DNA of 64,000 bases from assembly GCF_048403405.1 (NCBI RefSeq), contig NZ_CP183129.1. One strand, given 5' to 3'. The position numbers and the translations under genes were made by a program. This document shows positions 1 through 64,000 of this stretch, piece after piece (position 1 is the first letter of the stretch; every line of letters begins with the position of its first letter). This stretch comes from Escherichia coli (lineage in GTDB: Bacteria; Pseudomonadota; Gammaproteobacteria; Enterobacterales; Enterobacteriaceae). The notes under the pieces are model-generated. The model saw only the letters and a program-made list of their open reading frames with translations, ran no database searches and was not told where the DNA came from.

Positions 1-627
1 AAATTGCTGATGAACGGCACGTAAAGCGGCGACATGCTCATTGCTGCGGTCGCCGGAGTTCCCCACCAGAATGGTCATTTTTCCTTCACGTTGCCGATCG
101 TTCGCCATCGTATTGAGAGAAGGGTCCATCCGCGTCGGGAAGTACAGCAGTTCTCCCCGCACCTTTGGGTGCGTTTTGGCAAAAAAGCTCAAATCGCCGC
201 GGGTGGCAAATACACAGCCGACTCGCTTTTGCGCCAGGCGACGTAGTGGGTAAAAAAGCTTATATCTCAAGCCACTGGAAAGCTCATACAGGTCTGCCCC
301 CCAGATATGCCAGAAAAACTGGCTGGGCTTAATGCCACCACTCAGCAGAGCCAGCCACAGTGTGGGATTGAACTGACCGTGGAAAAAAAATCGCTGCTGA
401 CGGTTAGCTTTTGCTTTCGCGATGACCGCTTCCGCCAGCGATTTTTTCCCAGGGAAAAATTGCACAGAAAGCGCCGGACAGCTATCACTTAAGCCGTCGT
501 CCTTGCCAACAACCATAAACTCGCGCGCGTGCTCGCTCGTCGCAGCCAGCGCGTCATTGAAAAACCGCAAAACGGTTCGGTTATGGTGAGGGATATCCGA
601 TCCCAGTACGTGAATCAGTACAGTCAT
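1..627 (-). CDS. wecF: TDP-Fuc4NAc:lipid II transferase WecF (5' part; gene continues past window start)
   Basis: Minus-strand frame reads M-T-V-L from ATG at 625-627 and ...[20 protein letters not shown] at the window edge; ATGA overlap with wzxE stop; expected position in wec cluster. Confidence 0.8.
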
Positions 628-1874
628 GCCCGCCTACGCCAGAGTAAAAACACGCCACAACAAAGAGAAAAATAGACGATATAGGTTGCCATATAGGCCT
701 GCGCCGCGCCCAGTGCACCATGCGCAGGGATTAGCCAGTGGGCAAATACCATCAATAAAGTGAACTGGCTGACTTCCGCCAGAATATAAAACCGCAGTGA
801 CGCTTTGGCGATCACCAGATAACCAAAGACATAAGCGCCCACTTTTAACACATCACCCACTAACTGCCAGGCAAAGAGATCGCGCATAGCGGTAAATTTA
901 TTCGACAACAGCAGCCAGATAGCAAAATCACGCAGCAACCAGACGGTAAAACTCGCCGCCGCCACTGCCGGTAAGACAAATTTCAGCGATTTAACCACTT
1001 CCCGGGTGATATCGCGCTTTTCCGTTAGCCGCGACAACGTGGGCAGCAAATATACGCTGAACGATGCCGTAATAAATTGCAGGTAGGCATCGGAAATACT
1101 ACTCACCCCTTGCCAGATCCCCACTTCATCCCAGCTATACTGCGCCGCCAGCAGTTTACGCATCATGATGTAAGCAACGGGCAAGGTCACCGACGTAATC
1201 AACGCCATGAGCGTAAATTTGCTCAACTGCCCTGCCAGGCCGTTATCCCAGCTGGGTTTCAGATAGCTTAACGGGATTGCACCACGCTTAATTAGCATGA
1301 TGACGGCAGGAATCACCACCAGCGCGGGAATCAACGCCAGCCCCAGCAACGCCCCTTCATAACCGCCCAAACGGTAACTGACGTAGTACGCGAGAACGCC
1401 AATCAGGCTGCCGACAATCAGGGATAACGCATTACCTGCGGCATCGCGAAAGCCTTTCATCAACGCCAGTAACAGGTTGCCCCAGGCAATCCCCATTTGC
1501 ACCAGCGCCACTAAACGCACCAGTCCCTGATAGTCGGTATTACCAAACAATCCCTGGCTGATTGGCGCTGCTGCCAGCACAAAAACCAGCGCCATTAGCG
1601 TAGAGAAGCCAAGTACCATCGCTGATGAAGTGCCGACCACGCGGCGCAGCTGTTGGGGATTATCATGGTACTGAGCAACGTATTTGGTTACGCCATTAAA
1701 GATGCCAGCCCCGGCAAGCACGCCGAGCACGGTAATCAACTGGCGGAAATTTGCCGCCAGCCCAAGCCCCGCCGGACCAAATGACACCGCCAGCAACTTA
1801 CCGACCAGTAACCCGGCACCAATCTTGACCAGTGTACTGGCCGCCGTCCACAAGGACGCTTTTGCCAACGACAT
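624..1874 (-). CDS. wzxE: ECA lipid III flippase WzxE
   Basis: 416-aa ORF, multi-pass hydrophobic protein matching WzxE; ATG at 1872-1874; stop overlaps wecF start. Confidence 0.9.
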
Positions 1875-1875
1875 A

Positions 1876-3006
1876 TCAGGAGAAGTAGTTCAACAAAGTC
1901 GCAATTACCGTACGCTGATTGACGGGCGACAGGTTGTAGAACAGCGGCAGGCGCAGCAGGCGCTCACTCTCTTTGGTGGTGTAGCGATCTTCACCGTGGA
2001 ACTCACCAAAGCGTTCCCCCGCAGGGCAACCGTGCAGCGGAATGTAATGGAACACCGCCATGATTTCCGCTTCTTTCAGAAAGTTAATCAACGCGCTCCG
2101 GTCATCAATATCCCGCAGTTTAATGTAGAACATATGCGCGTTCTGCACGCAGCCATCGGGAATCGACGGCAGCTCGATACGCCCGGCTTTCGCCAGAGGT
2201 GCTAACGCATCGTAGTAGTTTTGCCACAGCGCCAGACGTTGCTGATTGATACGATCTGCTGCTTCCAGTTGCGCCCACAGGTACGCAGCTTGCAGATCGG
2301 ACATCAAATAGCTGGAGCCGATATCGCGCCAGGTATATTTATCGACCTGACCACGGAAGAACTGGCTGCGGTTTGTGCCTTTTTCACGGATGATCTCGGC
2401 TCGTTCGATCAACGCTTTATCGTTAATCAGCGTCGCGCCGCCTTCACCGCCCGCCGTGTAGTTTTTGGTTTCATGGAAGCTAAAGCAGCCAATATGACCA
2501 ATGGTTCCCAGTGCACGCCCTTTGTAAGTGGACATCACGCCCTGAGCAGCATCTTCCACCACAAACAGATTATGCTTTTTCGCCAACGCCATAATGGTGT
2601 CCATTTCGCAGGCCACACCCGCGTAATGGACCGGCACGATAACGCGCGTTTTGTCGGTGATCGCTGCTTCAATCAACGTTTCGTCGATGTTCATGGTGTC
2701 CGGGCGAACATCCACAAAAACGATTTTTGCGCCACGCAGCACAAAGGCATTGGCAGTGGAGACAAAGGTGTAGCTCGGCATGATCACTTCATCGCCAGGC
2801 TGGATATCGAGCAGCAGCGCCGCCATCTCCAGCGAAGCGGTGCAGGACGGCGTCAGTAACACTTTGGCGCTGCCAAAACGTTGCTCCAGCCACTGCTGGC
2901 AGCGACGGGTAAAACCGCCATCGCCACACAGTTTGCCACTACCCATTGCCGACTGCATATAGTCGAGTTCGGTTCCCACCACCGGCGGTGCGTTAAATGG
3001 AATCAT
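1876..3006 (-). CDS. wecE: dTDP-4-keto-6-deoxy-D-glucose aminotransferase WecE
   Basis: 376-aa ORF starting MIPFNAPPVVGTELDYM; DegT/aminotransferase-like; ATG at 3004-3006. Confidence 0.92.
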   Translation of the reverse strand: MIPFNAPPVVGTELDYMQSAMGSGKLCGDGGFTRRCQQWLEQRFGSAKVLLTPSCTASLEMAALLLDIQPGDEVIMPSYTFVSTANAFVLRGAKIVFVDVRPDTMNIDETLIEAAITDKTRVIVPVHYAGVACEMDTIMALAKKHNLFVVEDAAQGVMSTYKGRALGTIGHIGCFSFHETKNYTAGGEGGATLINDKALIERAEIIREKGTNRSQFFRGQVDKYTWRDIGSSYLMSDLQAAYLWAQLEAADRINQQRLALWQNYYDALAPLAKAGRIELPSIPDGCVQNAHMFYIKLRDIDDRSALINFLKEAEIMAVFHYIPLHGCPAGERFGEFHGEDRYTTKESERLLRLPLFYNLSPVNQRTVIATLLNYFS

Positions 3007-3010
3007 GTGA

Positions 3011-3685
3011 TCACCTGTATAACCAGTACGCGGTGCTTTCTACATTCGCACCACTTTGTATGTATCGTTTTAGCGCGGCGGTGTTGCCCATTTGGGTCGC
3101 CACCCGCAAAGTTGTTTTACCGCGAGCATACGCCCAGTTTAGCGCCGTTTGCATCAGCTCAGCACCTGCACCTCGTCCAGCCAGCAGGCCAATTCGCGCA
3201 TCTGTCGCATTGAGTTCCCGTAAAGAGACATAGCCGCGAATATCGCCGGACGCCGCACGTAAAATCAGACATTGATGATCAAAGGTGCCGCGCACGGCAT
3301 TTTCAATCCACTGTGCATAAAAGCGTCCGCTGGCGTCAGGCGCATACCACGGCGCACGAAAACGGCTTTGCGCAAATGCGGCGCTGGCTAACTGACGTAA
3401 TGCGGGAATATCGGTCTCTTGTGCCACTACAGCACCACTATCACTGACATTGTTCACGGGTAGCGCCAAATCAACTTCACCTTCTACCAGGGAGAATCCC
3501 AGCTGTTGCAGGGCATCCAGTTCACCCGTATTTGATGCCGCAATTTTGGCCTGTACCCGTGACCACGGCGCTAAGGCGTCTGACGTCAGGAGCGGTGCTT
3601 CAGGCGTGATGCGCACGATGGCGCTGTTAACACCAAAGAAGGCGTTTTCCCAGGTTAGTGGCTCAATACTGGCGCGGAAGGGCAC
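3011..3685 (-). CDS. wecD: dTDP-fucosamine acetyltransferase WecD
   Basis: 224-aa ORF with GTG start at 3683-3685; C-terminal GNAT-like region; 23-nt overlap with rffH 3' end. Start choice uncertain. Confidence 0.8.
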
Positions 3686-4544
3686 GAAGTAACTCCAGCA
3701 GATATTGGCCGTAGCCAGTTTTCGCCAGCGAGCTGGCGGCGCGCTTCACGCCTTCGTCATCAAGCCAGCCGTTACGCCAGGCGATCTCTTCCAGGCAGGC
3801 AATCTTAAAGCCCTGGCGTTTTTCCACCGTCTGTACAAAGGTGCTGGCTTCAATCAGGCTGTCGTGAGTGCCAGTATCCAGCCAGGCAAATCCGCGCCCG
3901 AGCAGTTCAACGGTCAGGTTGCCCGCCTCGAGGTACATCTGGTTGATGGAGGTAATCTCCAGTTCACCACGCTCCGACGGCTTCACCAGCTTTGCGTACT
4001 CCACGACTTTACTGTCGTAGAAATAAAGCCCGGTCACCGCCCAGTTTGACTTCGGCTGTTTTGGCTTTTCTTCCAGCGAGATAGCGCGGAAATTGTCGTC
4101 AAACTCCACGACGCCAAAGCGTTCCGGATCCATCACCTGATAGCCAAATACCGTCGCGCCTTGCGTGCGCGCCGCAACATGACGCAACTTCGGACTGAAG
4201 CCCTGTCCGAAGAAGATGTTATCGCCCAGCACCAGACAAGAAGGTTCACCGTTGAGGAAGGTTTCACCGATGATAAAGGCCTGCGCCAGACCGTCCGGAC
4301 TGGGCTGTTCGGCATATTCCAGCTGGATACCGAACTCACTACCATCGCCCAGCAGGCGCTGGAAATAACCTTTATCTTCCGGCGTAGTGATGATGAGAAT
4401 TTCGCGGATACCGGCCAGCATCAGCACCGACAGCGGATAGTAAATCATTGGCTTATCGTAAATCGGCAACAGTTGCTTCGATACGCCGCGCGTAATCGGA
4501 TGCAATCGGGTGCCGGAACCGCCCGCCAGGATAATACCTTTCAT
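3663..4544 (-). CDS. rffH: glucose-1-phosphate thymidylyltransferase RffH
   Basis: 293-aa [21 protein letters not shown]... (nucleotidyltransferase G-x-G-T-R motif); ATG at 4542-4544. Confidence 0.93.
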
Positions 4545-4562
4545 GTTTGCCTCCGCTGAAAA

Positions 4563-5630
4563 TTAGCCTTTCAGACCTAAACGCTCGCCCTGATAGCTGC
4601 CGTCCTGCACCTGCTTCCACCAGCTTTCATTAGCCAGATACCACTGCACCGTTTTACGCATTCCACTTTCAAAGGTTTCCTGCGGCAGCCAGCCAAGTTC
4701 ATGGACAATTTTCGAAGCATCAATGGCATAACGCAGATCATGCCCCGGACGGTCAGCGACAAAGGTGATCAGGTCACGATAGTGCGCCACGCCGTGCGGC
4801 TTGTTCGGAGCCAGTTCTTCCAGCAGCTCGCAAATGGTTTCCACAACATCGAGATTCTTACGCTCGTTGTGACCACCAATATTATAGGTTTCACCGACTT
4901 TCCCGGTGGTCGCTACGCAATACAGCGCACGGGCGTGATCTTCAACATACAGCCAGTCACGGATTTGCTGCCCGTTGCCATATACCGGCAGCGGTTTACC
5001 CGCCAGCGCGTTGAGGATCATCAGCGGGATCAGTTTTTCCGGAAAGTGGTAAGGGCCGTAGTTATTCGAGCAGTTGGTGATAAGCGTCGGCAGACCATAG
5101 GTCCGCAGCCAGGCGCGTACCAGATGGTCGCTGCTGGCTTTTGAAGCGGAATAAGGGCTGCTCGGCGCATACGGCGTGGTTTCGGTGAAGAAATCATCCG
5201 TCGAGTGCAGGTCACCATATACTTCGTCGGTGGAAATATGATGAAAACGGAACGCTGATTTTTTATCTTCCGTCAGCGCATTCCAGTAAGTCCGCGCCGC
5301 TTCAAGCAATGTATAAGTCCCGACAATGTTGGTTTCAATAAACGCTGCCGGGCCGTCAATAGAACGGTCAACATGGCTTTCGGCTGCCAGATGCATGACA
5401 CAGTCTGGCTGATGCTCAGTGAATACGCGCGCCAGTTCTGCCCGACCGCAGATATCAACTTTCTCAAAGGCAAAGCGCTCGCTTTGCGCGACCGGTGCCA
5501 GCGACATCAGATTTCCGGCGTAGGTCAGCTTATCGACCACTATCACCGCGTCGCTCGTTTCGTTGATGATATAACGCACCAGCGCTGAGCCAATAAACCC
5601 GGCACCACCTGTTATCAGAATCTTTCTCAT
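4563..5630 (-). CDS. rffG: dTDP-glucose 4,6-dehydratase RffG
   Basis: ORF-track frame; canonical start [15 protein letters not shown] (Rossmann NAD motif) at ATG 5628-5630, 355 aa; track ORF begins at upstream TTG. Confidence 0.92.
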
Positions 5631-6892
5631 CAGCGCCAAACTCCTTTGGCATCGACGACATACTGCTGATGGACATTGTCGCCATTGATAACTTTGAACT
5701 GACTATGATCGACCAGCATCACCAGCACGTCTGCCGTTGCCAGCGCCTCGTCAAGCTGCGCCAGTGTACAAAGCCCGGTCAGTTTTTTCGGCAACTGGTG
5801 GATGTTAGGCTCAACAACCAGCGTTTCGCCGCTGTGCCACTGGGCGATCAGTTCAGCGATTTCCATCGCCGGGCTTTCGCGCAGGTCATCAATATTCGGT
5901 TTAAACGCCAGACCAAAGCAGGCGATTTTCAGTTCACTGGCGCGTTTATCGGTAGCAGCAAGGCAGTCGGCAACCGCCGCTTTCACCTGATCGATAACCC
6001 AGAACGGTTTGTGATCGTTCACTTCGCGCGCAGTACGGATAAGCCGCGCCTGCTGGGGGTTCTGTGCCACGATAAACCACGGATCAACAGCGATGCAGTG
6101 ACCGCCCACGCCAGGGCCAGGCTGAAGAATATTGACGCGAGGGTGGCGATTCGCCAGGCGAATCAGTTCCCAGACGTTAATTCCCTGATCGGCACAAATC
6201 AGCGACAGTTCGTTAGCAAAAGCGATATTCACATCGCGGAAGCTGTTTTCGGTGAGCTTACACATTTCCGCCGTCCGCGAGTTAGTGACGACACACTCAC
6301 CTTCGAGGAAAATTTTGTACAGTTCGCTGGCGCGGGCCGAACAAACCGGCGTCATACCACCAATCACGCGATCGTTTTTAATCAGCTCGACCATTACCTG
6401 GCCCGGTAACACGCGTTCCGGGCAGTAAGCAATGTTGACGTCCGCCTGCTCGCCCACCTGCTGCGGGAAAGTGAGATCTGGACGCATCTCTGCTAACCAT
6501 TCTGCCATCTTCTCGGTTGACCCCACCGGCGAGGTGGATTCAAGGATCACCAGCGCGCCTTTTTTCAGCACTGGCGCAATGGAGCGAGCAGCCGATTCAA
6601 CGTAGGTCATATCTGGCTCATGATCGCCTTTAAACGGCGTGGGTACAGCAATCAGCCAGGCATCCGCTTCAACTGGCGTCGTGCTCGCTCGTAAAAAACC
6701 GCCTTCTACGGCAGTTTTTACTACGCTCGCCAAATCAGGTTCGACGATATGGATTTCGCCACGATTGATGGTATCAACCGCATGTTTGTTGATATCGACA
6801 CCAATCACCTGTTTTTGCCGAGAGGCAAACGCAGCTGCTGTAGGCAGCCCGATGTAACCCAGTCCGATAACAGAAATGGTCGCAAAACTCAT
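5630..6892 (-). CDS. wecC: UDP-N-acetyl-D-mannosamine dehydrogenase WecC
   Basis: 420-aa [25 protein letters not shown]...; ATG at 6890-6892; 1-nt overlap with rffG start. Confidence 0.93.
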
Positions 6893-8019
6893 AGTGATAT
6901 CCGATTATTTTTTAACGCTTCCAGAATGCGAGAGCATGCCTGACCATCACCATACGGGTTATGGGCGCGGCTCATAGCTTGATATTCGTTTTCGTCTTTT
7001 AAAAGACGCGTCACTTCCTCGACAATTCGCTGCTTATCCGTGCCTACCAGACGCACCGTACCCGCCGTCACCGCTTCCGGACGCTCAGTGGTATCGCGCA
7101 TTACCAGCACCGGTTTCCCCAGCGAAGGCGCTTCTTCCTGAATGCCGCCTGAGTCGGTCAAAATCAGCCAGGCGTGGTTCATCAGCCAGACAAACGGTAA
7201 ATACTCCTGGGGATCGATCAGAATGACATTTTTCACGTGCCCCAGAATGCGATTGACCGGCTCTCTGACGTTCGGGTTGAGATGCACTGGATAGACAATC
7301 TGGATGTCCTGGTGCGTGGTGGCGATGTCTGCCAGCGCATGGCAGATTTCTTCAAAGCCACGACCGAAGCTCTCACGCCTGTGACCGGTCACCAGAATCA
7401 TTTTTTTATTGGGGTCGATAAACGGGTAATTTGCCGCCAGTTCTGAACGCAGCGTATCGCTGCTCATCACCTGGTCACGCACCCATAACAGTGCATCAAT
7501 AACTGTATTACCGGTAATGAAGATTCGGCTGTCAGCAACATTTTCACGCAGCAAGTTTTGCCGGGAAGTTTCGGTTGGAGAGAAGTGATACATCGCCAGA
7601 TGCCCGGTCAATGTACGGTTAGCCTCTTCCGGCCACGGCGAATAGAGATCGCCCGTGCGCAGACCAGCCTCAACGTGACCAACAGGAATACGCTGATAAA
7701 ACGCCGCCAGGCTGGTTGCCAGCGTCGTCGTAGTATCGCCGTGAACCAGCACGACGTCTGGTTTGAACTCGGCAAGAATTGGTTTTAGCCCTTCCAGAAT
7801 CCGACAGGTTATCTCTGTCAGGCCCTGTCCTGGCTGCATTATGTTGAGATCGTAGTCAGGTACAATGGAAAAGAGTTTCAGCACCTGATCGAGCATCTCC
7901 CGATGCTGCGCAGTGACGCAAACTTTAGCCTCAAAAAAAGGATCTTTTGCCAACGCATGCACCAACGGAGCCATCTTGATGGCTTCCGGGCGCGTACCAA
8001 ATACAGTCAGTACTTTCAC
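6889..8019 (-). CDS. wecB: UDP-GlcNAc 2-epimerase WecB
   Basis: ORF frame 6889-8061; canonical N-terminus (M)[19 protein letters not shown] corresponds to GTG at 8017-8019 (376 aa); upstream in-frame GTG at 8061 is the alternative. Confidence 0.88.
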
Positions 8020-8074
8020 ATCGATTCTCTTCGAATAAGCGGCGAGCGCCTTTGCGCTCACCGCAGCAGTGTTG

Positions 8075-9121
8075 CTATTTCGAGCAACGGCGGGTTAATG
8101 CGACACCAGCCCCGATCAGCCCCCCGACAATGCCCCACATAATCATCAGGAAGGCACGACGTGGGCTATCGCGTTTTACCGGTTCTTCCGGCGTACGCAA
8201 ATAGCGATAGGTCTGAAAACGCGGATCCAGGGTTGGACCAACATTCAGGGTGTTTAACATGGCCCGATTCTGATCATAGTCGAGATCAAAGGCCGGACCG
8301 ACGGCCTGTAAATTTTCCAGTCGAGCCTGGAGCATTGGACGCCCAAGCAGGAACATTTCTGAATCAGGCAATTCCTCGGCAGGCACATCTGTCGCACTGC
8401 GCGAAATATTATGCTGCTCAGCAATTTTCAGCGCCTGTTCAATACTGTTCATCCGGCGGTCGTAGATGGCTTTCGCCACCTCTTCCTGACGCTTCACCTG
8501 TGCTTTCATCTGGATGGTACGCGCCGCCCATGCGCCTTTCAGCTCATCATTCAGATGGCTGGCTGCACGCTGGCTGGCAAAAGCAACATACTGACGTAAC
8601 AGGTTATTAGCGTCAGGCGCGGTTTCGGCAATCAGCTTCACGCTGTCATTGATCGCGCGGGTAAAGTCTCCGGGGATAAACTGGATGTTGTTGATCATTT
8701 CATCCAGCAACGCCGCATCGGCTTTGCTGTTGCCCACCATCCGCTGCTTGTAATAGTCGGTTTGCAGCCAGAACTCTCTGCGGGTATCCCACGAGGCCAG
8801 TTGCATAACAAACTCTTTATAGGCTTCGTCCATGACCGATGGTTGGTCGGCAGAAGCCATGTTTGAACGGACATCCAGGTTACGCAAAAATTGCTGCTGT
8901 GAGTAATATCCCCCCAGCATATTCACCGTTGGACGATCGGTAATCGCCGTCGAGCTCCACTCCTGACGAGCAAAAAAAGTATACGCCAGCGCGATTAACG
9001 CAAACGCCAGCCCCATGCCAATAATCCATAGCTTCCCAGCCCACAAGGTACGAAACAACCCACGAATATCCAGTTCATTTTCAGCGTCTTCGGCCGGTTT
9101 CCCAGGCATTGGTTGTGTCAT
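8075..9121 (-). CDS. wzzE: ECA polysaccharide chain-length modulator WzzE
   Basis: 348 aa from ATG at 9119-9121 ([18 protein letters not shown]...); two predicted TM segments flanking a periplasmic domain. Confidence 0.92.
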
Positions 9122-9132
9122 CACATCCTCAT

Positions 9133-10236
9133 TTATTTGGTTAAATTGGGGCTGCCACCACGATTTCTACGCAGTCTGCGTTTTACGCGCTTAATAAAGC
9201 GAGCAACTTTCCAGGCACGCTTAATGCAATATCCATAGAGGAAGAATGCTAGCAAAAAGAGCACCAGCATGACCCACTCCGGGACAAAATGAGAATATTC
9301 TGCCAGCACCCCAATGGAGGCGAGCAGAGCTGCGGCAAGGGTAATCAGCACAAACGCCTGGCGGGAAGTAAACCCGGCACGCATGATCAAATGGTGAATA
9401 TGCTGGCGATCAGGAGAGAACGGACTCATGCCTTTACGCAGGCGACGGTACATAATCGCCACCATATCCATTAGCGGAATGGCGATTATCCACAAAGCGG
9501 TAACCGGGCTGATGGGATGGGTTTTGCCCTGGGTCGTTTCGAGCAGGATCCAGATAACGGTAAAACCAATCAGCGTACTGCCCGCATCACCCATAAAGAC
9601 TTTGTAGCGGCGACCCAGGATACCAAGGTTAAGCATGATGTATGGCAGGATGGCGGCGATCATCGCAAAACACCAGATTGCAAGGCTGGTTTGCCCGTCG
9701 AACCACAAAATCATACCGATTGCTGCAAACGAGACGCAGGACAACCCGCCCAGCAAGCCATCAATGCCATCAACCATGTTGAACGCATTAATGGCCGCCC
9801 AGACGGCAAATAGCGTCAGGAAGTAGCCAAACGGTCCGAGCACCATCTCCCAGGAGCCAAAGATATAACCCAGGCTACTGAGATAAAGTTTGCCGAACAC
9901 CATCATAACAATGCCAACAGCGGCCTGTATGGTGGCACGGATTTTTACGCTGATATCAAAACGGTCATCCAGCGCGCCAATGAAAACAAGCACACCGGCA
10001 CAAGCGAGATAGAGAGATGCATGCGGAATATAGTAATCGACAATTCCGAACGTGAAGCAAATCCCTGCGTAGACCGAAATCCCCCCAACGAGAGGTATCA
10101 ATCCCTGGTGACGTTTGCGGAAGTTAGGTTTATCCACTAAACCGACTTTTTTTGCCACCTTACGGGCAAAAAACAGAAACAGTGTCGTGAATAAAAAAAT
10201 ACTGATGAGATCAGTACTCACTGTCAGTAAATTCAC
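9133..10236 (-). CDS. wecA: UDP-GlcNAc:undecaprenyl-phosphate GlcNAc-1-phosphate transferase WecA
   Basis: 367-aa polytopic membrane ORF MNLLTVSTDLISIF...; GTG start at 10234-10236. Confidence 0.92.
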   Translation of the reverse strand: MNLLTVSTDLISIFLFTTLFLFFARKVAKKVGLVDKPNFRKRHQGLIPLVGGISVYAGICFTFGIVDYYIPHASLYLACAGVLVFIGALDDRFDISVKIRATIQAAVGIVMMVFGKLYLSSLGYIFGSWEMVLGPFGYFLTLFAVWAAINAFNMVDGIDGLLGGLSCVSFAAIGMILWFDGQTSLAIWCFAMIAAILPYIMLNLGILGRRYKVFMGDAGSTLIGFTVIWILLETTQGKTHPISPVTALWIIAIPLMDMVAIMYRRLRKGMSPFSPDRQHIHHLIMRAGFTSRQAFVLITLAAALLASIGVLAEYSHFVPEWVMLVLFLLAFFLYGYCIKRAWKVARFIKRVKRRLRRNRGGSPNLTK

Positions 10237-10409
10237 AATGCATGCTCTCAGAGAAAAATATTAGCAGAAGTATAACCACGAAGGCCATTATTCAGAAGGG
10301 AAACTCTGCTCTGAACCCACCAACCTTGTGCAAAAAAAAACCACGTGATTCGTGTTATGCGCAATAAACAAACATAACTCGTATTTGTTATAACGCCGTT
10401 AAGATTACA

Positions 10410-10450
10410 GATATAAAAACAAAACGCCACGTAAACACGTGGCGTTTTTG
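10410..10450 (-). terminator. Rho-independent terminator downstream of rho
   Basis: 12-bp perfect stem aaaacgccacgt/acgtggcgtttt (10421-10448) followed on the minus strand by a T-run. Confidence 0.8.
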
Positions 10451-10463
10451 GCATAAGACAAAT

Positions 10464-11723
10464 TTATGAGCGTTTCATCATTTCGAAGAAATCGTCATTG
10501 GTCTTGGTCATTGCCAGTTTATTAATGAGGAATTCCATTGCATCGATTTCGCCCATCGGGTGAATGATTTTGCGCAGGATCCACATTTTCTGCAGTTCTT
10601 CCTGAGTAGTGAGCAGCTCTTCTTTACGGGTACCGGAACGGTTGTAGTCGATTGCCGGGAAGACGCGTTTTTCAGCGATCTTACGAGAGAGGTGCAGTTC
10701 CATGTTGCCTGTACCTTTAAACTCTTCGTAGATAACTTCGTCCATCTTGGAACCGGTATCGATAAGCGCGGTAGCGATGATGGTCAGGCTGCCGCCCTCT
10801 TCCACGTTACGCGCCGCACCGAAGAAGCGTTTCGGACGATGCAGGGCGTTGGCATCCACACCACCGGTCAGCACTTTACCTGACGCCGGAACAACGGTGT
10901 TGTAAGCGCGCGCCAGACGAGTGATGGAGTCGAGCAGAATGATAACGTCTTTCTTGTGCTCAACCAGGCGTTTCGCCTTCTCGATCACCATTTCCGCAAC
11001 CTGAACGTGGCGAGATGCGGGTTCGTCAAAGGTAGAAGCAACAACTTCACCTTTAACCAGACGCTGCATCTCGGTTACTTCTTCCGGACGTTCGTCGATC
11101 AGCAGAACCATCAGTACGCAATCCGGGTGGTTGTAAGCAATGCTCTGAGCAATGTTCTGCAGCAGCATGGTTTTACCGGCTTTCGGCGGTGCCACAATCA
11201 GACCACGCTGACCACGACCGATAGGTGATGCCAGATCCAGTACGCGAGCGGTTAAATCTTCCGTAGAACCGTTACCACGTTCCATACGCAGACGAGAGTT
11301 TGCGTGCAGCGGGGTTAAGTTCTCAAAGAGGATTTTGTTGCGGGCGTTTTCAGGTTTGTCGAAGTTAACTTCGTTAACTTTCAGCAGCGCAAAATAGCGT
11401 TCACCTTCTTTCGGCGGGCGAATCTTACCAGAGATGGTATCACCAGTGCGGAGGTTGAAACGGCGGATTTGGCTAGGGGAAACGTAGATGTCATCAGGAC
11501 CGGCGAGGTAGGAGCTGTCTGCGGAACGGAGGAAACCAAATCCATCCTGCAATATCTCCAGTACGCCATCACCAAAGATATCTTCGCCACTCTTTGCGTG
11601 CTGCTTCAGGATGGCAAAAATAATGTCCTGCTTACGCATACGAGCCAGGTTTTCCAGCCCCATATTTTCGCCGAGAGTGATCAGCTCAGAAACCGGCGTA
11701 TTCTTTAATTCGGTAAGATTCAT
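10464..11723 (-). CDS. rho: transcription termination factor Rho
   Basis: 419 aa from ATG at 11721-11723 ([40 protein letters not shown]...); Walker A GKTMLL; track ORF carries a 24-codon upstream extension. Confidence 0.97.
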
Positions 11724-11807
11724 AGTGGTGTGAGTTCTTAAACTTGGGGTAAATCTCGAACTTAATGTTGTGAATGGTATGGCAGGATCATCCATGCCTG
11801 TTTACGG

Positions 11808-11909
11808 TCATCGACTCATGTCTTTTCGCTGCCTGGTCACAGGAGAGTACGCAGAACTGAAACGACAAGACGGATTGAGTGACAAACCAGAAATCTGTTC
11901 ACTTCGCAT
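11808..11909 (-). CDS. rhoL: rho operon leader peptide RhoL
   Basis: 33-codon minus-strand ORF translated by hand: MRSEQISGLSLNPSCRFSSAYSPVTRQRKDMSR, immediately upstream of rho. Confidence 0.75.
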   Translation of the reverse strand: MRSEQISGLSLNPSCRFSSAYSPVTRQRKDMSR

Positions 11910-12047
11910 TAGATAAAACGGGAAGCGTTGGATATTACAAGATTCAAACTTAATAAGGTAAGTTTAATACGAAGTCAACATTAAGTTAGCATGGCTCACG
12001 CCGGGCGTCCAGTTTTTAGCGACGGGGCACCCGAACATGAAATTCCC

Positions 12048-12377
12048 TTACGCCAGATTAGCGTCGAGGAACTCTTTCAACTGACCTTTAGACAGTGCGC
12101 CCACTTTGGTTGCCGCCACTTCACCGTTTTTGAACAGTAGCAGAGTCGGGATACCGCGGATGCCATATTTCGGCGCAGTGCCAGGGTTTTGATCGATGTT
12201 CAGTTTTGCAACGGTCAGTTTGCCCTGATATTCGTCAGCGATTTCATCCAGAATCGGGGCGATCATTTTGCACGGACCGCACCACTCTGCCCAGAAATCG
12301 ACGAGGATCGCCCCGTCCGCTTTGAGTACATCCGTGTCAAAACTGTCGTCAGTCAGGTGAATAATTTTATCGCTCAT
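12048..12377 (-). CDS. trxA: thioredoxin 1
   Basis: 109 aa from ATG at 12375-12377 ([47 protein letters not shown]...); WCGPC active site. Confidence 0.97.
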
Positions 12378-12507
12378 ATTTAACTCCACAGGAATAAGCC
12401 TGGCGTGTTGGTTTCGTTGTTGGTGTAACATTAACCAACTAAAGGTTGACTTTATTTCACCGGATACGCTTTCGTAAAGCAATAGTAAGCTGATATTCTA
12501 CCACACT

Positions 12508-13773
12508 ATGAGCAAAACACATTTAACAGAACAGAAGTTTTCCGACTTCGCCCTGCATCCGAAGGTTGTAGAAGCCCTTGAAAAAAAAGGGTTTCATAAC
12601 TGTACGCCCATTCAGGCACTGGCCCTTCCGCTGACGCTGGCGGGTCGTGACGTAGCCGGGCAGGCGCAAACCGGTACCGGAAAAACGATGGCGTTTCTTA
12701 CGTCAACGTTTCATTATCTTCTCTCTCATCCCGCGATTGCCGATCGCAAGGTGAATCAACCGCGTGCCTTAATTATGGCACCGACGCGTGAACTTGCCGT
12801 GCAGATCCATGCCGACGCAGAACCGCTGGCGGAAGCTACTGGCCTGAAGCTGGGTCTGGCTTACGGTGGTGATGGCTACGACAAACAGCTGAAAGTGCTG
12901 GAAAGCGGCGTTGACATTCTGATTGGCACCACGGGTCGTTTAATTGACTACGCCAAGCAGAACCACATTAACCTCGGTGCCATTCAGGTAGTGGTACTGG
13001 ACGAAGCCGATCGTATGTACGATCTGGGCTTTATTAAAGATATCCGCTGGCTGTTCCGCCGTATGCCGCCTGCAAACCAGCGCCTCAACATGCTGTTCTC
13101 CGCCACGCTTTCGTACCGGGTACGTGAACTGGCGTTCGAGCAGATGAACAATGCCGAATATATTGAAGTGGAACCGGAACAGAAAACGGGCCACCGTATT
13201 AAAGAAGAGCTTTTCTACCCTTCTAACGAAGAAAAAATGCGTTTGCTGCAAACGCTGATCGAAGAAGAGTGGCCAGACAGAGCGATTATTTTCGCCAACA
13301 CCAAACACCGTTGTGAAGAGATCTGGGGCCACCTGGCGGCAGATGGTCATCGTGTCGGTTTGTTGACAGGCGATGTCGCGCAGAAAAAACGTCTGCGTAT
13401 TCTTGATGAATTTACCCGTGGGGATCTGGATATTCTGGTTGCCACCGACGTTGCCGCGCGTGGCCTGCATATCCCGGCTGTGACGCACGTCTTTAACTAC
13501 GATTTACCCGATGACTGTGAAGATTACGTTCACCGTATTGGTCGTACAGGTCGTGCAGGCGCAAGTGGTCATTCCATCAGCCTGGCATGTGAAGAGTATG
13601 CATTGAATTTGCCTGCTATTGAGACCTATATTGGTCACTCAATTCCGGTAAGCAAATACAATCCGGACGCATTGATGACCGATCTGCCTAAACCGCTGCG
13701 CCTCACGCGCCCGCGCACAGGCAATGGTCCGCGTCGTACTGGCGCTCCGCGTAATCGTCGTCGTTCAGGTTAA
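12508..13773 (+). CDS. rhlB: ATP-dependent RNA helicase RhlB
   Basis: 421-aa ORF; DEAD-box motifs ([22 protein letters not shown]); ATG at 12508. Confidence 0.96.
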
Positions 13774-13908
13774 ATAAAAAATGTCATACTCAAAATCATT
13801 CAAACTGTATCAAGATGGCCAGAGAATGAACCCCGATGAGCTTACTGTAGTAAGTGATTCAGGTGAAAGAATGCAGCCAACACAGAGACAGATTGAAGGA
13901 TGAAGAGT

Positions 13909-15393
13909 ATGGGTTCCACCTCGTCGCTGTATGCAGCCATTGATCTCGGTTCGAATAGTTTTCATATGCTGGTTGTGCGCGAGGTGGCTGGAAGCATCCA
14001 GACGCTGACGCGAATTAAACGCAAAGTGCGTCTGGCTGCTGGCCTGAATAGCGAAAATGCCCTCTCTAATGAAGCAATGGAGCGCGGTTGGCAATGTCTG
14101 CGCCTGTTTGCTGAACGTCTGCAAGATATCCCTCCCTCGCAAATTCGCGTTGTCGCTACGGCGACATTACGACTTGCCGTCAATGCGGGTGATTTTATTG
14201 CCAAAGCACAGGAAATCCTCGGTTGTCCGGTACAGGTGATCAGCGGTGAAGAGGAAGCACGTCTGATTTATCAGGGCGTTGCTCACACAACTGGCGGTGC
14301 CGATCAGCGCCTGGTGGTGGATATAGGCGGTGCCAGTACTGAACTGGTAACCGGCACGGGTGCACAAACCACCTCGTTGTTCAGCCTGTCGATGGGCTGT
14401 GTCACCTGGCTGGAACGCTATTTTGCCGATCGTAATCTGGGGCAGGAAAATTTTGATGCTGCAGAAAAAGCGGCACGCGAAGTGTTACGTCCGGTTGCCG
14501 ATGAATTACGGTATCACGGCTGGAAAGTGTGCGTTGGCGCTTCCGGCACCGTGCAGGCGTTACAGGAAATCATGATGGCACAGGGGATGGATGAACGCAT
14601 TACCCTGGAAAAGTTGCAGCAACTGAAACAGCGAGCCATTCATTGCGGTCGGCTGGAGGAACTGGAGATTGACGGGCTGACGCTGGAACGTGCGTTAGTG
14701 TTCCCGAGTGGTCTGGCAATCCTGATAGCCATTTTTACCGAACTGAATATTCAGTGTATGACCCTGGCGGGTGGTGCGCTGCGTGAAGGCCTGGTCTACG
14801 GCATGTTGCATCTGACCGTCGAGCAGGATATTCGCAGCCGTACGCTGCGTAATATTCAGCGCCGCTTTATGATCGATATTGATCAGGCACAGCGCGTAGC
14901 CAAAGTTGCGGCTAACTTCTTCGATCAGGTGAAAAACGAATGGCATCTTGAAGCAATAAGCCGCGATTTGCTCATCAGCGCCTGCCAGCTTCATGAAATC
15001 GGCCTGAGCGTTGACTTCAAACAAGCGCCGCAACACGCTGCTTATCTGGTACGTAATCTGGATCTTCCCGGTTTTACCCCCGCACAGAAAAAACTGCTGG
15101 CGACGCTACTGCTCAACCAGACGAATCCGGTCGATCTCTCATCGCTGCATCAGCAAAATGCCGTACCGCCGCGCGTCGCAGAACAACTCTGCCGCTTACT
15201 TCGCCTGGCCATCATTTTTGCCAGCCGTCGCCGTGACGATCTCGTGCCAGAGATGACATTACAGGCTAACCATGAACTGTTGACCTTGACGCTTCCGCAA
15301 GGTTGGCTAACCCAACATCCGCTCGGTAAAGAGATTATTGCTCAGGAAAGCCAGTGGCAGAGCTATGTCCACTGGCCGCTGGAAGTGCATTAA
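13909..15393 (+). CDS. gppA: guanosine pentaphosphate phosphohydrolase GppA
   Basis: 494 aa from ATG 13909 ([23 protein letters not shown]...); Ppx/GppA fold; an in-frame ATG at 13900 is an alternative start. Confidence 0.94.
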
Positions 15394-15402
15394 TGAGTAA
15401 GT

Positions 15403-15435
15403 GCCGGATGCGATGCTGACGCATCTTTTCCGGCC
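15403..15435. repeat. REP (repetitive extragenic palindrome) element
   Basis: gccggatgcgatgctgacgcatcttttccggc, typical GCCGGATG...CCGGC REP architecture, between convergent gppA and rep. Confidence 0.7.
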
Positions 15436-15439
15436 TTGA

Positions 15440-17461
15440 TTATTTCCCTCGTTTTGCCGCCATCATCGCTTTCAGATTCGCCAGATGGCTTTGCCCTTTC
15501 TGCATCCGTTCTTCGGCGCTGACCACTTTGCGCTCCTGTTCCCAAATCAGATCATCCTGCGGCAGCTCCAGCAAAAAGCGGCTCGGCTCCGGGCGCACCA
15601 GTTCGCCGTACTGACGGCGTTCTTTACACAGCGTAAAGGTCAATTCCTTCTGGGCGCGGGTAATGCCGACATAGGCCAGCCGCCGCTCCTCATCGATATT
15701 ATCTTCATCGATACTGCTCTGGTGCGGCAAAAACCCTTCTTCCATACCGACCATGTAGACATAAGGAAACTCCAGCCCTTTCGACGCGTGCAGAGTCATC
15801 AGTTGTACCTGATCTAACTCTTCATCACTCTCGCCGCGCTCCATCATGTCGCGCAGAGTAAAGCGCGTCACCACCTGGGTGAGCGTCATCGGCTCATCCA
15901 GTTCGCTACCTTCCAGCATCTCCGTCATCCAGCTAAACAGTTGGTTGACGTTCTTCATGCGCATTTCGGCGGCTTTCGGGCTGGGCGATGTTTCGTACAG
16001 CCAGGATTCATAATCCATGCCGTGGATCAGATCGCGTACCGCGGCAATCGGCTCCCGCTCCGCCAGACGCTGGATTTCTGCCAACCAATGAGTGAAGCGG
16101 GTCAATGCTTCATAACCACGTCCGCTAAGCGTCTGACTCAGGCCCATATCAAAGCTGGCGGTAAACATGCTTTTATTGCGCGTCATCGCCCACTCACCCA
16201 GCTTTTTCAGCGTAGCCGGGCCAATCTCTCGCTTCGGCGTGTTAACAATACGCAGAAATGCGCTGTCATCGTCCGGGTTAGTCAGCACGCGCAGATAAGC
16301 CAGCAAATCCTTGATTTCAGGACGAGAGAAAAACGACGTACCACCAGAAATTTTGTACGGGATGCGGTTTTGCATCAGGAATTTTTCAAACACCCGCGAC
16401 TGATGGTTACCGCGATAAAGAATGGCGTAATCTTTGTACTGCGTTTTATTGACGAAGTGATGCGCGATCAGCTCGCCAGTAACGCGCTCGGCTTCATGTT
16501 CCTCGTTATTCGCGCTTAAAACTTTTAGCTCTGTGCCGTAGCCCAGTTCGGAGAACAGACGCTTTTCAAAGACGTGCGGGTTATTGGCAATGAGGATGTT
16601 CGCCGCTTTCAGAATACGTCCGGAAGAGCGGTAGTTCTGCTCAAGCTTAATCACCTTCAGTGCCGGGAAATCCTGACTCAGCAGCACCAGGTTTTGCGGA
16701 CGTGCACCGCGCCAGGAGTAGATCGACTGGTCGTCATCGCCAACTACGGTAAAGCGCGCGCGGCTGCCCACCAGCAGTTTCACCAGTTCATACTGGCTGG
16801 TGTTGGTGTCCTGATACTCATCCACCAGCAGGTAGCGAATTTTGTTCTGCCAGCGCTCGCGGACTTCTTCATTGCGTTGCAGCAGTAACGTCGGCAATAA
16901 AATCAGATCATCGAAGTCGAGCACATTACAGGCTTTCAGGTGTGCATCATACAGCCCATAACAATGGGCAAAAATACGGTCCCGCTCGCCAATCGCACTG
17001 GCTGCCGCCTGGGACGGTGTTTTGAGATCGTTCTTCCAGTTAGAGATGGTCGAAATCAGCTGTTGCAGGAGGACTTTGTCATCTTCAATCAGCCCCTCGG
17101 TCAGCTCTTTAAGCAACGCCAGCTGATCGGTGTCATCAAACAGCGAAAAGTTCGCTTTCATCCCCAACGCCGCATACTCACGCTTGATGATATCCAGCCC
17201 CAGCGTGTGGAAGGTGGAAATCATCAGCCCGCGCGCCTCTTTGCGCCCCAGCGTCTGCCCGACACGCTCTTTCATCTCGCGCGCCGCCTTATTGGTAAAG
17301 GTCACCGCCGCGATATGTCGCGCCTGATAACCGCAACCGCGGATCAGATGGGCGATTTTATTGGTGATGACACGAGTTTTACCGGAACCCGCGCCTGCCA
17401 GCACCAGGCAGGGGCCGGTAACGAATTCGACAGCTTGTTGTTGGCCGGGGTTTAGACGCAT
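15440..17461 (-). CDS. rep: ATP-dependent DNA helicase Rep
   Basis: 673 aa from ATG at 17459-17461 ([31 protein letters not shown]...); UvrD/Rep SF1 motifs; track ORF has a 17-codon extension. Confidence 0.96.
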
Positions 17462-17677
17462 AGGTGTATTGCTCAATCTTCGAACGGGGGGAGGATTGTA
17501 GCAGAATCGCATTTGAATGTGACCGAGTGAAAACCGCTAACCGGATGGCTGCGGATGTTTAAATCAGAGAGGGAAGGCCGAAACCGGAGTTCATCATGAA
17601 TCCATTAGACTTAGAAAATATCGGGTCGTAACGTTGTGTTATTACTTTTTCAGAGTTTACTAAGGAGAGGTTTACTC

Positions 17678-18127
17678 GTGGCGATTAATTTCAGCCCCAA
17701 GGTTGGTGAAATACTGGAATGCAACTTTGGTAACTATCCTGTTAGCCAGAATGGACAGTTCAGCACGACGTATTACGATGGCCGCATTCCACCTGAGATG
17801 ATAAAAAATAGGTTGGTTGTCGTGCTCAACGGAAAAATTAATGGCAACGCATGTATCGTCGTTCCATTATCAACCACTCGCGACCATGACAAGTTAAATC
17901 GTGGAATGCATGTTGAAATAGCCAGTAATGTTATCAATGACATGCATTTCTTTGATCAGCAGATACGTTGGGCTAAAGCCGACCTGGTACAACAAGTCAG
18001 TCGAAACCGATTAAACAGAGCAAGGACTTATCGGGGGTATCTTAATCAATGTTTGCCACATGAGTTGGTTGCAGACATACAGAGGGCAGTCATCAAGTCA
18101 ATCAATGCCATATCGCTCATAAATTGA
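17678..18127 (+). CDS. yifN: PemK/MazF-like toxin-family protein (yifN-like), intact
   Basis: ORF-track frame 17636-18127; best start is GTG 17678 preceded by SD taaggagagg (17661-17670); sequence VAINFSPKVGEILECNF...RLVVVLNG...CIVVPLSTT resembles the PemK/MazF fold pattern; visibly A+T-rich relative to flanks. Confidence 0.6.
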   Translation: MAINFSPKVGEILECNFGNYPVSQNGQFSTTYYDGRIPPEMIKNRLVVVLNGKINGNACIVVPLSTTRDHDKLNRGMHVEIASNVINDMHFFDQQIRWAKADLVQQVSRNRLNRARTYRGYLNQCLPHELVADIQRAVIKSINAISLIN

Positions 18128-18254
18128 CAATAAAATCACCATCCCCGATAATGACTCTGTAGCCCATAGAGGCCCTAAGTTTTCTCCCCTTGAGGGACCT
18201 GCGAAGCCCGGATTTTCCGGGCTTTTGCCATATATGTCCCCCCTCCCTGACTGA

Positions 18255-18560
<306 letters not shown>

Positions 18561-18564
18561 TAGC

Positions 18565-18589
18565 AAGGCCTTCTCCGGGAGAAGGCCTT
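18565..18589. terminator. Hairpin between convergent ppiC and ilvC (probable bidirectional terminator)
   Basis: 11-bp stem aaggccttctc/gagaaggcctt with 3-nt loop, directly after the ppiC stop and before the ilvC stop. Confidence 0.6.
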
Positions 18590-18605
18590 GAACTCTGAAT
18601 CGCAC

Positions 18606-20081
18606 TTAACCCGCAACAGCAATGCGTTTCATATCTGTCATATAGCCGCGCAGTTTCTTACCTACCTGCTCAATCGCATGACTGCGAATCGCTTCGTTCA
18701 CATCACGCAACTGCGCGTTATCTACCGCACCTTCCGGAATAGCTTTACCCAGGTCGCCCGGTTGCAGCTCTGCCATAAACGGTTTCAGCAGCGGCACACA
18801 AGCGTAAGAGAACAGATAGTTACCGTACTCAGCGGTATCAGAGATAACCACGTTCATTTCGTACAGACGCTTACGGGCGATGGTGTTGGCAATCAGCGGC
18901 AGTTCGTGCAGTGATTCATAGTAAGCAGACTCTTCAATGATGCCGGAATCAACCATGGTTTCAAACGCCAGCTCAACGCCCGCTTTCACCATCGCGATCA
19001 TCAGTACGCCTTTATCGAAGTACTCCTGCTCGCCGATTTTGCCTTCATATTGCGGCGCGGTTTCGAACGCGGTTTTGCCGGTCTCTTCACGCCAGGTCAG
19101 CAGTTTCTTATCATCGTTGGCCCAGTCCGCCATCATACCGGAAGAGAATTCGCCGGAGATGATGTCATCCATATGTTTCTGGAACAGGGGTGCCATGATC
19201 TCTTTCAGCTGTTCAGAAAGCGCGTAAGCACGCAGTTTCGCCGGGTTAGAGAGACGGTCCATCATCAGCGTGATGCCGCCCTGTTTCAGTGCTTCGGTGA
19301 TGGTTTCCCAACCGAACTGAATCAGTTTTTCTGCGTATGCCGGATCGGTGCCTTCTTCCACCAGTTTGTCGAAGCACAGCAGAGAACCAGCCTGCAACAT
19401 ACCGCACAGGATGGTTTGCTCGCCCATCAGGTCAGATTTCACTTCCGCAACAAAAGAGGATTCCAGCACGCCCGCACGGTGACCGCCGGTTGCAGCCGCC
19501 CATGCTTTAGCGATCGCCATGCCTTCGCCTTTCGGATCGTTTTCCGGGTGAACGGCAATCAGCGTCGGTACGCCGAATCCACGTTTGTATTCTTCACGCA
19601 CTTCGGTGCCTGGGCATTTCGGCGCAACCATCACCACGGTGATGTCTTTACGGATCTGCTCTCCCACTTCGACGATGTTGAAACCGTGCGAGTAACCCAG
19701 CGCCGCGCCGTCTTTCATCAGTGGCTGTACGGTGCGCACTACATCAGAGTGCTGCTTGTCCGGCGTCAGGTTAACCACCAGATCCGCCTGCGGGATCAGT
19801 TCTTCGTAAGTACCAACTTTAAAACCGTTTTCGGTCGCTTTACGCCAGGATGCGCGCTTTTCGGCAATCGCTTCTTTACGCAGAGCGTAGGAGATATCGA
19901 GACCAGAATCACGCATGTTCAGGCCCTGGTTCAGACCCTGTGCGCCACAGCCGACGATGACTACTTTTTTACCCTGAAGGTAGCTCGCGCCATCGGCGAA
20001 TTCATCGCGCCCCATAAAGCGACATTTGCCCAGCTGTGCCAGCTGCTGGCGCAGATTCAGTGTATTGAAGTAGTTAGCCAT
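18606..20081 (-). CDS. ilvC: ketol-acid reductoisomerase IlvC
   Basis: 491 aa from ATG at 20079-20081 ([23 protein letters not shown]...); track ORF has a 74-codon upstream extension that I reject. Confidence 0.96.
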
Positions 20082-20230
20082 GGTGATTCCTCGTGATGTT
20101 GTGCTTCTTATTGTTCGGTTCGCGTTTGCGAGATTGAATTCACTATATGACAGGAAATTTATTGCGGAAATTGATATATTCACAACGTCACATTGCAATT
20201 TCTGCAACGTCAACATTGAGGGCTGCGCCA
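20082..20230. promoter_or_regulatory. ilvC-ilvY divergent promoter/operator region
   Basis: 149-bp divergent intergenic region between ilvC ATG and ilvY TTG start; the position of the IlvY operators is known from the literature, not mapped here. Confidence 0.6.
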
Positions 20231-21121
20231 TTGGATTTACGCGATCTGAAAACCTTCCTGCATCTGGCGGAAAGCCGCCATTTTGGCCGCAGCGCACGGG
20301 CAATGCACGTTAGCCCGTCTACGCTTTCGCGACAAATACAGCGCCTGGAAGAAGATCTCGGTCAGCCGCTGTTTGTGCGCGATAACCGCACGGTAACGCT
20401 GACGGAAGCGGGCGAAGAACTGCGCGTTTTCGCCCAGCAAACGCTGTTGCAATATCAGCAATTGCGCCACACCATCGACCAGCAAGGACCGTCGCTCTCT
20501 GGCGAATTACATATCTTCTGCTCGGTGACCGCTGCCTACAGCCATCTGCCGCCGATTCTGGATCGCTTCCGCGCGGAACACCCGTCGGTGGAGATTAAAC
20601 TCACTACTGGTGATGCGGCAGATGCAATGGAAAAAGTGGTCACTGGCGAAGCGGACCTGGCGATTGCCGGGAAGCCGGAGACGCTACCCGGCGCAGTGGC
20701 GTTTTCGATGCTGGAGAATCTGGCAGTGGTGCTGATTGCCCCCGCGCTGCCCTGCCCGGTGCGTAATCAGGTGTCGGTAGAGAAGCCGGACTGGTCAACG
20801 GTGCCGTTTATCATGGCCGATCAGGGGCCGGTACGCCGCCGCATTGAACTGTGGTTTCGACGCAATAAAATCAGCAACCCGATGATTTACGCCACGGTTG
20901 GCGGACATGAAGCGATGGTATCGATGGTGGCGCTCGGCTGTGGCGTGGCGCTGTTGCCGGAAGTGGTGCTGGAAAACAGCCCCGAACCGGTGCGGAACCG
21001 CGTGATGATTTTAGAGCGCAGCGATGAGAAAACGCCGTTTGAGCTGGGCGTGTGTGCGCAAAAAAAGCGGCTGCATGAGCCGCTGATTGAGGCATTCTGG
21101 AAGATTTTGCCGAACCACTAA
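20231..21121 (+). CDS. ilvY: LysR-family transcriptional regulator IlvY
   Basis: ORF frame 20147-21121; the canonical N-terminus (M)[39 protein letters not shown] (HTH) begins at TTG 20231-20233. Confidence 0.9.
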
Positions 21122-22662
21122 CCCGCCAAAAAGAACCTGAACGCCGGGTTATTGGTTTCGTCGTGGCAATCGTAGCCCAGCTCATTCAGCCGGGTTTCGA
21201 AATCCGGTTCATGGTCGCCAAGTTCGAACGCCGCCAGTACGCGCCCGTAGTCGGTACCGTGGCTGCGATAATGGAACAAAGAAATGTTCCAGTGCGTACC
21301 CAGCGTGTTGAGGAAGCGCAACAGCGCCCCCGGTGACTCCGGGAATTCGAAGCTGTAGAGGCGTTCCTGCAACGGATGCGATGGACGCCCGCCAACCATA
21401 TAGCGCACATGCAGCTTCGCCATTTCGTCGTCGGAGAGATCAACCACGCTGTAGCCACCGTCGTTGAGCATCTGCAAAATTTCTTTGCGCTCTTCGAGAC
21501 CGCGGCTCAGGCGCACGCCGACAAAAATGCAGGCGTTTTTGGCATCAGCAAAGCGGTAGTTGAACTCGGTGACCGAGCGCCCACCAAGTAACTGGCAGAA
21601 TTTGAGGAAGCTGCCCTTTTCTTCCGGAATGGTCACCGCCAGTAACGCTTCACGCTGTTCGCCCAGTTCGCAGCGTTCCGAGACGTAGCGCAGACCGTGA
21701 AAGTTCACGTTAGCACCGGAAAGAATATGCGCCAGCCGTTCACCGCGAATGTTGTTCTGAGCGATGTATTTTTTCATCCCCGCCAGCGCCAGCGCGCCGG
21801 AGGGTTCCGCCACTGCGCGCACATCTTCGAACAGGTCTTTCATCGCCGCACAGATGGCATCGCTATCGACGGTGATGATGTCGTCAAGATACTCCTGGCA
21901 TAAACGGAAGGTTTCATCGCCGATGCGTTTTACCGCGACGCCTTCAGCAAACAGCCCCACGCGGGGCAGATCAACGGGATGACCTGCATCAAGTGCCGCT
22001 TTCAGGCAGGCGGAATCTTCCGCTTCCACGGCGATCACTTTGATTTGCGGCATCAATTGTTTGATCAGTACCGCGACGCCCGCCGCCAGACCGCCGCCGC
22101 CGACCGGTACAAATACGCGGTCGAGATGGGCGTCCTGCTGGAGCAGTTCCAGCGCCAGCGTGCCTTGCCCGGCGATCACCATCGGATGGTCGAACGGCGG
22201 TACCCAGGTGAAACCCTGCTGCTGTGACAGTTCGATCGCTTTCGCTTTCGCTTCATCGAAATTTGCGCCGTGAAGCAGCACTTCGCCGCCAAAGCCGCGC
22301 ACCGCATCAACTTTGATATCGGCGGTGGCGGTTGGCATGACGATCAGCGCCTTCACGCCTAACCGTGCGGAAGAAAACGCGACGCCCTGCGCGTGGTTAC
22401 CCGCAGAAGCGGTGATCACGCCGTGCGCTTTTTGTTCTTCCGTCAGGCCCGCCATCATGGCGTATGCGCCGCGCAGCTTAAAGCTGTGTACTGGCTGGCG
22501 ATCTTCGCGCTTCACCAGAATCACGTTATCAAGACGCGACGACAGTTTTTCCATTTTCTGTAGCGGCGTGACCTGCGCCGCTTCGTAGACCGGCGCGCGC
22601 AGCACCGCTCTTAAATATTCGGCACCTTCAGGGGCACCGGACAGGGGTTGTGAGTCTGCCAT
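21118..22662 (-). CDS. ilvA: threonine deaminase (threonine dehydratase, biosynthetic) IlvA
   Basis: 514 aa from the second ATG (22660-22662): MADSQPLSGAPEGAEYLRAV...; 3' end overlaps the ilvY stop by 4 nt. Confidence 0.96.
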   Translation of the reverse strand: MADSQPLSGAPEGAEYLRAVLRAPVYEAAQVTPLQKMEKLSSRLDNVILVKREDRQPVHSFKLRGAYAMMAGLTEEQKAHGVITASAGNHAQGVAFSSARLGVKALIVMPTATADIKVDAVRGFGGEVLLHGANFDEAKAKAIELSQQQGFTWVPPFDHPMVIAGQGTLALELLQQDAHLDRVFVPVGGGGLAAGVAVLIKQLMPQIKVIAVEAEDSACLKAALDAGHPVDLPRVGLFAEGVAVKRIGDETFRLCQEYLDDIITVDSDAICAAMKDLFEDVRAVAEPSGALALAGMKKYIAQNNIRGERLAHILSGANVNFHGLRYVSERCELGEQREALLAVTIPEEKGSFLKFCQLLGGRSVTEFNYRFADAKNACIFVGVRLSRGLEERKEILQMLNDGGYSVVDLSDDEMAKLHVRYMVGGRPSHPLQERLYSFEFPESPGALLRFLNTLGTHWNISLFHYRSHGTDYGRVLAAFELGDHEPDFETRLNELGYDCHDETNNPAFRFFLAG

Positions 22663-22664
22663 CA

Positions 22665-24515
22665 TTAACCCCCCAGTTTCGATTTATCGCGCACCGCGCC
22701 TTTGTCGGCGCTGGTTGCCAGGCTGGCGTAGGCACGCAGCGCAAAGGAAACCTGGCGTTCACGGTTTTTCGGCGTCCAGGCTTTGTCGCCACGAGCTTCC
22801 TGCGCTTCACGACGCGCCGCCAGTTCGGCATCGCTTACCTGTAACTGAATGCCACGGTTCGGAATGTCGATAGCGATCAGGTCGCCGTCTTCAATCAGGC
22901 CAATGCTACCGCCGCTTGCCGCTTCCGGTGAGACGTGGCCGATAGAAAGGCCAGAGGTACCGCCAGAGAAACGACCGTCGGTGATCAGCGCACAGGCTTT
23001 ACCGAGACCCATTGATTTCAGGAAGCTGGTTGGGTAGAGCATTTCCTGCATCCCCGGACCGCCTTTCGGGCCTTCATAGCGGATCACCACCACATCGCCC
23101 GCGACAACCTTGCCGCCGAGAATCGCTTCTACCGCGTCGTCCTGGCTTTCGTATACTTTCGCCGGGCCGGTGAATTTGAGGATGCTGTCATCCACGCCTG
23201 CGGTTTTCACGATGCAGCCGTTTTCCGCAAAGTTACCGTAGAGTACCGCCAAGCCGCCGTCTTTGCTGTAGGCGTGTTCCAGCGAGCGGATACAGCCGTT
23301 TGCGCGATCGTCATCGAGAGAATCCCAACGGCAATCCTGCGAGAATGCCTGGGTGGTACGAATGCCCGCCGGGCCAGCGCGGAACATATTTTTTACCGCG
23401 TCATCCTGGGTCAGCATAACGTCGTATTGTTCCAGCGTTTGCGGCAACGTCAGGCCAAGTACGTTTTTCACATCACGGTTCAGTAATCCCGCACGATCCA
23501 GCTCGCCGAGAATACCGATAACACCACCAGCACGATGAACATCTTCCATATGGTATTTCTGGGTGCTCGGCGCAACTTTACACAGCTGCGGAACCTTGCG
23601 GGAAAGCTTATCGATATCACTCATGGTGAAGTCGATTTCCGCTTCCTGCGCCGCCGCCAGCAGGTGAAGTACGGTGTTGGTAGAGCCGCCCATCGCGATA
23701 TCGAGCGTCATGGCGTTTTCAAACGCCGCCTTACTGGCGATATTACGCGGCAGTGCACTTTCGTCATTTTGCTCGTAGTAACGTTTGGTCAATTCAACAA
23801 TGCGTTTACCGGCATTGAGGAACAGCTGCTTACGGTCGGCGTGAGTTGCCAGCAGCGAGCCGTTGCCCGGCTGCGACAGGCCCAGCGCTTCGGTCAGGCA
23901 GTTCATTGAGTTAGCGGTAAACATCCCGGAGCAGGAACCGCAGGTCGGACACGCGGAACGTTCAACCTGATCGCTCTGGGAGTCAGAAACTTTCGGGTCT
24001 GCGCCCTGGATCATCGCATCAACCAGATCGAGCTTAATGATCTGATCGGACAGTTTGGTTTTCCCGGCTTCCATCGGTCCGCCGGAAACAAAGATCACCG
24101 GAATATTCAGGCGCAGGGAAGCCATCAGCATCCCCGGGGTGATTTTGTCGCAGTTAGAGATGCAGACCATGGCGTCGGCGCAGTGAGCGTTGACCATATA
24201 CTCAACGGAATCAGCGATCAGTTCGCGAGATGGCAGTGAATAAAGCATCCCCCCGTGGCCCATGGCAATCCCATCATCCACCGCAATGGTGTTGAACTCT
24301 TTGGCAACGCCGCCAGCCGCTTCAATTTGTTCGGCGACCAGTTTACCGAGATCGCGCAGATGGACGTGACCCGGTACAAATTGGGTGAACGAGTTCACAA
24401 CCGCGATAATCGGCTTACCGAAATCGGCGTCGGTCATTCCGGTGGCGCGCCACAGCGCACGAGCACCCGCCATATTACGACCATGAGTGGTGGTGGCGGA
24501 ACGGTACTTAGGCAT
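22665..24515 (-). CDS. ilvD: dihydroxy-acid dehydratase IlvD
   Basis: 616-aa [30 protein letters not shown]...; ATG at 24513-24515. Confidence 0.97.
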
Positions 24516-24579
24516 ACTTTATTTACTCCCAGTGTCTGTCTCGTAAATGGGACGGTGCGTGCCGTCCCATTTTTTGTAT

Positions 24580-38092: not shown

Positions 38093-39520
38093 ATGAGCGA
38101 TAAAAAGAAGCGCAGTATGGCGGGTTTGCCGTGGATCGCGGCGATGGCCTTCTTCATGCAGGCACTTGATGCCACTATTCTGAATACCGCCTTACCCGCA
38201 ATCGCTCATAGCCTTAATCGTTCTCCTCTCGCGATGCAATCAGCCATCATCAGTTATACGCTGACGGTGGCGATGCTTATTCCGGTAAGCGGATGGCTAG
38301 CCGATCGCTTCGGTACGCGTCGCATATTTACCCTTGCCGTGAGTCTGTTCACGTTGGGTTCTCTGGCCTGCGCACTTTCTAACTCGCTACCACAGCTGGT
38401 TGTCTTCCGGGTTATTCAGGGGATAGGCGGCGCAATGATGATGCCTGTTGCTCGGCTGGCCTTACTGCGCGCTTATCCTCGTAATGAGCTTCTTCCTGTA
38501 TTGAATTTTGTCGCCATGCCGGGTCTGGTGGGGCCAATTTTAGGCCCCGTTCTTGGCGGCGTGCTGGTCACCTGGGCAACCTGGCACTGGATATTTTTAA
38601 TCAATATCCCCATAGGTATTGCGGGCCTTCTTTACGCGCGCAAACATATGCCCAATTTCACCACCGCACGACGCAGATTCGATATCACTGGCTTTTTGCT
38701 GTTTGGCCTTAGCCTTGTTCTCTTCTCAAGCGGAATAGAGCTATTCGGGGAAAAGATTGTCGCCAGTTGGATTGCCTTGACGGTAATTGTCACCAGCATC
38801 GGGTTACTGCTTCTCTATATTCTCCATGCACGACGCACGCCAAACCCATTAATTTCATTAGATTTATTTAAAACCCGCACTTTCTCGATCGGTATCGTAG
38901 GCAATATTGCAACCCGTCTGGGGACCGGCTGTGTACCGTTCCTTATGCCATTGATGTTACAGGTAGGATTTGGTTATCAGGCGTTTATTGCCGGCTGTAT
39001 GATGGCACCGACAGCGTTAGGTTCCATTATTGCAAAATCGATGGTTACCCAAGTCTTACGTCGTCTGGGCTATCGCCATACGTTAGTGGGGATCACGGTG
39101 ATTATTGGGCTAATGATCGCTCAGTTCTCTTTGCAATCACCAGCAATGGCGATATGGATGCTGATCTTGCCGTTGTTTATATTAGGGATGGCTATGTCGA
39201 CGCAATTTACCGCAATGAATACCATCACACTTGCCGATCTGACCGATGACAACGCCAGCAGCGGTAACAGTGTTCTGGCGGTCACGCAGCAACTGTCTAT
39301 CAGTTTAGGCGTTGCTGTAAGTGCGGCCGTCCTTCGCGTTTATGAAGGGATGGAAGGTACAACGACTGTCGAACAATTCCACTATACGTTTATCACAATG
39401 GGCATTATTACTGTTGCTTCAGCAGCAATGTTCATGCTTCTGAAAACAACCGATGGTAATAATTTGATCAAAAGACAGCGTAAATCTAAGCCGAACCGCG
39501 TTCCATCAGAATCGGAGTAA
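38093..39520 (+). CDS. hsrA: MFS transporter HsrA (YieO)
   Basis: 475-aa ORF, polytopic membrane protein with MFS-type repeated hydrophobic segments; ATG at 38093. Confidence 0.92.
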
Positions 39521-40478
39521 GTTGTAATCGTTGTTGCTGAAGGGTCGGTTGGGTTATCCGATGGATGAGTACATCAATCGCCAGCTCCCCCAGTTCATCT
39601 TTCGGTTGGTGGATAGTGGTTAATGGTGGCGTCATAAAGCTTGCCAGTTCGATATCGTCATAGCCAATCACCGCGATATCCTGCGGAACCTGTAACTCTG
39701 CCTGATACAGCGCCTGGTAAACGCCAACAGCCATAGCGTCATTTCCGGTAAAGACGGCCTGAGGACGCAGCGGGTGTGATAACAGTTGGCGCATAGCGTC
39801 AAACCCGCCGTTAAATTCAAAATCACCAGTGACTTCATAGCCATCAGGAATGTTGAGGCCCGCACGTTTCATCGCCGTCCGATAACCTTCCAACCGCAGG
39901 CGCGCCGGAGTTTTATCCAGCGGACCGGTAATACAGGCGATACGGGTATGACCTTTATCGATCAGATATTGCGTTGCTAAGTCTCCGCCCAGCAACGAGT
40001 TATCCTGAATAAGATCGCTGTCGCCATCGAACGGAGCCCAGTCCATCATCACAGTAGGCACTGTCGGATAACGTTGCATGATTTCACGCGAAGGTTGATG
40101 CGTTTCGGTGCACAGTAACAGCAAGCCATCAACGCGTTTTTGCATCAGCGTTTCCAGATTGCGATTCATCCGCTGTTCATCGCCTTCGGTATTGCAAAGG
40201 ACGAGACTATAACCGCGTTCGAAGCAGCTGCGTTCAACGCCACGCACCAGTTCTGAATAGAAAGGATTGGTACTGGCAGTGATCAACATGCCAATGGTAT
40301 GTGTTTGATTGAGTTTGAGGCTACGCGCCAGGGCTGATGGCGCGTAATTGAGTTCTTTAATCGCCGCTTCAACTTTGGCGGTAATCGCTTCACTGACGAA
40401 GCGATCTTTATTGATAACGTGAGAAACTGTTGAGGTAGAAACGCCCGCCAGGCGGGCAACATCTTTCATTGTAGCCAA
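39486..40478 (-). CDS. rbsR: ribose operon repressor RbsR (LacI family)
   Basis: 330-aa [58 protein letters not shown] (LacI HTH); 3' end overlaps hsrA 3' end. Confidence 0.96.
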
Positions 40479-40481
40479 GCG

Positions 40482-41411
40482 TCACCTCTGCCTGTCTAAA
40501 AATGCGTCGATCTCTTCACGCCACGGTACGGAAGGTTGTGCGCCTTTACGTGTTACGGCAATCGCAGCGGCAGCATGGGCAAACCGAATCGCCTCTGGCA
40601 ATGGTTTTTCTTCCAGCAATGCCGTGATTAACGCGCCGTTAAAGGTATCTCCGGCAGCAATGGTATCGACAGCCTGCACCCGGAATCCAGGAACGCGCTG
40701 ACCTTCACCATTCACGCTAACCCATACACCACGACTTCCTAAAGTAATCAGTACAGTACGGATACCTTTTTCATGCAGTACCTGCGCCGCCTTCGCTGCA
40801 TCTTCATCATTTTCAACACGAATACCGGTGAGCTTTTCTGCTTCCGTTTCGTTTGGCGTAATAATGTCCACCAGCGCCAGCAGTTCGTCAGGAAGTTCGC
40901 GAGCCGGAGCCGGGTTAAGCGCAACGATAGTCTTATTTTGATGGGCGATTTTCGCCGCTGCCATCACACTTTCGAGTGGTGATTCCAGCTGCATTAATAA
41001 TGCTGACGCGTTGGCAATACGCTCACGTTGCGCTTCCACCAGCGCCGGGGAAAGGGCAGCATTAGCGCCGGCATGAATACCGATGACATTCTCACCTTCG
41101 CCATTAACAAAAATCAGCGCCACACCTGTTGATTCGCCTTTGATCACGCTGACCGGAGAAATATCGATGTTATCAGTGGCGAGCTGCTGGCGAACGCTCT
41201 CACCAATGCTGTCATCGCCAGTGCAGGCAATAAACGCGATATTCGCACCGCTACGCCCAGCAGCCACAGCCTGATTCGCGCCTTTGCCGCCAAATGCAAC
41301 CTGATAGTGGTTACCGGTTACGGTTTCGCCTGGGGTAGGAAAAGATTGAAGATTAAGAATGTGGTCAGCATTAATGCTGCCAAGAACAACGAGGCTGCCT
41401 GCGTTTTGCAT
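40482..41411 (-). CDS. rbsK: ribokinase RbsK
   Basis: 309 aa from ATG at 41409-41411 (MQNAGSLVVLGSINADHILNL...); PfkB family GG and DTxxAGD motifs; track ORF starts at an upstream GTG. Confidence 0.95.
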   Translation of the reverse strand: MQNAGSLVVLGSINADHILNLQSFPTPGETVTGNHYQVAFGGKGANQAVAAGRSGANIAFIACTGDDSIGESVRQQLATDNIDISPVSVIKGESTGVALIFVNGEGENVIGIHAGANAALSPALVEAQRERIANASALLMQLESPLESVMAAAKIAHQNKTIVALNPAPARELPDELLALVDIITPNETEAEKLTGIRVENDEDAAKAAQVLHEKGIRTVLITLGSRGVWVSVNGEGQRVPGFRVQAVDTIAAGDTFNGALITALLEEKPLPEAIRFAHAAAAIAVTRKGAQPSVPWREEIDAFLDRQR

Positions 41412-41536
41412 ATTCGGGATGTCCATAAAATGCGCCACCGTGTTAGGGTGGCGCGTGCCCTGCTTTTCTTTATATTACACGTTCATCTGTCGATGACGTA
41501 TTTATGTCACCATCAGGTCATACAACCTGATTAATA

Positions 41537-42427
41537 CTACTGCTTAACAACCAGTTTCAGATCAACCGGATACTTAGCCTGAACTTTCTCGCCTTTCAGC
41601 ACTTTATCTGCGGTTTCGACGCCTTTCGCGCCAATCTGATCGGGTAGCTGAGCGATAGTCGCTGCTAGTTTGCCATCATTCACCGCTTTTTCGCCATCCG
41701 GTGTACCGTCAAATCCGACGACCATCACATCCGATTTACCGGCAGTTTGCAGTGCGCGCAGCGCGCCCAGCGCCATTTCATCATTCTGCGCGAATACAGC
41801 CTGAACATCCGGATGAGCGGTCAACAGGTTCTGCATTACGTTCAAACCTTTGGTGCGATCAAAATCTGCTGGCTGGCTGGCAAGAACATTAAACTTGTGA
41901 GCAGCAACGGCCTGCTGGAAGCCTTCGCCACGTTCACGGGCTGCGGATGTACCAGCAATGCCTTGCAGCTCGATAACTTTGGCACCTTCGCCCGCTTTCT
42001 TCGCGATGTAATCACCGGCGATTTTGCCGCCCAGTACGTTATCAGAAGCAATGTGGCTCACCACTTCACCTTTCGTTGCCTGGCGGTCAAGAGTGATAAC
42101 CGGGATGTTCGCCTGATTAGCCATCTTCACAGCATTACCCACTGCGTCGGAGTCGGTCGGGTTAATCAGCAGAATTTTGGTGCCGCGAACGGTTAAGTCC
42201 TGCACGTTCGCCAGCTCTTTCGCCGGGTTGTTCTGGGAGTCCAGCACCACCAGGTTATAGCCAAGTTTATCCGCCTCTTTCTGCGCGCCATCTTTCAGCG
42301 ATACAAAGAACGGGTTGTTAAGCGTGGAGACCACCAGCGCGATGGTATCTTTTGCCATCGCATTCGCACTGACGGTGGCGCTTAGCGCAACAGCGGAAAC
42401 CAGGGTAGCCAGTTTTTTCATGTTCAT
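41537..42427 (-). CDS. rbsB: ribose ABC transporter periplasmic binding protein RbsB
   Basis: 296 aa from [34 protein letters not shown] (signal peptide then mature protein). Confidence 0.95.
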
Positions 42428-42451
42428 ATTCAAGATGTCCTGTAGTCGTTA

Positions 42452-43417
42452 TTACTGCTTTTTGTTGTCTACCAGCACCGCCAGCAAAATCACCACCGCT
42501 TTGACGATCATCTGGTAATAGGAGGAAACACCTAACAAATTCAATCCATTATTAAGGAAGCCAAGAATTAATGCGCCGATCAACGTCCCAACAATGCGAC
42601 CTTTTCCGCCCGCCAGACTCGTACCGCCCAGAACCACCGCAGCAATAGCATCCAGCTCATAGCCAGTCCCCGCCGTGGGTTGTGCGGAGGAGAGACGCGC
42701 CACTTCAATGATCCCGGCCAGCGATGCCAGCAGACCACAAAGAGAATAGACGATGATTTTGATTTTATTGACGTTGATACCAGAAAGACGCGTTGCCGCT
42801 TCGTTGCCGCCCAGCGCGTAGATGTAACGCCCCAGACGCGTGTGATGCAGCATGTACCAGGCCGCGAGGAAGACAATCCCCATGATCCAGACTGGCGTCG
42901 GTACGCCCAGCGGACGACCGATCCCAAACCAGCCAAACAGATCGGCGTTCTCAGTAAAGCCGGTATTCACTGGGCTACCGTTGGTATAAACCATGGTCAC
43001 GCCGCGCAGTAAAAGCATCATAACCAGCGTAGCGATAAACGCCTGGACGCGACCTTTCGCTACAATCACCCCGGTTACCGCACCAATTGCGGCACCTAAT
43101 GCGAGAGCAGCAGCGACAGCCACCAGCGCATTGACTTCAATGCCAACGATAGATGCAGCAACTGCGCCGGTCAGCGCCAACAGAGAACCTACCGACAAGT
43201 CGATGCCCGACGTCAGGATCACCAGCGTCATCCCGACTGCCATAATGGCGTTCACCGAGGTTTGCTGGAGAATATTGAATAAGTTATTGATGGTGAAAAA
43301 GTTCGGACTTAACGTCGAGACAATCGCGATCAGCACCAGCAGAGCGATAAGCGATTTCTGCTCCATCAGCCACGCTTTCGTGAAATAACGGCGACCAGAG
43401 ACAGTCTGGGTTGTCAT
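42452..43417 (-). CDS. rbsC: ribose ABC transporter permease RbsC
   Basis: 321-aa polytopic membrane ORF MTTQTVSGRRYFTKAWLMEQKSLIALLVLIAIVSTL... Confidence 0.95.
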   Translation of the reverse strand: MTTQTVSGRRYFTKAWLMEQKSLIALLVLIAIVSTLSPNFFTINNLFNILQQTSVNAIMAVGMTLVILTSGIDLSVGSLLALTGAVAASIVGIEVNALVAVAAALALGAAIGAVTGVIVAKGRVQAFIATLVMMLLLRGVTMVYTNGSPVNTGFTENADLFGWFGIGRPLGVPTPVWIMGIVFLAAWYMLHHTRLGRYIYALGGNEAATRLSGINVNKIKIIVYSLCGLLASLAGIIEVARLSSAQPTAGTGYELDAIAAVVLGGTSLAGGKGRIVGTLIGALILGFLNNGLNLLGVSSYYQMIVKAVVILLAVLVDNKKQ

Positions 43418-43421
43418 TTTT

Positions 43422-44927
43422 TTACTCCTGATTCACGCGATTAAGCTTGCCCACAGCGGCAGCCATTAACACTTCCTGGGTGGCCTGCTCACGAGTAAAT
43501 TCCCCGCTGAGATGCCCTTCATGCATGACGATGATGCGATCGCTCATGCCTAATACTTCTGGCATCTCCGATGACACCAGAATGATGCTCAAGCCATCGG
43601 CTTTGAACTGGTTAATCAGTTGATAGATCTCTTTTTTCGCGCCGACATCTACGCCACGGGTAGGCTCATCGAGGATCAACACTTTGGGGCGTGTCATCAG
43701 ACCACGGGCAATCGCCACTTTTTGCTGATTGCCACCGGAAAGCAGACCAATTGCCTGTTCCATCGACGGCGTTTTCACATTAAACAGACGAATGAAATCA
43801 CTTACTGCCTGCTGTTCATCGGCATGCTTCAAACTGCCGCCAGCGCGGCTGAAGTAGCGCAGCGCGGTCAGCGACATATTCTCTTTTACTGACATGCCCA
43901 GCACTAAACCGTCACGTTTACGGTCTTCGGAGATATACACAATGCCGTTTGCCAGGCCATCCTGCGGTGAACGGGTAACAACTTCATGCCCATCCAGGGT
44001 GACGTAACCGCTGGTGCGCGGCAGTGCGCCGTAGAGCACTTTCATCAGTTCGGTACAACCTGCGCCCATCAAACCAGAGACGCCAAGAATTTCGCCTTTG
44101 CGTAAAGTAAAAGAGACATCGTTAACGCCAGGTCCGCAGAGATTATCGACTTTCAGGCGAATATCTCCTGGCGCTTTGTCCAGGTGCGGATATTGATCTT
44201 CCAGCTTGCGGCCCACCATCATCTCAATCAGCGAATCTTCGGTCAGTGATGCTACTTCACGCTCAGCAATAAATTGCCCATCACGAAAAACGGTAACGTC
44301 ATCGCAAATCTCGAAGATTTCTTTCATGCGGTGGGAAATATAGACAATACCGCGGCCTTGCGATTTCAGCTCGCGGATGACGCGGAACAAGGATTCGGTT
44401 TCGGTATCGGTCAGCGCATCGGTCGGTTCATCCATAATGATGACTTTCGACTCAAAGCTCAGCACTTTGGCGATTTCAACCATTTGCTGGTCACCGATGG
44501 AAAGATCGCCCACTAACTTGTCGCTTTTAAAGCGCAGGTTAAGTTTAGCCAGCAATTTATCCGCTTCGGCATACATGGTTTTCCAGTCAATTTTGCCAAA
44601 GCGATTAACAAACTCACGACCGAGGAAAATGTTTTCGGCAATGGTCAACTGCGGGATCAGGTTCAGTTCCTGATGGATAATCCCAATCCCGGCTTCCTGG
44701 GAAGATTTCGGCCCGGTAAACGTCGTTTCTTTCCCCAGCCATAAAAGCGTACCGGCATCGCGAGTATAGATACCCGTAAGCACTTTCATCATGGTGGATT
44801 TACCCGCACCGTTTTCGCCCACCAGCGCCATCACGCGGCCAGGATAGACATTTAACGCTGCACCCGAGAGGGCTTTTACGCCCGGGAAGGCTTTATCGAT
44901 GCCTTTAAGCTGAAGTAATGCTTCCAT
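43422..44927 (-). CDS. rbsA: ribose ABC transporter ATP-binding protein RbsA (tandem ABC domains)
   Basis: 501-aa ORF with two Walker A motifs ([18 protein letters not shown]) and two LSGG signatures. Confidence 0.96.
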
Positions 44928-44934
44928 GACGGCC

Positions 44935-45354
44935 TCAGAACGTCACGCCAGCACAGAGAATGATATTCGCATACGGAGAACATTCTCCGCTGCGAATTAC
45001 CGCCTGACTTTCTGCGGTTTGTTGTTTGAATTGTTCATGCGTGGTGTAACGAATTTCAATGGTATTTCCCTGGTGTTTTTGCAGCTGCTCAAAGTGAGTG
45101 AGCAACGTTTCGTGGAGTTGCGGATTATGTTGTTTGATCTCTTCCGCGATAATGGCTGCCTCGACCTGCATTTCATTTGTGACGACGCCCAGCACCTGCA
45201 TAAAAGAAGGTACACCCTGGGTTAATGCCATATCGATACGCGTTGTACTTTTGGGGATGGGTAAACCTGCATCACACACCACCAGCGTATCGGTATGTCC
45301 CAGTCGGGAGATCACCGATGAAATATCAGAATTAAGAACGGTGCCTTTTTTCAT
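44935..45354 (-). CDS. rbsD: D-ribose pyranase RbsD
   Basis: 139 aa from ATG at 45352-45354 ([34 protein letters not shown]...), SD ggag 6 nt upstream. Confidence 0.94.
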
Positions 45355-45366
45355 TTTTTTCTCCAT

Positions 45367-45384
45367 CAGCGAAACGTTTCGCTG
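45367..45384. promoter_or_regulatory. Probable RbsR operator (perfect 18-bp palindrome) at the rbsD 5' end
   Basis: cagcgaaacgtttcgctg is a perfect inverted repeat of LacI/GalR-operator type, immediately upstream of the rbsD SD. Confidence 0.75.
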
Positions 45385-45520
45385 ACCCGCAGTTTAATCC
45401 TGACTGAGTTGGGAAAACCATCATGACGTTACGGAAATGTGATCAACCTCGAAACGTTTTACATGGTGATTAACCATGAAAACAAAAACGCCCCCTTATG
45501 GAGAAAGGAGGCGTCTGGCG

Positions 45521-47389
45521 TTAGATTTCGACCTGAGTACCCAGTTCGATAACCCTGTTTGGCGGGATTTCAAATTGATCTGGTGCACGCAGCGCATTAC
45601 GTTGCAGCAGCAAGTACAGTTTGCCGCGCAGACGCAAATACCACGGGCGTTTGCCGAGGATCAACGACTCATGCGACATAAAGAAGGAGGTTTCCATCAT
45701 CCGGCAACTTAATCCTTCCAGACCGCAGCGGTGGAAAACTTCTTCCACGTTTGGCGTTTCTCGCCAACCATAACTTGCTACCACGCGCCAGAAAGTGGGC
45801 GACAGTTGTTCAATCTGTACCCGACGGACGTTATGGACATAAGGCGCGTCTTCGGTGCGCAGAGTTAACAGAATCACCCGCTCATGCAATACCTTGTTAT
45901 GTTTAAGGTTATGCATCAGCGCAAAGGGAATGACGTTGATTGCACGTGACATATACACCGCGGTCCCGGGCACGCGAACGGGCGGTGATTTCTCCAGCGA
46001 AGCAATCATCGCTTCCAGAGAGTTACCATGTTCATGCCTCCGCCGCAGCAAACGGAAACGTTCGCTCTTCCAGGTGGTCATCACGATAAACATCACCGTA
46101 CCGAGGCTCAATGGCAACCAGCCGCCGGAGAGCAGTTTATCGAGGTTAGCGGTGAACAATGGAATATCGACACAAAGGAAAGCAATCAGGATCAGCGCAA
46201 CAAAATACTTATTCCAGTGCCAGTTCTGACGCGCCACGGTAGTCGAGAGAATAGACGTCAGCACCATGGTTCCGGTCACCGCAATCCCGTACGCCGCCGC
46301 CAGGTTGCTGGAGTGCTCAAAGCTGACAATCACAATCACGACCGCGACATAGAGCATCCAGTTCACAAACGGAATATAGATTTGCCCTGACTCCATTTCG
46401 GAGGTGTGAATAATGCGCATCGGCGACAAATATCCCAGACGTACCGCCTGACGCGTCAATGAGAAGACGCCAGAGATAACCGCCTGCGAGGCAATTACCG
46501 TCGCCAGTGCGGCGATGATCAGCAGCGGGATCAGCGCCCAGTCCGGTGCCAACAGGAAGAACGGGTTCTTAATCGCTTCCGGGTTCTTTAACAACAACGC
46601 TCCCTGACCGAAGTAATTAAGGGTCAAGGAAGGTAATACGACGGTGAACCACGCCAGGCGAATAGGGAACTTACCAAAGTGCCCCATATCAGCATACAGC
46701 GCCTCGACCCCCGTAATCGACAGCACCACTGCCCCTAATGCAATAAAAGAAACCGTTTTGTATTCAAGGAAGAAATGCACCGCCCACATCGGATTCAGCG
46801 CATGCAGCACTTCCGGGTTAGCAATAATGCTACGTAACCCCAGTACTGCCAGAATCAAAAACCAGGTCAGCATGATCGGCGCAAACAGCTTACCGACCAT
46901 AGCCGTGCCATGTTTTTGAATCATAAATAGTAAAGTGAGAACGATGATTGAGAGGGGAACTATCCAGGTATCCAGCTGCGGGGCGACGATTTCCAGACCT
47001 TCAATGGCTGACATCACCGAAATAGCGGGTGTTATGACGACTTCACCATAGAAAAAGCTGCCGCCGATTAGCCCCATAATCACCAGCATTGATGTGGTTC
47101 GCGCCGACGTATTACGCCCGGCAAGCGACATCAACGTCAGGATCCCCCCTTCACCGGCGTTATCTGCCCGCATCACGAAGGTGAGATATTTAATGGAAAC
47201 CACAAAGATTAGCAGCCAGAAGATCAGCGATAAAAAGCCAAACACGGCATCGCGTTCAACGCCAAAACCAAACTGGCCGGACAAACATTCACGAAGTGTA
47301 TATAACGGGCTGGTACCAATATCGCCGTAGACAACTCCAATCGCCGCGAGGGTAATCGCGGGCAATGATTGCTTATTATCAGTGCTCAT
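45521..47389 (-). CDS. kup: low-affinity K+ uptake transporter Kup (TrkD)
   Basis: 622-aa [37 protein letters not shown]...; KUP/HAK family. Confidence 0.96.
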
Positions 47390-47611
47390 AGACTAGTCTT
47401 TCGTTGAAATATGAAATGTGTGCTTAGTCCCTTGGCCCACAAAAAAGCGCACAGTATGCACGATTAACGGCAAAATCGTACTCCTAAATGCGGCCACATT
47501 AACCTGGCTCAAAGAAAAATACCCCCCCTTTGAGACTATTTTAGCCACCAGCAAGAAACGTCTATACTCGCAATTTACGCAGAACTTTTGACGAAAGGAC
47601 GCCACTTCATT

Positions 47612-49108
47612 ATGGCTCACCCTCATTTATTAGCGGAAAGAATTTCCCGCCTGAGCAGTTCGTTGGAAAAGGGGCTTTATGAACGTAGCCACGCCATCCG
47701 CTTGTGTTTATTAGCGGCATTAAGTGGTGAAAGTGTGTTCCTCCTTGGCCCGCCAGGCATTGCCAAAAGTTTGATCGCCCGGCGCTTAAAATTCGCCTTT
47801 CAGAATGCCCGCGCGTTTGAATATCTGATGACCCGCTTCTCCACGCCGGAAGAGGTTTTTGGTCCCCTTTCTATTCAGGCGCTAAAAGATGAAGGGCGCT
47901 ATGAACGTTTAACCAGCGGTTACCTGCCGGAAGCAGAAATCGTCTTTCTGGATGAGATCTGGAAAGCGGGCCCGGCAATTCTTAATACCTTGCTCACCGC
48001 CATTAACGAGCGCCAGTTCCGCAACGGTGCACACGTAGAAAAAATCCCGATGCGCCTGCTGGTGGCGGCCTCCAACGAGCTGCCGGAAGCAGACAGCAGT
48101 CTGGAAGCGTTATATGACCGCATGCTGATTCGTCTGTGGTTAGATAAAGTGCAGGATAAAGCGAATTTCCGCTCCATGCTGACCAGTCAACAGGATGAAA
48201 ACGACAATCCGGTTCCTGCCTCCTTGCAGGTCACAGATGAAGAATATGAACGCTGGCAGAAAGAGATTGGTGAAATTACGCTGCCCGATCATGTATTTGA
48301 GCTGATTTTTATGCTGCGCCAGCAACTGGATAAATTACCGGATGCGCCTTATGTCTCGGATCGTCGCTGGAAAAAAGCGATTCGATTATTGCAGGCCAGC
48401 GCCTTTTTTAGCGGTCGCAGTGCTGTTGCCCCGGTTGATCTCATTTTGCTGAAAGATTGCCTGTGGTATGACGCGCAAAGCCTGAATTTGATACAACAAC
48501 AAATTGATGTATTGATGACCGGTCATGCCTGGCAACAGCAAGGGATGTTGACCCGTCTGGGCGCGATTGTGCAACGTCACCTGCAACTCCAGCAGCAACA
48601 AAGCGATAAAACAGCCTTAACGGTAATTCGTCTGGGCGGCATTTTCAGCCGTCGTCAGCAGTATCAACTTCCTGTTAACGTTACTGCTTCCACTCTGACT
48701 CTGCTGCTGCAAAAACCGTTAAAATTGCATGATATGGAAGTGGTTCATATCTCCTTTGAGCGTAACGCGCTGGAACAGTGGCTGAGTAAAGGTGGTGAAA
48801 TTCGCGGCAAACTGAACGGTATCGGCTTTGCCCAGAAACTGAATCTGGAAGTTGATAGTGCCCAACATCTTGTTGTACGCGATGTAAGTTTACAAGGCAG
48901 TACGCTGGCACTTCCCGGTTCATCGGCTGAAGGTCTGCCAGGTGAAATAAAACAACAACTGGAAGAGCTTGAAAGCGACTGGCGCAAGCAACACGCTTTA
49001 TTCAGCGAACAGCAAAAATGTCTGTTTATCCCTGGCGACTGGTTAGGTCGCATTGAAGCCAGCCTACAGGATGTCGGCGCACAGATTCGCCAGGCACAAC
49101 AATGCTAA
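47612..49108 (+). CDS. ravA: MoxR-family AAA+ ATPase RavA
   Basis: 498 aa from ATG 47612 ([53 protein letters not shown]...); Walker A and B present. Confidence 0.95.
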
Positions 49109-50553
49109 CGCTGGATACGCTTAATGTGATGCTGGCCGTCAGCGAAGAGGGATTGATCGAAGAGATGATCATCGCGCTGCTGGCCTCACCGCAGCTGGCA
49201 GTCTTCTTTGAAAAATTCCCACGACTGAAGGCGGCAATCACTGATGATGTTCCCCGCTGGCGTGAGGCACTGCGCAGTCGGCTGAAAGATGCCCGAGTCC
49301 CGCCGGAACTCACCGAAGAGGTGATGTGCTATCAGCAAAGCCAGCTCCTCTCCACGCCGCAGTTTATTGTGCAGCTACCACAGATCCTGGACTTACTGCA
49401 TCGTCTGAATTCTCCATGGGCAGAACAAGCCCGACAGTTGGTTGATGCTAACTGCACGATCACTTCAGCGTTACACACGCTTTTTCTCCAGCGTTGGCGT
49501 TTAAGTCTGATCGTGCAAGCAACGACGTTAAATCAACAGCTATTAGAAGAAGAACGCGAACAACTGTTGAGTGAAGTTCAGGAACGCATGACGCTGAGCG
49601 GACAACTTGAACCGATTCTCGCAGATAACAATACCGCAGCTGGTCGTCTGTGGGATATGAGCGCCGGTCAGCTTAAACGTGGCGACTATCAGTTGATTGT
49701 GAAATACGGTGAATTTCTTAACGAACAGCCGGAACTGAAACGCCTGGCAGAACAGCTGGGGCGTTCCCGGGAAGCCAAATCAATACCGCGCAACGATGCG
49801 CAGATGGAAACCTTCCGCACCATGGTGCGCGAACCGGCGACGGTTCCTGAGCAGGTTGATGGTCTGCAACAAAGCGATGATATTTTACGTCTCCTGCCGC
49901 CAGAACTGGCGACACTAGGGATAACAGAACTGGAGTATGAGTTTTACCGTCGGCTGGTGGAAAAACAGTTGCTCACCTATCGCCTGCACGGTGAGTCGTG
50001 GCGAGAAAAAGTGATCGAACGTCCGGTGGTACATAAAGATTACGACGAACAGCCGCGCGGACCGTTTATTGTCTGTGTGGATACTTCCGGCTCAATGGGC
50101 GGCTTTAATGAACAGTGTGCGAAAGCGTTCTGCCTGGCCTTGATGCGCATTGCTCTCGCTGAAAACCGGCGCTGCTATATTATGCTATTTTCCACCGAGA
50201 TCGTCCGTTATGAGCTTTCAGGCCCACAAGGCATCGAACAAGCGATCCGCTTTTTAAGTCAGCAGTTTCGTGGCGGCACCGATCTGGCCAGTTGTTTTCG
50301 CGCCATTATGGAACGCTTGCAAAGTCGGGAGTGGTTTGACGCCGATGCGGTGGTGATTTCTGATTTTATCGCCCAGCGGTTGCCTGACGACGTGACGAGC
50401 AAAGTGAAAGAGTTGCAGCGGGTACATCAGCATCGCTTTCATGCCGTGGCGATGTCGGCACATGGCAAACCCGGCATCATGCGCATTTTCGATCATATCT
50501 GGCGCTTTGATACCGGGATGCGAAGCCGCCTGCTCAGACGCTGGCGGCGATAA
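49102..50553 (+). CDS. viaA: VWA-domain protein ViaA (RavA partner)
   Basis: 483-aa [42 protein letters not shown]...; start overlaps ravA stop by 7 nt; C-terminal VWA/MIDAS-like DTSGSM. Confidence 0.95.
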
Positions 50554-50557
50554 ACAA

Positions 50558-51550
50558 TTACAGCAGAGAAGGGACGCTCTCGCGAACAGCTGCCGGCCAT
50601 ACACCACACTGAACCTGGCCGATATGCGGCAGTTGCAGCAGCAGCATGGTCAAACGAGACTGGCCGATACCGCCGCCGATGGTCTGCGGCATTTCACCGC
50701 GCAGCAGCGCCTGATGCCACTCCAGCTGCAGACGATCTTCATCACCGGTCAGCGCCAGCTGATGCTTCAACGTATCGGCATCCACGCGGATCCCCATGGA
50801 AGAAAGCTCAAACGCATCTTCCAGTACCGGGTTCCATACCAGAATATCGCCGTTCAGACCCGCATGGCCCAGCTCTGACGGGGTGCTCCAGTCATCATAA
50901 TCCGGTGCGCGCACGTCGTGACGATGACCATCACTCAACTTGCCGCCAATCCCGACGAGGAATACCGCGCCAAGATCTTTCGCAATCGCCCGCTCACGCC
51001 CTTTGGCATCGAGATCCGGATAACGAGACAGTAACTCCTGGCTGTGTACGAAGTGGATCTGATCCGGCAGGAACGGTGCCAGGCCAAACTCTTCGCTAAC
51101 CGCAGCTTCGGTTGCTTTAATTCCCGCCCAGATCGCCTCTACCGTGCTTTTCAGAGTCGAGAATTGACGCTCGCCGTCGCCCATTACGCGTTCCCAGTCC
51201 CACTGGTCTACATAGACCGAGTGCAACGGAGAAAGACGGTCTTCATCGGGGCGAAGGGCTTTCATGTGCGTGTACAGCCCTTCGCCCGCGCTGAAGTCGT
51301 GTTGCCCTAAGGTCTGACGTTTCCACTTCGCCAGTGAATGAACCACTTCGAACTGGGCATCAGGCAGAGCTTTTACTTTTACCTGCACCGCTTTTTCACA
51401 GCCCGACAAGTTATCCTGCGTGCCATCCCCCACACGGCTAAGAATCGGCGCCTGGACTTCGATCAGCCCCAGACGTTCTTCCAGTTGACGAGAAAAGTGA
51501 GATTTCACGAAGCTAATTTGGCGTTGTTTGGCAATGTAAGCGGTTTTCAT
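50558..51550 (-). CDS. asnA: aspartate-ammonia ligase (asparagine synthetase A)
   Basis: 330-aa [53 protein letters not shown]... Confidence 0.96.
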
Positions 51551-51701
51551 TTTTTATACTCCTGCGTCCTGTTGCTTATGATTAAGCAACAAAAACCGGC
51601 ACACATGCAATAATCATTCAATAAAAAGCCTAACTCACTTTTGATTCATTAAAAAAGAAGGCTAAAATAGAATGAATCATCAATCCGCATAAGAAAATCC
51701 T

Positions 51702-52160
51702 ATGGAAAATTATCTAATCGACAATCTGGACCGTGGCATCCTGGAAGCATTAATGGGCAATGCGCGCACCGCTTACGCCGAACTGGCGAAACAATTTGGC
51801 GTCAGTCCGGGGACGATTCACGTTCGAGTAGAGAAAATGAAGCAGGCGGGAATCATTACCGGGGCGCGTATTGATGTCAGCCCGAAGCAGCTTGGTTATG
51901 ACGTAGGCTGCTTTATCGGCATTATATTAAAGAGCGCCAAAGACTATCCTTCCGCGCTGGCAAAGCTGGAAAGCCTCGATGAAGTCACTGAAGCCTATTA
52001 CACAACCGGCCACTACAGCATCTTTATAAAAGTGATGTGCCGTTCGATCGATGCTCTCCAGCATGTACTTATCAACAAGATCCAAACAATTGATGAAATT
52101 CAGTCCACCGAGACACTGATCGTCCTGCAGAACCCGATCATGCGTACCATTAAGCCCTGA
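51702..52160 (+). CDS. asnC: Lrp/AsnC-family regulator AsnC
   Basis: 152-aa ORF MENYLIDNLDRGILEALMGNARTAYAELAKQFGVSPGTIHVRVEKMKQAGIITG... Confidence 0.96.
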   Translation: MENYLIDNLDRGILEALMGNARTAYAELAKQFGVSPGTIHVRVEKMKQAGIITGARIDVSPKQLGYDVGCFIGIILKSAKDYPSALAKLESLDEVTEAYYTTGHYSIFIKVMCRSIDALQHVLINKIQTIDEIQSTETLIVLQNPIMRTIKP

Positions 52161-52169
52161 TCGGCTTTT

Positions 52170-52249
52170 TTAATCCCATACTTTTCCACAGGTAGATCCC
52201 AACGCGTTCACAGCGTACAATACGCCACTCTTAATAAAGGTGGCGGTTT
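52170..52249 (+). promoter_or_regulatory. mioC promoter region with DnaA-box-like sequence
   Basis: ttttccaca at 52182-52190 approximates the DnaA box consensus TTWTNCACA, upstream of mioC. Confidence 0.5.
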
Positions 52250-52693
52250 ATGGCAGATATCACTCTTATCAGCGGCAGCACCCTCGGCGGTGCCGAATAT
52301 GTGGCAGAACACCTGGCTGAAAAGCTGGAAGAGGCGGGTTTTACCACCGAAACGCTGCACGGTCCGCTGTTGGAAGATTTATCTGCCTCGGGGATCTGGC
52401 TGGTTATCAGCTCAACCCACGGTGCCGGAGATATTCCGGATAACCTTTCTCCTTTCTATGAAGCATTGCAGGAACAGAAGCCCGATCTTTCTGCGGTCCG
52501 CTTTGGCGCTATCGGTATTGGCAGTCGTGAATATGACACCTTTTGTGGGGCTATCGATAAACTCGAGGCAGAACTCAAAAATTCCGGTGCAAAACAGACA
52601 GGCGAAACACTGAAGATCAACATTCTTGATCACGACATCCCGGAAGATCCGGCAGAAGAATGGCTGGGATCGTGGATTAATTTACTCAAATAA
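52250..52693 (+). CDS. mioC: FMN-binding flavodoxin-like protein MioC
   Basis: 147-aa ORF MADITLISGSTLGGAEYVAEHLAEKLEEAGFTTETLHGPLLEDL... (flavodoxin signature). Confidence 0.95.
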   Translation: MADITLISGSTLGGAEYVAEHLAEKLEEAGFTTETLHGPLLEDLSASGIWLVISSTHGAGDIPDNLSPFYEALQEQKPDLSAVRFGAIGIGSREYDTFCGAIDKLEAELKNSGAKQTGETLKINILDHDIPEDPAEEWLGSWINLLK

Positions 52694-52705
52694 GTATACA
52701 GATCG

Positions 52706-52975
52706 TGCGATCTACTGTGGATAACTCTGTCAGGAAGCTTGGATCAACCGGTAGTTATCCAAAGAACAACCGTTGTTCAGTTTTTGAGTTGTGTATAACC
52801 CCTCATTCTGATCCCAGCTTATACGGTCCAGGATCACCGATCATTCACAGTTAATGATCCTTTCCAGGTTGTTGATCTTAAAAGCCGGATCCTTGTTATC
52901 CACAGGGCAGTGCGATCCTAATAAGAGATCACAATAGAACAGATCTCTAAATAAATAGATCTTCTTTTTAATACC
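52706..52975. other. oriC: chromosomal replication origin oriC
   Basis: DnaA boxes (tgtggataa at 52716-52724; ttatccaca at 52896-52904), three AT-rich 13-mers ending in gatc (52918-52962), and 14 GATC tetramers by my count between 52701 and 52982. Confidence 0.95.
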
Positions 52976-53071
52976 CAGGATCCCAGGTCTTTCTCAAGCC
53001 GACAAAGTTGAGTAGAATCCACGGCCCGGGCTTCAATCCATTTTCATACCGCGTTATGCGAGGCAATCACC

Positions 53072-54961
53072 ATGTTTTATCCGGATCCTTTTGACGTCAT
53101 CATCATTGGCGGGGGTCATGCAGGCACCGAGGCCGCGATGGCCGCGGCGCGTATGGGTCAACAGACTCTGCTTTTGACACACAATATCGACACTCTGGGG
53201 CAGATGAGCTGCAACCCGGCGATCGGCGGTATTGGGAAGGGACATCTGGTAAAAGAAGTGGATGCACTCGGCGGTCTGATGGCGAAAGCGATCGATCAGG
53301 CGGGTATCCAGTTTAGGATACTAAACGCAAGCAAGGGACCAGCGGTTCGCGCTACCCGTGCTCAGGCGGATCGTGTGCTCTACCGGCAGGCGGTACGTAC
53401 GGCGCTGGAGAACCAACCGAACCTGATGATCTTCCAGCAGGCGGTTGAAGATCTTATTGTCGAAAACGATCGCGTGGTCGGTGCTGTTACCCAAATGGGA
53501 CTGAAGTTCCGTGCCAAAGCCGTCGTGCTCACCGTTGGGACGTTCCTCGACGGTAAAATTCATATCGGTCTGGATAACTACAGCGGTGGTCGTGCTGGTG
53601 ATCCGCCGTCCATTCCGCTCTCTCGCCGTTTGCGTGAACTGCCGCTGCGCGTTGGTCGTCTGAAAACCGGGACACCGCCGCGTATTGATGCGCGTACTAT
53701 CGACTTCAGCGTGCTGGCGCAACAGCATGGCGATAACCCAATGCCGGTATTCTCGTTTATGGGTAATGCGTCCCAGCATCCACAGCAGGTGCCGTGTTAT
53801 ATCACCCATACCAACGAGAAAACCCATGATGTGATCCGCAGTAACCTCGATCGTAGCCCAATGTATGCAGGGGTGATCGAAGGTGTCGGCCCACGCTACT
53901 GCCCGTCGATCGAAGACAAAGTCATGCGCTTCGCCGACAGAAATCAGCATCAGATCTTCCTTGAACCGGAAGGGCTGACCTCAAACGAAATTTATCCGAA
54001 CGGTATCTCCACCAGCCTGCCGTTCGATGTGCAGATGCAAATCGTCCGCTCCATGCAGGGGATGGAAAACGCGAAGATCGTGCGTCCGGGTTATGCCATT
54101 GAGTATGACTTCTTCGATCCACGCGACCTGAAACCGACGCTGGAGAGCAAGTTTATCCAGGGGCTGTTCTTTGCTGGTCAGATTAACGGCACTACCGGTT
54201 ACGAAGAAGCCGCTGCGCAAGGTTTGCTGGCTGGTCTTAACGCTGCCCGTCTGTCTGCTGACAAAGAAGGTTGGGCTCCGGCGCGTTCTCAGGCGTATCT
54301 CGGCGTACTGGTTGATGACCTGTGCACTTTAGGAACCAAAGAACCGTATCGTATGTTTACTTCGCGCGCAGAATATCGTCTGATGCTGCGCGAAGATAAT
54401 GCGGATCTGCGTTTGACTGAAATCGGTCGTGAACTGGGCCTGGTGGATGACGAACGTTGGGCGCGCTTTAACGAGAAACTTGAGAATATCGAGCGTGAGC
54501 GTCAGCGTCTGAAATCGACCTGGGTAACCCCGTCGGCGGAAGCTGCAGCCGAAGTGAATGCTCACCTGACTGCGCCGCTTTCCCGTGAAGCCAGTGGTGA
54601 AGATCTGCTGCGTCGTCCGGAAATGACTTATGAAAAATTAACCACGCTGACGCCGTTTGCCCCTGCGTTGACAGACGAACAGGCGGCGGAACAGGTTGAG
54701 ATTCAGGTTAAATACGAAGGTTATATCGCGCGCCAGCAAGATGAGATCGAAAAGCAGCTGCGTAACGAGAACACCCTGCTACCAGCGACGCTGGATTACC
54801 GCCAGGTATCCGGTCTTTCTAACGAAGTGATCGCCAAACTTAACGATCACAAACCGGCCTCTATCGGTCAGGCTTCGCGTATTTCTGGCGTCACGCCTGC
54901 GGCCATCTCCATTCTGCTGGTGTGGCTGAAAAAACAGGGTATGCTGCGTCGTAGCGCATAA
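53072..54961 (+). CDS. mnmG: tRNA uridine-5-carboxymethylaminomethyl synthesis enzyme MnmG (GidA)
   Basis: 629-aa [56 protein letters not shown] (FAD GxGxxG). Confidence 0.97.
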
Positions 54962-55024
54962 CGCATTAAAAATGCCTGGTAAGCACCCGCTTACCGGGCA
55001 ACGCATCAAGAACAGGTAATCACC

Positions 55025-55648
55025 GTGCTCAACAAACTCACCTCTCTGCTGAAAGACGCAGGAATTTCGCTTACCGATCACCAGAAAAACCAGCTAATTG
55101 CCTACGTGAATATGCTGCATAAATGGAATAAAGCGTACAACCTGACTTCGGTCCGCGATCCTAATGAGATGCTGGTACGCCATATTCTCGATAGCATTGT
55201 GGTGGCACCGTATCTGCAAGGTGAACGGTTCATCGATGTCGGCACCGGACCAGGACTGCCTGGCATTCCACTCTCTATCGTGCGTCCTGAAGCCCATTTC
55301 ACGTTGTTGGATAGCCTTGGTAAACGCGTGCGTTTCCTTCGTCAGGTGCAACATGAGCTTAAACTGGAGAATATTGAGCCAGTACAGAGCAGGGTAGAAG
55401 AGTTTCCTTCAGAGCCGCCATTTGATGGCGTAATTAGCCGCGCTTTTGCCTCTCTGAACGATATGGTGAGCTGGTGTCACCATCTTCCTGGTGAGCAAGG
55501 CCGTTTCTACGCGCTGAAAGGCCAAATGCCGGAAGATGAAATCGCTTTGTTGCCCGAAGAATATCAGGTCGAATCAGTGGTTAAACTTCACGTTCCGGCC
55601 CTGGATGGCGAACGTCATCTGGTGGTGATTAAAGCAAATAAAATTTAA
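55025..55648 (+). CDS. rsmG: 16S rRNA m7G527 methyltransferase RsmG (GidB)
   Basis: 207-aa ORF (GTG start at 55025) ...[41 protein letters not shown]...; SAM motif [10 protein letters not shown]. Confidence 0.95.
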
Positions 55649-56145
55649 TTTTTATCAAAAAAATCATAAAAAATTGACCGGTTAGACTGTTAACAACAAC
55701 CAGGTTTTCTACTGATATAACTGGTTACATTTAACGCCACGTTCACTCTTTTGCATCAACAAGATAACGTGGCTTTTTTTGGTAAGCAGAAAATAAGTCA
55801 TAAGTGAAAATATCAGTCTGCTAAAAATCGGCGCTAAGAATCATCATTGGCTGTTAAAACATTATTAAAAATGTCAATGGGTGGTTTTTGTTGTGTAAAT
55901 GTCATTTATTAAAACAGTATCTGTTTTTAGACTGAAATATCATAAACTTGCAAAGGCATCATTTGCCAAGTAAATAAATATGCTGTGCGCGAACATGCTC
56001 AATATGTGATCTGAAGCACGCTTTATCACCAGTGTTTACGCGTTATTTACAGTTTTTCATGATCGAACAGGGTTTGCAGAAAAGTCGCAATTGTATGCAC
56101 TGGAAAAATATTTAAACATTTATTCACCTTTTGGCTACTTATTGT

Positions 56146-56173
56146 TTGAAATCACGGGGGCGCACCGTATAAT
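56146..56173 (+). promoter_or_regulatory. atp operon promoter (sigma70 -35/-10)
   Basis: ttgaaa (56146-56151), 16-nt spacer, tataat (56168-56173), about 90 nt upstream of atpI. Confidence 0.65.
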
Positions 56174-56264
56174 TTGACCGCTTTTTGATGCTTGACTCTA
56201 AGCCTTAAAGAAAGTTTTATACGACACGCGGCATACCTCGAAGGGAGCAGGAGTGAAAAACGTG

Positions 56265-57469
<1,205 letters not shown>

Positions 57470-57497
57470 TTTACCAACACTACTACGTTTTAACTGA

Positions 57498-57772
<275 letters not shown>

Positions 57773-57816
57773 TAAAGAGCAATATCAGAACGTTAACTAA
57801 ATAGAGGCATTGTGCT

Positions 57817-58287
57817 GTGAATCTTAACGCAACAATCCTCGGCCAGGCCATCGCGTTTGTCCTGTTCGTTCTGTTCTGCATGAAGTACGTATGGCCGCCA
57901 TTAATGGCAGCCATCGAAAAACGTCAAAAAGAAATTGCTGACGGCCTTGCTTCCGCAGAACGAGCACATAAGGACCTTGACCTTGCAAAGGCCAGCGCGA
58001 CCGACCAGCTGAAAAAAGCGAAAGCGGAAGCCCAGGTAATCATCGAGCAGGCTAACAAACGCCGCTCGCAGATTCTGGACGAAGCGAAAGCTGAGGCAGA
58101 ACAGGAACGTACTAAAATCGTGGCCCAGGCGCAGGCGGAAATTGAAGCCGAGCGTAAACGTGCCCGTGAAGAGCTGCGTAAGCAAGTTGCTATCCTGGCT
58201 GTTGCTGGCGCCGAGAAGATCATCGAACGTTCCGTGGATGAAGCTGCTAACAGCGACATCGTGGATAAACTTGTCGCTGAACTGTAA
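57817..58287 (+). CDS. atpF: F0 ATP synthase subunit b
   Basis: 156-aa ORF, GTG start at 57817; (M)[43 protein letters not shown]... Confidence 0.96.
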
Positions 58288-58301
58288 GGAGGGAGGGGCT
58301 G

Positions 58302-58835
58302 ATGTCTGAATTTATTACGGTAGCTCGCCCCTACGCCAAAGCAGCTTTTGACTTTGCCGTCGAACACCAAAGTGTAGAACGCTGGCAGGACATGCTGGCG
58401 TTTGCCGCCGAGGTAACCAAAAACGAACAAATGGCAGAGCTTCTCTCTGGCGCGCTTGCGCCAGAAACGCTCGCCGAGTCGTTTATCGCAGTTTGTGGTG
58501 AGCAACTGGACGAAAACGGTCAGAACCTGATTCGGGTAATGGCTGAAAATGGTCGTCTTAACGCGCTCCCGGATGTTCTGGAGCAGTTTATTCACCTGCG
58601 TGCCGTGAGTGAGGCTACCGCTGAGGTAGACGTCATTTCCGCTGCCGCACTGAGTGAACAACAGCTCGCGAAAATTTCTGCTGCGATGGAAAAACGTCTG
58701 TCACGCAAAGTTAAGCTGAATTGCAAAATCGATAAGTCTGTAATGGCAGGCGTTATCATCCGAGCGGGTGATATGGTCATTGATGGCAGCGTACGCGGTC
58801 GTCTTGAGCGCCTTGCAGACGTCTTGCAGTCTTAA
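58302..58835 (+). CDS. atpH: F1 ATP synthase subunit delta
   Basis: 177-aa [41 protein letters not shown]... Confidence 0.96.
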
Positions 58836-58847
58836 GGGGACTGGAGC

Positions 58848-60389
58848 ATGCAACTGAATTCCACCGAAATCAGCGAACTGATCAAGCAGCGCATTGCTCA
58901 GTTCAATGTTGTGAGTGAAGCTCACAACGAAGGTACTATTGTTTCTGTAAGTGACGGTGTTATCCGCATTCACGGCCTGGCCGATTGTATGCAGGGTGAA
59001 ATGATCTCCCTGCCGGGTAACCGTTACGCTATCGCACTGAACCTCGAGCGCGACTCGGTAGGTGCGGTTGTTATGGGTCCGTACGCTGACCTTGCCGAAG
59101 GTATGAAAGTTAAGTGTACTGGCCGTATCCTGGAAGTTCCGGTTGGCCGTGGCCTGCTGGGCCGTGTGGTTAACACTCTGGGTGCACCAATCGACGGTAA
59201 AGGTCCGCTGGATCACGACGGCTTCTCTGCTGTAGAAGCAATCGCTCCGGGCGTTATCGAACGTCAGTCCGTAGATCAGCCGGTACAGACCGGTTATAAA
59301 GCCGTTGACTCCATGATCCCAATCGGTCGTGGTCAGCGTGAATTGATCATCGGTGACCGTCAGACCGGTAAAACCGCACTGGCTATCGATGCCATCATCA
59401 ACCAGCGCGATTCCGGTATCAAATGTATCTATGTCGCTATCGGCCAGAAAGCGTCCACCATTTCTAACGTGGTACGTAAACTGGAAGAGCACGGCGCACT
59501 GGCTAACACCATCGTTGTGGTAGCAACCGCGTCTGAATCCGCTGCACTGCAATACCTGGCACCGTACGCTGGTTGCGCAATGGGCGAATACTTCCGTGAC
59601 CGCGGTGAAGATGCGCTGATCATTTACGATGACCTGTCTAAACAGGCTGTTGCTTACCGTCAGATCTCCCTGCTGCTCCGTCGTCCGCCAGGACGTGAAG
59701 CATTCCCGGGCGACGTATTCTACCTCCACTCTCGTCTGCTGGAGCGTGCTGCGCGTGTTAACGCCGAATACGTTGAAGCCTTCACCAAAGGTGAAGTGAA
59801 AGGGAAAACCGGTTCTCTGACTGCGCTGCCGATTATCGAAACTCAGGCGGGTGACGTTTCTGCGTTCGTTCCGACCAACGTAATCTCCATTACCGATGGT
59901 CAGATCTTCCTGGAAACCAACCTGTTCAACGCCGGTATTCGTCCTGCGGTTAACCCGGGTATTTCCGTATCCCGTGTTGGTGGTGCAGCACAGACCAAGA
60001 TCATGAAAAAACTGTCCGGTGGTATCCGTACCGCTCTGGCACAGTATCGTGAACTGGCAGCGTTCTCTCAGTTTGCATCCGACCTTGACGATGCAACACG
60101 TAAACAGCTTGACCACGGTCAGAAAGTGACCGAACTGCTGAAACAGAAACAGTATGCGCCGATGTCCGTAGCGCAACAGTCTCTGGTTCTGTTCGCAGCA
60201 GAACGTGGTTACCTGGCGGATGTTGAACTGTCGAAAATCGGCAGCTTCGAAGCCGCTCTGCTGGCTTACGTCGACCGTGATCACGCTCCGTTGATGCAAG
60301 AGATCAACCAGACCGGTGGCTACAACGACGAAATCGAAGGCAAGCTGAAAGGCATCCTCGATTCCTTCAAAGCAACCCAATCCTGGTAA
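58848..60389 (+). CDS. atpA: F1 ATP synthase subunit alpha
   Basis: 513-aa [37 protein letters not shown]...; Walker A GDRQTGKT. Confidence 0.98.
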
Positions 60390-60439
60390 CGTCTGGCGGC
60401 TTGCCTTAGGGCAGGCCGCAAGGCATTGAGGAGAAGCTC

Positions 60440-62712
<2,273 letters not shown>

Positions 62713-62732
62713 CGCCTTAATCGGAGGGTGAT

Positions 62733-63152
62733 ATGGCAATGACTTACCACCTGGACGTCGTCAGCGCAGAGCAACAAATGTTCTCTGGTCTGGTCGAGAA
62801 AATCCAGGTAACGGGTAGCGAAGGTGAACTGGGGATCTACCCTGGCCACGCACCGCTGCTCACCGCCATTAAGCCTGGTATGATTCGCATCGTGAAACAG
62901 CACGGTCACGAAGAGTTTATCTATCTGTCTGGCGGCATTCTTGAAGTGCAGCCTGGCAACGTGACCGTTCTGGCCGACACCGCAATTCGCGGCCAGGATC
63001 TCGACGAAGCGCGAGCCATGGAAGCGAAACGTAAGGCTGAAGAGCACATTAGCAGCTCTCACGGCGACGTAGATTACGCTCAGGCGTCTGCGGAACTGGC
63101 CAAAGCGATCGCGCAGCTGCGCGTTATCGAGTTGACCAAAAAAGCGATGTAA
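62733..63152 (+). CDS. atpC: F1 ATP synthase subunit epsilon
   Basis: 139-aa [57 protein letters not shown]... Confidence 0.97.
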
Positions 63153-63171
63153 CACCGGCTTGAAAAGCACA

Positions 63172-63205
63172 AAAGCCAGTCTGGTAACAGGCTGGCTTTT
63201 TTTAC
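63172..63205 (+). terminator. atp operon Rho-independent terminator
   Basis: aaagccagtctggtaacaggctggc hairpin followed by a 7-T run, 20 nt after the atpC stop. Confidence 0.8.
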
Positions 63206-63503
63206 GCGTATTGACCCGTCCTGAAGAGCGTTCACATAGATCCTGCTGATATAAAACCCCCTGTTTTCCCGTTTATTCATTGATCGAAATAAGAGCAAAA
63301 ACATCCACCTGACGCTTAAATGAAGGTACTGCCTTAATTTTCTGCAGACAAAAGGTGTGACGATGGTCGAAAATGGCGCTTTCGTCAGCGGGGATAATCC
63401 GTTATTGAACAATTTATCCTCTGTCCATTTCACGATGAAAAAAATGTAGTTTTTTCAAGGTGAAGCGGTTTAAATTCGTTCTCAAATTACAGTCAGGACG
63501 CGT

Positions 63504-64000
63504 ATGTTGAATAATGCTATGAGCGTAGTGATCCTTGCCGCAGGCAAAGGCACGCGCATGTATTCCGATCTTCCGAAAGTGCTGCATACCCTTGCCGGGA
63601 AAGCGATGGTTCAGCATGTCATTGATGCTGCGAATGAATTAGGCGCAGCGCACGTTCACCTGGTTTACGGTCACGGCGGCGATCTGCTTAAACAGGCGCT
63701 GAAAGATGACAACCTGAACTGGGTGCTTCAGGCAGAACAGCTGGGTACAGGTCATGCGATGCAGCAGGCCGCACCTTTCTTTGCCGATGATGAAGACATT
63801 TTAATGCTCTACGGCGACGTGCCGCTGATCTCTGTCGAAACACTCCAGCGCCTGCGTGATGCTAAACCGCAGGGTGGCATTGGTCTGCTGACGGTAAAAC
63901 TGGATGATCCGACCGGTTATGGACGTATCACCCGTGAAAACGGCAAAGTTACCGGCATTGTTGAGCACAAAGATGCCACCGACGAGCAGCGTCAGATTCA
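63504..64000 (+). CDS. glmU: bifunctional GlcNAc-1-P uridyltransferase/GlcN-1-P acetyltransferase GlmU (5' part; continues past window end)
   Basis: ATG at 63504; [62 protein letters not shown]... runs to the window edge. Confidence 0.93.

What the first reader, a model, noticed from the sequence alone, without database searches (positions are those of the whole stretch)
55649..56264. 616-bp A+T-rich non-coding gap between rsmG and atpI
No ORF of 60 aa or more with a credible start occupies this region. It contains at least one near-consensus sigma70 promoter (ttgaaa, 16-nt spacer, tataat at 56146-56173) and long A/T tracts. It is an unusually long intergenic stretch for this gene-dense window and could hold additional promoters, small ORFs or an sRNA that I cannot resolve by eye.
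Basis: seen in the sequence. Interest (0 to 1): 0.15.

Follow-up and report, generated by a model that had tools for sequence, protein, structure and literature searches.

The report
Length-locked control region upstream of atp
The 616-bp gap is the already-studied control region of the E. coli ATP synthase operon plus the end of rsmG, with no hidden gene. Its length and internal spacings are held almost as rigidly as those of the replication origin across enteric bacteria.

Summary
Window 55649-56264 is the 616-bp, 35% G+C, unannotated spacer between rsmG (gidB) and atpI of E. coli, and it is the longest unannotated gap in the window.

From memory it is the known major atp promoter.

I found no sRNA and no small ORF: nothing credible in Rfam, no conserved RNA fold, no conserved reading frame, no codon periodicity.

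The spacer holds:
- the rsmG intrinsic terminator, strong only in Escherichia;
- a published ArcA box (55851-55868);
- a published CRP site (56005-56020, centred 167.5 bp upstream of the inferred start);
- an 84-nt conserved leader.

Its left part is one of the 78 published H-NS-bound "promoter islands", and it is a standard chromosomal integration site.

One thing I did not find in the papers I read. In about 60 Enterobacteriaceae species the spacer stays 612-621 bp (one 597). It has about 0.4 indels per 100 bp, like oriC and unlike the neighbouring mnmG-rsmG spacer (about 6). The CRP-to-promoter distance is exactly 141 bp, even where the sequence between is scrambled. What reads this spacing is unknown.

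Overall: known region, modest interest.

The parts
55649..56264 (.). rsmG-atpI spacer: 616 bp, 35% G+C, no annotated feature. Equals K-12 NC_000913.3 3922441-3923056.
   Evidence: Length is 612-621 bp in 57 of 58 Enterobacteriaceae species.
55549..55989 (.). Published 'promoter island' 3920739_440 atpI/rsmG (U00096.2 coordinates, converted here), reported as H-NS-bound.
   Evidence: Panyukov & Ozoline 2013, PMC3661553 Table 1. The coordinate conversion is mine.
55736..55780 (+). rsmG intrinsic terminator: hairpin 55736-55773 followed by T7 at 55774-55780.
   Evidence: Fold of -14.3 kcal/mol, z = -4.3, 0 of 200 shuffles as stable. The hairpin is kept only in Escherichia and a few relatives, and there is no consensus fold over 62 sequences.
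55742..55778 (+). Weak promoter-like site inside the terminator (TTCACT 55742-47, 17 bp, TAACGT 55765-70). It predicts a start at about 55777, which coincides with the reported 5' ends of short secreted RNAs.
   Evidence: PWM score 8.0 bits. Markelova 2021 Table S2 gives 5' ends 3922927/3922928 on the minus strand, which is window 55778/55777. Not conserved across species.
55806..55828 (.). Conserved block GAAAATATCAGnCTGCTAAAAAT. The binding factor is unknown.
   Evidence: At least 90% column conservation in 62 sequences.
55851..55868 (+). ArcA box ctgttaaaacattattaa: two direct repeats 11 bp apart.
   Evidence: Park et al. 2013, PMC3798270 Tables S1/S3/S4, which report ChIP-chip and ChIP-seq peaks at atpI. 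It scores at least 6 bits in 87% of species, median 10.5 bits.
55851..55889 (-). Minus-strand promoter-like element. The -35 TTGACA (55877..55872) is invariant and is preceded by an A-tract (55889..55884). After a 15-bp spacer comes a -10 of TAACAT in 79% of species, but TAACAG in E. coli (55856..55851). The ArcA box fills its spacer and -10.
   Evidence: No transcript evidence was obtained.
55936..55952 (.). Conserved block AATATCAnAAaGATGAA. The binding factor is unknown.
55951..55992 (.). Sequence-variable, length-invariant block: 46% identity to E. coli and no indel in 61 species.
56005..56020 (.). CRP site TGTGATCTGAAGCACG, centred at 56012.5, which is -167.5 from the inferred start.
   Evidence: ChIP-seq motif in ETEC (PMC4287617). 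In vitro footprint at 3922697 (PMC12871828). Genomic SELEX, and lower atpI promoter activity in a crp mutant (PMC3105977). Invariant TGTGATC and GCACGCTTT.
56034..56076 (.). Conserved block GTTTTCGCGnTATTTGCAGTTTTGCa..GATCGTTCACAG, containing TTTGCA repeats and a second CRP-like half-site. It is degenerate in E. coli.
56103..56117 (.). GAAAAATATTTAAAC: a Fis-like 15-mer (G...AT-rich...C) centred at -70.
   Evidence: Conserved in all species. The Fis assignment is my inference from the remembered consensus and was not tested.
56123..56140 (-). ArcA-box-like 18-mer AAGTAGCCAAAAGGTGAA at -57 to -40.
   Evidence: 9.2 bits in E. coli and at least 6 bits in 100% of species. It lies in a region conserved for other reasons as well.
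56146..56173 (+). atp operon promoter: -35 TTGAAA (56146-51), 16 bp, -10 TATAAT (56168-73). Inferred start at about 56180.
   Evidence: Present in 100% of 62 sequences at 12.9 bits. The start is 73 nt before the older GTG start at 56253, matching the published '73 bp upstream of uncI', which I recall from memory.
56180..56264 (+). atpI 5' leader, about 84 nt, with about 0.9 column conservation. It includes a weak internal promoter-like site, TTGACT (56192)-17-TTTTAT (56215).
   Evidence: Consensus fold energy -16.3 against -9.1 for column shuffles, z = -2.4.

Best explanation
The gap is a composite non-coding control region and contains no gene. Its first ~130 bp hold the 3' end of the rsmG transcript, which in Escherichia has an intrinsic terminator. 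The last ~160 bp are the strong sigma-70 promoter of atpIBEFHAGDC with its upstream A/T-rich element and an ~84-nt leader.

The ~330 bp between them form an extended upstream regulatory region. It carries a CRP site (reported to activate), at least one ArcA box (redox control), several conserved blocks for unidentified factors, and A/T-rich DNA reported to be bound by H-NS.

Inferred, not shown: these proteins form one fixed-geometry nucleoprotein assembly on the atp promoter. That is why selection removes insertions and deletions while letting the linker sequence drift.
For: Identity and annotation.

Promoter: best sigma-70 match in the window and invariant in 62 sequences.

Terminator.

CRP: three independent published data sets place CRP on TGTGATCTGAAGCACG, and atpI promoter activity falls in a crp mutant. 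The site is invariant across genera.

ArcA: ChIP peaks and a predicted box at 55851-68. The box is conserved in 87% of species. ArcA 18-mers number 5 against 0.66 expected, with 0 of 500 dinucleotide shuffles reaching that count.

H-NS.

No gene.

Fixed geometry:
- spacer 612-621 bp in 57 of 58 Enterobacteriaceae species;
- only 1-2-bp indels, and none between 55932 and 56254;
- 0.37 indel events per 100 bp, against about 0.5 for the oriC spacer and about 6 for the mnmG-rsmG spacer in the same genomes;
- CRP to -35 is 141 bp in 51 of 51 Enterobacteriaceae and 140-141 bp in 4 Erwiniaceae;
- the ATGTCAA block to CRP is 134 bp in 56 of 62, and 145-146 bp (one helical turn more) in Erwiniaceae.
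Against: - A CRP site at -167.5 is far outside the classical class I/II activation positions, so how it acts on this promoter is unexplained.
- The ArcA ChIP peaks are low (3.2-3.3), and earlier reporter work is cited as finding no ArcA or Fnr effect.
- 7-kb cassettes inserted in this gap give viable strains, so the geometry is not essential in the laboratory.
- No helical AA/TT phasing was found that would point to a curved or wrapped complex.
- E. coli itself carries degenerate copies of elements that are intact in most genera.
- I could not retrieve TSS, Term-seq, Fis or IHF data for these coordinates.
Confidence: 0.75

Rival explanations
1. The gap hides an unannotated gene, either a small RNA or a small protein, and this accounts for the conservation.
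For: - Short RNAs with 5' ends at window 55777/55778 were sequenced from the E. coli extracellular fraction, next to a weak promoter-like site.
- An ATG at 55871 is conserved in position in 54 of 62 sequences.
- A strong minus-strand promoter-like element is conserved in most genera.
Against: - No credible Rfam match.
- The RNAalifold consensus energy is 0 in nearly every 120-nt window of the upstream 460 bp, on both strands.
- No terminator-like site apart from the rsmG hairpin.
- The longest frame open in at least 90% of species is 32 codons, and conservation shows no 3-base periodicity (1.7 against 316 for rsmG).
- The peptide from the conserved ATG varies from 9 to 26 aa and I saw no Shine-Dalgarno sequence upstream of it.
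- Nothing is annotated in K-12, whose RefSeq record carries curated small genes.
- The 55777 start site is not conserved.
Confidence: 0.07
2. The spacing constraint does not serve atp regulation. Instead the gap is a chromosome-architecture element 2.6 kb from oriC, for example an H-NS or other nucleoid-protein scaffold, a domain boundary, or a 'promoter island' kept in a silent state. CRP and ArcA would be incidental passengers.
For: - It is listed among the 78 H-NS-bound promoter islands.
- Its indel intolerance equals that of oriC in the same genomes.
- The constraint extends more than 500 bp upstream of the promoter, further than typical promoter control.
Against: - Promoter islands are described as associated with horizontally acquired genes, whereas this spacer is core and syntenic in every genus examined.
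- DnaA-box-like 9-mers are at chance level: two one-mismatch matches and none perfect.
- I counted only two GATC sites.
- The tightest invariant distance is the one between the CRP site and the -35 hexamer, which points to the promoter.
- Large insertions are tolerated.
Confidence: 0.15
3. In most Enterobacteriaceae, though weakly or not at all in E. coli, the block at 55851-55889 is an ArcA-repressed promoter. It would fire leftwards and produce an antisense transcript over the rsmG 3' end. This reading is compatible with the main explanation.
For: - Invariant TTGACA with an upstream A-tract, plus TAACAT in 79% of species; median PWM score 10.8 bits.
- The ChIP-supported ArcA box lies exactly over its spacer and -10.
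Against: - The spacer is 15 bp, which is suboptimal.
- The last -10 base is G in Escherichia and C in Citrobacter.
- No conserved product, structure or terminator lies downstream.
- The same bases are explained by the ArcA repeats themselves.
- I obtained no transcript data.
Confidence: 0.3

Closest known systems
Major promoter and leader of the E. coli atp (unc) operon (Nielsen et al. 1984, cited; position recalled from memory)
   Same: The hexamers are at 56146-56173. The inferred start at 56180 lies 73 nt before the older GTG start at 56253. It is a strong promoter and it is conserved.
   Different: Nothing differs. This part of the finding is the known promoter.
E. coli 'promoter islands' (Shavkunov/Panyukov/Ozoline)
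   Same: The left 340 bp of the gap, plus 100 bp of rsmG, is entry 3920739_440 of that published list. It is flagged as H-NS-bound, and short RNAs are reported from it.
   Different: It lies between core housekeeping genes rather than beside horizontally acquired DNA. It is conserved in length and in many blocks across more than 20 genera. A plain consensus scan does not show excess promoter-like sites.
Multi-factor upstream regulatory regions with CRP and ArcA inputs (ArcA direct-repeat architecture of Park et al. 2013; CRP targets of Shimada et al. 2011)
   Same: A published ArcA box of two repeats 11 bp apart, and a published CRP site. Both are conserved.
   Different: Both sites lie unusually far upstream, at -167.5 (CRP) and about -320 (ArcA). 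Their distances to the promoter are fixed to the base pair across families.
oriC of Enterobacteriaceae (conserved boxes separated by variable sequence of fixed length)
   Same: The same evolutionary signature in the same genomes: substitutions tolerated, indels excluded. The rate is 0.37 events per 100 bp here against about 0.5 for oriC.
   Different: There is no DnaA-box cluster, I counted only two GATC sites, and I saw no 13-mer repeats. There is no evidence of any role in replication. The resemblance is in the evolutionary pattern only.

Membership tests
Sigma-70 promoter (atp operon promoter) | -35 and -10 hexamers close to TTGACA/TATAAT, spaced 16-18 bp | tested here: met
   TTGAAA-16-TATAAT, 11 of 12 matches. 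It is the top PWM score in the 64 kb.
Sigma-70 promoter (atp operon promoter) | Conserved in orthologous position | tested here: met
   At least 6 bits in 100% of 62 sequences, median 12.9 bits.
Sigma-70 promoter (atp operon promoter) | Mapped transcription start | not testable with these tools
   The TSS tables I could reach were truncated or had no entries at these coordinates. The position matches my recollection of '73 bp upstream of uncI'.
Intrinsic (Rho-independent) terminator of rsmG | Stable G+C-containing hairpin followed directly by a U-run | tested here: met
   -14.3 kcal/mol, z = -4.3, followed by U7. The consensus scanner missed it, which I attribute to its loop/stem limits.
Intrinsic (Rho-independent) terminator of rsmG | Structure conserved in relatives | tested here: not met
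   No consensus fold over 62 sequences. The hairpin is kept only in Escherichia and a few other species.
CRP binding site | TGTGA-N6-TCACA palindrome | tested here: inconclusive
   Two mismatches in the right half (GCACG). Matches of this quality are no more frequent in the window than chance: 18 against 26 expected.
CRP binding site | CRP occupancy in vivo or in vitro | tested here: met
   From the literature: ChIP-seq motif, Footprint-seq, and genomic SELEX plus a crp-dependent reporter.
CRP binding site | Centre at a class I or class II activating position (-41.5, -61.5 ... -92.5) | tested here: not met
   The centre at 56012.5 is -167.5 from the inferred start at 56180. No convincing alternative promoter lies at the right distance on either strand.
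ArcA box | Two or more TGTTA-like direct repeats spaced 11 bp | tested here: met
   9.0 bits, using a PWM built from 114 published boxes with this site left out. Such boxes are enriched against shuffles, 5 versus 0.66.
ArcA box | ArcA occupancy in vivo | tested here: met
   From the literature: ChIP-chip and ChIP-seq peaks assigned to atpI.
Promoter island (Ozoline group) | Listed region with an extreme density of predicted start points, bound by H-NS | tested here: inconclusive
   It is listed and flagged as H-NS-bound. However, a consensus scan finds 1 site against 2.0 expected, and my PWM finds 6 against 2.5 expected from the window-wide rate. PlatProm itself was not available.
Promoter island (Ozoline group) | Association with horizontally acquired genes | tested here: not met
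   The rsmG-spacer-atpI arrangement was found in every locus that extended far enough to show it, across more than 20 genera. Only one of five foreign-gene predictors flags the region.
Small RNA gene | Match to a curated family, or a conserved secondary structure with its own promoter and terminator | tested here: not met
   The best Rfam hit has E = 0.076, to a Plasmodium family, far below the gathering score. No consensus structure was found.
Small protein gene | Conserved ORF with codon-position periodicity of substitutions | tested here: not met
Replication-origin-type element | Cluster of DnaA boxes | tested here: not met
   Two one-mismatch 9-mers and no perfect box in the gap. oriC in the same window shows three perfect boxes.

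The most novel reading that the evidence does not exclude
The rsmG-atpI spacer is a length-locked regulatory scaffold. Selection across Enterobacteriaceae, and partly Erwiniaceae, preserves base-pair-exact distances between a distal ArcA/TTGACA block, a CRP site at -167.5 and the atp promoter, while the linker sequences drift. This implies a defined higher-order nucleoprotein complex, wrapped or looped, controlling ATP synthase expression. The complex has not been described. Erwiniaceae differ by one helical turn in the ATGTCAA-to-CRP distance, which suggests that helical phase is part of what is read.
Probability: 0.4. Interest if true: 0.5.

Novelty: already known. Interest (0 to 1): 0.25.

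Why it matters
For the scan, this finding can be closed. The gap is the atp operon control region plus the rsmG terminator, and there is no missing gene.

Two side results have some value.

First, the spacer shows the evolutionary signature of oriC: fixed spacing with drifting sequence, over about 600 bp. That is unusual for a promoter-upstream region, and it suggests ATP synthase transcription is set by a geometrically defined multi-protein assembly, with CRP acting from -167.5.

Second, this spacer is widely used as a 'neutral' integration site. The conservation argues that it is not neutral, so insertions there may alter atp regulation under conditions not usually tested.

Tried and rejected
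- **Rfam**, permissive E-value search: only chance-level hits (Plasmodium RUF1, an archaeal snoRNA).
- **Terminator scan**: found nothing. The rsmG hairpin had to be folded directly.
- **Coding test**: rejected.
- **Conserved RNA structure**, both strands, 120-nt windows: rejected for the upstream 460 bp.
- **Intrinsic curvature** from AA/TT phasing at 10-11.25 bp: not above shuffles, in E. coli or across species. An 11-bp periodicity in the conservation profile was not interpretable, because the permutation null ignores autocorrelation.
- **Single ArcA repeats**: not enriched. Only the 11-bp-phased pairs are.
- **DnaA boxes**: at chance level.
- **Alternative promoter served by the CRP site**: I looked for hexamers that would place CRP at -41.5, -61.5 or -71.5 on either strand. 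None is conserved.
- **CytR-like reading** of the TTTGCA repeats between two CRP-like half-sites: noted, but dropped for lack of a promoter and of any functional link.
- **Sigma-54 and sigma-E readings** of conserved blocks: checked by eye and rejected.
- **TSS and 3'-end tables**: Thomason 2015 and Kasimoglu 1996 are not held. The Cappable-seq table is truncated before 3.9 Mb. The SMRT-Cappable-seq supplements have no entry at these coordinates.
- **AtpI homologue search**, meant to reach Yersinia, Serratia and Proteus: the 120 listed hits were all close relatives (85% identity or more), so the depth of conservation beyond Erwiniaceae remains untested.

Full report
**Identity of the region.** The window is E. 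coli chromosome. A 901-bp query spanning the finding matches 5,424 of 5,426 complete E. coli genomes, many at 100%, always under rsmG and atpI. The rsmG stop ends at 55648 and the annotated atpI ATG is at 56265, giving 616 bp. K-12 has the same 616 bp at NC_000913.3 3922441-3923056. Neither K-12 nor PGAP annotates anything there. oriC lies 2.6 kb to the left, at window 52694-53071. From the annotation of a 100%-identical strain, this is the longest unannotated gap in the 64 kb. G+C falls to 0.32-0.38, against about 0.52 in the flanks.

**The promoter.** TTGAAA-16-TATAAT at 56146-56173 is found by the consensus scan. With a PWM I built from remembered hexamer frequencies, it is the best-scoring site in the whole window. 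It scores just above two minus-strand sites at 37203 and 37084, which I recognise as rrnC P1 and P2; that serves as a sanity check on the PWM. It is present at full score in all 62 aligned sequences. A start about 7 nt past the -10 falls at 56180. That is 73 nt before the older GTG start at 56253 and 85 nt before the current ATG. This matches the classical mapping of the major atp (unc) promoter, which I recall from memory; Nielsen et al. 1984 is cited. I could not read the primary papers.

**No hidden gene.**
- Rfam at a permissive threshold gives only chance hits.
- In an alignment of 62 sequences, no frame stays open in at least 90% of species for more than 32 codons. Conservation shows no 3-base periodicity: 1.7, against 316 in rsmG and 51 in atpI.
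- The one ATG conserved in position (55871) is part of a conserved DNA block and heads peptides of 9-26 aa.
- RNAalifold on 25 diverse sequences gives a consensus energy of 0 in almost every 120-nt window of the upstream 460 bp, on both strands.

**What the literature places here.**
1. Panyukov & Ozoline 2013 list '3920739_440 atpI(-)/rsmG(-)' among 78 promoter islands and flag it as H-NS-bound in two data sets. Converted, this is window ~55549-55989.
2. Park et al. 2013 report ArcA ChIP-chip and ChIP-seq peaks assigned to atpI, and the box ctgttaaaacattattaa. This is window 55851-55868.
3. CRP is supported three ways. Haycocks et al. 2015 list the ChIP-seq motif TGTGATCTGAAGCACG at atpI. A 2026 Footprint-seq preprint lists taTGTGAtctgaaGCACGctt at 3922697. 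Shimada et al. 2011 list atpI as a new SELEX target whose promoter is less active in a crp mutant. The site is window 56005-56020.
4. Ravcheev et al. 2007 mention unpublished conserved ArcA and Fnr candidates upstream of atp, and conflicting expression data.
5. Kuhlman & Cox 2010 and others use the gap as an integration site, and 7-kb inserts are viable.
6. Markelova et al. 2021 report short extracellular RNAs with 5' ends at 3922927/8 on the minus strand, which is window 55778/55777.

**Terminator.** 55736-55773 folds at -14.3 kcal/mol (z = -4.3) and is followed by seven T. It is the rsmG terminator in Escherichia. It is not conserved as a structure in other genera, which instead show TTAAC/TTAC-like motifs at roughly 11-bp intervals there. 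A weak promoter-like site inside the hairpin (TTCACT-17-TAACGT, 8.0 bits) predicts a start at 55777, which coincides with the reported short-RNA 5' ends. Alternatively, those reads are trimmed terminator fragments. The site is not conserved.

**Comparative analysis.** One scan of the species-representative genome collection with RsmG gave 80 loci, of which 65 reach atpI.
- **Length.** The spacer is 612-621 bp in 57 of 58 Enterobacteriaceae species from more than 20 genera, 597 bp in one, and 711-816 bp in four Erwiniaceae. G+C is 0.34-0.39 throughout.
- **Indels.** The alignment needs 1,631 columns for 1,621 reference positions. All indels are 1-2 bp apart from a short run just before the ATG, several look compensated, and none falls between 55932 and 56254.
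- **Rates.** Per 100 bp, the spacer has 0.37 indel events relative to E. coli, and 0.00 over the 177 bp of 55932-56108, at 59-61% identity.
- **Controls in the same genomes.** The oriC spacer (378 bp, range 375-381) has about 0.5 events per 100 bp. The 63-bp mnmG-rsmG spacer ranges from 48 to 118 bp, with a median of 4 events.
- **Alignment-free anchor distances.** CRP TGTGA to the -35 hexamer is 141 bp in 51 of 51 Enterobacteriaceae and 140-141 bp in four Erwiniaceae. ATGTCAA to CRP is 134 bp in 56 of 62, and 145-146 bp in Erwiniaceae, which is one helical turn more.
- **Variable block.** A 42-bp block (55951-55992) has 46% identity and no indel.

**Phylogenetic footprints**.
- The last ~160 bp (56103-56264) are about 94% conserved.
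- Upstream blocks are 55806-28, 55852-89 (ArcA box plus ATGTCAAT plus GGTTTTT), 55936-52, 55993-56024 (the CRP site and its flank) and 56034-76.
- ArcA 18-mers are enriched against dinucleotide shuffles, at 5 versus 0.66 with 0 of 500 shuffles reaching the count. Single repeats are not enriched.
- Conserved ArcA-like positions are +55851 (87% of species), -55731 (74%) and -56123 (100%; this one lies at -57 to -40).
- On the minus strand, 55877..55872 is an invariant TTGACA preceded by an A-tract. It is followed after 15 bp by TAACAT in 79% of species, but by TAACAG in E. coli. The ArcA box covers its spacer and -10.
- A Fis-like 15-mer centred at -70 (56103-17) is my inference only.

**Interpretation.** The gap is the rsmG 3' end plus an extended, multi-input upstream region and leader of the atp operon. 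What I did not find reported in the papers I could read is the rigidity of its geometry. I could not identify what reads the spacing. Coding, RNA structure, A-tract curvature and DnaA boxes are excluded or unsupported. CRP at -167.5 fits no classical activation class. The laboratory tolerance of large insertions shows the geometry is not essential for viability. E. coli has let several elements decay while keeping the length.

**Verdict.** Known region and ordinary in kind. There is a moderately interesting evolutionary signature that would need a genome-wide control and phase-shift mutants to become a result.

Noticed in passing
window 52694-53071 (mioC-mnmG spacer, oriC): In the same 59 genomes the oriC spacer is 375-381 bp, with 81% identity and a median of 2 indel events. 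This served as a positive control for spacing constraint. Three perfect DnaA boxes lie at 52716, 52790 and 52896.
   Followed up: partly
window 54962-55024 (mnmG-rsmG spacer): This spacer is hypervariable: 48-118 bp across the same species, 50% identity, and a median of 4 indel events in 63 bp. That is a sharp contrast with the spacers on either side of the mnmG-rsmG pair.
   Followed up: partly
window 55725-55795 and aligned positions in L007-L082: Outside Escherichia the strong terminator hairpin is absent. The stretch instead carries TTTAAC / GTTAC / TTTTC / GTTAAC motifs at about 11-bp intervals, which score as an ArcA-like box on the minus strand in 74% of species. How rsmG transcripts end in those genera is unclear.
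   Followed up: partly
window 56044-56076: Most genera have TATTTGCAGTTTTGCA (two TTTGCA repeats) followed by GATCGTTCACAG (a TCACA half-site about 50 bp from the CRP site). This arrangement is reminiscent of CRP-CytR-CRP modules. In E. coli both are degenerate (TTTACA, TTTTCA, GAACA), yet the length is kept.
   Followed up: no
window 56180-56264: The atpI leader is about 90% conserved over about 84 nt and contains a fully conserved weak promoter-like site (TTGACT 56192, 17 bp, TTTTAT 56215). The consensus fold is only marginally better than column shuffles (z = -2.4).
   Followed up: partly
window 56120-56128: TTATTCACC is a one-mismatch DnaA-box-like 9-mer. It sits at about -60 to -52 of the atp promoter and is invariant in all 62 sequences. 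It also overlaps the region scored as an ArcA-like box on the other strand.
   Followed up: no
window 37084 and 37203, minus strand: The PWM gives TTGTCA-16-TATAAT and TTGACT-16-TATTAT as the third and fifth best sites in the window. I recognise these as rrnC P1 and P2, in the 481-bp gap between yieP and the 16S gene.
   Followed up: no
window 56253 versus 56265: There are two in-frame atpI starts: GTG at 56253 (130 aa, the older annotation) and ATG at 56265 (126 aa, the current one). Most non-Escherichia species carry a 1-bp deletion at about 56255, which bears on which start is used.
   Followed up: no
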